Origin: Folioceros fuciformis
Lineage: Eukaryota
DNA: 64,000 nucleotides
Direction of reading: 5' to 3'
NCBI GenBank assembly: GCA_049999805.1
Contig: JBNGIO010006185.1
Coordinates: forward strand, 96,170-160,169
Shown: positions 1 through 64,000 of the stretch, piece after piece
Layout of the letters: the number at the start of each line of letters is the position of its first letter
Position numbering within the stretch: position 1 is the first letter of the stretch
Made by a program: the position numbers and the translations under genes
Notes under the pieces: model-generated
What the model saw: the letters and a program-made list of their open reading frames with translations, nothing else
Database searches by the model: none
Told to the model about the DNA's origin: nothing

Positions 1-437
1 AATAGATGAAATTGAGGTAGCCGTCCTCACCAGCACTCATGACTTTCTTCATGTTTCCGATCCCGCAGTAATTTGTTGGCCATCTACTGTGTCACAGCGG
101 ATCTTAGCAGTGAAGGCACTAGACCGAAATTGGAAGGATCATCTGGTGAACATGGCAAGACTCCGGGCTGCGGTAAGCATGAATATCAGCAACACTACAT
201 TGACGATATTTTCTGGTGCGGTCTTCTGAAGGACTTACGTGCTCCTGATCTGCTGTTTCTCCGCAGGCAAACGTGCGGAGCTTTGGTCATATGAACCCAC
301 TGGAGGAGTATAAAATCGATGGATGTCGCTTCTTCATTGCTATGTTAAGTGCAGCACGCCGTCTAACTATAGAGTCTTTGCTTCGTCCGTGGGTATCAGC
401 CGACGATGAACGCTTACTGGACTTGGATTATGCATAA
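1..437 (+). CDS. SECA2: Plastid preprotein translocase SecA2, last three exons (partial gene)
   Basis: GT-AG splicing of 1-16, 98-172 and 267-437 gives ...RILAVKALDRNWKDHLVNMARLRAA/ANVRSFGHMNPLEEYKIDGCRFFIAMLSAARRLTIESLL...*. This matches the SecA helical scaffold C-terminus of plant SECA2 (NVRSF..RNPLEEYKIDGCRFF). Confidence 0.9.
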
Positions 438-719
438 AGCAAAATCAGAGTGAAAGCTACGTGAGCAATGAATCTTGGTTGAGTTTCAATCACCAAAACT
501 TTTTTGGACGTATTTTAATGTGATCAGCTGTAGTAAGTGCACTGCAGCAGAAGGAACATTGACTTTCGGATAGTGACGTAGCTCCCGAGTTCCCAACCCA
601 TCCACGCTGAAAATTGTCAAGCGCTTGCTTTGACACAGCGTGCAGGATCAAGGAATCCAACTTTACTGTTGACTAAGCCCTTGCTGCGTAGCTGATACAG
701 TCAAAGAGCGTTGAAGGCT

Positions 720-1200
720 AGGCATGCAGAGCTAAAGGCTAAGGATGCAGGGCAGAAGGAAGGCTGAGGATGCAGAACAGAGGGCACCTACTACGGGTTG
801 TAAGCTGCAGGACCAGTATATTTGATACAGGCCTGCAGTTGAGAAAGCTACAGATTGTAAGCTGCTGGACCAGGAAATGTTATACAGGGCTGCAGTTGAT
901 AAAGCCAAAATGGTGCATAGTGGATCGCTTGATCATGCTTGAACTAACATGTAAGCGATCTTATGATTATGCTTGAACAAATGTGTAAGCTGCACATGCA
1001 GTATTGCCTCACCTGAATTGTGTGGTTTTGTCTTTGGTTGGCTTACACACTAGTTCAAGCATAGTCCTGCGGTCCACTGAATCATCAGCTTTCATGAACT
1101 GCAGACCTGTATCGAATTTTCTGATCCTGCAGCTTACAGCATGTATCTGCAGTCTCCTGCTCTGCCTCCTCAATCTCCTGCTCCGCCTCCTCAGTGTTGA
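720..1200. repeat. Imperfect inverted repeat (fold-back), followed by low-complexity CT-rich repeats to ~1380
   Basis: gtaagctgcaggaccagtatatttgatacaggcctgcagttgagaaagct (~800-850) pairs with agctttcatgaactgcagacctgtatcgaattttctgatcctgcagcttac (~1087-1137). gcttgaactaacatgtaagc (~937-956) pairs with gcttacacactagttcaagc (1041-1060). Confidence 0.7.
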
Positions 1201-2048
1201 GCCCTGCCTTCCCAGTCTTCTGCCCTGCCTCCTTCATGAAGTGTTCTGCCCTGCGTTCTTCATAAAGTCTTCTGCCCTGCCTTCTTCATGAAGTCTTCTG
1301 CTCTGCCTCCTCATTCTTCTGCCCTGCCTCCCCAGTCTTCTGTCTTGCCTTCCCAGTCTTCTGCTCTGTCTCCTCAATCAGTTTGGGTTGTGTTTTTTCA
1401 AATCCCAACTATGTCACATTTCATCACTACAACTTCCTAACCGCAATATACAGGGGTTTATCACCCTTCAATTTCAGTGCTATCTTTCCTTTCTAAACAC
1501 TACAATGCGATGTTAGAATGCCTCATCCTTCACAAGTGAATTTATTAGGGCATGACTAGGCCAGTGCGCTTTGTTTTGCTAGCCCGCAATTAGAATGCAC
1601 TCACAAGATTTTTTTGGCCTGCTTTGGTGCGTAACTGCTGTGAGGAAAGGGGATTTGAGAACACATAATATGATTATACCACAAAAGAAACCAAGCACCC
1701 CAAGGAGGCAATGACCTGTGCAGGTTGAATGAGAACATGGAGGATGAACATGATTTTATTTAATTATATAATATAACTACTCAAGTCCTAAAATGCTGGG
1801 AAATTGGCTTTGGCCTTCTGGGTTAACATTAGCCAATCCCTTAGTTGGCATTGTTCACTGATGAGACTAAAATGGTATAAGATTGTCTTGTACCTATGTG
1901 CTGAGGTTTTCCTTTTTGGACTGTAAACAACACGCAGCTTGGCCTTATTGAATCACATGGCGTGAATCATGGCCTAAATATCACTTGCTACTTAAGCCTG
2001 TTGAACTTAAGGTGCAGTGTTTTTAAAGGGTGGATTTAGAGTGTGAGT

Positions 2049-2210
2049 AAAGCAAAACCAGCGCGAGCTCTCCGGGCAGACGGAGCGATGAATCTTGGTG
2101 TAAGGTTTAGGATTTTGATTCAGAAAGTGTGTTAGGAAGTGTTTTAACGTGATCAGCTGTGGTCAGTGCTCGGCAGGAGAGAGAACATGGACTGTCGGAG
2201 AGTGACCACT
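2049..2210 (+). repeat. Diverged direct copy of the SECA2 3' flank (436-580)
   Basis: Shared blocks occur in the same order: aaagcaaaa(t/c)cag, gagc(a/g)atgaatcttggt, ttttaa(t/c)gtgatcagctgt, gaacat.gact.tcgga.agtgac. Confidence 0.6.
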
Positions 2211-4202
2211 AAGAATGACGATGGCTTCAGGGTTCCCTAGCCAGCTAGGCTGAAAGTTGTGAAACTCTTTACTCTAGCTTTGAGACTTGCTGAACGTTTT
2301 GACCAGTCGTCTGCAAGTCCTCTCCGCCATTTCCGTCGTGTGCGCCCTGAATCTGGCGTGGTCTCTGGCGCGGAGTCCCTTGGTAGATGAGGTAGAGAGT
2401 CCTGGCAAGGCAGTGATTCGAGTGTAAGGTAGCCGAGTGGCCCGAAGGAAAGTCCTTCAACAAGCGATGTCCTTACCATGCAAAAGCTGCTGCGTTGGAA
2501 ACCAGGACTCGGAACTGCAGAGGAATGACCAGGTTGTTGAAGAAAGACACTACAGGCCAGAACTGCAGGAAGAACAAGGATTGAGGGTCACACGCAGATG
2601 CATTGTTCGACCAAAGAAAAAAGGGGCTTAGAAGATGTCATCTAGGTACAAAGCGATATCAAGGTTGGCAAAGCCCGACTGAACTGAAATTTGTGACAGA
2701 GTCATACCGTCCAAGATCTCAATTGCACAGAAAGAAACCGTTCTCTCACTAGCTTGTACACCTCGCTAAATGTCAGGTCTGCAAGCCATGCTATAGATGA
2801 GATGGCAGGCGCAGTGAACCAATGTGGTTTTAACACGAGAAAGTACATCTTGCTTAGGCACACCTTCAAGAACCAGGCCAGAAAATGTCATGTAAAGGAA
2901 ATTGTTCCACGGCCCCGAGGTTAACTGGTCCAGAACCACCTACACAGGAACAGGCAATGGGAAATGCTTTAGGAGCAAATTTGTTTCACCAGAAGATAAC
3001 CAAACAAAATAACTCCCGTAACAAACAAGGAAACACCTTCCGGATAACAGTCCAGAGGTCACTCCGTCCTTTAAACAGTCGATCCATGGCCTTGTGGTAG
3101 GTATGCATGTAAGGGCCTAGGTACAGAAGCCCGTAAGCCTGCACAGCATGTAGAGCATTGCAATTATGCTCCCGGGTTCCACACACACAGCAAGAACCAC
3201 GAGATGTCAAATAATTAATGGAAGGAACACATACAACACCAACAGCAGGTGAAATCAAAACACTCACAGTCATCAGGCTTAAGCGTTTCCTGTTCAAACG
3301 TGTTTTGCGTTGAATCTTCTGTGCTGTGAACTCACTGGAAAGAGACACGAGCCCTGTCGTAACGGCCTGCAATGTGTCAGGACGAGAAACCTTTCAGAAC
3401 ACTCTTCCGAATCAGCAAAGAACCTTTGCCGCAGCTCATCTCACTGTCTGGCAGCTCGGGCGGAGCTACTGCTGCATGCGCAAGCGATTGCAGCAAAGGA
3501 TCGGGCAACTCGCAATTCACAAACCACACCTCAACCATTTTGCTCCCTGCAAACTTCTCGGAAGTCAAATTGGAACGGCAGAACTGCAATTCGAGCCTCC
3601 AGCAAAACTCGAGAGCAAACTCTCGCGAGCTTGCAGACCAAACATAACCTCCATCCCAGCATCAGAGTGTGAGTGCGCTTCTGGCTCACCATGGTCGGCA
3701 GCGGCTTTTGCCGCAGCAAATGCAAGTAGCGTCTCCACGCGAAGATCAAAATGTCCCCCGTCATGGTGCGTTCGCGAGCAACACAAGCTTCTGACTCTTA
3801 GAGCGCGCTGAGAAAGTCACACATTGTGGACACACGGCGAGGAAGTGGCGTGGAATGCAGCCTGCAGGTGTCAGAGCTGGTAATGTAGCACCAGAATCAC
3901 GTCCCAAACCCACTCAAAATTAGCCACCAGGTGACAGAAAAACGATTCCTTCATCGAGTCCGTCTGGACTGCCGTGAGGATAGAAAATGAGAGTATATGC
4001 ACCCCATTATTCTTCTATTTTCATTATAGTTTTCTTATTTGCCATGAGTGGAGTTTTGAAAGATTCCTCTGCAAATCAGATATTCATATGCGAGCATGGC
4101 ATAGTAATAGAGTTAAGGTGCAGGATGGCGATTTGCCTATAGAATGTTATATGAAAGTGGAAAATGCTTCTGCTTTGTTGAAAAATAAGTGGCATATTCG
4201 TC

Positions 4203-5287
4203 TTAATTTTTGTATACATGTTGGAGAGTTAGCATGTGTTTCATTTGGTTTTCTATTTGCAATTCATCTTGGCGGAGCTCATGCTGCAACATCAGTTGTT
4301 GCATGTGTCGCTGGTTTGCCATTTTAGCTCCTTCAATCTTTGGTAAAAAATCAGCGAAAGATAATAAGCTTGCTGCAATTTCCTTTCTCACTCTTGAAAT
4401 AGAAGAACTTCTACAGTTGATCTTTTTGCCTTACACAGGATCACTCATATTGTCCTATTGTGCAGTGCCTGGCTTACTTGGGGATTCTGCACAATGCTCC
4501 TCTATTGTCTCTTGAGCTTTGGCTTACTTGGGAATTTTGCACAATGCTCCTCTATTGTCTCTTGAGCTTTGGCTTACTTGGGGATTCTGCACAATGCTCT
4601 TCTACTGTCTCTTGAGCTTTGGCTTACTTGGGGATTCTGCACAATGCTCCTCTACTATCTCTTGAGCTTTGGCTTACTTGGGGATTCTACACAATGCTGC
4701 TCTATTGTCTCTTGAGCTTTGGAAGTGACATGATGGGGTGCATGCGGTGAATCACCTAGAGAAGCTTGCTCCAAATCAAATAAGTAAGTTCTACTCTTTG
4801 CAACATCTAAAGGTGAGTTGACAGAGTTGGCAGTACCTTGTGACATCTTTGACTTGCCAAGATCCAAGGCACATGGAATCCCTTGGAATTTGGGGTTTTC
4901 ATCACAAAGGTTTGCCATCACATGGAAGTGAGGCCACGAGGAATTTATGCTTCCTATTGCTGTTTTTTGCTCCTTCTCCTTTCAATACCGCTTCTTGAGA
5001 TTTTCCATTTTCATCTTGCACTTTTTCGCAGTCACACCAAGAAGGCCACAGTTGTAACTATCTTCAACAGCCACCTTATTCCAATGTCTTATAGTGAGAT
5101 TACCTTGCTTGAGGTGTACTAAGTCCATCTCATGATAGGCTTCTATCAGAATAGTTGTTGCCTCTTCACTCCACATGAGGTTGCTATCATGCTTTGATTT
5201 GGTTGTAGAATGTTGCTCTTCTATGATTGCAAGGAGATTATCGTCTCTGTCTTCAATCTCCATCCTCCACAATGGTGAGATGTTCAT
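4203..5287 (-). pseudogene. Trihelix (Myb/SANT-like, SIP1/ASIL-type) transcription factor pseudogene or Harbinger ORF1-like relic
   Basis: WSEEATTILIEAY...WNKVA...KCKMKMENLKKRY*KEKE...SSWPHF is a trihelix domain. The C-terminal coiled coil is EIAASLLSFADFLPKIEGAKM. It carries in-frame TGA, TAG and TAA stops and a frameshifting tandem expansion. Confidence 0.7.
4471..4720. repeat. 50-bp tandem repeat x5
   Basis: Unit ggcttacttggggattctgcacaatgctcctctattgtctcttgagcttt starts at 4471, 4521, 4571, 4621 and 4671. Confidence 0.95.
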
Positions 5288-5305
5288 GTTCTATCTTGTA
5301 AAGTC

Positions 5306-5404
5306 TTGGAGCCTCATCCTTGACTGACCGATCAAGTGTTGGAGCCTCATCCTTGACTGATCGATCAAGTGTTGGAGCCTCATCCTTGACTGACCGATCA
5401 AGTG
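5306..5404. repeat. 33-bp tandem repeat x3
   Basis: Unit ttggagcctcatccttgactgaccgatcaagtg. Confidence 0.9.
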
Positions 5405-6632
5405 TTGATTGGCGAGGAGGCGGAGTATGTGGCTAAGGCTAGAGTAAGCTAGAGGAGGCAGAGTATGTGGCGAAGGCTAGAGTACTTGTGGTGGAAGCTA
5501 GAAGTTTTGATGTGAAGGCTAGAAGAATCTTCATCCTCTACGCTGGAGATAGACGCATGCGAGATTGGTGACCTAGGTTGTATGATAATTAATTATAATT
5601 ATACCATCACAGATATACAATGAAAACATAACAAAATAGAATACTGTAAACTCACCGTGTGCGCAGTTTGCTACTTTGATTGGAAAGACAGTTTTTAGAG
5701 CTTTTCCCTTCTTTCTAAGAAATGGCGCAGTATTGCCATTGTGAAAGGCCCTTGAGCCAGTTGCCACATGCCAGCGGAAAAGTGACACATGCCGGCGGAA
5801 AAGTGACACAATCCGGAAAACAGACACCGAGGAAAGCCTTGCGCCTTGCGGAAACATAAACATCCCATGACAGAACATCGCGGGGATGTCTGAGATCTCA
5901 ACCCAAGCCCAGTACGTGCTGCAGGGCTGGACGCAAAGAAGGATGCTCTAGAGCAGAAGAAAGCAACCTAAAGAAAGAGGACCCGGGACAGCAAAAGGTC
6001 TCCGGTTGGATGGAGTACATGAGCTAACGTTCTTACCAGCACCCCCACCAGGTCAGATGTAGAAGTCCGCGCACTGGACTTGAGGGCAGGTAATATGGCT
6101 TTCTTACAGGTGCATCAAGGCGGAAGCTCGGGTTCGATTATACCACGTCTGGCGTTAGCTATACAAAATGCTATAGCCTTGCCTGTGACTCAAAACCTTG
6201 TCCTGCTGCGTCTTGGTCTGCGAGTCCAGTACCCTGGACAACAATGGTGATGGATGGATGTAATTACACCCTAGATGGTACATTCTTAGTATACACGCTT
6301 ATCCATGTTACCATCACTTATTTGCTGCGAGGATCAGAAGATCTTCCAAGGAGCCTTCCAAGTTTCTTTCCCAGGCCTTCTTCTTGCTGACTATCACTTG
6401 CCCCTTTTTCCCTTCTATCACAACGACAATCCTTTGTCAGAGCGTGATCAACTCAGTTGGTAAACTAGCCGAACATCCAAGACCACTCGATACAAACAGA
6501 TCGTACGACGGCGACGTGAACCGGTCCCAAACATTGAAGTCAACGAACAGAATTGAGCTTAGACCTAAGTTGACGGCTTTGACCTAATCAGTATAACTCG
6601 AACCACCATCATACCCTAGAGCCAACCTTAAC

Positions 6633-7919
6633 TCACCGCAAACGGACCACAATGCATGAAATATCGTCTTTGCTTTTCCGTGCTATAGCTACGTCTGTCA
6701 GACGCTTTGCTGCAGCTTCTGGATCCTTCATGTTTGCCACTAGGTCTACAGCTTCTTGGTTTTCCATCACCTGCACACCAAAACACAAGTCTAGGTGAGT
6801 GTTGGAATCAATCGTCAATTCCCACTGAAGCCATTCCGCAGAAGAGTGCAGGAGCGTGAACTTACCTTCCAAAGCCCATCGCTTGCAAGTATCAAACAAT
6901 CAGATGGACCCACAATCGTGTCGTTAATATCAGGTTTAGCACTTAAATGAACCTTCAAGCTCTTGTCACCGAACGCACGAGCTACTGCTAGCTGTCCATC
7001 GACCCTTGGAACATCGCCTGAGCCAGCAAGGATGGCAGATCAGATTCTACTACTCGTAAAAATAATTTTCGCAAGGTACACGCAACAGATCATCTTCCAG
7101 GAAGGACCGATTCTAGACCCAATACCCCTCGAGCACATCACGTGCGACTCATCTAGAAAAATGGTGACAGCCTGCAACGTACCAGGCATGTTGGAGACGA
7201 ACCCTCCCTTGTTTTCAATGTCTCCTTTCTCCTTTGGAGCACTGGGTTCATGATCCACAGAGAGTTGCTCTGCTATTCCAGCCCTACTGAGCACAGCTCG
7301 GGAATCACCAACATTTGCAATCAAAAGTCGTGCACCATTAATCAAAATAGCCGTAACAGCCGTTGAACCACCGGGCCCGAGGGAAGGTGCCTTTTCCAAA
7401 ATTGTCCCATCGGTTCTAAGGTAAGCTTCTTGCATAGCACTCAAAGGATGTATCCAGAACTCTCTCTGTTGGATCCCAGCAACATGGCACCCATCAGCCC
7501 AGGAACATACAGATGGCAGATACACAACTGCCATGCCTCAGAGTGCGCATCCAGAGATACCATGACCCCCACATGCCAAGGATGCAACTTCACAGCCCCC
7601 CAACCTGCATTTTCATCCCATTAACTCGACACTGGAAATCGAATCAAAAGATGCCCAATCCTACCTCCTTAAGTATGTTGTCAAACAGATGAATCTTCAA
7701 GTACTCTGCTACATTTTGACCCAAATGGCCGTCATAAATGGCAAATAACCCAAGCTCCTTGTCCTTCACCCTTCTGTACTCGGCGACGTGATAATCTTCC
7801 ATTGGATGTTTTGACTTGCCCTTCACTAGAGAGAACCCATGCATGACTCGTTGATTTTGGCTGTACCCCTTCCCAGCATTTGAAGTTTGGGGACGGGCAG
7901 ACTGGGAATGCAAGGCCAT
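6633..7919 (-). CDS. Protein phosphatase 2C (clade F-like), multi-exon; true start may lie in upstream exons
   Basis: PP2C motifs across exons: [78 protein letters not shown] introns join them. Confidence 0.9.
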
Positions 7920-10072
7920 CTGCAATCATCATCGAGAACAATCGTCCCAATTTAGAGACAAAAACAGAGGAATATGCCGACTGCCACACACTCAGGGGTA
8001 CAGCACGAGTTACCCCTTCCTCCTGAACCCTCGACCTACACTGCAACCTGCCAAGTTACCGTCCTACACTGAACTCTACATGAGAGCATTCCCAACTCTT
8101 CAGAACCAGCACGGGCAACGCGTACGATACAGGCAGCAAAGCCACAATCCAAAATTGGACAACCCAGAGACCGCACCAACCTTGCAACTGGCCATCCCTC
8201 TGCAGAACAGAATCCCCATGGTCACTAGACCCAGCTGCCTCCCGCAGAGGAATCACCAAGCGCACACGACTAGACCAGTTCTGCGCACCGGACTGACCGG
8301 AAAGGCCGTCCTCTACTCCGCATCTCCATACTAAGTAACCACGAAACGCCAAAACGCAAAAGCCATTCAGTAAAGCGCATATACAAACTCAACAACTACC
8401 GGCCAGCGCCAACTCCGAAGCCACTGCAGACCGGTGAACAGCCAGCTACAGTCCACGGTCCCCACGACTCAAACCCGCTCCCCGTCCGCCATGCCACCAG
8501 CTCGTGCGGCCACCAGCCGCACCAATTGCCCCTATCTCCATAGACAATTACAGCATCCTACCATCCCCGCGCCATGCCCCCCACACCAAACCGTCCACAA
8601 AAAGCTTAAACCCTGCTCACACGGTCCCTTCCTAGAACGCCTCACCCCGGGAACCTCAGATTTCCACCACGCACATCAACGCAAGCCAAAATCAACACTT
8701 GCAACGCCAGACCAAGCGGGCAAGGGGCATTAGCATTACAATGAACTATCCGCCGGCCGCTTCTCCTTCCTCCGTCCTCCTCCTCCAAGCCCTAGCTCTG
8801 CTGCCAGCCGCGTCCAAGCACGGATCGGGAAGCTGGAGCAGAGCCCTTGCACCGCCGCGTCCTAGGATTCGCCAATTCCTTCCAGCCTCGGCAATTGCAG
8901 CACTCGTCCTCAGGCGCACCTCCGGCTTGCGATTGCTTGCGGAAAACGCAGGGGGGGAGCTTCCCGCACCGGATTGGCGTGTATCACAGCGATCCGGAGG
9001 TCGGAGGCCTGGCGGTGGCGAGCTAAGAAGTCTCCCCTGGTCGTCTGGCACACGGAATGCCGTGGTCGGGGAAGGAAGCTCACCAAAAGGAGGCTGCGCC
9101 CGATCAAGCCGCGCCGATGCGACGCGGCTCCCACCTTCCAATCCCCGTCCCCGTATAGGCCTGTGACGATGCTGGCCACCGTTTCGTACGCCCGTTTCGT
9201 ACGTCACACAATCACGCCGTGCCACCTGTGACTTGTGTGAGACATTCTCTCACAGTCCTGGGAGTTTGACTTTGGAAAGTACAAGGAACGGGAAGAAATT
9301 TCAAACCCACGGGATTCGGATGTTCGAACCGCAGTGCAGTTCCGCGAGAGTTCACCTAACCGCAATCGACGGTTCTGGGTGACGCCGTCAAATCCTCACT
9401 TCCCGTCCATTTTGTATCCTGTGGCAGCGGATAAGAGGGCAGGACATGTTTCCGCCAGGATCTGTTCCGGAGTGAACAACAGGGCCAACACCGGTCTAGA
9501 CGGCGCCTGTTTTCCAGTCCACCCGCAGCAGCAGTGCTGTGCGGATTCATTCATGTCTGCCAAGCCTCCTCGTCCACGGATGGCAAATAATAGATAGTTC
9601 TACTACAGCCGAGCCAACAATAAACTATGCCGGTGGGTGCTATCTTTTCCATCCTTCGTTGGAGCACAAAGTGCAAGGGTGAAAGCTCAACCTTCTTCAA
9701 AATGATCCACTGCCAATCTGGCTTTCTGAAGGCCTTATCTTCTATTTGCTTATTCATAAATAAACTTCTAGTTTGGCTTAGGTACTACTTAGTTTTCTAG
9801 GGGGTGATATTTTTTTCATCCTTAGTAAACATAAATAAAGTTAACAAGAACTGGATTAATTTATACATGCTTGAACCGGGACGTGGGTCCGATTTTTAAA
9901 TCCGTTTTGCTATTTCTCACTGCGTGGACTGAGCGAGTTCATGGAGTTCCATTACTTTTTAAGAAGTTGGAATGGTTGAATCCTGACCGTTGAATCCTAC
10001 CGAAAGGATCTTGCTGTTCGTAAGTGCGTGGACTGGACTGGTTCGAGGTACATACATCGGGTGGAGTGTGGA

Positions 10073-10894
10073 ATGCTGGGCGTCGGGCGTCCTCCAGGTA
10101 TGTCCTCGCCTTTAAATCCTAGAACCCGTCCATTGTGCAGGACTCATCGAGGCGAACATTGAATTGCGAGATCTCGCAGATGCTCGACGAGAAAGATGGG
10201 CCGGTAATCCACGCGTGACTTTCCAGAGCCAGGAGTCTCCATTCACCGAAGTTCTGCAGCGATGCCGCCCACTCCTTGGATTAGGCGGACAGCTAACCCG
10301 TATCCTTTCAAACGGAGAAGGATTGCCAGGCCGATCCTAGGTTGGGAGCATTCGGTCGACGGGTCCAGCGATCTTGGGGATCATCACAAGGCAGAGCACC
10401 AAGATGTGTGGAACATGGGGGGAGCGAGTGTAGAGCCTACCAGCATGGATTGGGAGTCGATGGAAAGTTATAACGGAAGCGGAAGGAACTCTTCGTCGTT
10501 GCCCGCACCTAATGATCTTGCAGACGGCTTTGCACTGACTGTGCACATCACGAGTGGCTCGTTGCCGGTGGCTCATGATCGTGCGGGTTATTTGAAGACG
10601 GCTCGCAGTGTCGATGGGGAGATGGGAGGCATTCAAGGAGATGATGCGACGCGCATTGTCAAGATTATGTACCCGGAGAGCTTGTTGGGGAAACGGAGAC
10701 GCCTAGACCTAGACACCCTTGACAAGCATGCCTATGCTGATCATGATCCTACTGGTCCAATGAATACCCAGATGGGGTTCCTGGCTGATGGTGACCGTGG
10801 ATATGTCGGACGTGGTTATTACACTGGTCATGCACTGGTCATTGCACTATCTTTTGAGCCACCACCTGACGCATCTGATGACGTGACGCATTAA
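10073..10894 (+). CDS. Hypothetical protein (two small exons spliced into ORF 10262-10894)
   Basis: ATG 10073 exon (CAG/gtatg), an exon at ~10141-10203 and the acceptor ctgcag at ~10259 splice in frame with the 210-aa ORF. No recognised domain. Confidence 0.4.
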
Positions 10895-11007
10895 TTTGAA
10901 CTCGTGGGCTTCTCGTACGAACAGGATGCATGTTTGATTGATTGCGTTTGATGATCCACTGGGCTGTTAACGAATCCCACCTCAGACTACTCCATCTTCC
11001 GGCCCAG

Positions 11008-12014
11008 ATGCCGTCCGGAAAAGACTTGCACGCTCTGTTCACCAAACGAATTCTTCGCTCATTACTCGTGACTCTTTCCGATGCAGCACCGTTGTCTACA
11101 TCTGACAGTCTGAGAACGTTCATTATCCCATGGCTGCCTACAGCAGCCTTGCCTTGTTGTTGTTGCCTTGCCCACAGCAGTTGGCATGATTTTGTCACGG
11201 CTTAATGTATGTCTTCTTTGCCTTCTCCGCTTCATTTCCTATCGTAACAAAGTTCTTCATGAACCTTCCGATGCGCGGTCACCAAACGGGAGGACGATGC
11301 TCCCATCTGAAACTCGACCTGATCCTGAGGAACTTTTTTCGCATTCTGGAGGTATCCATGGATACCGGCAGCTTGTATTTCCAGAAGATAGCACTGGGTG
11401 TAAGTCCAGGTCGACCGATCGTATTAGCCGTTTCCCCCAAAGGAAATCATTCGCTCATGCTCGAGCATCCCAGGAGCAAGCCAATCTTCATCACCCGGAA
11501 GCAATGTCCTCTTGTGTAGACTTTGTCAAATTGCTTTGCGGGAATAGGAGACGTAGAATGTGATTTCCACTCTCGTAGGTACTACATCTTTGTCTCGTAA
11601 CGGGGATATCGGGCAGGTAAAATGAGCGTCCTCCTGGCACGTATCGGGCTAGGCCACATGCCTGTCAGAATTTGGAGTGTCCCGGCCGTTGAATCCCATC
11701 AGTCGACAACTGAGATGTCCGGGGACCCCACACAGCACACAGCAGTGGGGATTCTATGCATACTAACAGCCGTGGAGGTGCGTGATTCAAGTCTCGGTGC
11801 AATCTACTTTGCGCAAAAAGGACGTCATACATTATACTTCCTCTTCCTCCAGGCTGTCCCAGAGCCGGTATCGCACAGATCTGCAACTGTGAGCGCAAGC
11901 TTGCAGATAGAGCTGCGGACACTGCTGATAGTGTTGGTGCACTTGAGAATTCATCCAAGAGTATGGCATATTCACCAGGTAGCTCACAGCCCAGGTGGAG
12001 TGGGGGTCGGGTAG
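11008..12014 (+). pseudogene. Degenerate F-box-like gene
   Basis: LRTFIIPWLPTAALPCCCCLAHSSWHDFV resembles the F-box consensus (I..LP..L..c.V.k.W). The downstream ORFs at 11205 and 11622 share one frame broken by stops. Confidence 0.35.
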
Positions 12015-12895
12015 CGTCAGACAGGGAGAAAGACTATGTAGAGCTAGCGGCCATGTTTCGCAGGCAGGGGGCATCTCCACCAGAGGAGAAGGATCTGAAA
12101 GCCATGTCGGAGGCCCTGCACGGAGGCAGATTCGACCATTTCCTCGCAGCGGTTTTGGATGCTCGATTTCCTGGCCGCAGAAATCTGGATCCTGAGACGG
12201 GTGTCAAGATGCCAAAGACACCTACTCTTGGAGATTATTTTCGCAACATGAGGATAGGGTTCAAGGGGCTTCGGGAATCCACGCCAGGGGAAACCCTAGA
12301 CCTCGACAGCAGGGCGAGTACTCGAGACGAAACCGACTCCTCGGACTCATGGGAGTTCGCTGGCGAGAGATATCGCTTTGCCTTCTCTCAGCCAGACTTT
12401 GAAACTTGCTTAAGACATATTCTGTCGGTTGCGTGTAGTGCACGGACTTCCACCACAAAGGTCCAGGTTCCCAGATTGTTCAAGCCTGTGCCGTCTGATT
12501 CGCCGTCGCCAGACTCGGCTTCGGAGTTCATTGCCAAGTCCACTCTCAAAGATTATTTCCAAGCTCTCCACATTGCGGTGAACCAGAGTGTGGTTGATAG
12601 CGAGCATGACACGGAGCACTCTAGTGTCGCCGAGGGAGTAGACGAGCAATTTTCTCGGACAATTATGGACGAGAATGGCAACTATGCCGAGCCATATTCT
12701 TGGAAAGTTATGGAAGAGAACGGCAGCTACGACGAGCAATATTCTAGGAAAGTTATGGAAGGGAATGGCAGGTATGACGAGCCATATTCTTGGAAAGGTA
12801 TGGAAGAGGACTGCAGCTATGACGATGTCAATGAAACTGACTTAGCTCATGAGGTTGACTGGGATTCCGTAGAATGGGAAGCAGAATGTAGCTGA
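11963..12895 (+). CDS. Hypothetical protein with acidic 15-aa C-terminal repeats
   Basis: 310-aa ORF. Repeats DEQ(F/Y)SR.(I/V)M.ENG.Y and .EPYSWK.MEE..SY come from 45-bp tandem units at ~12640-12830. Confidence 0.4.
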   Translation: MAYSPGSSQPRWSGGRVASDREKDYVELAAMFRRQGASPPEEKDLKAMSEALHGGRFDHFLAAVLDARFPGRRNLDPETGVKMPKTPTLGDYFRNMRIGFKGLRESTPGETLDLDSRASTRDETDSSDSWEFAGERYRFAFSQPDFETCLRHILSVACSARTSTTKVQVPRLFKPVPSDSPSPDSASEFIAKSTLKDYFQALHIAVNQSVVDSEHDTEHSSVAEGVDEQFSRTIMDENGNYAEPYSWKVMEENGSYDEQYSRKVMEGNGRYDEPYSWKGMEEDCSYDDVNETDLAHEVDWDSVEWEAECS

Positions 12896-13860
12896 CTGAA
12901 AGACCAGGAATATTCCTGGAGCACACTTGCATGAGGTTGATCCGTTGCCACGACGTCAAGCCTGGAATCCAAGCTGATCACAAGAGCAGACTCACCACGT
13001 CGCATAGGCCACCAGCATCTCCTCCCAAGTTGCCATGAAATGCTAAGCCTCAAGACTTCCTTCCGCCTCACCCAGTGCCAGGCAGACTTTCCACCAAGTC
13101 CATCGCCAACGGCCTCGGTCGGACTCAGAGTGGCCATCTCTTGCTTTCCTTCGAGTGTGATTAAATTGCATTCTATATAGAATTAAAAGCTGCTAATTAT
13201 CCTAGCCATCGAAAGGTGATAAGAGCTCGGAATGATGTCACCTGCAGTTCTTTCCACCGATAAGGGGATGTATGTACACTTGAAGTGCCAAGCTGTTCGG
13301 TTTGGAGAAACATGTTCTCTTCTCCGTCTTTATTCCGATCCCAGATTATTGTCTCGCTCTATGGTGTCCAGTTCTTTGTTCTCTAGTGCGATCTATTTTC
13401 AGTAGCTGCTAGCACGTCGATGAACCTACACTTGCTTGTTTGTTAGTCGCCCCATCAAAACACCAACATGACAGGGATTTGCGCACGTAAACCATCTTGG
13501 AGTGCTCTCGCAGATCGGTGTCATGCAATTCTAGGGCACCACAATTTCGTCTTTTCCTGCTGTGCAAAGGTCGATGATAACGGAGCTTTCCTATGCCAAG
13601 TCATGGTTGTACACAAACGGCTAGGAAGGAATCGCTCAGGCTGCATATCGCAGCTGTGACTCAGTCTGAGTCTCGTAGCCCACTACTCTCACCAACTTTC
13701 ACATGTAGGTGGAAGCGCATAGAGAGGAGCTGATCCGACAGGAGCTGACTGGGAGGGCAAGCACATGCTGCCTTGAAGGATGAGAGGAACAAGGGCAAAA
13801 TGGTTTACAACAGGAAGAGGTACCGGTAGCTCCTTGTAAAATGTTAATCTCGAGTCGCTG

Positions 13861-16800
13861 CTACTTCTTGTAGCCAGCCTGTTTCATCCACAAGGACCAC
13901 CTTGCAGCCTCCAAAAGGTTTCCACTCTTCTCAAACGCTGAGATCAGGTTCGTGTACGTTACGTGGTCTGGTAAGAATCCAGCATCGTTCATCTCACGAA
14001 GCAGCTTCACTGCTTCATCTGGTTGACCAGCGTTTCCATATGACTTGATCAGGGTGTTGTACGTGTACTTATCCGGTGCCAAACCTTCGCTCCGCATCTT
14101 GTCTAACACCGCTTGGAGCTCTTCCATCATTCTCTGCTTACCATAGACATTGAGCAAGATGTTGTAGGTGGACAGATCTTTCTCACACCCTGCTCGCTCC
14201 ATGCGTTCAAGTGCATCCTCCATGTTGCTTAACTGCCCTGCCTTTCCATACGCATCAGCCATGGAGTTGAAAGTGTCCAGACCAGGTGAGAAGCCTGCCC
14301 TTTGCATTTCCCACAAAGTTTCTTCCATCTTTGCAAAGTTCTTCACCTTACCATATGCATTCACGAGGGTACTGAACGATATTCGATCCGCAACTCCCTG
14401 ATCCTGAGCCAGCTTTAGAACTTTGCTTGCCCTCTGCAGGTATCCTTGCTTGCCATACAAGTCAATCATGACGTTGTACGTGATAGCGTTGGGCGCAAAT
14501 CCGGAATCCAACATATTGTTGAAGACGTTGGCAGTTTCCTCCAAAGGCAATGCTCGCCCACAGCAGTTGATGACGCAATTCGACATAGCAGCATCCAGAT
14601 TGATGCCAGCTTTCACCATTGCCCAGTACATATCTGCTGCTTCCTGCATGACAAGATGACTCTACTCAGTCTCTACTCATGGCAAGGAGAAACGGCATGA
14701 TGGAAAAGCAGGCAACCCAGGAACGACTGGCTTAGGCCTTGAGATTACTTGCCTGCTGCAGTCCGTTTTTCTGGTACACTCGTATCATGGCATGGAATGT
14801 GTACGCATCAGGTACAAACCCGCCTTCTTCCTGCATCAGCTTTAAGGTTCGTATTGCTGACTCGTGAATTCCAGCTCGCATGTACACATTGAGCATCACA
14901 TTGTAGGCCACCGAATCCAGCTTCTTCGTCGACGCCCTCAGTTGATTAAAAAGCTCCTCTGCCTTTGCGACTCTGCCCATCCACCCGTACACATCGATCA
15001 TGGTGCACCACATGTCCAGACCCGCCGAAATGCCTTCTGCCTGCAGTTGCAAGAACAATTGTGCAGCGTCCTCGTAACGGCGGGCATTGCGAAGACCTAG
15101 CAGCAGGTTGTGGCATAAACTGGGTCGGGGCAGCACCTTGGCCTGCCGTAGAACTTCGAACTGCTCCAGAGCTCTCACTGGCATCTTTAGCTTCAAGTAC
15201 ATACTTAAAATTACAGAGGAGCACTCAACATCAGGCAACCACCCAGCTTCTGACATTGCAGAGAAAAGTTGAGGAACCCTGTTAAGCTTGTGACAAGCAT
15301 CATGCGCCTTGACAACTCTTTCGAGAATTCTGGCATCTGGATTGACTCCCATTTCTGTCATCTCTATCAACATCCTTGACACAGCACCTAGATTGTTCGC
15401 CTGTCCATACAAGCGTATGAGCGTGCCAAAAGTAGCCCGACTGGGCGCGATTCCTGCAACCTTCATTTCCTCATAGAAGTGCACAGCTTCTTTCAGCTTG
15501 TTGGCCTTTCCACAGGCACCTACCAAAGAGTTGTAGGTCACCTCATCTCCTTTCAGCCTAGACTCCTGAACCTGTCTGAAGACAAGTATCACCTTGGGGA
15601 ACATTTTAGCCCTGCCATAGGCCATGATCATGGTATTGTACACGACGAGGGGTAAGTTGCCTGACTCCTTCAACTTCTCCATAACTCTCTCACACTCCAG
15701 AACCTTCCCTTGCCGGGAAAACACATTCAGTTGAACAATGAGATTCTCTCTATCTGGCATCACATTCCGGATTGCCATTTGGCTCACAAGTTGCTCAGCT
15801 TTGTCAGCAAGCCCCGCTCTCATATACAACACAATCATCGAAGAGTAAGCATTGCAGGGCTCAGGACCGCAGGCCTGCATGTGAGCAAAGACTCTCTCTG
15901 CCTCGGCCAGCCTGTTAGCCTTCTGGTAGATGATCATGAGCATACCATAAGTCACCTCATTGGGTGAAATACCATTGCTCAACATTCTGTTGAACCATTC
16001 TGTAGCCTGTTCTGAAGAACCCGAACTCCCAGCAGCAAGAATCAGAGTATTGTAAGCATACAACTCAGCTTTCGAACCCATGCTCTGTCTGCGCATCTCC
16101 CCTAAATAAGTATGCACGGTTTCCCAATCTCTCTCTTCTGCCAGTATCTTGAGCACAATACTGTAGGCGTGGGAATTGGACTTGGCCCTCCCTGTCTGCC
16201 TCATCCAGCGAAAAAAGTGAAGAGCCTTTCTATCTTCTTCCAAAGCAGCCAAAACCTTGTTCAAGTCCGTGTTCGTCAGTTTCAACCCGGACCTCTTCAT
16301 AATATCCTCGATATCTGCTGCCGCCATGCGTGTGGCTCGGAGGGACTGAACCAATGCACCAAGCTCCTCCCTCGACCTACAACCTGATCCAGTTTCTGCA
16401 TCGTAGGTAGATTTATCTCGATCTCCACTATCACCATCATCGGTGAACAATTGCAGAAACTGCCCTTCCCCATCCTCAAACCTTCCCACAGGCTCCACAC
16501 ACTCCCCATGTACCTCCTCCCTCCTCTGTTTGCCTTCCACCTCCAACGTCTCCATAAACAACTTGTTCCTGCTCATGGAGGACAAACTCAACGTCTGAAC
16601 ATCCTCGGGCTCCACTACCCTGGGAAGCACTCGAGCTGCCACCATTCTTCCTCCTCCTGATCCCACCGGTTCACTTGAACTCGCTCCCATCCATCTTCCG
16701 TACACACAAAACCCCCCACATTGTGCTCTCTGCCCTGCCAAACCCCTGAGACCAAGACACCGCAAATCCAACGTTTGGCACTCACGCCCACATGCCCAGC

Positions 16801-16915
16801 TCAAGTCATGGGACCCGCTTACGACGGAAGAGGCAGACCGCGCACACACCATTGCAGGCATTCCTGCAATGCAGACGCTGCCGTTAAATAATTGCAGCAA
16901 GCTGCATTCCAACAC
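13861..16915 (-). CDS. BFA2: P-class PPR protein, At4g30825/BFA2-like, two exons
   Basis: Long P-type PPR arrays and the C-terminal LEAARWSLWMKQ motif typical of this family. A transit-peptide-like N-terminus is present. Intron 14752-14644 joins the two ORFs in frame. Start codon uncertain. Confidence 0.82.
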
Positions 16916-17552
16916 CGCACCTAACAGCGCCCATTCTCCGTCACCAACTGCTGCATCCTCCTACATCCTCTGAACTCGCTCACCAGGAACACCAGCCTGC
17001 TCGAATCCTGCCCTCACTCAAGAAAGTCCCAGAATCCCACTGTTCTCCACCTGCTACACTTTGACCAAAGCTTCCCTCAGAAATGCAAAGCACCTCCAAC
17101 CACCACCGCTTTCCGTTCCTCTGCAGGCGTCCACAACCCATCACCCAAAATCCCACCTCCGCAATGTCTTCACAAAACGCAATCTCCACAGCCTCGTCGG
17201 CCACCAGAACACATTCCTGCATCCCAGATTTCCTCGAAGCTCATCTGCTGCGATTCCAGATAGAGGTCCTGCAAACCGATGGTTCGTGTCCTCACACTCG
17301 TAAACTCTCTACCCGGGAAAGCATAACATAACAGTCGCTGTCTTAACTAAACGCCCTGTGCGAAATTGTTTCTCAACTCTACGGGTTAAGGCCGCTCTAA
17401 GACACTGCAATTGGCCTCGGCACGAAGGCTAGAGGAGGAGGAGACGGTCGGAGGCACGGACGAGGCGATCTTGCCTGCAGAGCAGTCTTGTGGAAGGAAG
17501 GAATTGAGGGCGGGTTTTGCAAGTAGCGCCATTTTCGGAAGAGTGGAGCAGC

Positions 17553-18322
17553 ATGCAGGGAGGCACGAAGGAGAGGGATCTGGGGGAATACGACACCGTT
17601 GCCTTCAGGACAGTGAGCGCAGCAGGTTCAGGGTTCGTGATCGGGAGCTGGCTGGGAGGAGCTGTAGCTACCTGGAAGTACGGCCCTACTGTGGAGCGGA
17701 AGGAAGGCTGGACTGCCCTCAGGAGCACGCTGCGCACCTGCGGGAGCTACGGCATCACCTTCGCTGCTGTCGGAGGCATCTACGCCTTGACGGAAGCAGT
17801 TGCTGAGAGCCTTCGAGGAAAGAAGGATTTTGTGAATGGCGCCATCGGGGGCCTAGCTGCCGGGCCAGTGATCGGAATCAGAGGTTAGTACACTGCTCTG
17901 TAAGGCCTGTCATACACACGGGTTTGCGAATGCATCACATTGCAGGAATTTGGAGGATGCACGTCCCTGATGGGATCAGGTGTTAGGGCAAAAGTTTGCA
18001 TTCTGTGCAGGGAAGTTCGTCAGATATCGCTTTTGGCGGATGCCCGTGAGATTTTGATAGGTTGTATTCACGAATGGCTAGACATCGAGAGGGAATGTCA
18101 CTTTTCATGTTGTTCTTCTGCTGATGTAAGCAACTTCCATGGCTGAATCATCTCATGACATCATATCCTTCTTGTATGACAGCCAAAAACTTGCCACTGG
18201 GCCTAGGAGCGGCAGCGGCGTTCGCAACCATCTCTGCTCTAGTCGATGCTGCAGGACAGACAATCAGAACTCCTAACGACAAGGAATACGTCACTTATCC
18301 CAGAGAGAATCCCAGGCTGTGA
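17553..18322 (+). CDS. OEP16-3: Tim17/22/23-family protein OEP16-3 / complex I B14.7 (NDUFA11-like)
   Basis: Exons 17553-17883 and 18183-18322 give ATWKYGPTVER...GITFAAVGG...KKDFVNGAIGG...ALVDAAGQTIR..DKEY, collinear with Arabidopsis At2g42210. Confidence 0.88.
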
Positions 18323-18589
18323 CTCCATGCGCTGGCTGAGCAGCAAGGTTGCTTAATGGTATTTTTCTTCTGTCATGAGCTACAGATTCTGTTTCCTCAT
18401 TCTGGTGCAAGATTTTGAAAGTCTGTTCAATTGAACATGATATGTAGCCTTGCAACATGAGAATGAGGAGCCGGGAGTTGTGACAAAATTTTCCGTCCGG
18501 AATGCACTGCTGGACTTGTCACTGTTAGATCACGCTAGTTCATTGCAGCTCCCCAATTTACACCTTGTCCTGTTCATTTGTGCTAGGCC

Positions 18590-18739
18590 ACATCTCCTTT
18601 GTCCCCTCTGTTCTCAGCTACCCATGCCTCCTTGAGTACATCTCCTTTGTCCCCTCTGTTCTCAGCTACCAATGCCTCCTTGAGTACATCCCCTTTGTCC
18701 CCTCTGTTCTCAGCTACCAATGCCTCCTTGAGTACATCT
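18590..18739. repeat. 48-bp tandem repeat x3 between convergent genes
   Basis: Unit acatctcctttgtcccctctgttctcagctacc(c/a)atgcctccttgagt. Confidence 0.92.
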
Positions 18740-18794
18740 TCAGGTGAAGGAATTGCAGTCTGCTGTCGTGACAAACAGTTCCAAGTGCTTCATT

Positions 18795-19910
18795 TCAGAT
18801 GAAAGGCAACAACAAGTATTCGATGTAGAACAGATTCCAGATGAAGCGGTAGAAGTCGCTGATGGCTTTCCTAGAGTACTTCCCAGCATCCAGGGCCCAG
18901 GTCTGATACACGAGCGCGGCAGCAAGCAAGGCGTGGCTGGGGATCAGCACCTGGGGCTTGAAGGCTTGCGGCAAGGCTATGGCCGCAGCGATGGCGCCCA
19001 CGTAGTTGGCCAGTAGCAGCCCTGCTCCGAGCCAGGAGATGGTTCGCACTCCCAGCTTGGTGGCGAAGGTGGAGATGTTGTACTTAATGTCGCCCTCCAC
19101 ATCCGGGAGGTCCTTGGTGATGGCGATGACGGTAGCGAAGACGGTGACAAAGATAGTGATGAAGACGACAGAGGGATTCCAAGCGAATTCCAGCCCGATG
19201 GCCGCGCGGGTGGCGTAGTAGACCCCGAAGTTGAGTAGGAAGCCACGCACTGTAGCGATGATGAGAAACGCTGGTACCGCGAACCTCTTGAGCCGCAGCG
19301 GCGGGACGGAATAGATAGCACCCAGCCCCAGCCCGAGCGCGTAGAGCCCGGTGATGAGCGGGCCGAAGTGTGTGCTCACAATCCCCAGCCCCAGCGCCGC
19401 GAACCCTACCACCATCGCCCAGGCCGCCGGCACCGAGAGGTCCCCAGCTGCGATCGGCAGGAAGGGCTTGTTCACACGGTCGATTCCCACGTCATAGATC
19501 TGGTTGATCCCCACGATGTAGCCGTTCCCGGCCAACAGCGCCAGGAGGCCTCGCAGCGCCTTGGGGAGCAAGCGCCAGTCCACCAGCTGCGGATTCTCCA
19601 GAAGCGCGCGGGCCACCAGCGCTGTGGTCCCGATGAGCGTTCCCCGGATAGTGTGCGGCCGCACGAAGCGCCAGCATGCATCCAGATGCAGCTGGAATGC
19701 CGGCCCGTCCGGGGCCGCATCGCTGCTGCTGCTGCCGCTCCTGCACCTCGCCTGCCTGAGCAGCCTGGACCCCGACCCGACGTTGGAGCCGATCCTCTTG
19801 CAGCTCAGTCGCGGTAGCAGCCGAGGCTGGAGCGTGCAAATTAGGTCACCTGCACTCTGCAGGCTGCAGAGCGATGTCGCAGCGGGAGAGACCAGCAGCC
19901 TGCATTCCAT
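18795..19910 (-). CDS. HST: Homogentisate solanesyltransferase (UbiA family), intronless
   Basis: [57 protein letters not shown] and [10 protein letters not shown] are HST-type motifs. Transit peptide present. Confidence 0.93.
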
Positions 19911-20712
19911 CCTGCTCCTGCTTGCGGTGTGAAAGGACAGGATGAGGAACGTTGAAGGAGACTGTACCTAAGAGGTGCGCCAGCTGCTAAGACCGTATGG
20001 AGTCGCATGCATCAACGGGATCATCTGCGAAGCATTCGTATCTGCGTTGGCGGCATTTGCAATCGACCTGAGCGCGACGCTGAGGGCGGCTGAATCGATT
20101 CCGTGGCTCAGACTGAGTGGAGTAGAATCCATCCTCAGAATCGATTCAATAGGGAATCTACAGCATCCGTTGCCATCACAAGGCTAACATACACACGCAG
20201 CTTCACCGCTTTATAACACGATTTTCAACCACCGCTCTGATCCCTACCGGATAGGACTGACACGCGCTTCTCAGTCTCTTGATGGACAGCTTTGGAACAC
20301 GTATGTTACGGGAAGGTGGAGAACTAGGTTAAAGTTTGGCTTAGTGGATCATCCACATGAGACATCCAACCCTGAGGAAGAAGTCGACGTAGCTACCAAT
20401 TCCCACGACATCTTTACTTCAAACAAGGGTGTCAAAGACGAGAAAGCATCACAAACGTCTTTTTTATCGGATCAGGTTAAGCTCTAATCAACTATGTCTA
20501 CTCAGTCTATCAGGAGGAGGTGCTTACAACCTATCAGCAGCCTTACTTTACATACATGGAAAGCCAAATCTTCCATGATTTGCAGCAGCAGCCTTATTAC
20601 CGAGCCCACGGTGGTTCCTATGTACTGTACAATTTGATCCTCGCCGTGTGCAAAGGATTATTCACTTACATGATTCGCGAGCCGCATGAAGCTGTTTGCT
20701 GTGTAGAATCTG

Positions 20713-23700
20713 TCATGCCACAGTGAAGGCACGAACCACCTCCAGAATAGGCGCACGACACATGGGGCACTTCCCACTGTTCCTCAACAACACACTGGCA
20801 CACTTCAGGCAAGTGCACATATGGCCACACCTGAACAGAGGAGGAGGATGGATTTTGTAAGATGAAGTGTTTCAGGGATAGACACTGGATGGAACAGGCT
20901 GCCTACCAACCTGTACAAAAGGGAATCGATGGCCTTGTCACAACAGATGCAACAGGTGCCCTTTCTCACTGTTGCCCATTTCGTGCCATCGATCTCGTAT
21001 GCTGGGACACCTACCATGGACAGCACACCGATTTGAACATCAGTGATGAGTACACCACTGGTGCTGAATGGAGTGATGAGAGTGGGCACAAGAGTTTTGC
21101 ATCGAGATTGTCTGCATGGACGTACCTTCAGTACCGTAGGCTCGATGCAAAGCACCAGCAACCTCTTGCCTGACCGACCTCTGCAGCTCAAGCTGCATTT
21201 CCATGCAAGTCTCCATCAGCCGCTGCAAGTCACCAAATGCTCGCTGTAGTTTGCCAAGGTCTGCCCTCAAGTCACTGCTGCCTTGCCCTTCCTGCTCATG
21301 TTAGGATAGAGAACATGCTTAGTCCTGAGAACAATTGACCTTAAAACGAAACCTGAGGTTGCTAGACATTCTAGCTTGAGAACTCTCAAACAAAGTTTCT
21401 AAGATGTATCTCCGAGAAGTCAGTCTGAGATTTACCATCTCAGCTACGTGCTGTGAAACACGTGATCCCCAGAGCGGCTGCTGAGGCACTGCAGGCCATT
21501 GGAAAACTGGAGGCGGTGGGGGCGGAGGTGGTGGTATTGTACGGCGTGGTTGATCCACGTTGCCAGCTCCAATGCTTGCAGCCTGAGCTTGTTGCTGCTG
21601 GCCTTGCCGTTGATCACCACCGGATGCAGGCTGATGAGAGCCATTCACATTCCAGGGTCGTGCTGAGCGCCCAGATCGTTGTATGAAAGATTCGATGAGT
21701 AGATCGAGCCTGTCCCGGAACTCACTTGCCAGAACAGTTGTCACACTCCGTCTGGCAGAATATCATGTGCTTAGCAGATGGCCCAGAGTGGCAATTCTAA
21801 CACAATAGCATGTCTCCTGATTATATACAGGATGATCATGGAGGTTGAAGACGATCCATTACCTGCTCAAGAGCTCTCTCAATTCCATATTGTAAGCAGT
21901 TGTGTCTTCCAGTTCACGTATTCTTCGAGCAGCTGCGATGCCATGCCAATCCCTCCCCACCCCAAGATGGGCCCTATCCCTGTCAACGCTTTCAGGGAGT
22001 CCAGCACGGTATAGGGCTCGCTGCTGCCTCCTCCTCAATGCATCCCGACCGTTCTCTACTGCCTCAGCATGCCTATGATGGACTTGGCCTGCCAAAATCG
22101 TCTCAAGTCTGAACCGAAAGCCCTCCCTGTATCACAAGATTGTTAGTCAACAGGGAAACCAGACGTCACAGATTACTACCCACCAAGCCAAGTGACAAGG
22201 AGAGATGACTGTCGAAATCGCGACAGTGGCCTGAACTAATGGACAAGACAGTAAAACGAGACAACCACGATATCCAAACGGTCACCTTAGCCCACTGACA
22301 GCTCGCCTCTGCCTAAGTTGCCCAATCTCCCCAGCAGCAAGTGATGGACGGCGTTCTTCCTCGTCATTTGCTCCTCCTCGCAAGAACCTCCCACGCAAAA
22401 AGGACTGGAGGGGTCAAAGACTATCACTTAGTACCACAGAAAACAACAAAACAAAACAGAAGTGCACAACTTCTATGAACTTAACAGGAGAAATGGGTGA
22501 ACCTGCAAACGATTTCGATGAGCGAAATCAGACACAGCACGATGTTCTGACAGACCCTGAAGCTCCCGTTGCCTGTCCAATTCGGCCCTCACTAGTAAGT
22601 CCAAACCCAGCTGCGTATCTTGGTACCTCCGGGCATGCCAACTCTGGTCCCCTCGACCCGACCGATCAACCGAATCATCCCCAAACTCTGCATGTGAGCC
22701 TTGGGAGACTGGAGGAGAATTACCCAGAGGTTGTGTCAAGTCTGCTCTGCCTCGCAGCACTGCAGCCGAGTGCTGGCTGCTTGCACGAGCCCATTCTCTT
22801 GCAAGCTGCCTCACCCTTTCTCGCTCACCCTGCCCATCCCCATTGCTCGGACTGGAGATAGAGATCGGTCCAGTTTCTGCCACCCCAGTCTGCATCATCC
22901 AACGCTGCATGATTTGCCTGACCCGTTCTCGTTCAGCCTCGCCAATTCTTGCAGCTTCATCGTGCCTCTGCTGGCTTTGGGTGGCAATAGAGTCAGGCTC
23001 ATCCACTTCCCACCCTCGTGTGCCCTCCTCTGGTCTGCTCCTGATACCATCATCAGAAATGTCATGAGCTGTTGCCTGCACTTCATGCTGGTCGTTGCCT
23101 TCCAGATAAGTTTCACTTTGGCGATTTTCCTCTGGTTCAATGACGCCCTGCTGCACTTCAGCTACAGTCTCACTGTCCGTTGTTTCACTCCCATGGGACC
23201 TGTTCACATCTTGGTATGGCCCGTGATCTCCTTCGAGCCCTCTCCACATCTGCACTAGTGATGAGGCCCTTCGCTGAGGTCTTTCAAAAGCATTGTGAGA
23301 CCTGGGAGACGCAGACTCCTGCAAGAAAGATGCATCCAACATGGAGACTGTGTGCAGGCTGGCAAGGGCCAAAAGCTCTGATTCTCGTGCCTGCCTCTCC
23401 ATAGTTGTGATCATCTCCTGTGCTTGCCGCGCATCCCATCGACTCAGTATTCTGGATTGCGACCTGGAAGGTGAAGTATTAGGTGTGCCCCTGTCCTCTA
23501 ACTGTACACTACATGCTAACAAGTCAGCCTCTCCGCCACCTGTGGCCTCACCAGGCTGCCCATCAATATGAACTGACAAATCAAACTGGTGGTGGTGCTG
23601 ATGACCACTGCTAGAGGTCCCAGACTGACTTTCACCATCCAGATGAGCTTCATCTTCCTCACTCGAAGAGGAATGATGGTGATGTTGGCTGTGAGAGCTG

Positions 23701-23993
23701 CTCTCATCATGAACCGAAGATATGGAGGGTGTGCGAGAAAGAGAGTTGCTCCTTCCATCATTGGCAGAACTGCAGGAAGCAATAGCCATGCACGTGTTGA
23801 GGTGGTCACGCACCAGCTCCTCCAGACCCCTTCTAAACTCTGCATCAGCATTGGTGACTGGGTGCGCCGCCATCAGCTGGTTCACCTCCTGCTTGTCCTG
23901 CAAATGCAAGCAAGCAGCCATCCTCTCATCCATGCTCGAGTCCGCTTCCGAGTTTGCTGTCACAGTCTGGGAAACCTCCTCTTCACTCGCCAT
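20713..23993 (-). CDS. C-terminal RING-HC E3 ligase (At5g04460 / neuralized-like RING family), multi-exon
   Basis: Motifs [61 protein letters not shown] and [32 protein letters not shown]...[16 protein letters not shown]. Confidence 0.87.
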
Positions 23994-25649
23994 CCTGAAA
24001 CCTGCAACCCACATACTAAAAGCTTAAGTCCTGCAACCCACGAGCAGCATCCTTCCTGACCTACTCGACGACCTTATCCTGCCTCCCTTCACAACGTAAA
24101 GAAAGAACGACAAGTCACAAAGAAAGCCTCCCTGTCAAGCTGACGACACCGACCTTCTCAAACGCCCAACAGGCCCCTGTCGCAGGAATGCAGCGATGCC
24201 TTGTCCTACACCGAAGTAGCTTACAGGCCCTGCACCAGTAACACAACGGTTGTAACCTCAACCACACATTCCCAAAGCACAACAACTGCTACAGAAAGCA
24301 AGCACCGGCACCGGAGCCCGGACTAATCCTGGCCTCACCCACTTCCCAGCACACCAAAATGCAAACAACCCAACTCGCCCTCCTCGCTCCTCTCCCCAGC
24401 ACATTCACCCACAACAAAATCCGGACTCAAAACCTTGAACAATCCACCCGGGTACCTCAAATCCCACAATCCGGCCGCAATGTGCTCAATTCGGTTTCTT
24501 CCTGCTCCTCAGACCCCACTTCCGTCCGCACCACGCACACTCCCGAGCCTCCGCCACCAGGCTCCGCTTCCTCCTCTCCACCTCCACCCAGCGCGCCGGC
24601 ATCGAGCCCCCTGCTCAAACCATACGCTATGCTTCACACACTGAAAATCACTCCTCCCCTTCCCTAGACACAATTCCCCTCAAATCCTCCCGAATCCTGA
24701 CCACAGCCCCGAGTCCCCGCCCCTCTGATCCAATCCACAGAAACAACCTCTCTTCAGCTCTACCAAACGGGGACCCAGCCGGAAATTCCTGCACCCAAAA
24801 TGTCAGCAGATCGTCCGCCCAATTCCGTGGGTGACAAATGCCCGAAATCGATGGGATACTCGGCCGCGCTGGACCGCGCTGCTCTCCTATCCTTCGGCCC
24901 CCTCGTCTTCAGCAGCGAGCAGAGAGCAGCAGCAGCTTGCGTGTAATCGGCAGCCATGGGCGACGCGATGCCATGTGTGTCTAGTGCTTTGGGCACGGAG
25001 CCTCCACGACCGCCGGTCGCCGACTGGCGTACGCGGTATCCAAAGCAGCCAGTCGCTTCAGCCAAGTCACTGTTGATAAAACTGTGCATCGGCTCTTTCA
25101 CCTAGTCTCGTCTACCTAGCCCCGCGGTGGCCCATGGGAACTCGGGCCACCAAACCTCCGAAAATAAGAAGTTTCTGTTTCTATAGCTTTGCTGCAAAGC
25201 TATGGAAATCTAGGCTGAAAACTTTGTAACACATGGCTTCAAGAAAGTTTAAACGCATATGCTATGCACACATTCAGACACCTCGGCGCACTTTTAAACG
25301 CCAGTAGTACTAGTAGTATTCAACACCTTGCATCTTAGTCAGGCTACCTCTTCTACCGCTCCGACCAATATTAATCTTAAGTAATTAAAATCCTACCATA
25401 CCCACCAGACAAAGAATATTACGCACTTAAACCTCTCCAATTTTGGGCTCATGGCTTTCCAGGAGCCCGGATGAGGATTTTCGGGTTTAGGGTTGACTGG
25501 TAATATGTTTGAGTTCCGTACCTCAACCCTTTTCCAAGGTGGTCTCACTGAGTAGCTCCCCTCCACGTGGGTAGGATTTCCGAGATATGTGACATGACCT
25601 TGTGGGGATAACGAAGCTTTTGAGTCGATGTAGAGGACTGGAATAGGAG

Positions 25650-27355
25650 CTATCCAGACAGAACTGGAGATTCGGTGAGGGACTTGAACAACGCCTGCCA
25701 GTCACTTATCTCCTGCCCTCCATTAGCCACCTGCCAAGTTCACAGACACGAAGCCTCCTCAGCGGATGTAGCTTGTCTTCATGAACTGCACTTTTGTTGA
25801 AGAAGAGATGCAGCAGTTGTCTCAGGTTCCAAAGTGTGCACCGGGTCGAATATCACTACCTCAAAAAGTAGACCATCTTGTGGTGGAGCGTCGAGAGCTC
25901 TGACGCAGACATTGGCAGCATCTTCTCTGCTTATGCTGCCCTTGACTTTACCACCCTGAGATGCACACGTTCCCAAACAGCGCACGAGGTCCTTGCTCAG
26001 ATGCCTGCATGGCCTTCAGTGTCAGGTAAGTGTGAACAGATACCGAGGGATGATAACCTGTCCGACGCTGAAACCTAGCCGGCCACCAGGTTCATCTCGC
26101 AAAGAACCAGCCCTCACAATGGTATGGGGAATGCCCAATCTGGTGATCGTGGTTTCGTCTTTCTCGACTTGATTTCTGCTCCCTTGTATGAAAAAGAATC
26201 CAAAACCTTCATTGTCCCTGAACACAGAAAGCTGCACAGTATGGATCATTCTGTCATTTGTACTGCTGAGGGGGTCGAGCCAATGGCAGGGACGGAAAGG
26301 TTGTGGACATACCTGGGAAAGAAAAACAATATGTTCTACGCCCTTGAGCAATACCGGATCTCCCAAGGCACCGACCTGACATTCAACAAGTACACATCCA
26401 CATCAGATGTTTGGCAACTCCTGAGATGAGAAGTTGATGTTTCGATACGACACACGGCAGGAAGTTATCTACCTTTGACGGACAGATAATGGCTTTAACT
26501 CCTCGCAGAGCTTTCTTCAAGCTCAGTTTGTCGTTTACATCTCCAATCACGGGCTGTTCCATGGACGGCTGTTACGTCCATGTCAAAGACTGTCCCATGC
26601 TCAAGCACTGGACAATGATTGGCATTCGTGTACCTACCTCAACATAAGAGCCAAAAGCAATTGTAGCTGCTCTCACATCTTTCACAAGAGCCCTTACGCG
26701 CGCACGCTTGAGAATGAGCGACAGCACGATTAACTGGTTACAGACAAGCGAACAGATGTAAGCACACGGCAACTACTCCAGGCTCCACCATTGTTGTGAT
26801 CCAACCATCTATACCTGGCCAGTATCGCAGTCAGCATCAGTAACCAACACCGCGTCTCTCTGCCCCTCTACCTCCAGCTCATCCTCCTCTGCAACACGTC
26901 CTTTGCTCCTCAGCACTCCCGGAATTGCCGAACCAATCACAAACAACTTATTCGACCATCCTTACTGTCAGCATTGCTGGCATCCTGCTCAGACGCTCCC
27001 CCGTCCTTGGGAAGCTGCTCGGGAGCTCCGTACCATTTCCTCAGCTTCGGACCACCTACGGCCACAGTGATCAGTCCCACCAAAGACAGTCCTACACACA
27101 CACTGAAGAATGGTAAATGAGACGAGACACACCTTCGATATAATCCAAAAGTCGGTCACCAAACGATATAGGCGAGGACCTCCCATCCGAGTCCGCTTTG
27201 CCTCCGGCCTGAACTGGTTGCAAGCCTGATTTACTTCTACAAGGCAAAGGAGACACTCTAGGGCAGAAGCAACTGCAACCAAGTGACGGGAAAGCACCAC
27301 CCAGGAGAGTGTGCGTGCCTCCAGAAATTGAAAGCTTGGAGAAATGCAGAGCCAT
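25650..27355 (-). CDS. Plastid NAD(P)-binding Rossmann-fold protein (At1g72640-like), multi-exon
   Basis: DRLLDYIEG/GPKLRKWYGAPE, VLVTDADCDTGQ, LILKRARVRALVKD, HTIVRAGSLRDEPGG, GSISREDAANVCV. The last exon ends ...SPVLSG*. Confidence 0.85.
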
Positions 27356-27839
27356 TCCCCTAGCTTCGCTTGAACCTCCTCCTCACAATCTTCATCCACA
27401 AGTGAAATCACAAGAGAAGCTCACAAATTCCCAGGGTTTGCTCGCGAATTCTTTCAGAGTGCCCTTGCATCATCCTGGCTCTCCAACGTCTCAACATTTC
27501 ACGTACTCTTCTCTCCGTTCATGTGTTACAACAGTCGATCCCGTTCCGTTTTCTTTTCTGATTAGCCAAAATCGTGATCTTCGAATCCTTAAACCCTCTG
27601 CTCCTGCAGCTAGGGCTTGGACGACACTGGAAATCGCGTCTGAATTTTTGATTCGCGAGCCACGGGACGTGACGTGACGTGACTCAGGATAATTTGTGTC
27701 TGCGAGCTGAGGAGCCCGTGGATTGCAGGGCAGGAATCGAGCAGGGAGCCAATCTTGAAGGAGACGAGGATTACGCAATGTGGTAGTGGAGAGCTTACAG
27801 TTCTTCTTCGCTGTGACTATGGTGCTGGAAGTGCGTAAC

Positions 27840-30532
27840 ATGGCTCTGCTCTCTCGCCGCACGGTGTTGTCCTTTGTTTGCCGGTCTCCATTTCACATTC
27901 CAGCCAGCAGAGTGCCTGCTCGGAAATGTTGTGCGGTTGCGCTGGCACGGCCGGCGAGTCTGGCTCCAGCTGAAGTGGCTGTAGGTGCAGACAATTCGAG
28001 GTCTCCGTCGAACACGGCTGCGCTGCTGGAGAAGTTCAGGTCGAGGCAGATCAAAGATGCTGCACGAGCTGCTGGCAGGATGCCAGTGGTCAAGGAGAAG
28101 CAAGTTGCGGAGCCACCAGCACCGTTGCCGGAAACATTCGGAGAACTTGGCTTGACTGACGAGCTTCTGGTTGCGCTGGATCACTTGAAGATAGAAAAGC
28201 CTACCGAAGTCCAGCGCATTGGCATTCCTGCGGTGCTAGCAGGAGAGAATGTTGTGGTTGCATCGCATACTGGATCCGGCAAGACTCTTGCGTACATGCT
28301 TCCTATTGTTCAGGTGTGTCTGCGCGGTTCTGAAACGAATGTCTGTTTTTTCATCGGTTCATTTGCTTCCATGATCGTGTGTGATCCTACTGCAATGTGA
28401 GGGCGATGCTGATGCCCAGAATTGAGCTTCTCCCAAAAAATGTGTTGACACCAGGCGACTAAGTACTCACTGTTCTCTTCCATGGAATGGTGCAGGCCTT
28501 GAGAACGGAGGAAGCTCTCCACGGCTTTTCAACTAGGCCAAGAAGACCGAGAGCAGTGGTTCTCTGTCCCACCAGGGAGCTGGCCGAGCAGGTTTGTCCA
28601 TTGGACCACTATTCTTTGCATCAATATAATGTGCTGCGGGGCTGGCAGTGTCGTGAAGCTGACCGGGATTTTGCTTCATCTGCCAGGTCTATAAAGTAGC
28701 AAAATCGATATGCCACCACGCCCGATTTCGAGCGGCCATCATTGGGGGTGGCTCAAGGATGAAACCTCAAGAAGATACGTTAAATAGTCCTGTGGACATG
28801 GTTGTTGGGACACCAGGGCGGTTATTAATGCATATTGAAGAGGGGAATATGGTCTATGGTGATATGAAGTATGTGGTGAGCTTTTGAACTCTAGCTAACT
28901 AGTGTACTTGCTCATGGATGACCATACTTCTCGACCCGTGTAGCCCTGACCAATTCACTTTCTTCTCACGTTGCTGTCAGATATTGGACGAGGCAGACAC
29001 AATGTTTGACCAGGGATTTGCCCCTGAAGTTCGCAAGTTTCTTCGCCCTTTAAGAAACCGGGCATCCCAACCTGGGGACAAAGGGTTCCAAACTGTCTTG
29101 GTCACCGCCACAATCACAAAGGTGAGAGATAAGTGGTGGGCTTCCCTTTATTGTTTCGCTTTCCACATCAACATGGAAGCTTTATATTCTGTGATGCATC
29201 CTCGCAGGCAGTGCAGAAGCTGCTGGATGAGGAATTTCCAGGCATTAAAAGACTCTACACCTCCACTTTGCATAAGAAGGTGGCAACTGCTCGACATGAG
29301 TTCATAAAGATATCAGGCTCCGAGAACAAGCTCGATTCTTTGCTGCAGGTAACCGTAGCTTGTCGGGACTTAAATCTTGGACTTCCCCTAGTTTCATAGC
29401 TTGCCTGACTTGGTTTGCAAATTGGCAGGTTTTGGAACCAAGTGTTTCCAAAGGGCATCGAGTGATGGTGTTCTGCAATACAGTCTCTTCATGCCGTGCC
29501 GTGGACCACCACCTTCGAGAAAGTGGTATGACCACAGTCAACTATCATGGAGAGGTTCCTGCAGAAGAAAGGTTCGTGGTTGCCTGCTCCATGCGCATTT
29601 GGGTGAACGGGACTTCTTGCATCTTATCATCTTTCTCGCATCCTAGCTGACTAGAGTTTTTAACTGAACCCTCACCGACGTTACATGTACCATACAGGGT
29701 TGAGAATCTCAATAAATTCCGAGCTGAAAACCAGACTAGAGTACCTCCTCTTATCTGCACCGACCTGGCCGCACGTGGACTTGATCTCGTGGTGGACCAA
29801 GTCATCATGTTCGACTTCCCCTTGAATTCGGTAGGTGTGCATTGTCTCAAACAGCGTGGTCGTTTGATTGCCTGGTTGATTTACATCGTGGTTCGTCTTT
29901 TCCTCATGCTAGTTTCTGACTCTCGATAGCTGCTCTTGTGTTCAGATTGACTACCTTCATCGAACAGGGAGGACAGCGCGGATGGGTGCCAAAGGTAATT
30001 CTAACCCGCTTGAACTCGTAGGCTGACTGTTGTTTCGTTACTTCATCAATCACTGGCTCTCATCGATGTCGTGACCCTTTTTCCAGGAAAAGTAACCAGT
30101 TTATTCACGAAGCACAGCCAGACGCTTGCTGAACAAATTCAGCTGGCCATGAGTAAAGGGGAGTCATTGGAGGGAGTTATTGGAAGCCGGGAGAAGCTGG
30201 AGGTGATGAAGAAACTGGAAGCCCGAACAAGGAAGGAGACGGAAGGACGGAAGGATGACAAGGCGGGCACCAAAAGGGGAACCAAAGTCGGATTGGTGCG
30301 CAGCCCATCTGGTGCTCTCAAGATTGCCAGAGGCTCGTCACCACAGTCAGTAGGAAGGAAAGTAGGTAGTAGAAGTTCGGTTGCGAAGCGATACGGCACT
30401 GACTCGAAGAGACCATCTAGGCCCCCTAGCAAGTCCCGACCTTCGCAGGCTGTGGGCAGCTTCAAAAGTAAATCAGGTCCTAGTGCAGGTAGGAGCAGGA
30501 AACCTGCCTCTGTAAAGAAGCGCGAAATGTAG
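27840..30532 (+). CDS. RH39: DEAD-box RNA helicase RH39 (plastid), multi-exon
   Basis: [72 protein letters not shown]. Confidence 0.9.
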
Positions 30533-30618
30533 TGAGTTCTCGAAACTTCGTGTTGAGTTCCTTTAAAGAGGTTCTCGCAAGCTTCGTATTGATGCCCGTG
30601 ATCAATCCGGCAATCCAG

Positions 30619-31775
30619 ATGGCTGCCTGTTCCCAACTGCGCGCGCCTTTACAGGCGTTGGCAGCATCCAGCATTAGCTCGTCCGAGGGGTTGCGGCAGG
30701 GCAATCCTGTGCGCGTTCGACTGCCTCTGGTTCCATCGCGTAGACAATGCAACGGCGCTTTCATCAGAGCCGCTACTGCAGTGGCGCCTAAGGTTTAGTG
30801 TCAGGGACCTTATTTTGCTTGAGCGGCAAGCTGCGGTAGTCGTTTTGCAGTGTCTGAGGGATTCTCATTTTCTGTTTTGGTGCATCAGTTCAAAACCTTG
30901 ACGCCGCTGGGAGACCGTGTCCTGGTGGAGATCGAGACTGTTGAGGAAAAGACGAGCGGCGGAATTCTTCTCCCTACCACTGCTCAGACCAAGCCTCAAG
31001 GTGGCAAAGTTGTCGCCGTTGGCGAAGGGAAGACAGTCGGCGACAAGAAGGTTGCTCCCAGCGTACAGGTTGGACCGCTTTTGCAGCCCTAACCGAACTC
31101 TGGTTCCCAGTCAAGCTGCTCCGTCTGCCGGCTAGGATATGTTGAGCCTATTGGCTTTAGCTTCCGGGGGAATAACCCATTCATCTGCGCAGACCGGTAA
31201 CTCCATTGTGTACTCGAAGTACGCTGGAACAGAAGTGGAGTTCAACGGCACAGACCACCTTTTGCTGAAGGAAGATGATGTTGTCGGGCTTCTGCAAACT
31301 GATGACATCAAGGATTTGCAGCCTCTGAACGACAGGGTGCTCATTAAGGTGACGTATCCTCTGAATCTTGACTTTTGCACTATTTTTGTGGTGGAGGCCC
31401 GCTCACGCGTCTGCGGATGTCAGATTCAAGAAGCAGAGGACAAAACAGCGGGCGGAGTGTTGCTTACAGACAGCGCCAAGGAGAAGCCTGTCATTGGGAC
31501 TGTGAGTAAGCTAAAACCCTAGCTAAGTGACCGGTGTAGGAATTGTGATGCTGAGCTGAATTCAGTGTGCTCTCTTTTTTTGCGATTGCGATTGTGAGCA
31601 GGTTGTTGCGACTGGGCCTGGAGCTCTTGGTGAAGACGGTGTGCGGAAGCCGTTGCAAATGTCCTCTGGCAACAGTGTATTGTACTCCAAGTATGCTGGA
31701 AACGACTTCAAAGGCAAAGATGGGGCTCAATACGTGGTCCTGAGGGCTTCAGATGTCCTCGCCGTGCTGAGCTAG
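30619..31775 (+). CDS. CPN20: Chloroplast 20-kDa co-chaperonin (tandem GroES domains), 5 exons
   Basis: Transit peptide, then [20 protein letters not shown] / YSKYAGTEV / [19 protein letters not shown] / [11 protein letters not shown]...DVLAVLS*. Confidence 0.95.
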
Positions 31776-32268
31776 ACAACAACATTTTTGTCATATCAAC
31801 GTGATATAACTTGAGTTCACGTTTCAACCTAACGGGTCTTGCGGCTTCCTGTGGCTCCTATCTCGTAGATATACCAAGTCCTGTATCCTAATTCGGTTTA
31901 CATTCAGAGCTCTGGTTTATCATGCTGCAAGGCGCAGCTCTCATTGGCTTTCAGCTACCTGCCAGGCCTCAGATCTGCTACTGTGGGGTCAACCGTGTTG
32001 AGTATGCCGCCTGCAAAAGTGTGATAGGCATGGCTGCCGCTCGCCATTCAAGTACCTCTTTCGCTAGTGTATGTACATATCATTACCATCATGATATTGT
32101 TCCCATTCCAATGCCCACACTTTCCAATGGAAGGGTGACAGATGGCGAGGAACTTTACACACAGTAGTTTCCTCTTCCGCCTTCATTGATACACACTTAC
32201 TTCAGTACTCTATATTCATCACAAGCTGCTATGCATCTAGCGGAGGCATTCTAGGCTCACTGCCAAGG

Positions 32269-32450
32269 CTAATTAATATAACCACCAGGTGGTTCGCTAA
32301 GAACTCTCAAGATGGGTTCGTCTCTTCGGTCCACCACCTTGTACGGACGCAGAGGAGCTAGAGGAGGCATCCCAGGCTCATTGCCGGGGCTAGGACCACT
32401 GGGTGAGTTCCTGGGACCCTTCCAGTCGATCACCTCCTGCGCAGGTGGAC
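32269..32450 (-). pseudogene. Truncated paralog (3' part only) of the SGPS-repeat peptide precursor
   Basis: VIDWKGPRNSPSGPSPGNEPGMPPLAPLRP..., plus a 3' flank (32090-32270) homologous to 35890-36100. No signal-peptide region. Confidence 0.7.
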
Positions 32451-32457
32451 GAGCCAG

Positions 32458-33030
32458 AAGAATCATCAGCCACCTGTGCCCTGCAACACTCTCAACTTGG
32501 TTGAAAGTCGTAGGACACAAGGAAAAACCCAGCGACACTCCCCTAAATGCTTTTTTATTCCTCGAATTAGCGAAATTGTAAGAACTTGATCATAGCCCAC
32601 GATATTTCATGATATTCTCACTTCACACCAGTCCAAAAGACGGGCTCTACAACGCGCCTACGATTTGCGCACAAATGTGCTCACTTCTCGACTACTCCTG
32701 AAACCAGGATCCCGTGCACAGAAAGCTCCTTCCAATGGACACGCCACCGCTGCCAATCCTCGCTTGCGGCTTGCTCCCGTGGTGAGCTGCAAACGGATTG
32801 AACCACAGCCGTGACTAAGATGCTTTTGCGTGACAAGCACCAGACAGTGACCTGGACCTCACAAGTGTGAGAATAAGGAGATGGTACGATAGTACAGTTC
32901 CCAAAGCACAAGTACGTAGTGGTGTCGGTCCAGAGACCCTGCACGGAGCGTTCAGAGCCGTCCTTATGCGATCTGTCCCACACTTAAAATGTAGCTAGGC
33001 CTTTCACAATCCGTGCATGCCGGGTTCTTG
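32458..33030 (+). repeat. ~0.6-kb segment duplicated at 40641-41340
   Basis: aagaatcatcagccacctgtgccctgcaa...cgacactcccctaaatg...gtggtgagctgcaaacggattgaaccacagccgtgactaa...ccgtgcatgccgggttcttga is present in both places in the same orientation. Confidence 0.88.
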
Positions 33031-33661
33031 ATTGGGCTTTTCTGGTGTCCGTGGGGCTTCCCTAACTCAAACAATCTGAAGGCATCTATGATACTTCGAG
33101 TTTATAATTCAAGTCTTGCGCTATGCACACCAGTGCCAGTGCTTGCATCTTCGTCAGCGGATATTTCGATATTTTTCCCGCTCTGCTGCAAGATAGATTT
33201 AACCGTGGCCTGCTCGTCGTGAATATGGACCGAGAGGACTGCGTACATCACACTTAGCTGCCTTGCCTGATCCTCAATCGAAATCCAAATGGTTTGATGA
33301 GAATGGTTTGACGAGAGCGAAGGTTTCTTAAACTATGGGTCTTCTTCAAAATATACCTCTATGATTTCAACCGCTCGCCCCGAAGCCATGTAGGGACGCT
33401 CTCCGTCCTACCAACTTGGATCGGGCCCTACACCAAGTTGAACTCTGGCAGCGTTTTGCCAGGCGGAAGCGGTTTTTCAACAGCCCTTTAGAGAGGAGTG
33501 TTCCTTGCCAGAGGATGACGCACGATCTCAAAGACCCCGGCAGGTGGTTACTCCATCGGAGATTGGAAGCAATTTTCAACACACTATAGCCAATTGCTGG
33601 ACCCCGTCCCAGGCCAAAAGCCATATGACTAGTCGTTCAACAAGTCTGCTGACCTCCCGCC

Positions 33662-34868
33662 TCAACATCCACAATCTGTAAGGCCAGTGTACCCCACCTG
33701 CTTCACATGTGTCCTTAAATGATCCAGCAAAGTGTACACCGTTGGCTCATGTTCATGCCTGCCTGCCTGCCATCGCCCACGAGGAATGTGTGCAAATGCT
33801 GTTTTCATGCTGGATCCAGCTCTGGCCAGGGTTCTTCCATGCACCTGCACACAGTCTCAGAGTATTCACTTCCTGCCCTGCGCACAGTCCCACAATCCAG
33901 CATTCGTAAACATGTTTGCCATCTGCACATACGTCGCCGAGTGCTGTGGGTCCGAACCCACATCACCATGGAAGGCACGCTTCCCAAGCAACACGTTACC
34001 ATGCTTTTGACAGGCACCCAGCAAACACAACCACAGCGTCAAATCGGGCTTCATGGGCATCTGCGAAAGCATAACTTCTGTGAGGCTGAAGAGCTCAGCA
34101 CGACTGACCAGATCGATGACACAAGCATAATGCTCCAGCTCCACAGAAATGTCATGCTCCCAGCTCATGTTTCCGTGACTCCGTTTGGTTTCACTCCTCT
34201 CCCACACATTCTCTCGTTGCACTCCACACTCAACTCACAACTTCCTTAGCGAGCGTAACCAGCAATAAGCGCCGTCCACGATACGACATCCGGCTAGGGC
34301 AATGAGTCAAACATGTTCTGAGCATCCTGCATGCTCCCACACTCGCTGTGTGCATGAAAGAGACTGTCTGCCACACAAAGACGCTGCTCCCATCCACTCT
34401 CCCGTATCCTCCCATGGATCTGCACACAGGCGCTTGAGGCCCTTGCACGACTGCACGCTTCCAAGATACACACAAACATGCCCTCATCCAGAATCGTGCC
34501 CCTAGCCCCCAACCGACCATAAAGTGGCAAGGCTCTTTCTCCTTGTTCCTGCTGGCCATACGCCGAAATCATGGCAGTCCAAGACACTAAATCATGCTTG
34601 GACAAAAAGTGGAACACCGGCTCGGCATCCTTGATGCTCCCACACTTTGAATACATACCATACATATTGCTGCACTATTGACAAAATCGTCTGATCCAAA
34701 TCCCATTCTCACAGCTTCCGCATGTACTTCCTTACCCTGCCGCAGTGAGTCTACCTTGACTAACCTACCATCCACAAGAACTCCTTTCTCCTTGTCTGCA
34801 ACCATGCCACAACCCTGGAGACTGCTGACAAAGGCCCATACATCTAGACTCAAACCCTCTTCCCTCAT
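33662..34868 (-). pseudogene. PLS-E class PPR pseudogene
   Basis: MYSKCGSIKDA..DLVSWTAMISAYGQ, VELEHYACVIDLV, DPQHSATYVQMANMF, and a PG-box-like KNPGQSWIQ are spread across several frames (frameshifts and stops). Confidence 0.8.
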
Positions 34869-36166
34869 GTGTCCATTGGAGTGGCACATCGTGGAAAGAT
34901 CGAGCTTGCAGTTGTGTACAACTCTTTTCAATATGAACTCTTGGTTGCTCGAAGAGGCTGTGGTAACGTCCTCCGTTCTATCTTCTTCAACCTTTGAGCT
35001 CAACCGCGCTTGGCACTGGGTCATTGTGTTTAGTTCGAAATCCAGTGTGATGGGGCAGGGAAGTGTTGATCTCCTCATGCTGTCCGACCGTGTACAGGTG
35101 CAGACCTCAATGGAAAACCCATATCGGTATTAACACGGGAAACAGCACTGGAAGATGCTACTGTATCACTGAGCTTCTCCTGTAAGGTGTTTTTGGGCTT
35201 TGAAAGGTAGCTTCACGCATGGGAAGATCTTTGGTTTCATCAGCTAATACTGCTAATCTATGTTTGCAGCCAGAACTTCGGTTGCGAATGGTGGATGCCA
35301 TATCTAAGGTAGCATGCTCTTAAAGTTCTGTCTGTCCGGGCTGTAGGCACTGCTGTGAGTTGAAGTACATCATGAAAAGTTGTGGTCTTATCATCTTACG
35401 TTGCTCGTAGAGGGTGCTGTAGCAGTTGAGAGTGAGCCTTCCATCTTGCTGTTGTTGAGATTGTAACAACGGTTGCCTGGGGTTAGGCTCTTGATATGAG
35501 CTCCGTTGGCGCTGGTCGACTGGGTTGTTTCTTTGAGCATCGCTCGAAGGTCTGTGCCCAGCAAGTGGATCCTCGAGTTGAAATGCCTTTCTGGGTGGCT
35601 CTGCATGGCTGATGATAATATCAATCCATGAGGAACGCTTGTGTTTTGTTCAGGATTACGTTGTGCTATTACGATTTCGCCTCCTGGATTCCCAGACAAA
35701 TCATGACCCCAGTGTGCCCAATTCTTTTTGCAGCCATGGGATATTGCAGCAGCAAGGTTGATCGTGGAGGTATGTGTATCCATCAATTCTTGTCGGTTTG
35801 GTGACTCCGAAGAAAGTCCTTCACTTGTGATGGAGGTATCGATAGAGCCGGAGACTTCTTTTCTATGGTTGAATTTCATCGTTACAATCGTGATTTTGTT
35901 CCCATTTCAATGCCAACACCTTCCAATGAAAGGGTGCCAGATGGTGAAGAACATTACACACAGTAGTTTCCTCTTACGCCTTCATTGATGCACAGTTTCC
36001 TCTTACGCCTTCATTGATCCACACTTACTTCTATACTCTATATTCACAAGCCTCTATGGATCTAGAGGAGGCATTCTAGGCTCCTTGCCAAGGATAATTA
36101 ATAGAACCACCAGGTGGTTTCGCTAACAGCTCTCAAGACGCCTTCGTCTCTTCGGTCCATCACCTT

Positions 36167-36629
36167 CTACGGACGCAGACGAGCCAAAGGAGGCATCCCA
36201 GGCTCATTGCCGGGGCTAGCACCACTGGGTGGGTTCCTGGGACCCTTCATGTCGATCCCCTCCTGCCGACGCAGACGAGCCAAAGGAGGCATCCCAGGCT
36301 CATTGNNNNNNNNNNTCCTGCCGACGCAGACGAGCCAAAGGAGGCATCCCAGGCTCATTGCCAGGGCTAGGACCACTGGGTGGGTTCCTCGGACCCTTCT
36401 GGTCGATCACATCCTTCAGAAGCCGAGGAACTAGAGGAGAAATCCCTAGCTCATTGCCAGAGCTAGGACCACCAGATGGGTGCCTGGCATCCCTCAAGAT
36501 GTTGCCATCAATCTCGTTGCTGTTGGGCAAGTGACTCCCAAATATGCCGACAAGTGTGCATGCAAACAGGAGGAGAAGAGCGAGGAAAACGGTAGAGAAA
36601 GATCGCCCCAACCCCACAAATTTTGTCAT
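36167..36629 (-). CDS. Secreted precursor with repeated CLE/IDA/PIP-like RxxPSGPxP peptide domains
   Basis: The signal peptide MTKFVGLGRSFSTVFLALLLLFACTLVGIFG is followed by 32-aa units containing RHPSGGPSSGNE, RNPPSGPSPGNE and RNPPSGASPGNE. A 10-N gap lies inside the array. Confidence 0.72.
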
Positions 36630-36927
36630 TCTGACTACCTGCACAACCCAAGCAAACATCAAGTAATAAGTTTCGTCTTCCATCTCAACTGCAGTTTGCT
36701 TCACCAACACTCTACTCATTTCAACGCAAAAATAATAAAAATAATAGAATCATCTAGAAGCAAATCTAAACAAAGTATCTCAATCAGAGCTACGTAAATT
36801 TCAATCTATGAGTAAGACTACTGTAATGAAGCCTAACAGCAAAAGTACTTATCAAGAGTATGCATAACTCACCAAAAGGTGAGCAATTGCACTCAAATAT
36901 GTGAGCTTACCAAGAGAGGAGCTTCAC

Positions 36928-36934
36928 ATATATA
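36928..36934 (-). promoter_or_regulatory. Putative TATA box of the peptide precursor gene (5'-UTR intron ~36872-36639)
   Basis: TATATAT on the minus strand, followed by a G/GTGAGT donor at 36872 and a TGCAG acceptor just upstream of the ATG. Confidence 0.5.
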
Positions 36935-37980
36935 GTAAACAACCTCATCTTTATGCCGATACCAAGTGCCTTCCCTTCGCTCCTTTATCACTAAAAGTCT
37001 ATAAAACTATCTTTTTGCACTACATAATATGAATTTCAAGAAGAATTCATGATGGGGTTCAACTTGATTTTATGTATAATATTATCCTCTTGATTACGTC
37101 TATCACTACATTATTTTTATTCTTTTTGGTTATCTTAAAATTTTCTTTCCATGGGCATTCCTCAAATACAATCAAAAGGATCTTCCTTGAAGGTGGTCTT
37201 CGAAGAGCTGAATGGGGGGGGGCAGGCAGGGGTAGAATGGAAGTGGGAAGTCTTCTCTTTACCCTGTCACCTACTTGCACCCAAAACAATGGAGGCCTGA
37301 ACCCTAATCATAAAACAACCCACCGCTTAAGCACAAGTAGATTTGAACCCACCTTGGAAGCCCCAAATTAAAGGAACATGAAAAGAAAGTCTAACTATAA
37401 ACATGTCATACCTTACAATTATTGAAAAGGAGAGTTGATCTTTTGAACAATGCCTCATTTTAAAGTTTGAATGTACATAAATTGATTCATGATTCATGTC
37501 CTACAACATCTTGGGCAACAAAGATCTTGGTCATGGTAAGGTCCATGATGTTGCCAAAAGTGGGCTAGGTGGGTGTTCGTCTTCCATACGTCACCACTTT
37601 TCGCCACTTGATTGTTCCCTTTGTGACGGTACTGGGTACATGACGTATCCAAAATGTTCCCTTTGTGACGTTAATGGGTGGGTGACGTATCAAAAGAGTG
37701 GCTACTTGACCGGTCCTGTCTGGTCCCTCCTTGTGCGACCTACTGGTTGACAGTATGCACGACAACTTCTAGTGGGGTTGACAGTATGTACTACAATGTT
37801 GAGTTGACTGCTATTGTGCAAAGTGACCGGATGAATGAGATTATGGAGATGTAGAGTGACTCGTTTGACTGTTCCACGTCCGTTGCAACGACTCTTTGAA
37901 GGCTGCAATCCTTAGAGAATATTAGGGTTGAGTGCTCTAAAAGGGGTTAGGGCTGGGTGTCGGAGAGCAGTGCGGCTGCG

Positions 37981-38370
37981 GCTATCTGCAGTGTTCCCAA
38001 GCTCTCATTATGTGATAGTCCATCTAGCTAGGCTATCTGCAGTGTTCCCAAGCTCTCATTATGTGATAGTCCATCTAGCTAGGATTGCTTCATTGCAGTG
38101 AGTGAGCCCGATGAAAACATTGCATCAGCGCCCAATGAAAGCATTGCTTCATGAGTGGTTCCTCTACTGACAGTGTGTTTTGTTTCATCCAATAAGTGTT
38201 TCAGGGATACAAGGTGTGAGTGCTGAAGCTAGGTGATTCTTCTTTTTTGGGTGCTTCTTCTTTGAGGGAGTGTTCTGGCCAGCTCCGAGTAGCCAGGTGA
38301 TTCTTCGTTTTTGGGTGCTTCTTCTTTGAGGGAGTGTTCTGGCCAGCTCCGAGTAGTGCTTCATCAAGGG
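37981..38370. repeat. Two small tandem duplications (~52 bp x2; ~63 bp x2)
   Basis: gctatctgcagtgttcccaagctctcattatgtgatagtccatctagctag occurs twice. aggtgattcttc..tttgggtgcttcttctttgagggagtgttctggccagctccgagtag occurs twice. Confidence 0.85.
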
Positions 38371-38837
38371 AGTGTTCCAGCCAAAGTCTTCCAACCATCC
38401 ACTTAGCAAGTCCTGTAAGGTAGGTATGCACAACAGTAGCCGGAGTTTGGAAACTTGGAAGTTATAGAGTTGCAAGATGCTTACGTGAGTGGCGCGGCTT
38501 GCGGCTTGGTGTCTTTGTTGCCTTGAAGTCGGACTGAGTGGTAGTGGGAGTCAACTGTATCTATGTCAGAAGTCGCAAAAGTCAGTCGCAAAAGTCAGTT
38601 GTGTAGAAGTCAGAGGGGTGGGGTGGGTGTGACCCAGTGGCAAGGTTTCACTCAACCATGGTTTCTGGTTGTCAACTGCTAACAGACTGCTGTAACGACA
38701 CAGTTAGGCTTGCCTTACCAGCATGACCTAGGGTTTGGTCACAGGAAGCGGATCTGCGGGCTGCAGCCCGTTGCTGTTTCGGTGGGTTGTTGTAGGCAGA
38801 GAGGATCTGGACTGACAGCTGTGCATCATGTTTCAGG

Positions 38838-40361
38838 ATGGGAGAAAATGGTCCTGCAATCAACTTGCATCTGCTTATGGGCAGCTGGGAGGAGGAACCT
38901 CTCCCGGGCCAGGGGGTCAGGGGCCCAGCCATAAAGGTCCCTCGTAGCCTCCCAGAGGACGTTGTGAGGAGAATCATCTCATTCACCCCATTTGTCGCGC
39001 AATTGAGGGCTAAGGTTATATCCAAGGAGTGCAAGAACACGATAGAGACAGCTGGTTTCCGGTGGCAGAGCACTGTAGCTGGAATGCCCACCCCTGCTGT
39101 TATATGTGCCTATGAAGTCATAGGAGGGGACCAACCAGGGCGTCATGAACTGCAGCTCCAGCCTTTCCCCGAAGGACCGAGGATATACTGCCAGTCATGG
39201 GTTGACGAGCCGGAGGAGCAGGAGGTGCCACGCAGGTGCGCTAGGAAGGTCAACAAACTCAACCTGGATTTCCTTCCCCAGAGGATGCGAAGCATACCCA
39301 CCTCTACTTTCCATGAGCCAGAAATGGTTTTCTTTGGCGATGGGATGATGTGCATCAAGAGATATGGACCAGAAGGGTGCATGATAATTATCAACGTGTT
39401 AAACAGGACATGGAGGAAGCTCCCCAAACCCAACGTACCAGAGATGTTGAAGGATCGGAAGATCTACAAGTACAAGGTAGAGGACATTACCTGTGATGTC
39501 GATAAGGATACCGCCACTTTCCAGATACTTCACTTCTTGCAGTGGTCTGATTACACCGAAAGCAGACATACGTGGTGTGTGGCCATATATACTTCTGAGA
39601 CCAATTCATGGAGAGTTGTCAGGGGGGACATGTTTAGAACTCCAAGACCCCCCACCCCCGATTACCAGAAGGCATTTGTGAGGGCCCTTGCTGAAGGCCA
39701 CCTCTACACCCTGTGCAGTCATGCCAATGGACGGCTCACAGTACACAGCCTAGACGATGGTACCCAGATGGAAGAGATCCATCCACGGGCACCACCTCAC
39801 CCGAAGTTATTGGACCTCCAAAAGGCAGGACTCAAGAGCCTTACGTATACGCACGGTGTTCGGCTACATGAATGGAAGGGCATTTGGTGTTACAGAGGGA
39901 TCCTGTATGCAGCAGTGACCTATATGGCCCAGGGAAATTTCCTGTGGGGAGTCACTATCCTCAGTCCGGATAAAAAGAGCTGGGGGAAAGCAAAGCTGCT
40001 TCGATGTGCTCCATGGCCCAATAAAGCAGGATGCCGAGGATTCACCTACAGCTGGGATGGACACGTTGGTCTCGCTGGACAATTCATATGGGTGTCTCGG
40101 TACTACATAACAGAGGAGAGCATGTCAGAAGCTGGACCCTCACATAGGCCTCCTCCCCCTGCCACAGACGGGAGCATAAATGAGATCATGCAGGACTGGC
40201 ATACACTGGCACTTTTTGACATTCACCAGGAATGTTGGATAGAAGTCTTGAACGACATCAGAGGCAAAGACTCGAGAAAACTATCTGTGTTCGAGCCCAA
40301 GGCCGTGCACATCCACCTGACCACCAGTGAGGACGCGTCTGGACTCAACGGCAGAAACTGA
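38838..40361 (+). CDS. F-box protein with divergent C-terminal (kelch/FBA-like) domain, single coding exon
   Basis: SLPEDVVRRIISFTPFVAQLRAKVISKECKNTI is an F-box. IINVLNRTWRKLP and IYTSETNSWR are typical of plant F-box beta-propeller proteins. Confidence 0.72.
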   Translation: MGENGPAINLHLLMGSWEEEPLPGQGVRGPAIKVPRSLPEDVVRRIISFTPFVAQLRAKVISKECKNTIETAGFRWQSTVAGMPTPAVICAYEVIGGDQPGRHELQLQPFPEGPRIYCQSWVDEPEEQEVPRRCARKVNKLNLDFLPQRMRSIPTSTFHEPEMVFFGDGMMCIKRYGPEGCMIIINVLNRTWRKLPKPNVPEMLKDRKIYKYKVEDITCDVDKDTATFQILHFLQWSDYTESRHTWCVAIYTSETNSWRVVRGDMFRTPRPPTPDYQKAFVRALAEGHLYTLCSHANGRLTVHSLDDGTQMEEIHPRAPPHPKLLDLQKAGLKSLTYTHGVRLHEWKGIWCYRGILYAAVTYMAQGNFLWGVTILSPDKKSWGKAKLLRCAPWPNKAGCRGFTYSWDGHVGLAGQFIWVSRYYITEESMSEAGPSHRPPPPATDGSINEIMQDWHTLALFDIHQECWIEVLNDIRGKDSRKLSVFEPKAVHIHLTTSEDASGLNGRN

Positions 40362-42047
40362 GGCTTTCTTCCGGTAAATTGTGAGCCTGATAACAAACGC
40401 ACTGGACTCATTACTGCTGAAGTTAGTAAGACCAAAAAGGAGGGGGATTGTCGAACTCTTCCATTACTTACGTGAATTTTCCGAGCCCTCCGAACTCTGC
40501 ATAACACACCACCTTGTTGTCTGTTTCCAGGTGGAGACCAGGTGCTCGAAGTGAAGACACTGCCAGACACCTGCAGCAAACGTTCAGCAACATGCGAGGC
40601 AGTAGTGGATCAGCTACAAGGGGATAAGCTGTTAGTGGAAGAATCATCAGCCACCTGTGCCCTGCAATACTTTCAACTTGGTTGAAAGTCGTAAGTCACA
40701 AGGAAAACCCCAACGACACTCCCCTAAATGTGTTTATTTCGAATTAGCGAATTGTGACAACTTGATGATCGCCTCCGAAATTTCATGGTGTTCTCACTTC
40801 AGGCCACGCAAAAAGACGGGCTCTACGACGCACCTACGATTCGAGCACAAATGTGCTCACTTCTCCACAAATCCTGAAACCAGGAACCCGTGCACAGAAA
40901 GCTCCTTCCAATTGACACCCCACCGCCACCAATCGTCGCTTGCGACTTGTGCCCGTGGTGAGCTGCAAACGGATTGAACCACAGCCGTGACTAAAATGCT
41001 TTTGCGTTTCCCGCAAACCACCCTAAGTCACCAACTACACACCAATAGTAACCTCGCAACACACAGTGTCCTGGACCTCAAATGTGTGAGAAGAAGGAGA
41101 TGGTAAGATAGTTCCATAAGCAGAAAGCACCTCAAGAGACAGCTCCTAAACCGCAAAGGGACGAAGAGGTCATCTCCAGATTCACAGCCGATGCCGAGGT
41201 GGTTCCAAGGGCACAAGCACGTAGTGGCATGGTTCCAGAGACAGTGCACGGCGCGTTCAGACCCGTCCTTGTGTGAATTAAAAGCTGTAGCTAGGGCATT
41301 CATAATGTGGAAAATTAGGGTTCCGTGCATGCCGGGTTCTTGAAGTAACGGTTGTTGCATGCCCTTATAGTTAGCACTGACAGACGTACATATGTATGTA
41401 GTACATACATACGTACATATGTATGTAGTATATACATACATGCCTTTTTAAGTCCATAAGTCTTGGCACATAAGTATGTAAACTAGGAACTTTCTAGTTC
41501 CTTTCTAGTTCCTTTCTAGTTCCTTTCAAGCACATATTCAAGACATGGACATATTCACACTCACAACCCACCTATCAAAAGTTTCTTTTAGCCATGAATA
41601 AGTAGTGTTAGTTGCTTGAGTGAATGACAAGGTTTTCTATTATTGAAAAAGAGATGAAAAGCCTCATTTGGTCCATAGCAGAAAATCCCATGTGGGGCTA
41701 AAAGGGTATTAGCCCTTTCGACCATCATTCTCAAAAACTAATGTATGCTCCCAAAATGTTGTGATATAGAATAACAAAAGGCCTACCTACCACCGGTGTC
41801 GAAGTTGAAGCCAAAAAGGTACTAGGCCAAAAGGTACTAGTCGCTTCGAACATCAGTCTCAAAAATAATTATTGCTCCCAAAATATATATGAAAAAAAAA
41901 GGTCTAACTACCACTCATAGCGAAGCCATTCTAAAAATTGCATGGACCAATGTTCTTTACAAAGCAATAAATATACATTATTGAAAGAAGAATGTGATAG
42001 AGGAAAGAAGAAGAACACCATTTCTAAGACTCTGATACATCTTTGTG

Positions 42048-42131
42048 TGCCCTTGCTATGGAGATCCATAGAGTCATGGACAAAGACTTCTTTCCTTGTC
42101 CATGACTCTATGGATCTCCATAGCAAGGGCA
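42048..42131. repeat. Perfect 36-bp inverted repeat with 12-nt loop
   Basis: tgcccttgctatggagatccatagagtcatggacaa (42048-42083) is the exact reverse complement of 42096-42131. Confidence 0.95.
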
Positions 42132-42360
42132 TGAAAATATGTTTGTTTTGCAAAGAGAATACTTATGGACTCTGGCCCTTGCACAACCCTTCACCGCCCA
42201 TATGGAGGGCTGATGATAACGTGAGGGCTAATGATAACGTGAGGGCTAATGATAACGATAACGTGCTTGCAAATCAAATCCCTGATGGGACTTTACAACC
42301 ACATCAACCCACAAACTTATTTCGTTTAGTGAAAAAAAGGTCGGCTCTAAGTGAAACCTC

Positions 42361-42575
42361 GTTGTGTTGATGACAGCGTGTCGTTGTGTTGATGACAGCG
42401 TGTCGTTGTGTTGATGACAGCGTGTCGTTGTGTTGATGACAACATTGTTGTGTTGATGATAGCGTGTCGTTGTGTTGATGACAACGTTGTTGTGTTGATG
42501 ACAACGTTGTTGTGTTGATGACAGCGTGTCATTGTGTTGATGACAAACGTGTCATTGTGTTGATGACAACGTGTC
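42361..42575. repeat. ~21-23-bp minisatellite (~10 copies)
   Basis: Unit gttgtgttgatgaca(g/a)cgtgtc. Confidence 0.9.
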
Positions 42576-43676
42576 GCAAATTGAATTTCTAATGGAACTC
42601 GTAACAACCATATCAACCCATAAACTTATTCCTTCTAGTGAAAAAAAAAAAAAAGCTCGACTCTAAGTGAAACCTCGTTGTATACAATATATGGACATCC
42701 CTCTACGCAAAATCGAATTTCTAACAGGATTCGTAACAACCATATCAACCCACAAACTTATTCCTTCTAGTGAAAAAAAAAAAAGCTCGACTCTAAGTGA
42801 AACCTAATTGTATAAAGTATATGGACATTCCTTTACCCAAAATACCCATATTGGTTGAGTTAGGGTTTTAAGAATGATATTAAAGGGCTAGTACCTTTTT
42901 GGCCTTTGCTTTCTTGGTTGTTCCTCTTCAAGTATATAGGATTTTACATCTCTTTTTTTATAATAAAAAGAATATTAAATATGAATAAGTTAGGGTTAGG
43001 GTTTAAGACATTGTACCGTATAATTATGCACAAGTTAGTTTGAAGTGCTTGATACGTGGTCTTGTACATGGTCCTGTCTTTGTAACATATCCATACAAAA
43101 CAGATCCCGACCCTGAATATCACTTTCTCCAGTGCAGGGTTCCGGGAAAAAGAAAAGGCTAACGAAGACATGACTTGCTATGTGTTCTCCATGTGAACTC
43201 AGAACAGAGGCGCCTTTGTACCTACCGGGCTCAGAATACAAGAAAGGAATGGCTCCCCCGTCCACCAGGCACGAGGTAAATGAGTCACCCACGGGTAAGA
43301 TGAAGCTAAGTGAAAGGCGTCTTGCCAATATCCCGCTGCCATAAAACCTCCTACCCCCTTATGATCACAACATAGTTTAGCCTGCTTGACACATTGTGTC
43401 AAGAGCAGCACTCCCTCGTCAAGCACACCACAAAGCAAGGCAGTATGTAGGGAGTTACTGCTGATTAAGGGACCTCACTAAGGACAGTGCCACTCTCTGT
43501 AGCCAAACCACCCCGAAGGCTGTTTTGGCCACGGAGAAGCAGGAACATGCACGTCGGGCTGTACTTCGAACCGGTACCCAATCTGATCTAAGAAGCCACA
43601 GCCTGTGACATGGAAGACTTCTCGCGATCCTGTACACCCCAAAGCTTGAATTTTATACATAGCACTACTGCGGCGT

Positions 43677-45527
43677 CTAGGGGATGGGATGATATTGACC
43701 AGGGGCTCGTTTTGGCGGTAATTTCCTCAAGATGTAGAGAACAAGCGCAGATGGGATGATCTCCACGCACTGTCAAACGCATCCACACAACATTCATTGT
43801 TAATTTGAACGCTAAACCCTGTGAAGTAAAAACCATCCCCAAACACAGTCACGGGGAATGGGGTTGAAAGCTACCGAGTAGTAGATGGCATTCAAGATGG
43901 GATGACTCATAATATCAAGGTCTCCCTTGCTGTTGAAGGCAGAAAAGGCCATCTGCCACAACATCAACACAGACGGAAGATCCTCGTTACTTTCTTGAAA
44001 CAAGAGTGCCACTTTCACCTCCGCCAATGCACAGGTAGTCATGACGTGCTTACCATAATCGACCGAACTGCGAAACAGGTGAAACATATGGCAGTGACGC
44101 TTCCAACCTGCAAAGAAGACCGGGAGGAACACGTAAGCAGCAGGATCTACACATAATAGGAAGGCAACGATGACGGTCAACACAAACCTCCTTCAGTTTC
44201 TTCCGACGACCTTTAGACTCAATCGGAAATCGCCTTAGGAGATCAAATAGCCGTCCTCCATACTTCAGGAACCCAATGGCTGCAGCAAGTGAGACCCCTG
44301 CAACGTGCAAAGTGGTGTCAATGTTGATACCACAACATACACATCCGCACTGCAAGAAACAGGTGAGCTTTAACGGATGCAAACAGACCAGCGAAAAACA
44401 ACTTGGAAATTTCCTCCACGGCCTTGCTTGGCCACAGCCATAGATAAACCCATATACAACCCTGGAGAAAAGAGCACACAACAAACAAAATGAGACAACA
44501 CACCAAATAAGCTGCACAGAGCGGGAAAACAAGAACAGCACCAGGTATACCTGGATGACATAAATGGCAGCATTTGTCACCAAGAACACAGGGCGCAGGC
44601 TGTCTGGTGGGAGCCCACTAGCCTGAGGCAGCCAGGTACGTCGGTCAAACAACATGAGTACAGAATACAGTTGAGTTGAAGAGCCCTTATTGTTTTCTCA
44701 AGAAAATAACCGGGCCCGTCTCATACCTGGTGATAAATCTCGGCCCAGAAAAGCACCAAGAGGGTGTATGTTGTGAAAAAAACGAGCCCTGGGAGATCCA
44801 AAAGGACGTATTGCACGATCTGACCAACACCACAGAGACACACAATAAACCATAGTGCAAAGGCTGGCACACGTGCTGATACCGTGACGACGAGTCCCAC
44901 ACTGAGGCACACGAATAGGCACAAACTAGCAGCCAGTGAGCTATGCAACACAACGAACTCACAGAAACAGAGTGTTGTTACCTTTGGCTCCAGCTGCTGA
45001 ACATCTCGTCGGAACAGGAAGACGAAAGCCCGAACTGAAAACTCCAAAAGGAAAGATGAAGATATGAGCACGTGAAAGAGCGCACTTGGACAGACATTCA
45101 GTACGTCGGAGCAGCAGCAACAGGTACATGGCCAAGGCCTCACCGACATTCACGACGAAATTCAGGAGATGGAACACCTTCTGGGTAGTCCATCCATATT
45201 CAGGAACCCGGCGCTGGATTCGTATGAGTTGAACCTAAAGCGCCAAAAATAAAATAAATAAAATTTCCAAGCACAGGGTCAGGGTTTAACAGAACAAAAA
45301 AAAACAAAAAAACCGGCATCCTCCGAGGACTCGAAGCACGCCGCACGCTCCCATCACGACGACAGCACCATACGTACAAGGGCGACGAGCGTGATGAGGG
45401 CGTAAACAGCTGCCAAGATGTAGAAAACCCGGTCCTGCCAGACCGCCGACTCGTTCACGCGCCTCCACCAATCGGCAGCTGATCCCACTGTCCCGGCCAG
45501 CATCACTAAGGGCCATCCCTCTTCCAT
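43677..45527 (-). CDS. TOM1: Tobamovirus multiplication protein 1/3 family (DUF1084) membrane protein, multi-exon
   Basis: [103 protein letters not shown]. Confidence 0.92.
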
Positions 45528-46899
45528 GCTAAACCCTGCTCCTAAAATACGATACAGTCCAGGTGATCCTCTATCCCCTGATGCAAGAGCTTCCACCCCG
45601 CGCTGCCTCCGATATCCCTGAAATCCGCCCGAACACTCCGCTTCAATGCTACCCTCACCCGAACCGGCACGACAGATCAACACCACGATCCAGGCCGCAA
45701 ACTTCCAGACCCAGGCATCCGCAACTAACCCTGCCACACACACAATCCTCACCAGGAACGCACGCCCTATCCCAACTCCATCACACTCCGGCAGCCGACA
45801 TGCATCCACATAGAAAAACCCCGCCTCCGTCCCCGAGATCCCGTGAGGAATCCCGGGGCCCGGGGAGGTACGTCAGGCACAGGCATACGACGCGAATTGC
45901 ACCTGCGTCGGCGGGGATGGAATTCCGGCTTGCTCACTTACAAGCCTTCTTGCTCCACCGTGCGGGGACCTCAGAAGCGAGATCGGGCGGAGATGACGGC
46001 GCGGGCTGCGGGGGCGGGTGCCATCCGGTGGCGAGGCAAGGCAGAAATGGAGGTGGACACGGAAGCGGAGGAGCGCATTGCCATAGCCCTGCGGGCTCTC
46101 GCCTCACCCACTCCTGCCGCGGCTGCTGTTGCCAGAAATGGCTAAGTAAAAAATGATTTGAGGAGCGGGCGGGCGGATGCTCGAGCCTGCTAACCCAGTC
46201 TGCTGGTTGGGTTTAGTAAGCCCCGGGTTGTACTCAACTCGCCACAAACAACCATTCTCGGTCTTTCGTGGAACTAATCACCGGGAGAGGTAAGGATGCC
46301 CGTCTACCGGGGACGGGCATATGCCTGTGCTGCCGGGCCCACCATGGATGGAATGGCGCATGTGGGTGGGGTCTCTGGCTGAAGCAGGTGGCACCCAGAG
46401 TTGCAGTCTGCCGTGTCCTGCCAAACATGCACCGCGTGGCACATGGCACTTTGCACATCCTCTCACCCCGTTTCTTTCCTTTCCGCAATATTCCGCTTCT
46501 TCAGCATTTGAAAGTTTGAAAAACTACTTTCTCGGTCAAGGAATCACCCATATTTCAAATCCGCAATATTTGGAATAAGAACCTTAAATTCTTATTCTAA
46601 TATCAATGAGGGCTTCCGAGTCCACGTTTGAAATTTTGAAGTAAGCCTTCATTTTGATAAAAAGTGAAATGCAAACAAAGCCTTAGTAGTTAGCAAAGCT
46701 TGGAAGACAAAGTCTTCCCTTACAAAGATGAACTACTTGGAGCCTCATTGTCTTTTGACCATTTTAGGCTTTCGTCCTCGTAAACGAATGTAAGTGAAAC
46801 TGGTAATAGATAAACTATTCTACTCATAGCTTGACCTTGAGACAATCAAGGGACATCATGAATTCTTTATACAATTAAGACTTACATTTCTAATTACAC

Positions 46900-49710
46900 T
46901 TGGAATTCACGCAAAGCCATAGTCTTCTTACTTGAATGATAAACAGCAGAGTGCAATTTCTTGACAATCTTGTCCGCCACCTTAAAGTCAAGAACCTTGA
47001 CAGCCTTTGCAACTACAAGGCCATAGTCTTTTTACTTGAATGATAAACAGCAGAGTACAATTTCTTGACAATCTTGTTTGCCACCTTAAAGTCAAGAACC
47101 TTAACAGCCTTTGCAACTACAAGCACCCTGTGGTGAGTAACATAATGAGTTTAAGCAAAATACAAATTCTCGTTACGCAAAAACGCCTTCGCCCTTGCTA
47201 ATCATGACTGATGTTCCATCGCTTGTAAATCCTTTTTTTTTTTTCATATCCAAATTTAAGAGTTATAATTTCTCAATCAAGGTGTTAAAGATTCCTTTTG
47301 CACGTGCACTTATTGTGTTGACTAGGTTCAAAACCTCCATTTGTACAATCCCATTATACAAATAATACACATAAATAATTATGTATTGGACCATCGCCTT
47401 GTCTATCTCCTTATTTATAAGTATCTCAGACTATGGATTTGGATGCAACCTCTCTTTTTGTTATTTGTGTAAACAATTGGCTATGATACACATAAATAAT
47501 TATGTATTGGACCATCACCTTGTCTATCTCCTTATCTATAAGTATCTCTCATACTATGGACTTGGATGCAACCTCTCTTTTTGTTATTTGTGTAAACAAT
47601 TGGCTATGAGAACCATGTGCTCCTCGCAAGCATTATCTGTAAGATATGAATCATATGTCTTTACCTCTGGAATATCTTTCACTCCACTATCCCTCGTGGA
47701 ATTATAATGGGTCCTCGTACATATGGAAACTCAAATCCTTCATAACAATGAAATAGATAAACTTCAAAAAGTTGAGGGTTTAGGGTTTAGGGTAACAGGA
47801 CAAACTAAGGTGTAACAGGACAAACTAAGGACAAACTAAGGTTGCCGGTATCTTTTTTTGGAAAAATACAATGCCAAAGTTCGTTGCATGGTTGGTTGTT
47901 GAGCATGGGCTTGGGCTTGCTCCATCTTTAATGATGCTAAACAATATGTACTCCTTGCATGGTTCTCTAATGCACTTTTATAGAAGCTTTGACTACCAAC
48001 TTTTATCTAAGCTTTAGCGAAAACCTTAGTTTGTCCTGTTACACCTTGACCATGTTTTTCACAAACAACATAAAACATTTGATTTTCTCCATTAATTGGA
48101 TGCAACTCCACCCAATGAAGAGTCTTATCTTTTGCACCTTTCGTTTCTTTTGACTCGGTTGGCTTGTTTGGCTATTATCGCACCTCTTTGTTTGGTTATC
48201 ATGTACAGCCCCTCCAAAAAAACTAAACGCCAAACTTTAAGAAAAAATGAGCCCTCTTTAACTACAATTGTTTTTTAAAATAATGTAGAATATGAAGAGC
48301 CAAAAAATAAAGCTTTAAAATATATGAGCTCGAAAAGAGATGAGCTGTAGAAAAGAAAAACTCTAACCTCAAAAAGTTTTAAAATAGATGAGCTCAAAAA
48401 AGAGATGAGCTGTAGAAAAGAAAAACTCTAAGCTCAAAAAGCTTTAAAAAAAACTCTAAGCTCAAAAAGCTTTAAAATAGATGAGCTGTAGAAAAGAAAA
48501 ACTCTAAGCTCAAAAAGAAATGAGCTCTAGAAAAGAAAAACGCTTACCAAGAAAGAACAACAAAGAATAGGGAAGAAGAATAAAGAATAAGAAAGAAGAA
48601 AAAGAAGCACACCAATCACAATGAGTGATACTCCAAATGCTAGTGTTGTAGCCTTATGTAGTCTTGAAGGATGTCTATTTATAGCACGATAGGATAAGAG
48701 TTTTATGTAAGCTTATGGTTGGGATGCCATTTCTTAGTCCATCTTCATGGATGAGTGTGTGCATATAAACAAATTATTGTGTATATTAATAATTATATTT
48801 AAATTTTATTTTCTATTATTAAAAAAAGATAAAAAGTCTCATCTACTCCAAAGATTGGAGCAACAACTCGAATAGGGCCAAAGGCCAAAAGGGTACTAGC
48901 TTCTTCCAACATCATTCTTAAAAGCTACCTACTATTCCCAAAATGTCATGATGTGGAATAACAAAAGGCCTACTTACCATCCCATCATGTTGAAGACGCC
49001 ACTTGACCTACGCTTGTTGCTGTTCCAAAAACCTTCGACATCGCTTGACCTACGCTTGTTGCTGCTCTAGAAACCTTCGAGGCCGCTTGACCTATGCTTG
49101 TTGCTGTTCTAAAAACCTTCAACACCGCTTGACCTACGCTTGTTGCTATTCTAAAAATTGCGTCGACTAATGCTGTTTGCAAAATAATGTTTACACGTTG
49201 TCGAAAGAAGGCCTTATAGAGGAGAGTTGGTAGCCTCATAGGACATACTTTGGTACACTATTGAGCTTTTCTTGTTCTTTAGTGAGAGCAAGTCTATTCT
49301 AAAATATGTTATACAAGTTCCTTAATGCGTAAGTCTATTCCAAATATGATATACAAGTTCCCTAATGCGCAAGTAGAAACCTTGAATGCTTCAAACTTCA
49401 AAGAAGATGGAAACTTCAAAGTGATCTAACCAAAGATATATACAGTTTATTTAGAAGAATATATAATTAAAATATATATTTGAATTGTAAAAAAACTCTT
49501 AAATTCATTTTAAAATACGAATTACTTACTATCTCACTTTTTTTATAAAGTTTTCTTACTACCCCTATTCAAAGATGGTATATTATGCAAACCCCATAGC
49601 CACATCACAAAGAAAAAAAGCTAACATGGACGATAATAGATACAAAAAGAATTCGATTGTGCCCTAAGGACGATAATAGATACAAAAAGAATTCGATTGT
49701 GCCCTAATAG
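46900..49710. repeat. AT-rich repeat-derived region with multiple tandem duplications
   Basis: Duplications at ~46915/47020 (~105 bp), ~47365/47486 (~120 bp), 48300-48540 (gatgagctgtagaaaagaaaaactctaa), 49000-49155 (gacctacgcttgttgctgttc) and 49628/49668. Confidence 0.75.
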
Positions 49711-50101
49711 GGAAGAAATTGAATGGACGGCAAGCCCGTTCAACGGTCATTCTTTAACTGACCGCATATCACAATTTGCAAATTGTTGCTACAATCCCTT
49801 CAGGGATTGTAGTCTTCATAGTTAAAGAATGATCGAAAGTTAGAAGATATGCATGGTAATGTCCCATGGGGTCAACCACCAACGAGAGCCCTCCACCACA
49901 GAGGGGGCTTCACCTCTTCAAAGGGCTTCGAGAAACGAGCTGCCGCACCACGAATCTTGTCCCTAGTAGGACAGGACAGGACGACGCATAAAAAATATCA
50001 CGCAACCATGGCCAGCAGTTCCAGCAGCTCAAGCTGATCTGCCTCAATTTTGCACCTTGATTCCTCAGAAGTTGGGAGCAGAGCAACGAATCTGGAAGGA
50101 A

Positions 50102-50626
50102 TCAAAAGCAACAATCACAGTCAAAAGGGCAAAGAGACGTGCCGCCGGAATCCTTCTTGAGCCCCAGCTCCTCTTCAGAGTACACGGTGAAGCCTTCCGC
50201 AGTCTTCCTCCTTGCTTTGGCGGGAACAGTAGGAGCGCCCCTTTCGCTTTCCCTATCTCGAGTTTTTTGCTTCGCCTGTTTCTTCCCCGTTTGCAGTTTC
50301 GGAGATTTGTTGCGGCTAGCATCGGCCTCATGGCTGTCATCGGCTTGCGAAGGTCGCCGCTTCCGCTTTCTCTGAGCGAAAATCGTCTCTATCTCATCGA
50401 CCTCATTTGCATCCGGATGCTGGTCTTTCTCGTTTCTGGCAGCCTCCACATNNNNNNNNNNNNNNNNNNNNNNNNNNNNNNNNNNNNNNNNNNNNNNNNN
50501 NNNNNNNNNNNNNNNNNNNNNNNNNNNNNNNNNNNNNNNNNNNNNNNNNNNCTCGTTTCTGGCAGGCTCCACATCCACGGTCGCTTCCTGAAGGCGTTTG
50601 GCCTTGCTACGCTTCTTCAACCCCAT
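50102..50626 (-). CDS. DUF1764 family protein (spans a 100-N gap)
   Basis: EVDEIETIF and the C-terminal RRKTAEGFTVYSEEELG...GGTSLCPFDCDCCF* are DUF1764 hallmarks. Confidence 0.88.
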   Translation of the reverse strand: MGLKKRSKAKRLQEATVDVEPARNEXXXXXXXXXXXXXXXXXXXXXXXXXXXXXXXXXXVEAARNEKDQHPDANEVDEIETIFAQRKRKRRPSQADDSHEADASRNKSPKLQTGKKQAKQKTRDRESERGAPTVPAKARRKTAEGFTVYSEEELGLKKDSGGTSLCPFDCDCCF

Positions 50627-50804
50627 GGCGGCAACTGCCGCGCGTAAAGCTTACTCCGCGACTTGATCGTCAAAGTCTCACATGACCTCAGTTTTGCATT
50701 TCGAGTACTAGCATATATATTTCAAGTATATATAGACAAAGTTTCGAGATTGTTTTAGTAGTCTCCAATTCGGCGCCGCAGGGTTTCTGTTTCTGGCAGC
50801 AAGT

Positions 50805-53800
50805 ATGATCGACTCTGTGTTGGTGATGAACACGCATGGCAAGCCCCGGCTTACCAAATTCTACCAGCCATTGGTACCCTAATCTCACGGCCGGGTAGCT
50901 GGTGGAAGGATGTGACACAATGCATGCTGATTCTGGTGTTATTTCTTCGGTGGATGTGTAGAGCAGTCTGAGGACAGGCAGCAAGAGGTTATCCGCTCAG
51001 TCTATTCCGGTACGGGCTGCGTTCTTGGATGTTGAGGCTCTTGGACGGCGTCCGCAGCAGGAATTGGACCACAAGGCTGATGTTTTGTAGGTTGTTGTTT
51101 GCCACAGTATTATCAAGCAGGCCACCGGAGCTGTGTAGCTTTGTTGAAGCTGACGATATTATTGGCCCGGTATATACCTCAGGGCACTGTTTGAGATGAT
51201 CTGGCAAGAAGGATTGCGTCCTGAGCTGACGTCTGGCTTCGCTTTGCACAGGATAAGAAGCTTGTGTATAAGCACTTCGCAACGCTTTACTTCATCTTCC
51301 TGGTAGACAGGGCTGAGAGCGAGCTAGGGATTCTGGACCTCATTCAAGGTGGATCTCTTGTTATTGGTACCCTGTACGTGTCTGCCGTGCTTGGTTTTGC
51401 TCTCAGCTCGTATGGCCATCATCACCTTTTCTTGTAGTGGTTCTGCTATCAGCTCATATTGGCATCTTATTGTATTGTAGTGTTTGTGGAGACGTTGAAC
51501 CGTTGCTTTAAGCATGTCTGCGAGCTTGATATTGTTCACAACTTTAACAAGGTGCTCTATTCTGTCCACATTTCTTGAATACCCTTCCCAATAACAGAAC
51601 AGAATTGGTGCTGACAGCCCTTGGGCATAGCTCCTGCTTAAAGTTATTATGTCTTGAGAGCGTTCCACGTTATAATATAAGAAGCTACAGGAATAAGTGC
51701 TAACGAGGCTACAGTGGAAAAGCCGCAGTGTCAGTGGAAGAGGGTCCCAGGGTTTAAACTAGCCGGATCAAATTGCGCAGAAACTTTGTAGGCACTTTAG
51801 AGATGGATGAAATGGTTACTCAGGAAGCAGAGGGAGCAAGGAACGTTCAAATGGAATTAACTGCTCAGGATTCTTTCACAGGGCCTGTGATACGTGAGGT
51901 TGTGATCTCTGAGACACAAATGGATGGTAGTGATGGAAAAGAGCAGCCTGCAGTTTCTTTCGAAGTGACCACAGATGTACAGCTTGCCGACGAAATAGTT
52001 TTCCAGGAAGCAGAGGGAGCAAGGATCGTTCCGCTGGAATCAACTGCCCTGGATTCTTTCACAGGGCCAGTGATACGTGAGGTTGTGATCCCTGAGACAC
52101 AGATGGATGGTAGTGAGGGTAAAGAGCAGCCTGCATTTTCTTTTGCAGTGACCACAGATGTACGGTATGCCGACAAAATGGTTATCCAGGAAGCAGAGGG
52201 AGCAAGGAACGTTTTGCTGGATTCAACTGCTCAGGATTCTTTCACAGGGCCAGTGATACGTGAGGTTGCGATCCCTGAGACACAAATGGATGGTAGTGAG
52301 GGAGAAGAGCAGCCTGCATTTTCTTTCGCAGTGGTCACAGACGTACAGTATGCGGATGTTCCAGATGGTCATTCGTTTAGGGGTGTCCCACGCTATTATC
52401 GCCACAGCCTTGAAGCCCTCCGTGAAGCTGTCAGCAGTTGGAATTCTAAAGGGAGTCTGAACTTTGGAATCCATCTGGGAGACATTGTAGACGGGCGTTG
52501 TCCTAGAGATGAATCTGAAAGGGCTGTTGGGAAAGTACTGGCAGTATTTAATTCCTTTCAGGGTGGCCCTTTCTTCCATATTATTGGCAATCACTGCCTC
52601 TATAATCTTCCTCGGATAGTGCTGAATGAGATGCTTGCTATCCCACCTTCGCCAGATGGTCGGTCATATTATGAATTTAGCCCATCAGAATTTTTCAGGT
52701 TTATCATTCTGGATGGATATGACGTAAGTGCGCTAGGATGGCCCCAAGATCATCCACATTCGGCATTGGCCAAGCAGGTTTTGGATGAGAAGAATCCGAA
52801 CACGAACAAAAATAGCCCAGAGGGACTTCGAGGATGTGCAAGGAGGTTTGTTAAGTTTAACGGTGGGGTGGGAAAGGAACAGATTGCTTGGCTGGAAACC
52901 GCGCTGATGGACGCAAGCAACCTGAGGCAGAAAGTGATTATATGTTGCCATTTGCCGCTTCATCCAGGTGCCAGCAATCCTTCATCCCTGTTGTGGAATT
53001 ATTACGAGGTCTTGCTGCTGCTACAATCGTTCAAGTGCGTTGTGGCTTGCTTCAGTGGTCACGCCCACAGATGGGGCCATGTGGTTGACTCTTGTGGCAT
53101 TCACCATCACGTCTTTGAAGCAGTTTTGGAGTGTGCACCAGGGACAAATGCCTTTGGTCATATCAATGTCTATCCTGATAGGTTAGTCCTGGTCGGGAGC
53201 AGCGGCATGGCATCCATGGAAATGCCTTTTAGGTCGTAAGAGCTGTACTTCTTGGTCAGCGTACCGGAAGCGGCAAAGCCAAATGAGGAGAAGGGATATT
53301 AATGATTATCCTAATAGGTTTAGTTCTGGTAGGGAGCTGCGGCAATGTATCCATAGAAATGCCTTTCCGATGGCAAAAGCTGTGCTACAACACAGCTAGA
53401 GTAGAATGAAAATCAATGTGGCGTCTGCTTACAGTTTTCCACAGGGCATTAGCACCTCCCGTCCTCCTTCCTGAAAAACTGCTCTCCGTTATTGACCACT
53501 TTCTAGCCTTATTTATCTGATTCAGATTTTCCGCTTAAAGCTTCAGGGGTTTCAAAGCCGACATGGTTGTGCAGGTACATACTATACTAGATGAGATCAT
53601 AATGGGGGGCCAGGTTGTTGAAACGAATCCAGCGGAAGTCATGAAGACAGTGGAGGACATTCTCAAGTAAATCAACCACACCTGTTTCTGCTTCATATTC
53701 AGATTCAACTCTGAATCTTCTGTTTGTGGTGTGTTTAGCGACGCATAATGGACGTCACTTTGTATTTGTAGGTTGGAACGGGCATCAGATCCTGCGCCAG

Positions 53801-53829
53801 TTGTTGTGAAGGCTCAAGGGAAGCGATAG
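50805..53829 (+). CDS. AP3S: AP-3 complex sigma subunit, 7 exons, with a ~2-kb intron hosting another gene
   Basis: Exons 50805-50873, 50967-51009, 51108-51169, 51252-51348, 51481-51551, 53575-53666 and 53772-53829 give MIDSVLVMNTHGKPRLTKFY...LVYKHFATLYF..ESELGILDLIQVFVETLNRCFKHVCELDIVHNFNK/VHTILDEIIMGGQVVETN. Confidence 0.92.
51803..53239 (+). CDS. ADPRM: Mn-dependent ADP-ribose/CDP-alcohol diphosphatase (metallophosphoesterase), intronless, nested
   Basis: FSFAVVTDVQYAD, GVPRYYRHSL, IHLGDIVDG, IGNHCLYN, FNGGVGKEQ, CCHLPLHP, FSGHAH. Confidence 0.9.
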   Translation: MDEMVTQEAEGARNVQMELTAQDSFTGPVIREVVISETQMDGSDGKEQPAVSFEVTTDVQLADEIVFQEAEGARIVPLESTALDSFTGPVIREVVIPETQMDGSEGKEQPAFSFAVTTDVRYADKMVIQEAEGARNVLLDSTAQDSFTGPVIREVAIPETQMDGSEGEEQPAFSFAVVTDVQYADVPDGHSFRGVPRYYRHSLEALREAVSSWNSKGSLNFGIHLGDIVDGRCPRDESERAVGKVLAVFNSFQGGPFFHIIGNHCLYNLPRIVLNEMLAIPPSPDGRSYYEFSPSEFFRFIILDGYDVSALGWPQDHPHSALAKQVLDEKNPNTNKNSPEGLRGCARRFVKFNGGVGKEQIAWLETALMDASNLRQKVIICCHLPLHPGASNPSSLLWNYYEVLLLLQSFKCVVACFSGHAHRWGHVVDSCGIHHHVFEAVLECAPGTNAFGHINVYPDRLVLVGSSGMASMEMPFRS

Positions 53830-53985
53830 TCCCAAGATTGCATTAGCATTTACTGTTGTCACTTTATGTGACAACAAATCCAGCTGCTCTGTGGACTTCG
53901 TTGTACATCCAGCATCCATTCTTGACGCAACAGTTTTTTTTCTTTCTACGAGAGTAGAGCTTTACATCGGACCGGTCTTGATCCC

Positions 53986-54891
53986 TCAAGTACGATGGGT
54001 CATGGATGACACCAGGGAGACCCTTTTTGTCACAGTTGGTCGGTCTCTAAGTCTCCCTGCAATGTCACTTTTCACGTCCTCAACAATTTTCCTCGGTGTC
54101 TGATTTGCATCAACAACAAATATGCCTTCTTCCTTTTCTTCCATCTCAAGTGCCTCGATCTGAGATTGCAGCAGTGAGGGCGGCATGTAATGGTTGCCTT
54201 CCTTGTGTCTAGCGACTACTCGTGTCATGAACAGATCATACGATCCCTGCAAATAGACAAAGAGTACACTGCCAGAGAAGGCTCCCCCACCTCTCCCACC
54301 CGAGTTTACGAGAGCTGGATCCGCAGTCCGCAGGCTGTCTCTATACCGCTTCTTTAGAGCAGAACAAGCTAACACTACCATCTCACCCCGCACAATCTTG
54401 CTGTGCAGAAGGTGCTTCAGTTCTTCTAACCATGGCCGGCGATCATCGTCCGTGAGAGGAATTCCAGCTGCCATTTTCTCTGCAAACGGCATGCAGGTCT
54501 CAAAAACTGAGCGTACAAAGCCGACTCCTCTCCTTCCACCCCCAGAACTATATACCTTTGTTTTGCTGCGAGTGAAAATCATCAGCATCAAAGAAAGAAC
54601 ACTCCAACTCCCTTGCCAGCTGCTCACCGATGGTCCTACAACAGCAACAAGTCTAAATTGATATGAGACTGCAGAAACGAAGAAGAGAGTCGTGAGAATC
54701 TCGAGTGCAGATAAATGGAGCTCACGTCTTCCCGGCTCCAGAGACGCCCATCATAATCACAGCTAGTTCTGAGAGAAAAAAACACTTGTGGTGACCTCGG
54801 TGGTTGCCCTCAAACGAAAGACGGCAAGGGAAGCTGGTGATCATGTCGTACCTGGCCGGTGAAAGCCATCAGTTCGAAATTCATGATCCAT
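53986..54891 (-). CDS. GNTK: Gluconokinase (GntK/IdnK family), multi-exon
   Basis: AVIMMGVSGAGKT P-loop, FFDADDFH, KMAAGIPLTDDDRRPWL, VLACSALKKRYRD, HYMPPSLLQSQ. Confidence 0.9.
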
Positions 54892-55316
54892 TGCCTCTTC
54901 GAACAGCAGAGCAGGGGTACTCTTACCCTAGGCGAGAGGCTGGAGGCAATGACGCAGCAGGACAGAACTTGTCACCAAACAGGACATGACGAGATTCTGG
55001 AACGTGTTGCACCCTGCTGCACAAGTGCAGGAATGAATGTACTTCGATTCCATCTGACCTGATGCCATACCATGCACACAAGTATTGCCACGCTTTTCTC
55101 TTCCAGGAAAGAGCAGCAGGCGTGGTGTGTATGTTGTTCCAAAAGTCCCGAAAAGAAGGAAGATGGAGAAGTAAGGGGACTTTCACTTTACGGAAACGTC
55201 ATCTTTCATCTCGGGTTCGAGTGTGTGCAAAAATGCATGCTGAGGACGTCGATGTGTAGGAATGCAAGATTCTGGATCGCACTCGCTGATGCTGCTCTCT
55301 CAGGATTCCCAAATTG

Positions 55317-56130
55317 CTAGACCTCCCAGTGCTGACCAGGAATCGAAAGAACCAGGTAGCGTTCCCGACCAGCCTGCAAACCTTCCGCCTTCTCCTGTGC
55401 TGCAATCTGGAAACCAAATACATCGGCAAAACACTGAATGAGCTGTTCCGTCACATAATCCTGGGCCGGCTGTTCTGCAACTTCTCTTTCCAGCGACGTC
55501 ACCTCCATATCAATCCCGCAAGGCACAATGTGGGAGAAGAAGTTCAAATCCGGCCGGATGTTAAAGGCCAGGCCATGGGAAGAGAACCCCCCACCAGAAA
55601 TTCTCACTCCGATGGCGCCGATCTTCCTGTCTCCCACCCACACCCCAGTCCGCTTCTCCATCCTCCCCTGTGCCAGCACGCCGTGCAGCCCGGCTGCCCG
55701 GATCATCACGTCCTCCAGGCCTTCCACGTATCTGAGATTACACCACAATCTCCCATTAGACCTCGGATTCCTTGCTCCCTTCCAACTCTGCCTGTATTGC
55801 ATCCTACCTCCGGGCTCCTAGACGCAAGTCTCTGAGAGAGAGAATTGGATACAGCACGGCCTGCCCGGGGCCGTGGAACGTGATGTCTCCCCCGCGATCG
55901 GTGAAATGCAGCTCCGCTCCCAGAGCAGCCAGCTCCTTGGGATCCTTCTTCAGGCTGCCCAAAGCTCCCCGCTTTCCAACCGTGTAAGTGGGGGGGTGCT
56001 GCAGTGAGAGCAGCGTGTCGGAGATGACCCCCTCTCGCCTCTGCGCCACCAGCTCGTTCTGCAGTGCCACGGCGTCCATGTATTTGACCAGGCCCAGCCG
56101 CCTCACCACCAGCTTCCTCGCAGCTGCCAT
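55317..56130 (-). CDS. LIP2: Octanoyltransferase (lipoyltransferase LipB/LIP2), two exons
   Basis: LQHPPTYTVGKR, TDRGGDITFHGPGQAVLYP, RKIGAIGVRIS, HGLAFN, FSHIVPCG. Intron ~55807-55731. Confidence 0.92.
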
Positions 56131-56822
56131 TTGAGGATGCCAAAGGTGGAAAGGCTCTTGAACTGCGAGCGACCACCATTAATGCTCGATTTGGGCTCAC
56201 CGCCTGGCGCGGTGATGCTGGTTGCGGCTGGAGTTGGGATAGGAAAGCTGGACGACGAGAATTGTGTAGATGGTGGCACCTTGTGGGTCTGTGAAGCCAT
56301 GGTGGAGTGACGATGAAATGTCGGGGTGTTGAGGGCCGCTTGGTTGCGTCCAGCCTTAGGAAGGCGAGCAAGCAGGAATGGTGTAGACAGCTGTCTTCTC
56401 TGCAGGGTGGGTCTTTCTTGTCCGTTGCAATTCAGCTGCCTTGCTGGAGAAGGAGGTCTCTGATGTTGCGTTCACCTGGCTTTGCAGTTGAGAAATCTGG
56501 TCGGGAGGTGGTGCCGGGCAGGTTTCTTGGTGGTGCTTCGAAAGGGTGGAAGAGCAGCTTGAGTCAGGTGGTTTGATTGGGTAGCGTTCGTTTCACCGCC
56601 TGTAGGGAGCAGAATGACAATACGTGCTGTGCAGGACGCGGAAAGGGACTTCGTTGGGGAGTACCAGAGAGTACATCCGGGTCTTAGTCTGGACGGGTTC
56701 TTGACAGCAGCTGACCACCATGGGGTTGAGCTGAGAGCTCAACTTCAGGACTTTGGGAGGTCCAAGTTTCTTCCGCCAGCGTTATTCTGCCAAATTTTTC
56801 TTCTTCTTGAGGTCTTGTAGGG

Positions 56823-59800
56823 ATGTGGAAATTCTTCATGAAGGAATGGAATGCTTTCTGTCTTGTTTTCACAATCCCCTCTTGCAGGACAGCGAGGTGT
56901 GAACGGGCTCTGCAGTCATGGACTGGAAGGAAGCAGTCCAGGGAGGGACAGCTGAATGCTGCCGTTGAAGTGCTGAACGATCTGGTGAGGGAAGGATTTT
57001 ATGCTCCAGCATTGCTCTGGTATCATGTCCTCAGCATGTGCGTTGTCGAGAAGGATGTACATGTTGCCGAGCATGTCCATGCTCTTATTCTGGAAGGTGG
57101 GCAGGAGTCAAACACATTCGTGGCCAACCATGTTATCCGCATGTATGCTTCTCATGGAAGGTTGCAGCAGGCACTGCAGGTGTTTTCTAGTCTGGCTACT
57201 CCAGACTCCTCAATGTGGGCTTCTATTATTCTGGCACATACTGGGCAGGGGCGGCCTGCAGAGGCCATCAGAATGTATCAGCAGATGCGACAGTCAGTGG
57301 TGAAGCCCAATAACTATGCTTTCATGGCAGCCCTGAAAGCATGCTCTTGCGCACTGGATTTTGCTGCAGGGAAGCAGGTCCATGCTGATGTTCTAGAAAG
57401 CATAGTCGAGCCCAATCTTTTTGTTGGCAACTGCCTCGTGGACATGTATGCGAAATGTGGGGGCTTAGAGTATGCCCGCCGAGTGTTTGACACGTTGCCC
57501 ATTAGGAATGTGGTTACGTGGAACGCTATGATTGCCGGATATGTTCAACAGGGATTTGCTCAAGAGGCCCTTGCTCTATATGCCACTATGCCAAAGGATG
57601 GCAGCATCTCAGCCGATCGTGTAACGTATGTGTGCCTACTGAAAGCATGCGCTAGTGTTAGAGCCTTAAGTGAGGGGAAGACGCTTCATTACCAGATTCA
57701 AGGCACAGAATGGGAATCTGACGTGGTTGTTGGCAGCAGCTTGGTGGACATGTATGCCAAATGCGGGACATTAGAGCATGCTCGCGGAGTTTTTGACAGG
57801 ATGCCTGCTAGAGATGTCGTAACTTGGACAGCCTTGATCGCTGGATATTCTCAACAAGGGCGTGCTCAAGAAGCCCTGAGCCTGTATTCATGTATGAGAA
57901 ACGAGGGTGTCAGTACAGCTAATCATATCACATTTGCGTGTGTCTTGAAAGCATGCGCCAGTTTGGGAGCTCTCCGTGAAGGAAAGGAGCTTCACATTGA
58001 GATCCAGGATAAGGGCATGGAATTTGATGAGGTTGTTAGCAGTAGCCTTGTTGATATGTACACACAATGTGGCAGCCTCCAAGATGCTCGGGGATTGTTT
58101 GATAGGTTACCTGTGAAAGGTGTGGTGGCCTGGAATGCCCTAGCTAGAGGATATGCTCAGCAAGGGCTCCCTCAAGAAGCCCTTACTTTGTATGCAAGGA
58201 TGCGCCGGGAGGATGTGCTTGCCAGTCACGGTACCTCTGTGTGCCTCTTAAAGGCATGTGCCAGCATTTGTGCCTTACACGAAGGACGACAGCTACATTT
58301 GCAGCTTGAGAGAAGAGGACTTGCAGCGGATCTCGTTATTGGGAGCAGCCTAATAGATATGTACGCAAAGTGTGGGAGCTTAGAGGATGCTCGCAGAGTG
58401 TTTGATAGCTTGCCTGTTAAAAATGTGGTGACATGGACTGCCATAATTTCAGGGTATGCACAGCAAGGGGTTGCTCAGGAAGCTCTTGCCCTCTACACAA
58501 GAATGCAACAGGAAGGTATCACATCAGTTGACCGTGTCTTGTTCATGTGCCTCCTGAAAGCGTGTGCTGGCATCGGCGCTTTGCAGGGGGGAAAGGAACT
58601 GCACACCCAGATTCAAGAACATGGGCTAGAGACCGATTTGGATGTCGCAAATAGCCTGATCGACATGTATGCAAAGTGTGGGAGCTTGGAGGATGCCTGC
58701 AGGGTGTTTGAAGGATTATCAACAAAAGATGTTGTGACTTGGACTGCCCTCATTTCAGGACTTTCCCACCACGGGCTTGGTGAAGAGGCTCTTGGTGTTT
58801 ATGCAAGTATGCGGGCTGAGGGCATGACGCCAGCAAACAATGTAACTCTTGTATGCCTTTTAAAAGCATGCGGCAGCGTTGGAGCTCTAGATCAGGGTAA
58901 ATGGATTCACTCCCTGATTCAGGACAGAGGCTTAGACGCTGAAATGGTTCTTGGCAACTGTTTGGTGGATATGTATGCAAAATGTGAGAGCCTGGAAGAT
59001 GCGCGTGGAGTGTTTGACAGATTACCTGTAAGAGATGTCACGATATGGACGGCCATGATAGCAGGATATGCTCGGCACGGGCCTGCTGAGGAGGCCCTTG
59101 TCCTTTATGCTAGTATGCAAGAGGAAGGTCTTGTTCCAGCGGACCATGTGACATTTGTATGCCTTCTTAAAGCATGTGCTGCTGTTGGGGCTCTACATCA
59201 AGGGAAGCAGCTTCATATTCAGATCCAGGAAAGAGGATTTGAGAGTGAAGTGGTTGTGGGCAACAGCCTGGTGGATATGTATGCGAAATGTGGAAGCTTA
59301 GAGGATGCCTTCATCACGTTCGATAGATTACCAACAAGAAATGTGGTGACATGGAATACTTTGCTGGCTGGTTACAGCCAACATAATGATGGGAGAAAGG
59401 CAATCCAGTGTTTCCAAGAGATGCTGCAGCATGGGGTCGTGCCTGATGGCTCTACCTTCCTTTGTCTTTTCGTGGCATGCAGTCGCACGGGTCTAGTTGA
59501 CGAGGGGCTTCAGTTCTTCAACAAAATGGTGCATGAGTATGGCATAAACCCTACAGTTTCTCACCATAATGCATTGGTTGACCTTCTTGGGCGGTCAGGC
59601 CGTTTACATGATGCAGAAAGTATCTTGCAAACCATGCCAAGCACCAACAACATCGTCGGCTGGGTATCTTTGCTTAGCTCCTGCAAAGTCCACAGTGATC
59701 TGGATCGAGGAGCCCGCTGTTTTGACCATATAGTTGGAGTTGAGCCCCAACATTCTGCGGCATATGTGTTGCTGGGAAACATCTATGCAAATGCTGGTAG

Positions 59801-60242
59801 GTGGCGGGATGTAGAGAGGATAGAAGCTCTGAGAAAGGCCGCAGGTGCTTGCAAGAAGCCTGCAAGGGCCTGGATTGAGGTGAACAACAAGGTTCAGGCA
59901 TTTACTGTGGGGCAAGACAGTGATGACGTCTTGTCCAAGCTAAGGAGTGTGAATCATCACTTAAATGGTGGAGGACCAAAACTGGTTTCTGAGGCAGACA
60001 GGGAAGATGCTTTGTGTGGACATGCTGAGAAACTGGCATTGGCTTATGGTCTACTGAACACTGCAGATGGCACAACTTTACTTGTCACCAAGAACCTCCG
60101 CATGTGTAATGACTGCCACATTGGCACCAAGGTCATGTCAAGAGTCGAAAAGAGAGAGATCGTAGTCAGGGACGCACATTGTGTTCACCGTTTTGTGAAT
60201 GGATTTTGTTCTTGTGGCGATGGTCAATCATCAGTTTGCTGA
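56823..60242 (+). CDS. PLS-class PPR protein with DYW:KP domain (putative U-to-C organellar RNA editing factor); N-terminus probably from upstream exons (~56313 on)
   Basis: About 8 PLS triplets, E1/E2, then KKPARAWIEV (KP box), HAEKLALAYGL, KNLRMCNDCH, VRDAHCVHRF..G.CSCGD. Confidence 0.9.
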   Translation: MWKFFMKEWNAFCLVFTIPSCRTARCERALQSWTGRKQSREGQLNAAVEVLNDLVREGFYAPALLWYHVLSMCVVEKDVHVAEHVHALILEGGQESNTFVANHVIRMYASHGRLQQALQVFSSLATPDSSMWASIILAHTGQGRPAEAIRMYQQMRQSVVKPNNYAFMAALKACSCALDFAAGKQVHADVLESIVEPNLFVGNCLVDMYAKCGGLEYARRVFDTLPIRNVVTWNAMIAGYVQQGFAQEALALYATMPKDGSISADRVTYVCLLKACASVRALSEGKTLHYQIQGTEWESDVVVGSSLVDMYAKCGTLEHARGVFDRMPARDVVTWTALIAGYSQQGRAQEALSLYSCMRNEGVSTANHITFACVLKACASLGALREGKELHIEIQDKGMEFDEVVSSSLVDMYTQCGSLQDARGLFDRLPVKGVVAWNALARGYAQQGLPQEALTLYARMRREDVLASHGTSVCLLKACASICALHEGRQLHLQLERRGLAADLVIGSSLIDMYAKCGSLEDARRVFDSLPVKNVVTWTAIISGYAQQGVAQEALALYTRMQQEGITSVDRVLFMCLLKACAGIGALQGGKELHTQIQEHGLETDLDVANSLIDMYAKCGSLEDACRVFEGLSTKDVVTWTALISGLSHHGLGEEALGVYASMRAEGMTPANNVTLVCLLKACGSVGALDQGKWIHSLIQDRGLDAEMVLGNCLVDMYAKCESLEDARGVFDRLPVRDVTIWTAMIAGYARHGPAEEALVLYASMQEEGLVPADHVTFVCLLKACAAVGALHQGKQLHIQIQERGFESEVVVGNSLVDMYAKCGSLEDAFITFDRLPTRNVVTWNTLLAGYSQHNDGRKAIQCFQEMLQHGVVPDGSTFLCLFVACSRTGLVDEGLQFFNKMVHEYGINPTVSHHNALVDLLGRSGRLHDAESILQTMPSTNNIVGWVSLLSSCKVHSDLDRGARCFDHIVGVEPQHSAAYVLLGNIYANAGRWRDVERIEALRKAAGACKKPARAWIEVNNKVQAFTVGQDSDDVLSKLRSVNHHLNGGGPKLVSEADREDALCGHAEKLALAYGLLNTADGTTLLVTKNLRMCNDCHIGTKVMSRVEKREIVVRDAHCVHRFVNGFCSCGDGQSSVC

Positions 60243-60689
60243 CACCCATTGCACCATTCTGGCAAAGGCTACACGACAGATGGCTTGATCATCACGCTTG
60301 AGTGATGTGTACCAGAGAGGAGGAGTCTTTCATCTGGGCAGTCGTTTGGGGAGTCATCTTGTAAAGGAACTCCTTACTTCCTGCCTACGGGCTTTGCTCT
60401 GGTCCTGGCCTCACAGCCTGGGCGCCGGGGCCCTGGTGGCATCTTCCAGCTTCCCGCACCTTTGATTCTTCCTGCAACCAAAAGCCTTCAGCGGAGGAGC
60501 AGCAGTAGGTACCTTGTTGGAGTGTCGTGCTTAAGTATCTGCGAAGTGGTGCAGCTTGAGTGACAGCAGGAGAATGTGGTGACCACCGTCGTTTTGATAG
60601 CTGTCGTCTCTCCCACACAACTGGGTTTGTTGCAGATGCGTTGAACAAGCAGAACTCTCGAGCTTTCCACAAGTAGGAGTCCTTGGAGT

Positions 60690-60830
60690 GAGTAAGCACT
60701 TCGTTCACCTCACGCAGACTACGGATGCTAGCACACGCTTTCAGGAGGCAAATGAATAAGACACGATCAGATGGTACGATGCCTTTCCGTTGCATACTTT
60801 TGAGAGAGGACAAGGGCTGCCTAAGCAACC
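60690..60830 (-). pseudogene. Isolated PPR L-motif fragment, inverted relative to the DYW:KP gene
   Basis: SMQRKGIVPSDRVLFICLLKACASIRSLRE closely resembles MQQEGITSVDRVLFMCLLKACA in the adjacent gene. Confidence 0.65.
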
Positions 60831-61845
60831 CCCCTGTTGTACGTACTCTGAAATCATAGCAGTGGTGTCCTGGAAAGAAAAACCTCATCCCAGAAGCCTG
60901 ATCAAGATGCGCGTCGTCGCCATGGGCATCATACCAGGTCATGGTGACTCCCATGCTTCCATCTTTCACTCCACGTTTTCTAGCTCTGTGATGAGCGATT
61001 CATGAAGTCAGGCGCTAACTTGGTACTCGTGCAGAAATGATGACGAGGATCAATCAGACATGCCGGCATCAGTGGAGGAGTAAGTAACATCAGCTTACAA
61101 ATAGAGGACACCACATAAACATTCTTGCAGTCTGCACACGGCAAAACGGCTCAGCCTTCAAGGATTCTGCAGTCCGAGGCGAGGCTGGAAGCTGTGCAGG
61201 GAGGAAAGAGGAATCCGACGCTTCCCAAGATGTTCTGCGCTAAAGACATTCGACACAGTTCATCCTTTTCTCACTTTAATAAGATTAACATGACTTTTAG
61301 TTGGTCAAAGAATAAATCTACAACCATAAAAGCCGAAGTATGGTCCGAACTGCTAGAAACATTAGCAAGGTTGCTTACACAACAACCAACATCGAAATCC
61401 CACAGCACCCAACAAGGAAACTTTCCATGACCCAAGTGAGAAAACTTTGAGGAAACTTAAAAGTGAAGGGAGTTGCAGGACAATGGTGGGAGTTGAAGGA
61501 TTGAGGAAACTTTGAAGGGAGTTGCAAGGCAGTGGGAGTCACAACACGAGAAAGACGAAGGATTGAGAAAACTTAAAATTGAAGGAGTTGGATAGTGGTG
61601 GGAGTAATAGAACCAGAAAGTTGAAGGATTGAGAAAACTAAAAAGTGAAAGTTGGAGATGTGAGAAAACTAAAAGGTGAAGGTGGTGTCCAAGGATAATG
61701 AATCTAAGAACAAGGAAACTTCGAAGCTCCTTATCATTGTAGTTTCACAAAAGAACACAAACTATCTAAGCTTTCTACATCTATGAGCTTTGGTTTGTAA
61801 CATATTAGAAGCTAGGTTCCTATAAATCCTCATTCTATTACAACC

Positions 61846-62433
61846 ATGACACACGTATATGTGAGATTGATCTTGTTATTACTCCTTTGGTTCCATCCCT
61901 GTTGCACTTATACTGTTGTGGACATTCAATGCGCACCAACACCAACTCAAGGAATACTTTACACACTTCGCAATGTTGCAACAAGTATAGTGATAAGTGG
62001 GTCAAGGCTTGAATCTGCATTGTTCTCACTTGAGCATGGGCGATGGGTGAAGACTTGGACTTCATTCAACTTTCAACCGGTTATGACATTTGTAGCAGGA
62101 AAGGGTCAAAGATTGTTTCCAAGTGACTTAGACATTGTGGTTCCACAGCTCATGGAATTAGAACTACAACTATGTCTTGACACGGCCCGACGGTTTCTAG
62201 ATGAACAGTGCCCCATGAATCGACATCAAGGACAAGTCACAGTGAGAATTGAAGAGCAAGATCAAAATGATGAAGTGCCCACAAGGTGCCCAGTTTCACA
62301 AGCCAATGCAACTTGCACTTTGGGTTTCTCTCCATACGAATCATTTCTTTATAGATTTTTTGACTGTACTGTTGACAATTGTTATAATTACTTTCCGCAT
62401 AGTAATATTTTCATAGCTGGTGTTCGTTACTAG
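61846..62433 (+). CDS. Secreted Cys-rich protein, possibly divergent Gnk2/DUF26-like
   Basis: Signal peptide MTHVYVRLILLLLLWFHPCCT, TATAAAT at ~61821, single exon, paralog conserved at 63444+. Confidence 0.7.
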   Translation: MTHVYVRLILLLLLWFHPCCTYTVVDIQCAPTPTQGILYTLRNVATSIVISGSRLESALFSLEHGRWVKTWTSFNFQPVMTFVAGKGQRLFPSDLDIVVPQLMELELQLCLDTARRFLDEQCPMNRHQGQVTVRIEEQDQNDEVPTRCPVSQANATCTLGFSPYESFLYRFFDCTVDNCYNYFPHSNIFIAGVRY

Positions 62434-63443
62434 TTGAACAATCGCTAAGGTAGCCACATGATGAAGGAGGAGAGAAGAAAGCAAAGTCTCTCTCTGTATT
62501 GCAAGGGAGCTCAAGAGGGTATTTATACCCTCTAGAAGAAAATAACTATCAAGGAAGTTGCGCAAAAAACTAAAAATTAACTTAAGCCAATCTAAATAAA
62601 TGATACTTAACTAGACACTAATCTTAGACTAAACACATTAGTCTAAACTAGGCTTTAATAACCCTACATTAGTACTTAAAGAAATAAGAAAGTTCAAATA
62701 TTTCTTCTTCAAACTTTAAAAGATTTCTACTTCTCTTTCTCTTCAGAAATGGTTGTTTTTGTGCATAAGTTTTTAGCATGGAAAAACCTCTATGTACAAA
62801 AATGGTTTTAGAAAAAACAACACCTTTCTCCTTAGACATTGTTTAAGATTATAAACTAAGAAATGCCATGCATGAAAATTTACTTCATATAATTGCACAC
62901 TTTGGCATTGTAGTTTAGGGTTTGACAATATCTACTGCTTGCATATCATAAAATTGATATTTTTATGGTAGAAAACTAATGTAAGGTGTATTAAATACAC
63001 ATATTTGTTTTATTGAAAGAAAAGATAAAAAGCCTCGTTTACCTTGAAAATAAAAATGAGAAGGAATTATCCAAAGAGGATCCATTGAAGGCCAAAAAAG
63101 AGACTAATCTTTGTGTTGTAAGTGCAAACTCTAGGTGATATATATTATTGAAAAAGAGATAAAATTCTATCTACCCAAAGATAAGGAGGAATAACTTGAA
63201 GAGAGTTGAAGGCCAAAAAGGGAATAAGCCCTCAAATACCATTCCTAAAATTACATATTGTTCCAAAAATGTCGTCATGAAAAATAACAAAAGGCCTATC
63301 TATACAACTAGTGTTAAAGAGACTACTCGATCTACACTTGTTGTTCTAAAGACCGCATTGGCCTCACAGTTCTTATAGTCTTTTTCTTTTTTAACACTAC
63401 TTGATCATATATGTTTAAATTTATTTTTATATAACTACATTAA

Positions 63444-64000
63444 TCATACACGGACAGCTGGCACATAAATTGTGGTATGAGGGAAATAGTTGAAACAATC
63501 AGTATTAACACAATCAAAAAGGGAATATAGTCGTGATTCATAAGGGGAAAATGCGAGAGTGCAAGTTGCATCTGCCTCTTTCACAGAACACCTTGTAGGT
63601 ATGTTATCATGTTGATCTTGCTCATCTATTGCTACTACAATATGTCCTTGGTATCGATTCATGGGGCATCGTGTGTCGAGAACTCGTTGAGCCTCTTGCA
63701 AACATAGTTCTAGTTCTAGTTCGTATAGTTGTGGAACCACGATATCTAGGTCACGTGTGATTTTTCTTTGTCCCTTTCCTGCTACAAATGTTATGACTGG
63801 TTGGTATGCAATAAAACTCCAAGCCTTCACCCACCTGCCATGTCCAAGCGAAAATAATGCGGATTGGAGACCAACCCCACTTATCACAAGTTGTGATGCC
63901 TGTTGTCGACGAGTTTCGAGTTTTATGTCTACATCTCCTACTGGTGCACAACCAATGTCTAGAATTGTGTATGCTAAACTTTGATAAAGAGGAAGCAGTA
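63444..64000 (-). CDS. Paralog of the 61846 secreted protein (5' end beyond window)
   Basis: The frame is open to the window edge (LLPLYQSLAYTILDIGCAP...). It shares VISG..L.SALFSL.HGRWVK.W, TFVAGKGQR, DLDIVVPQL.ELEL.LCL, CPMNR.QG and ATCTL.FSPYES. Confidence 0.75.
   Translation of the reverse strand, partial: LLPLYQSLAYTILDIGCAPVGDVDIKLETRRQQASQLVISGVGLQSALFSLGHGRWVKAWSFIAYQPVITFVAGKGQRKITRDLDIVVPQLYELELELCLQEAQRVLDTRCPMNRYQGHIVVAIDEQDQHDNIPTRCSVKEADATCTLAFSPYESRLYSLFDCVNTDCFNYFPHTTIYVPAVRV

Follow-up and report, generated by a model that had tools for sequence, protein, structure and literature searches.

CLE peptides carry a proline-rich motif of 12–13 residues that ends in HN or HH, as described in PMC8462819, and this C-terminal pair has been reported to contact two receptor arginines. 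Multi-CLE precursors, which include rice CLE75/CLE76, wheat CLE30/31 and Medicago CLE68, contain 2–6 near-identical proline-rich motifs each (Oelkers et al. 2008, PMC2254619). In the account of PMC2254619, their first motif follows after 50–75 aa, the others come at steps of ~30 aa, and the spacers are alike, which points to tandem duplication; rice CLE76 in the same account has no HN and ends in ...ITS followed by DPPP. IDA/IDL peptides share an S(G/A/V)PS core, followed by (R/K)(R/K)HN in IDLs (Vie et al. 2015, PMC4526919), whose precursors are described with up to 13 residues past the motif, and a PSGP/SGPS core is common to IDA and some CLE peptides (Furumizu et al. 2021, PMC8462819). PIP/PIPL precursors can have two tandem SGPS motifs and CEP9 has five motifs (Vie et al. 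2015, PMC4526919); in the part of the literature drawn on here, the records of both the PIP/PIPL and CEP families are confined to seed plants.

The locus described here lies in a 64-kb window (the whole stretch of DNA that was analysed), in which a neighbouring gene has bryophytes as its nearest named relatives; beside the locus are an inositol-monophosphatase-like gene and an F-box gene. The candidate gene is on the minus strand and runs from an ATG at 36629–36627 through an open frame to 36318 (104 aa), with a second part from 36304 to a TAG at 36169–36167 (45 aa). Between the two parts is an assembly gap of 10 N (36306–36315) with flanks (36261–36305 and 36316–36360) that are identical 45-mers in the same frame; when the gap ends are joined by this 45-nt overlap, the protein comes to 135 aa and three units. 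Because the same 45-nt stretch stands on either side, the gap may hide no unit at all, and the collapse of more units into it, as proposed in the earlier note, is not required. The sequence allows for further collapsed units but does not imply them. Residues 1–31 (36537–36629, minus strand, including the start codon) resemble a signal peptide when the translation is judged by eye, with K3 and R9 followed by 22 uncharged, mostly hydrophobic residues (10–31). CLE precursors are expected to be shorter than 200 aa and to have a secretion signal; the candidate is at least 135 aa long, with its signal judged by inspection, contains no Cys and ends in ...LARLRP.

At least three copies of a proline-rich unit with a tandem period of 96 nt (32 aa) follow the signal region, all on the minus strand. 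Unit 1 (U1, 36414–36509) is the oldest and most diverged, and has the motif RHPSGGPSSGNE at 36450–36485 and a spacer that ends in RLLK. Unit 2 (U2, 36318–36413) has the motif RNPPSGPSPGNE at 36354–36389, with QKG before it and PGMPPLARLRRQ after it, and unit 3 (U3, 36167–36262, ending with the TAG) has RNPPSGASPGNE at 36203–36238, with 11 residues after the motif. Nucleotide identity is 87/96 between U2 and U3 and 68/96 between U1 and U2, and chance falls far short of explaining the tandem repeat. A decayed fourth unit lies past the stop codon at about 36040–36166 on the same strand; it is out of frame and has an insertion with stop codons, but it retains the block GGCAA.GAGCCT..ATGCCTCC. It is identical to U3 at 57 of 96 aligned nucleotides and to its counterpart in a paralogue at 85 of 98. 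This paralogue is a 5'-truncated fragment at 32079–32467 (minus strand; 80.7% identity over 419 nt in self-BLAST) that contains the end of a first unit, a second unit with RNSPSGPSPGNE at 32377–32412, a copy of the decayed unit and 3'-flanking sequence. Its stop codon is replaced by TAC, and neither a start codon nor a signal region homologous to those of the gene was found in it. The signal-like N-terminus, the tandem 32-aa units with RLLK/RLRR stretches and the three motifs, one per unit, had all been described in the earlier note and can be read in the sequence as described there. The KG lead-in that it likened to IDA is present as QKG or MKG before the motif, except in U1, which has RDA instead.

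In overall layout the candidate resembles multi-CLE precursors (PMC2254619): its three motifs begin at residues 49, 81 and 113 (the last when the gap ends are joined), so that first-motif position, ~30-aa spacing and similarity of the spacers are all comparable. The core RNPPSGPSP also resembles the CLE pattern R..P(S/T)GP.P, with 6/12 identity to CLV3. Unlike CLE peptides, which have.HN or.HH, the candidate reads GNE at the end of the motif, with H11 and N/H12 absent; G-N-E occupies the last three positions in all four units (U1, U2, U3 and the paralogue), in keeping with the NE-for-HN replacement noticed before, and agrees with none of the six reference peptides there. Six motif positions are invariant in the four units (R1, G6, S8, G10, N11 and E12). 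Retention of R1, P4, S5, G6, P7 and P9 of the CLE motif had been claimed; this holds throughout for R1 and G6, whereas P4, S5, P7 and P9 each differ in one of the four units (U1 has S4 and S9, and U3 has A7). The full CLE core (R/H1, P4, G6, P7, P9) is present in two of the four units, U2 and the paralogue. Identity of 6/12 to CLE/IDA dodecapeptides also occurs at 12 other (12-mer, reference) pairs in the six-frame translation of the 64-kb window, and the 12-mer likeness to CLE/IDA peptides is within chance when judged by identity count alone.

These comparisons bear on whether the locus encodes a true CLE/IDA-type ligand polyprotein, with hydroxyproline dodecapeptides or Asn-ended 11-mers that bind a subfamily XI LRR receptor kinase, which we regard as improbable. 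The multi-CLE-like layout and the invariant R1 and G6 are what such a polyprotein would lead one to expect, as is the PSGP/SGPS core known from IDA and some CLE peptides (PMC8462819), but the variable proline and serine positions are not, and the level of identity is equalled by chance matches in the same window. Rice CLE76 offers a described precedent for a missing HN (PMC2254619), and cutting after N11 would give a G-N end as in MpCLE1, though one residue shorter; against this, the pair that is reported to contact receptor arginines is missing, receptors presumably read HN-type ligands, and the motif is internal and followed by EPGMPP, which would call for unusual C-terminal trimming. The CLE/IDA/PIP hybrid envisaged in the earlier note is borne out in its multi-motif layout, and its core resembles that of CLE and IDA peptides with positions that vary between units; it is not borne out in its C-termini, where the defining residues are absent, and its 6/12 identity recurs elsewhere in the window.

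Comparison with IDA/IDL leads to a similar mixture of likeness and difference. A signal-like N-terminus and a variable region are shared, and PP.GPSP stands in register with MpIDA1 at 6/12 identity (PMC8462819, Table 1). Where IDLs have (R/K)(R/K)HN after the core, however, the candidate units have PGNE or SGNE, and the S(G/A/V)PS core itself occurs in two of the four units (SGPS in U2 and the paralogue, against GGPS in U1 and SGAS in U3). With SGAS, U3 has Ala in place of a Pro equivalent to the hydroxylated Pro of IDA. IDA/IDL precursors, as described in the literature consulted, carry one motif, whereas the candidate is a tandem array. Several motifs per small precursor and a signal-like start are shared with PIP/PIPL and CEP9, and the SGPS core with PIP, in the descriptions given for those families. 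CEP peptides, which end in SPG(I/V)GH in the same descriptions, share the tripeptide S-P-G with SPGNE of the candidate and nothing further, and the GxGH of PIP/PIPL and CEP is found nowhere in the candidate protein. [quoted passage not shown]

Database searches were consistent in returning little. A scan against family HMMs had been recommended as a check; Pfam-A gave no family at E ≤ 1 for either protein part, with the CLE_plant model PF27922 perhaps outside the copy searched. None of 15 candidates from a word-index homology search reached E ≤ 10, and an exhaustive phmmer scan of 1,835,955,588 representatives found two proteins at E ≤ 0.001. One of them, P0004, was rejected as spurious: it is a lengthy repeat protein of NACHT/HEAT-like type, and the match falls on its PGNEIA repeats. 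The other (P0003) is an ENA singleton with 11 near-identical 54-aa repeats, and it was dismissed as a demonstrated relative; its E-value is inflated by repetition because each repeat aligns at only 10/25 residues with 26–28 bits, and its own Pfam matches are to DUFs, for which no individual stretch passes. It shares the pattern D..D..GPR.P.....PGN..G ... LRRR with the candidate, which is recorded as a lead only. In a language-model feature search, the closest named Atlas clusters were CLE_plant, IDL5, GLV and CEP9, plant peptide precursors without exception, with scores of 0.76–0.82 (CLE_plant 0.82) against a lead threshold of 0.9 and with a recognition value of 1996, below 2300; unnamed clusters scored 0.85 or less, and named and unnamed clusters alike are leads only. 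Rfam gave no matches at E ≤ 1 over 31500–37500, a scan for inverted repeats gave an AT-rich low-complexity pair and nothing else, and a string search of the literature with motif substrings found no paper. With regard to a transposon origin, self-BLAST of 34501–38500 against the window returned the local paralogue only.

[quoted passage not shown] By analogy with multi-CLE proteins, CEP9 and two-motif PIPs, such an architecture can be assigned to the candidate; judged from its sequence, a lineage-restricted secreted polyprotein is plausible, and a signalling role for it is unproven. The gene would have been built up as the 96-nt unit duplicated in tandem. In the protein, the signal peptide would be taken off, prolines of the PPSGPSP core would undergo hydroxylation and perhaps glycosylation along the secretory pathway, and cutting in or beside the basic spacers (RLLK, RLRR, K-G) would set free into the apoplast at least three near-identical short proline-rich peptides.

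Upstream of the frame, the sequence is AT-rich and has candidate gene signals. The TATA box and 5'-UTR intron mentioned in the earlier note were both recovered as sequence signals: a TATA-like box, TATATAT, at 36928–36934 and a putative 5'-UTR intron of 234 nt at 36639–36872, both on the minus strand. The latter is recognized by its splice contexts, from G/GTGAGT to TGTGCAG/G (a slash marks the splice site), and its low GC content (34%, versus 54–63% in the coding sequence). Two donors lie upstream of the ATG, CTTTTG/GTGAGT at 36873/36872 and CTCTTG/GTAAGC at 36911/36910; the acceptor ends at 36639, 9 nt upstream of the ATG, and an alternative acceptor is at 36689/36688. Codon usage in the candidate reading frame scores +0.158 bits per codon, compared with -0.385 and -0.396 in the remaining two frames, and the N-terminal part, which lies outside the repeats, has a frame-specific score as well (+0.181). 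The range for six genes of the window with Pfam support is 0.16–0.34, and 9.9% of 161 other window ORFs of 90–200 aa have scores as high as that of the candidate.

A different explanation is that the open frame is non-functional: a recently expanded, already decaying repeat or gene relic that is open only through the youth of its copies. We consider it unlikely, but a serious contender. Evidence from selection is mixed: the motif outlasts the spacer and yet pN is close to pS. Between U1 and U2, the oldest pair, 31/36 nucleotides are kept in the motif versus 31/51 in the spacer (Fisher p 0.015), as are 8/12 versus 3/17 amino acids (p 0.018); the signal is confined to this one pair, and other, non-independent pairs are not significant, with p values of 0.145 (nt) and 0.050 (aa) for U1/U3 and of 0.446 and 0.121, respectively, for U1/paralogue. 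The same U1/U2 pair has pN 0.273 and pS 0.224, and its mismatches are spread evenly over codon positions (8/8/5), as expected for a non-functional frame. Amino acid identity in the coding frame is 11/27, below that in the other two frames (14/26 and 15/26). In the alignment of the paralogue with the gene, 85/93 positions are identical in the unit and 229/259 in the 3' flank, with no better preservation of the unit. The decay of the fourth unit and the truncation of the paralogue also fit a relic, as does the lack of a credible relative in the protein searches. Length of the ORF alone is weak evidence, since the 64-kb window has 178 frames that span 90 aa or more from stop to stop. The relic explanation is at odds with the signal-like N-terminus directly before the repeats, with the ATG, nearby acceptor and TATA box, with a codon score that is frame-specific beyond the repeats, and with U1, the frame of which is still open despite 28/96 substitutions and the motif of which outlasts its spacer in comparison with U2.

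Composition raises another alternative. After the signal region, the candidate has 20% Pro, 13.5% Gly and 9.6% Ser, and SP and PPS contexts of the kind found in its repeats are typical Hyp-glycosylation sites. A small secreted structural or glycosylated protein of the hydroxyproline-rich-glycoprotein type, which would remain intact in the wall or apoplast with no signal processing, would be rich in these residues, cysteine-free and repetitive, as the candidate is. Extensins are marked by repeats of SPPP(P) and by motifs for Tyr cross-linking; the candidate lacks SPPP, its mature part is free of Tyr, and it does not end in a hydrophobic GPI signal. Its three units and 135 aa are few and short for such a protein, its basic spacers resemble processing sites, and no proline-rich wall-protein family appeared in the Pfam search, a kind of match that the earlier note had set against a signalling peptide. 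We find a structural protein quite improbable. Hydroxyproline-rich systemin (HypSys) of Solanaceae and allies is a case in which one secreted precursor gives rise to several Hyp-rich glycopeptides. The preferred reading, a secreted precursor of several Hyp-rich peptides, resembles that system in this respect.

The origin of new peptide ligands and the evolution of ligand–receptor specificity in early land-plant lineages is an open question (Furumizu et al., PMC8462819), and canonical CLE and IDA peptides are reported in that account to be almost identical from bryophytes to Arabidopsis. A bolder proposal, which we rate as a long shot, is that the locus encodes a polyprotein of a bryophyte lineage, possibly hornwort, whose hydroxyproline peptides combine the CLE/IDA-type PPSGPSP core with a new C-terminus and bind, as a newly born ligand type, a subfamily XI LRR receptor kinase or a new receptor; this type would have arisen by tandem duplication and would still be expanding and decaying. 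One form of peptide under this proposal would be an 11-mer that ends in ...PGN and is cut before Glu. If the candidate gene is not expressed, the locus illustrates how little a P/S/G-rich core proves by itself, with 6/12 identity found at 12 unrelated places in the 64-kb window. If it is expressed and processed, a multi-copy precursor that shares the PSGP/SGPS core and has a different C-terminus would allow the birth of a ligand through tandem duplication to be put to the test.

On the minus strand, an ATG at 36629 opens a frame of 104 residues as far as 36318. We tentatively favour a genuine gene here, young and lineage-restricted, whose product would be a small secreted polyprotein that works like a multi-motif peptide precursor but lies outside the named families. 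The predicted, signal-like N-terminus carries K3 and R9; the next 22 residues are uncharged and mostly hydrophobic, and a polar stretch comes after them. Two 32-residue units, U1 (36414-36509) and U2 (36318-36413), follow before a 10-N run at 36306-36315 inside the candidate ORF. Past this gap, 36304-36167 gives 45 residues with TAG at the end and holds a third unit, U3 (36167-36262). All three units are intact, with motifs RHPSGGPSSGNE (U1), RNPPSGPSPGNE (U2) and RNPPSGASPGNE (U3), spacers ending in RLLK or RLRR, and lead-ins QKG before U2 and MKG before U3; a KG lead-in is an IDA feature. Translation bears out what an earlier note had said of these units, spacers and KG lead-ins (the last for U2 and U3). 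Nucleotide identity between units is 87/96 for U2/U3 and 68/96 for U1/U2.

The 10-N run, being indivisible by 3, shifts the coordinate frame. The 45 nt on either side are identical (36261-36305 and 36316-36360), both flanking frames give the same reading of them, NEPGMPPLARLRRQ, and the offset from U2 to U3 is 151 nt (96 + 10 + 45). The simplest reading, given general graph-assembler behaviour, is therefore that two contig ends overlap inside the repeat. Merging the ends yields a 135-aa protein with three units; the frame would also survive any whole number of added units. Collapsed extra units, which the earlier note had seen in the gap, are thus possible but not implied, as the flanks overlap by 45 nt. 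Another gap in the window, exactly 100 N at 50452-50551, has a placeholder length that differs from that in the gene.

Upstream, the minus-strand sequence reads TATATAT at 36934-36928, a consensus donor (G/GTGAGT, 36873/36872) and an acceptor (TGTGCAG/G) that stops 9 nt short of the ATG. GC content is 34% over the putative 234-nt intron and 54-63% over the coding parts. One further donor and one further acceptor are also present upstream of the ORF, and an upstream in-frame ATG would extend the N-terminus if the alternative acceptor were used or splicing were absent. Codon-usage log-odds, trained on six Pfam-supported genes of the window (3,460 codons), score the proposed frame at +0.158 bits per codon and the other two frames at -0.385 and -0.396; the training genes themselves score 0.16-0.34. 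An equal or higher score occurs in 9.9% of 161 other ORFs of 90-200 aa, so codon usage gives only modest support for a gene. Between the peptide gene and a plus-strand F-box gene (38838-40361), the AT-rich intergenic region contains a 42-nt unit in two copies (37613-37695, 85% match) with TGACG(T) cores inside, a possible promoter element. An inositol-monophosphatase-family gene, whose 3' end converges on that of the peptide gene, has small plus-strand exons at 34848-34994 and about 35735-35775, the second with typical acceptor and donor; its family match (Pfam Inositol_P, E 2e-4) is under the gathering score. Pentatricopeptide-repeat (PPR) genes or fragments lie at 56823-60242 (+), 14732-16861 (-), 13861-14649 (-) and 34297-34674 (-), one of them encoding 1139 aa of the PPR-E-DYW editing-factor type; several such genes fit a land plant rich in organellar RNA-editing factors.

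The 127 nt past the stop codon (about 36040-36166) align to the units as a fourth copy, which retains a GGCAA.GAGCCT..ATGCCTCC block, contains an insertion with stop codons and is out of frame relative to the ORF. Self-BLAST finds a 5'-truncated minus-strand paralogue at 32079-32467, 80.7% identical to 35878-36293 over 419 nt, and no further copies in the window. It comprises one unit's tail, one unit (RNSPSGPSPGNE), a decayed unit and 3' flank; its stop has become TAC and the frame continues for 23 more codons, while upstream the homology ends and neither a start codon nor a signal region was found. Since both copies contain the decayed unit, decay of the fourth unit is older than the duplication. 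Rfam gives no match at E ≤ 1 over 31500-37500, and an inverted-repeat scan nothing meaningful. The paralogue sits just downstream of a plus-strand Cpn10-like gene (31136-31519). It is missing a 29-nt tandem duplication (two copies, 96% match) found at 35965-36023 in the peptide gene's 3' region. Both duplicated segments have an opposite-strand frame, at 35865-35966 (+) and 31892-32167 (+), ending ...VPI.MPT.SN.RV.DGEE.YTQ before a stop; a plus-strand gene's terminal exon may have been copied here, or the frames may be a mere by-product of duplication.

A non-functional, decaying repeat ORF is an unlikely reading, though second in rank, and the sequence comparisons provide mixed evidence of selection on the motif. 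Favouring selection, the 12-codon motif in U1/U2, the oldest comparison, keeps 31/36 nt against 31/51 for the rest (Fisher p 0.015) and 8/12 against 3/17 amino acids (p 0.018), and R1, G6, S8, G10, N11 and E12 are unchanged in all four units (U1, U2, U3 and the paralogue's). The remaining comparisons speak against it. Motif-versus-rest p values are weaker for U1/U3 (0.145 nt, 0.050 aa) and stand at 0.446 (nt) and 0.121 (aa) for U1/paralogue, none of these U1 pairs being independent of the others. Across 27 codons of U1/U2, pN is 0.273 versus a pS of 0.224, mismatches by codon position are 8/8/5, and amino acid identity in the coding frame (11/27) is below that in the other two (14/26, 15/26). 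Between gene and paralogue, conservation of the unit (85/93) does not exceed that of the 3' flank (229/259), with unit mismatches 4/3/1 over codon positions. The core positions P4, S5, P7 and P9, common to CLE and IDA peptides (cf. Table 1 of PMC8462819), are each altered in a single unit out of four, and U3 has Ala at the Pro that matches IDA's hydroxyproline in that table.

The earlier note's stricter reading, in which the locus encodes an LRR receptor kinase ligand of the CLE/IDA type, is improbable. CLE and IDA peptides are described as Pro-rich, 12-13 aa long and ending in HN or HH, which touches two arginines present in many subfamily XI receptors; PSGP is common to IDA and some CLE peptides, and GxGH ends CEP and PIP (Furumizu et al. 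2021, PMC8462819). S(G/A/V)PS is common to IDL and PIP, and in IDLs (R/K)(R/K)HN and at most 13 more residues come after it; two motifs occur in three PIP/PIPLs and five in CEP9 (Vie et al. 2015, PMC4526919). In five multi-CLE proteins the first motif follows 50-75 aa and others recur every ~30 aa with similar spacers, and rice CLE76, which is among the five, has ...ITS at its end in place of HN (Oelkers et al. 2008, PMC2254619). Against these published descriptions, the present protein has the precursor architecture, and two of the four units have the core of known families, but the C-terminal signature of each compared family (CLE, IDA/IDL, PIP, CEP), as given there, is absent. RNPPSGPSPGNE agrees at 6/12 positions with CLV3 and 6/12 with MpIDA1, with no match in the last three. 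In a six-frame translation of the whole window (767,580 comparisons of a 12-mer with a reference), 15 pairs reach at least 6/12, three from the present gene or paralogue and 12 elsewhere, and PSGP alone has 5 other occurrences. A Pfam scan of both halves of the protein finds no family at E ≤ 1. A proline-rich secreted protein that stays unprocessed is the least probable reading.

A word-index protein search returned none of 15 candidates at E ≤ 10, and an exhaustive scan of 1,835,955,588 cluster representatives returned two matches at E ≤ 0.001. One, P0004, is a spurious match to a NACHT/HEAT-type repeat protein. The second match, P0003, is 596 aa long, unnamed and built of eleven near-identical 54-aa repeats; it was rejected as a demonstrated relative, its summed E-value reflecting repetition and not independent evidence (10/25 residues, 26-28 bits per repeat). 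P0003 is an ENA record on a 5261-nt contig, and its repeats (D..D..GPR.P.....PGN..G, then LRRRR) loosely parallel the present unit, without statistical support after discounting repetition. A neighbouring intronless homogentisate solanesyltransferase ORF (UbiA family, 371 aa uninterrupted, 18798-19910, minus strand) has no 100% match among the 120 matches listed; the best of these, at 87%, is a record with no name, and liverworts and mosses supply the named ones of highest identity (75-79%). Taken with the many PPR/DYW genes, these identities suit a bryophyte, plausibly a hornwort. The collections may thus lack the source proteome, and the peptide's missing self-match is therefore uninformative on annotation. 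Named solanesyltransferase matches listed are mostly 380-440 aa, so the N-terminus of this ORF may sit in a separate exon. Language-model look-alike clusters score at most 0.85, and recognition is under the tool's threshold; the nearest named ones are plant peptide precursors throughout (CLE_plant 0.82, on 10% of members; IDL5 0.81 and 0.80; GLV 0.79; CEP9 precursor 0.77), resemblances that are leads only by the tool's own calibration. By our estimates, a secreted polyprotein gene is followed in likelihood by a decaying ORF, a CLE/IDA-type ligand and an unprocessed proline-rich protein. Rather than an established new family, the locus is a reasonable candidate to follow up.

Follow-up and report, generated by a model that had tools for sequence, protein, structure and literature searches.

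An ADPRibase-Mn-like reading frame inside an intron of a predicted AP-3 sigma gene of Folioceros fuciformis

Architecture of the AP3S locus

The DNA considered here, hereafter the window, is a stretch of 64,000 nucleotides from Folioceros fuciformis (contig JBNGIO010006185.1, positions 96,170 to 160,169), and all coordinates are counted from its first letter. Between 50805 and 53829 its plus strand carries AP3S, a predicted gene for the small subunit of the vesicle-coat adaptor AP-3, and, inside the fifth intron, a second reading frame, ADPRM. The AP3S coding sequence (164 codons plus stop, 495 nt) is distributed over seven exons, from which the subunit would be made by splicing:

50805..50873, plus strand: AP3S exon 1, with the ATG at 50805; Pfam Clat_adaptor_s 1–22 (E 0.0021, 18.5 bits, below the gathering score)
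50964..51009, plus strand: AP3S exon 2; AG acceptor and GT donor preserve the frame; gap-free against the AP3S part of a Riccia protein
51108..51169, plus strand: AP3S exon 3; splice model and alignment to the Riccia AP3S part
51252..51348, plus strand: AP3S exon 4; Pfam Clat_adaptor_s 54–85 (E 1.7e-08); PDB AP-3 sigma-1 (E 4e-12)
51481..51551, plus strand: AP3S exon 5; last residues ..NFNK, phase 0 at its end, followed by GT; Pfam 87–109 (E 1.4e-06)
51552..53574, plus strand: AP3S intron 5, the host intron; 2,023 bp, GT..AG
53575..53666, plus strand: AP3S exon 6; preceded by AG and beginning VHTILDEI; Pfam 110–136 (E 8.8e-06)
53772..53829, plus strand: AP3S exon 7 with the stop codon; exons 6 and 7 align to residues 694–742 of Riccia P0033

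The anatomy observed is regular except in one respect. All six introns have GT-AG borders and their lengths are 90, 98, 82, 132, 2023 and 105 bp: the fifth exceeds its neighbours approximately 20-fold, the other five spanning 82–132 bp. The first-pass annotation of this DNA had put the end of exon 5 at 51551 and the beginning of exon 6 at 53575, and had given ~80–130 bp for the remaining introns; the GT and the AG are present at these borders and the measured lengths bear out that range. When the exons are joined in silico, exon 5 meets exon 6 phase 0 to phase 0, the frame is restored and the product aligns without gaps to the AP3S parts of the Riccia protein.

Pfam scanning covered exons 1, 4, 5 and 6, and their four translations all match PF01217 (Clat_adaptor_s) in collinear order, three of them above the gathering score. 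Exon 4 alone retrieves AP-3 sigma-1 (9c5c_S) and yeast AP-3 sigma (7p3x_S) with E values of 4e-12 and 1.5e-08, as against 0.011 or worse for AP-1 sigma and 0.27 or worse for AP-2 and AP-4 sigma. By these matches the predicted protein belongs with AP-3 sigma, to which it is nearer than to the AP-1, AP-2 or AP-4 counterparts.

The nested ADPRM reading frame

The large intron accommodates the following elements:

51803..53239, plus strand: ADPRM ORF, 478 codons plus stop (53237–53239), intronless and uninterrupted
52307..53236, plus strand: predicted ADPRibase-Mn catalytic domain, ORF residues 169–478, folded by AF2 from residue 167

The ORF lies wholly within intron 5 (51552–53574), on the strand of its host and with zero exon overlap, which upholds the earlier report of an intact, intronless, same-strand ADPRM frame between AP3S exons 5 and 6. 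In a phmmer comparison residues 169–469 align with positions 2–314 of the zebrafish ADPRibase-Mn chain 2nxf (E 5.2e-58), and the family-specific segments of 2nxf (about residues 20–35, 65–70 and 150–195) all fall within the aligned block, with short gaps only. Pfam Metallophos extends over ORF residues 174–423 (E 2.1e-08). The available text of PMC3407115 defines a five-block signature, DX[H/X] .. GDXX[D/X] .. GNH[D/E] .. [G/X]H .. GHXH, and all five blocks have a counterpart in the window: D180-V-Q182, G226-D-I-V-D230, G262-N-H264-C, C-H383 and G419-H-A-H422. ADPRM thus resembles ADPRibase-Mn (zebrafish 2nxf, rat and human ADPRM) over its full length and in all five metallophosphatase blocks; unlike the signature, it bears a C instead of D/E after GNH, a residue that is also C in 10 of the 10 aligned plant and algal homologues, and it carries a 166-residue repeat extension. 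On the strength of these alignments the nested ORF is an ADPRibase-Mn-like member of the metallo-dependent phosphatase superfamily. The activity associated with the family is the Mn2+-dependent hydrolysis of ADP-ribose and CDP-alcohols. According to the accessible portions of PMC3407115 and PMC4334965, the family is restricted mainly to vertebrates and plants, and no characterised plant ADPRM was found in those portions.

As a full-length enzyme homologue occupies an outsized intron, a chance origin of the nesting signal is dismissed on sequence grounds. That the ORF is instead a dead copy, a pseudogene or recent array of duplicated fragments left open by chance, is very improbable. The locus does appear structurally unstable, with a triplicated 5′ end and a partly duplicated 3′ end, and the ORF departs from three family-invariant columns, with I in place of V at 301, W in place of G at 424 and A in place of P at 445; yet 97 of the 100 columns invariant among 10 homologues are kept, all 478 codons are open, every metal-binding block is present and the ORF is collinear down to its last residue with the 10 homologues from plants and algae. 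The fold, predicted by AF2 with moderate confidence, also weighs against decay: pLDDT is below 50 for residues 1–166, the domain folds from residue 167 with means of 48 to 97 per 10-residue block, apart from four short stretches below 50, and values at or above 70 are reached in 204 of the 478 residues. In a 36-row tree the end branch of the window ADPRM is ordinary (0.44, against a median of 0.29). The best identity is 65%, and no second ADPRM copy is present within the 64-kb window.

Repeats at both ends of ADPRM

Two duplications, which together with the Riccia protein go beyond the earlier reading of the locus, border the enzyme domain:

51809–51991, 51992–52174 and 52175–52357, plus strand: a 183-bp unit in three tandem copies, all in frame, detected by TRF
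53296..53386, plus strand: degenerate duplicate of the ADPRM 3′ end (blastn self-match, 79%), with its source at 53160–53249

The first 166 codons of the ORF are a threefold 183-bp repeat of ADPRM's own 5′ end (period 183, 3.0 copies, 88% matches, 0 indels, score 857). Each copy comprises ~37 codons of N-terminal extension and the opening 24 of the enzyme domain, and the domain continues from copy 3 only. The 3′-flank duplicate covers the last ~26 ADPRM codons and the stop (tblastn 76% over 17 aa). Local tandem duplication tripled the 5′ end in frame and partly doubled the 3′ end, presumably after the nesting arose.

Differences between the copies are evenly spread over codon positions (5/8/9, 8/7/8 and 5/6/9), and the codon changes divide into synonymous and non-synonymous ones as 5:13, 4:14 and 7:11. 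Counted by codon position, the repeat copies give no signal of purifying selection, the counts being small and the 20–23 differences per pair compatible with weak constraint. The block F-S-F-x-V-x-x-D-x-Q-Y-A-D contains nine family-invariant residues, of which copy 1 retains seven, copy 2 eight and copy 3 all nine. The two extra copies look unconstrained, and they may constitute a disordered N-terminal tail or an untranslated leader. Both keep the ORF open and its frame intact at 12% divergence, a state that would also suit a weakly constrained translated tail. Translation may truly begin at one of two in-frame ATGs of copy 3, the candidates at 52178 and 52286, or at 51803.

Conservation of the nested arrangement

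An equivalent order of parts is found in the liverwort Riccia sorocarpa. The 783-aa predicted protein R1sor_019914 (P0033) reads AP3S 1–115, ADPRM, AP3S 116–164: its residues 188–302 correspond to AP3S 1–115 of the window (83/115 identical, no gaps), residues 379–693 align with ADPRM ORF residues 151–465 (181/315 identical), and residues 694–742 correspond to AP3S 116–164 (32/49 identical, no gaps). As a predicted protein keeps genome order, the AP3S exons of the Riccia genome must lie on either side of ADPRM, all on the same strand. The host is broken after ..NFNK and resumed at VHTILDEI, and the codon boundary of the interruption is identical in the Riccia model and in the window. The synteny that the first-pass annotation had proposed to look for in related genomes has therefore been encountered in one liverwort gene model, at the same break point. 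P0033 differs from the window in being a merged gene prediction, which begins with 187 unrelated residues and clips ADPRM by its final ~13 codons. Furthermore, its ADPRM part has a long non-repetitive N-terminal extension in common with the Marchantia ADPRM record P0017, whereas the window has a 61-residue repeat in three copies. P0017 itself, 459 aa long, stands alone, and its N-terminus spans the region that the Riccia model joins to AP3S.

A word-index search with P0033 residues 188–745 returned 25 proteins, both parts being present in P0033 only. Of the 150 proteins found by an exhaustive search of representatives with P0033, 149 match the ADPRM part only and one (P0262) the AP3S part only. 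Among 407 collected proteins, 284 match ADPRM, four match AP3S and P0033 alone matches both; for species in which the two genes are correctly annotated apart, such protein searches are silent on nesting either way. The AP3S-like record P0262 tracks AP3S to ..NFNK and then proceeds for 58 residues with no AP3S match, as if into the intron.

In the 36-row tree the window ADPRM groups only with P0001 (98/99 support) and falls outside the liverwort, moss, seed-plant and Closterium clades. Since the break point is shared and the window ADPRM stands outside the liverwort clade, we infer, from one predicted protein of one species, that the nesting is old and would predate the split from liverworts. 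Misplacement of ADPRM between AP3S exons by assembly or scaffolding is barely credible. A gap of 100 N (50452–50551) with near-identical 23-mers at both sides does lie 250 bp upstream of AP3S, but it is the nearest one and 50805–53829 is free of N; moreover, the repeat copies are 88% and not 100% identical, and Riccia, an independent genome, has the same order and break point.

The neighbourhood bears on the same question of lineage: PPR-DYW genes flank the locus, and a homogentisate solanesyltransferase ORF nearby shares 75–79% identity with proteins of liverworts and mosses equally.

Transcription of the nested gene

The flanks of the ORF within intron 5 contain several candidate signals:

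51671..51680, plus strand: candidate core promoter, the TATA-like tataatataa, located 123 bp upstream of the ORF ATG
51790–51791 and 51801–51802, plus strand: two acceptor-like AGs from in-silico AG enumeration
53405..53410, plus strand: AATGAA, a poly(A)-signal-like hexamer, the sole match of 12 hexamers looked for in the interval from the ADPRM stop to exon 6

AP3S and ADPRM probably represent an old host/nested pair in which ADPRM is an independent single-exon gene inside intron 5. It would form its own transcription unit, starting in the 251 bp of intron that precede the ATG or inside the repeats; polymerases engaged on AP3S would read through ADPRM, which would then be spliced out with intron 5. 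Both the independent promoter and a poly(A) site, the latter within the 335 bp between the ADPRM stop and exon 6, are what we infer from the layout. An independent start is plausible in view of the TATA-like motif, an ATG-free leader and the stand-alone Marchantia P0017. The motif, noted earlier at ~51671, is indeed found there; no ATG occurs from 51650 to 51803, and the ATG of the ORF is the first after the motif. The motif does not match TATAWA, and a canonical AATAAA is absent between the ADPRM stop and exon 6.

The two acceptor-like AGs bear on the alternative put forward in the first-pass annotation, an unlikely one, that ADPRM is a 3′ terminal exon of AP3S used alternatively and transcribed from the AP3S promoter. 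In a first version exon 5 would be joined to 51792, yielding a dicistronic RNA in which AP3S stops after two further codons: as had been pointed out, tttgtag ending at 51791 gives GCA CTT TAG, and the ADPRM ATG follows two bases on. In a second version exon 5, which ends in phase 0, would be joined to 51803, and the AG at 51801–51802, which the first-pass annotation had not listed, would place the ADPRM ATG in frame in an AP3S(1–115)-ADPRM fusion. Exon 6 splicing versus intronic polyadenylation would make the products mutually exclusive. The tttgtag resembles the real acceptors of exons 5 and 7, and agag that of exon 2; nevertheless, 24 AG dinucleotides, tttgtag among them, occur between 51598 and 51803, so that an acceptor-like site ahead of the ATG is expected by chance, and an AG directly before an ATG has a frequency of ~1 in 16. 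Nothing specific in the sequence supports a terminal exon driven by the AP3S promoter.

Translation of a shared RNA would also face obstacles. Reinitiation is inefficient after an ORF of 117 codons, the length of ORF 1 in the dicistronic version. The hypothetical transcript of exons 1–5 joined to 51792 has four ATGs in the 356 nt before the ADPRM ATG, where ~5.6 are expected at random; one of them is in CGCATGG context, and the AP3S ATG itself has A at −3. Bicistrons read by leaky scanning require start-codon depletion before ORF 2, as stated in the available text of PMC11291117, and in the hypothetical 356 nt neither a weak ORF 1 start context nor ATG depletion is seen, which argues against leaky scanning. 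A sigma subunit cut at residue 115 would be devoid of Clat_adaptor_s profile positions 110–142, and the Marchantia P0017 has its own N-terminus. Coupling would fit the long-conserved nesting, but nested pairs may persist merely because they are hard to separate. The 58 non-AP3S residues of P0262 beyond ..NFNK are in keeping with a shared transcript, and a precedent in which nested-gene activity forces intronic polyadenylation of the host is described for H13/Mcts2 in the accessible part of PMC13309782.

A further scheme, quite improbable, regards AP3S/ADPRM as a regulatory unit fixed long ago in bryophyte-grade land plants, in which transcription or polyadenylation of ADPRM would compete with removal of intron 5. 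The cell would toggle between full AP-3 sigma and ADPRM, or a truncated sigma ending in NFNK. The in-frame triplication at the 5′ end would supply further internal start sites or tune them. If so, vacuolar/lysosomal trafficking would be coupled to ADP-ribose or cyclic nucleotide turnover. The Riccia break point, the in-frame acceptor at 51803 and P0262 are compatible with this scheme; none demonstrates it.

Strong donor-like sites occur within the ORF at 52724 (ACGTAAGT, phase 0) and 53182 (AGGTTAGT), and host transcripts might splice from inside ADPRM. A Riccia-like AP3S-ADPRM-AP3S sandwich protein was considered for the window and rejected: the donor-like site at 53182 is phase 2 and exon 6 would be frameshifted. 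An Rfam scan of 49500–55000 with E up to 1 found nothing in intron 5; the one match, to snR43 in intron 6, is sub-threshold (E 0.87; 19.5 bits, where the gathering score is 60) and was taken as chance.

Origin of the nested gene

How ADPRM came to reside in the intron is a separate question. Retroposition, the insertion of a processed cDNA of an intron-containing parent, is possible if doubtful as an origin, and is compatible with ADPRM being an independent gene today. It would account for an ORF that is intronless across the full family length. The position of ADPRM, a single exon in sense orientation within an intron, points the same way. In the available text of PMC3814207 the same-strand nested genes of Drosophila are mainly single-exon. 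On the other hand, the intronless state is not distinctive here, as the solanesyltransferase at 18798–19967 and other conserved genes of the window are also single ORFs, and no other ADPRM copy that could be the parent is present in the 64 kb. No target-site duplication, terminal inverted repeat, A-tract or poly(A) remnant is found around the ORF, although such traces would be expected to decay if the insertion is as old as Riccia implies.

Comparison with other nested and bicistronic genes

Nested genes are common in animals and poorly catalogued in plants. AP3S/ADPRM is an ordinary nested-gene pair and not a new kind of gene organisation. In Drosophila melanogaster same-strand cases make up 28.7% of nested genes, and 72.5% of these same-strand genes have a single exon, according to the accessible part of PMC3814207; ADPRM, contained wholly in one intron, takes this majority form. 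Unlike the Drosophila examples, the pair is found in a plant with a compact genome and introns of ~100 bp, it is apparently conserved over deep bryophyte-level divergence, and its inner member is a conserved housekeeping-type enzyme, in contrast to the young, testis-biased gene described in the same available text (PMC3814207). No plant survey of nested-gene orientation, and no link between ADPRM and AP3S, was found in the open-access literature.

Mouse H13/Mcts2, in which transcription of an intronic nested gene can end the host early, offers a working model for interference between ADPRM and AP3S (accessible part of PMC13309782); it differs in being an imprinted mammalian locus under the control of DNA methylation. 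The nested member of that pair, Mcts2, is a sense-oriented retrogene. The bicistronic nuclear transcripts of green algae, as presented in the available portion of PMC11291117, also comprise two same-strand ORFs on an mRNA that AP3S and ADPRM could share in principle, with a metabolic enzyme as ORF 2. They differ in that here ORF 1 has 117 codons and A at −3, ATGs are undepleted and the genes are nested and not tandem. Two same-strand ORFs with a metabolic enzyme in second place are similarly the organisation of plant CDC26-TTM3.

A break point common to a liverwort and a non-liverwort plant would place the pair among the older conserved nested arrangements of land plants, and the locus would offer a clean test case for the way in which a compact genome, with introns of 100 bp, handles an intronic gene. 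It is also an annotation trap: predictors fuse both genes, as in the Riccia model, or shorten AP3S, and the triplicated 5′ end leaves the ADPRM start codon ambiguous for annotation.

Host gene and nested reading frame

When positions 50000-54600 were read and splice-compatible boundaries enumerated, an AP-3 sigma adaptor gene (AP3S) emerged on the + strand, with seven exons amounting to 495 nt, that is, 164 codons plus stop.

AP3S exons (splice-compatible boundaries)
50805-50873, + strand, exon 1
50964-51009, + strand, exon 2
51108-51169, + strand, exon 3
51252-51348, + strand, exon 4
51481-51551, + strand, exon 5, ending in phase 0
53575-53666, + strand, exon 6
53772-53829, + strand, exon 7

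All six introns are of the GT..AG type; intron 5 spans 2,023 bp, whereas the other five measure 90, 98, 82, 132 and 105 bp. The four exon translations of scannable length all match Pfam Clat_adaptor_s in collinear order (1-22, 54-85, 87-109 and 110-136), three of them exceeding the gathering score, and exon 4 by itself retrieves AP-3 sigma-1 chains at E 4e-12, with AP-1, AP-2 and AP-4 sigma at 0.011 or worse. The domain matches and the closer affinity of exon 4 to AP-3 sigma-1 therefore identify the host gene as AP3S, in agreement with the first-pass annotation. No second AP3S copy was found in the 64 kb window.

The long intron carries a single long same-strand open reading frame (ORF), which extends from an ATG at 51803 to a stop at 53237-53239 (478 codons) and corresponds to ADP-ribose diphosphatase (ADPRM). 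Residues 174-423 match Pfam Metallophos, and residues 169-469 are collinear with the zebrafish ADPRibase-Mn structure (PDB 2nxf; E 5.2e-58). A protein search returned at least 468 proteins at E 0.001 or better from 8,000 candidates scored, the closest relative among the matches listed being 65% identical. Aligned with ten of its protein matches, the ORF is unbroken up to the family C-terminus, conserves 97 of the 100 columns invariant in these homologues (the exceptions are I301, W424 and A445) and contains the complete set of metal-binding blocks as described in PMC3407115. The uninterrupted alignment, the invariant columns and the metal-binding blocks together indicate that the ADPRM gene is intact and intronless, and the earlier proposal of such a gene nested on the same strand in AP3S intron 5 is borne out. 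The 64 kb window holds no second ADPRM copy.

Conservation and age of the nesting

Among the 120 ADPRM matches listed, one bears an adaptor small-chain domain: P0033, the 783-aa gene model R1sor_019914 of the liverwort Riccia sorocarpa. Residues 188-302 of this model correspond to residues 1-115 of the window AP3S (83/115 identical, no gaps, ending ..NFNK), residues 379-693 align to residues 151-465 of the window ADPRM ORF (181/315 identical), and residues 694-742 correspond to AP3S 116-164 (32/49 identical, no gaps, starting VHTILDEI). Since gene predictors cannot reorder a genome, ADPRM in Riccia must, to judge from this predicted protein, lie between the same two AP3S exons on one strand. 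Residues 1-187 of P0033 are unrelated to either gene and show only a weak sub-threshold DUF724 match; they probably stem from a third gene, lying upstream, that was merged into the model. In Marchantia, the ADPRM record (P0017, 459 aa) shares 70% identity with the ADPRM part of P0033 and possesses an N-terminus of its own over the stretch joined to AP3S in the Riccia model, which suggests a stand-alone gene.

P0033 was the only fused model among the 25 matches of one search, and none occurred among 150 representatives listed; an AP3S match was found in 1 of 284 ADPRM relatives, a count that cannot reveal nesting where annotation is correct. The locus is a host/nested gene pair, a known kind, and on these alignments its break point is conserved in a liverwort.

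An ADPRM tree was built from 36 rows, comprising the window, 16 species-labelled matches and 19 others, with the remaining matches omitted. The window ADPRM groups with the database record P0001 alone (98/99 support) and falls outside the liverwort, moss, seed-plant and Closterium groups, all of them well supported. A single-ORF homogentisate solanesyltransferase in the window (18798-19967) is 87% identical to one database record and 75-79% identical to liverwort and moss proteins alike. The window is gene-dense, with PPR and PPR-DYW genes, and many PPR genes and high gene density are described for Anthoceros (PMC8075897). The plant would thus be a land plant of bryophyte grade, outside both liverworts and mosses, and most simply a hornwort; if so, the AP3S/ADPRM nesting would be older than the hornwort-liverwort divergence.

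ADPRM may have reached the intron by retroposition. Neither a poly(A) remnant nor a target-site duplication nor a terminal repeat was found around the ORF, and an old event would have shed such marks.

Expression of the two genes

The simplest reading is that ADPRM and AP3S would constitute two transcription units, and this is the most likely arrangement. Three features were counted in its favour: a TATA-like motif 123 bp upstream of the ADPRM ATG, the ATG-free stretch 51650-51803, and the 335 bp, with one AATGAA, that separate the ADPRM stop from AP3S exon 6. ADPRM also has the form of the same-strand nested genes of Drosophila, which as reported in PMC3814207 are mostly single-exon (72.5%), an excess that its authors ascribe to selection against mis-splicing. 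Certainty is tempered by two observations: no canonical TATAWA or AATAAA was found for the ADPRM unit, and host transcripts could be caught at the donor-like sites 52724 and 53182 within its ORF.

The first-pass annotation had proposed instead that exon 5 is spliced to ADPRM on RNA from the AP3S promoter. Besides the tttgtag acceptor-like site there is an AG at 51801-51802, not noted in the first pass, whose use would place the ADPRM ATG in frame behind exon 5, which ends in phase 0. A shared transcript is possible, but it is less likely: 24 AG sites precede that ATG, leaving the proposal without specific sequence support, and the 356 nt of the hypothetical upstream part contain four ATGs, with an A at -3 of the AP3S start. 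This ATG count and the A at -3 do not fit the conditions given for leaky-scanning bicistrons in PMC11291117.

Interference between AP3S and ADPRM in the manner described for mouse H13/Mcts2 (PMC13309782) would be a reasonable expectation by analogy. A 172-aa AP3S-like record from another organism (P0262) is 66% identical to the window AP3S model over a 139-residue BLASTP alignment; it tracks AP3S to ..NFNK and continues for 58 residues that lack an AP3S match, as if into the homologous intron. In this second species the intron may have been retained, or the gene model may have been cut short at that same intron; the run-on past NFNK is a lead towards host/nested interference and no more.

Tandem duplications in the locus

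The first third of the ADPRM ORF is a tandem repeat with a period of 183 bp (3.0 copies, 88% matches, 0 indels).

ADPRM repeat copies (codon register)
51809-51991, + strand, copy 1
51992-52174, + strand, copy 2
52175-52357, + strand, copy 3

Of the 61 codons in each copy, approximately 37 belong to the N-terminal extension and the remaining 24 form the beginning of the enzyme domain; only copy 3 runs on into that domain. Differences between copies are even across codon positions (5/8/9, 8/7/8 and 5/6/9), with non-synonymous changes in excess of synonymous ones (13:5, 14:4 and 11:7), a pattern that reads as neutral drift. Of the nine residues in the first strand and metal block that are invariant across the family, copy 3 alone retains all, whereas copy 2 has 8/9 and copy 1 has 7/9. 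In an AlphaFold2 model based on an 11-row alignment (mean pLDDT 58.8, pTM 0.61), residues 1-166 have pLDDT below 50 and the alpha/beta domain is folded from 167. The drift-like pattern, residue loss in copies 1 and 2 and the modelled fold therefore point to residues ~167-478 as the functional enzyme. The two extra copies would be either a disordered tail or a leader sequence, and the ATGs at 52178 and 52286, both in frame, are candidate alternative starts.

The 3' end of ADPRM (53160-53249, the last ~26 codons plus stop) recurs in degenerate form (79%) at 53296-53386. Within AP3S intron 4, 51420-51445 duplicates the intron 4/exon 5 acceptor region 51463-51488, 43 bp downstream, with 73% identity; this duplicate accounts for intron 4 being longer than the other short introns, and it supplies a decoy ..cttgtag acceptor whose use, as the sequence reads, would shift the frame. 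These three features, none of them noted in the first-pass annotation, point to past small tandem duplications across the locus, and it is unusual that the 5' end of ADPRM has been triplicated in frame.

Neighbouring genes

Other ORFs in the window
13861-16960, - strand, two adjacent PPR ORFs of 742 and 266 residues
18795-19967, - strand, homogentisate solanesyltransferase-like UbiA prenyltransferase, one 390-codon ORF
50102-50650, - strand, DUF1764-family ORF, divergent upstream neighbour of AP3S (Pfam E 3e-23 for 50105-50449)
53986-54868, - strand, 254-residue ORF, convergent downstream neighbour, ending ~160 bp past the AP3S stop
56811-60242, + strand, PPR protein with E motif and DYW deaminase domain, 1,143 residues, single ORF

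The DUF1764-family ORF starts ~180 bp from the AP3S ATG, and given this spacing the two probably have a common bidirectional promoter region. A 100-N scaffold gap (50452-50551) interrupts this ORF, and the same ~23 bases recur on both sides of the gap; the likely cause is either a short tandem repeat or a join made by over-scaffolding. A second gap in the window, of 10 N, lies at 36306-36315. No Pfam family matches the 254-residue ORF at E 0.001 or better, and an ORF piece upstream of it bears a P-loop-like GxxGxGKT motif. The PPR ORFs are organellar RNA-editing-type factors, which are typical of hornworts, lycophytes and ferns. Relatives cover 58-99% of the solanesyltransferase ORF, so that this gene seems intronless or nearly so here. 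Its top-scoring record, P0288, shows 67% identity over 58% of the query and is labelled Artemisia annua, a label that looks out of place among bryophyte matches.
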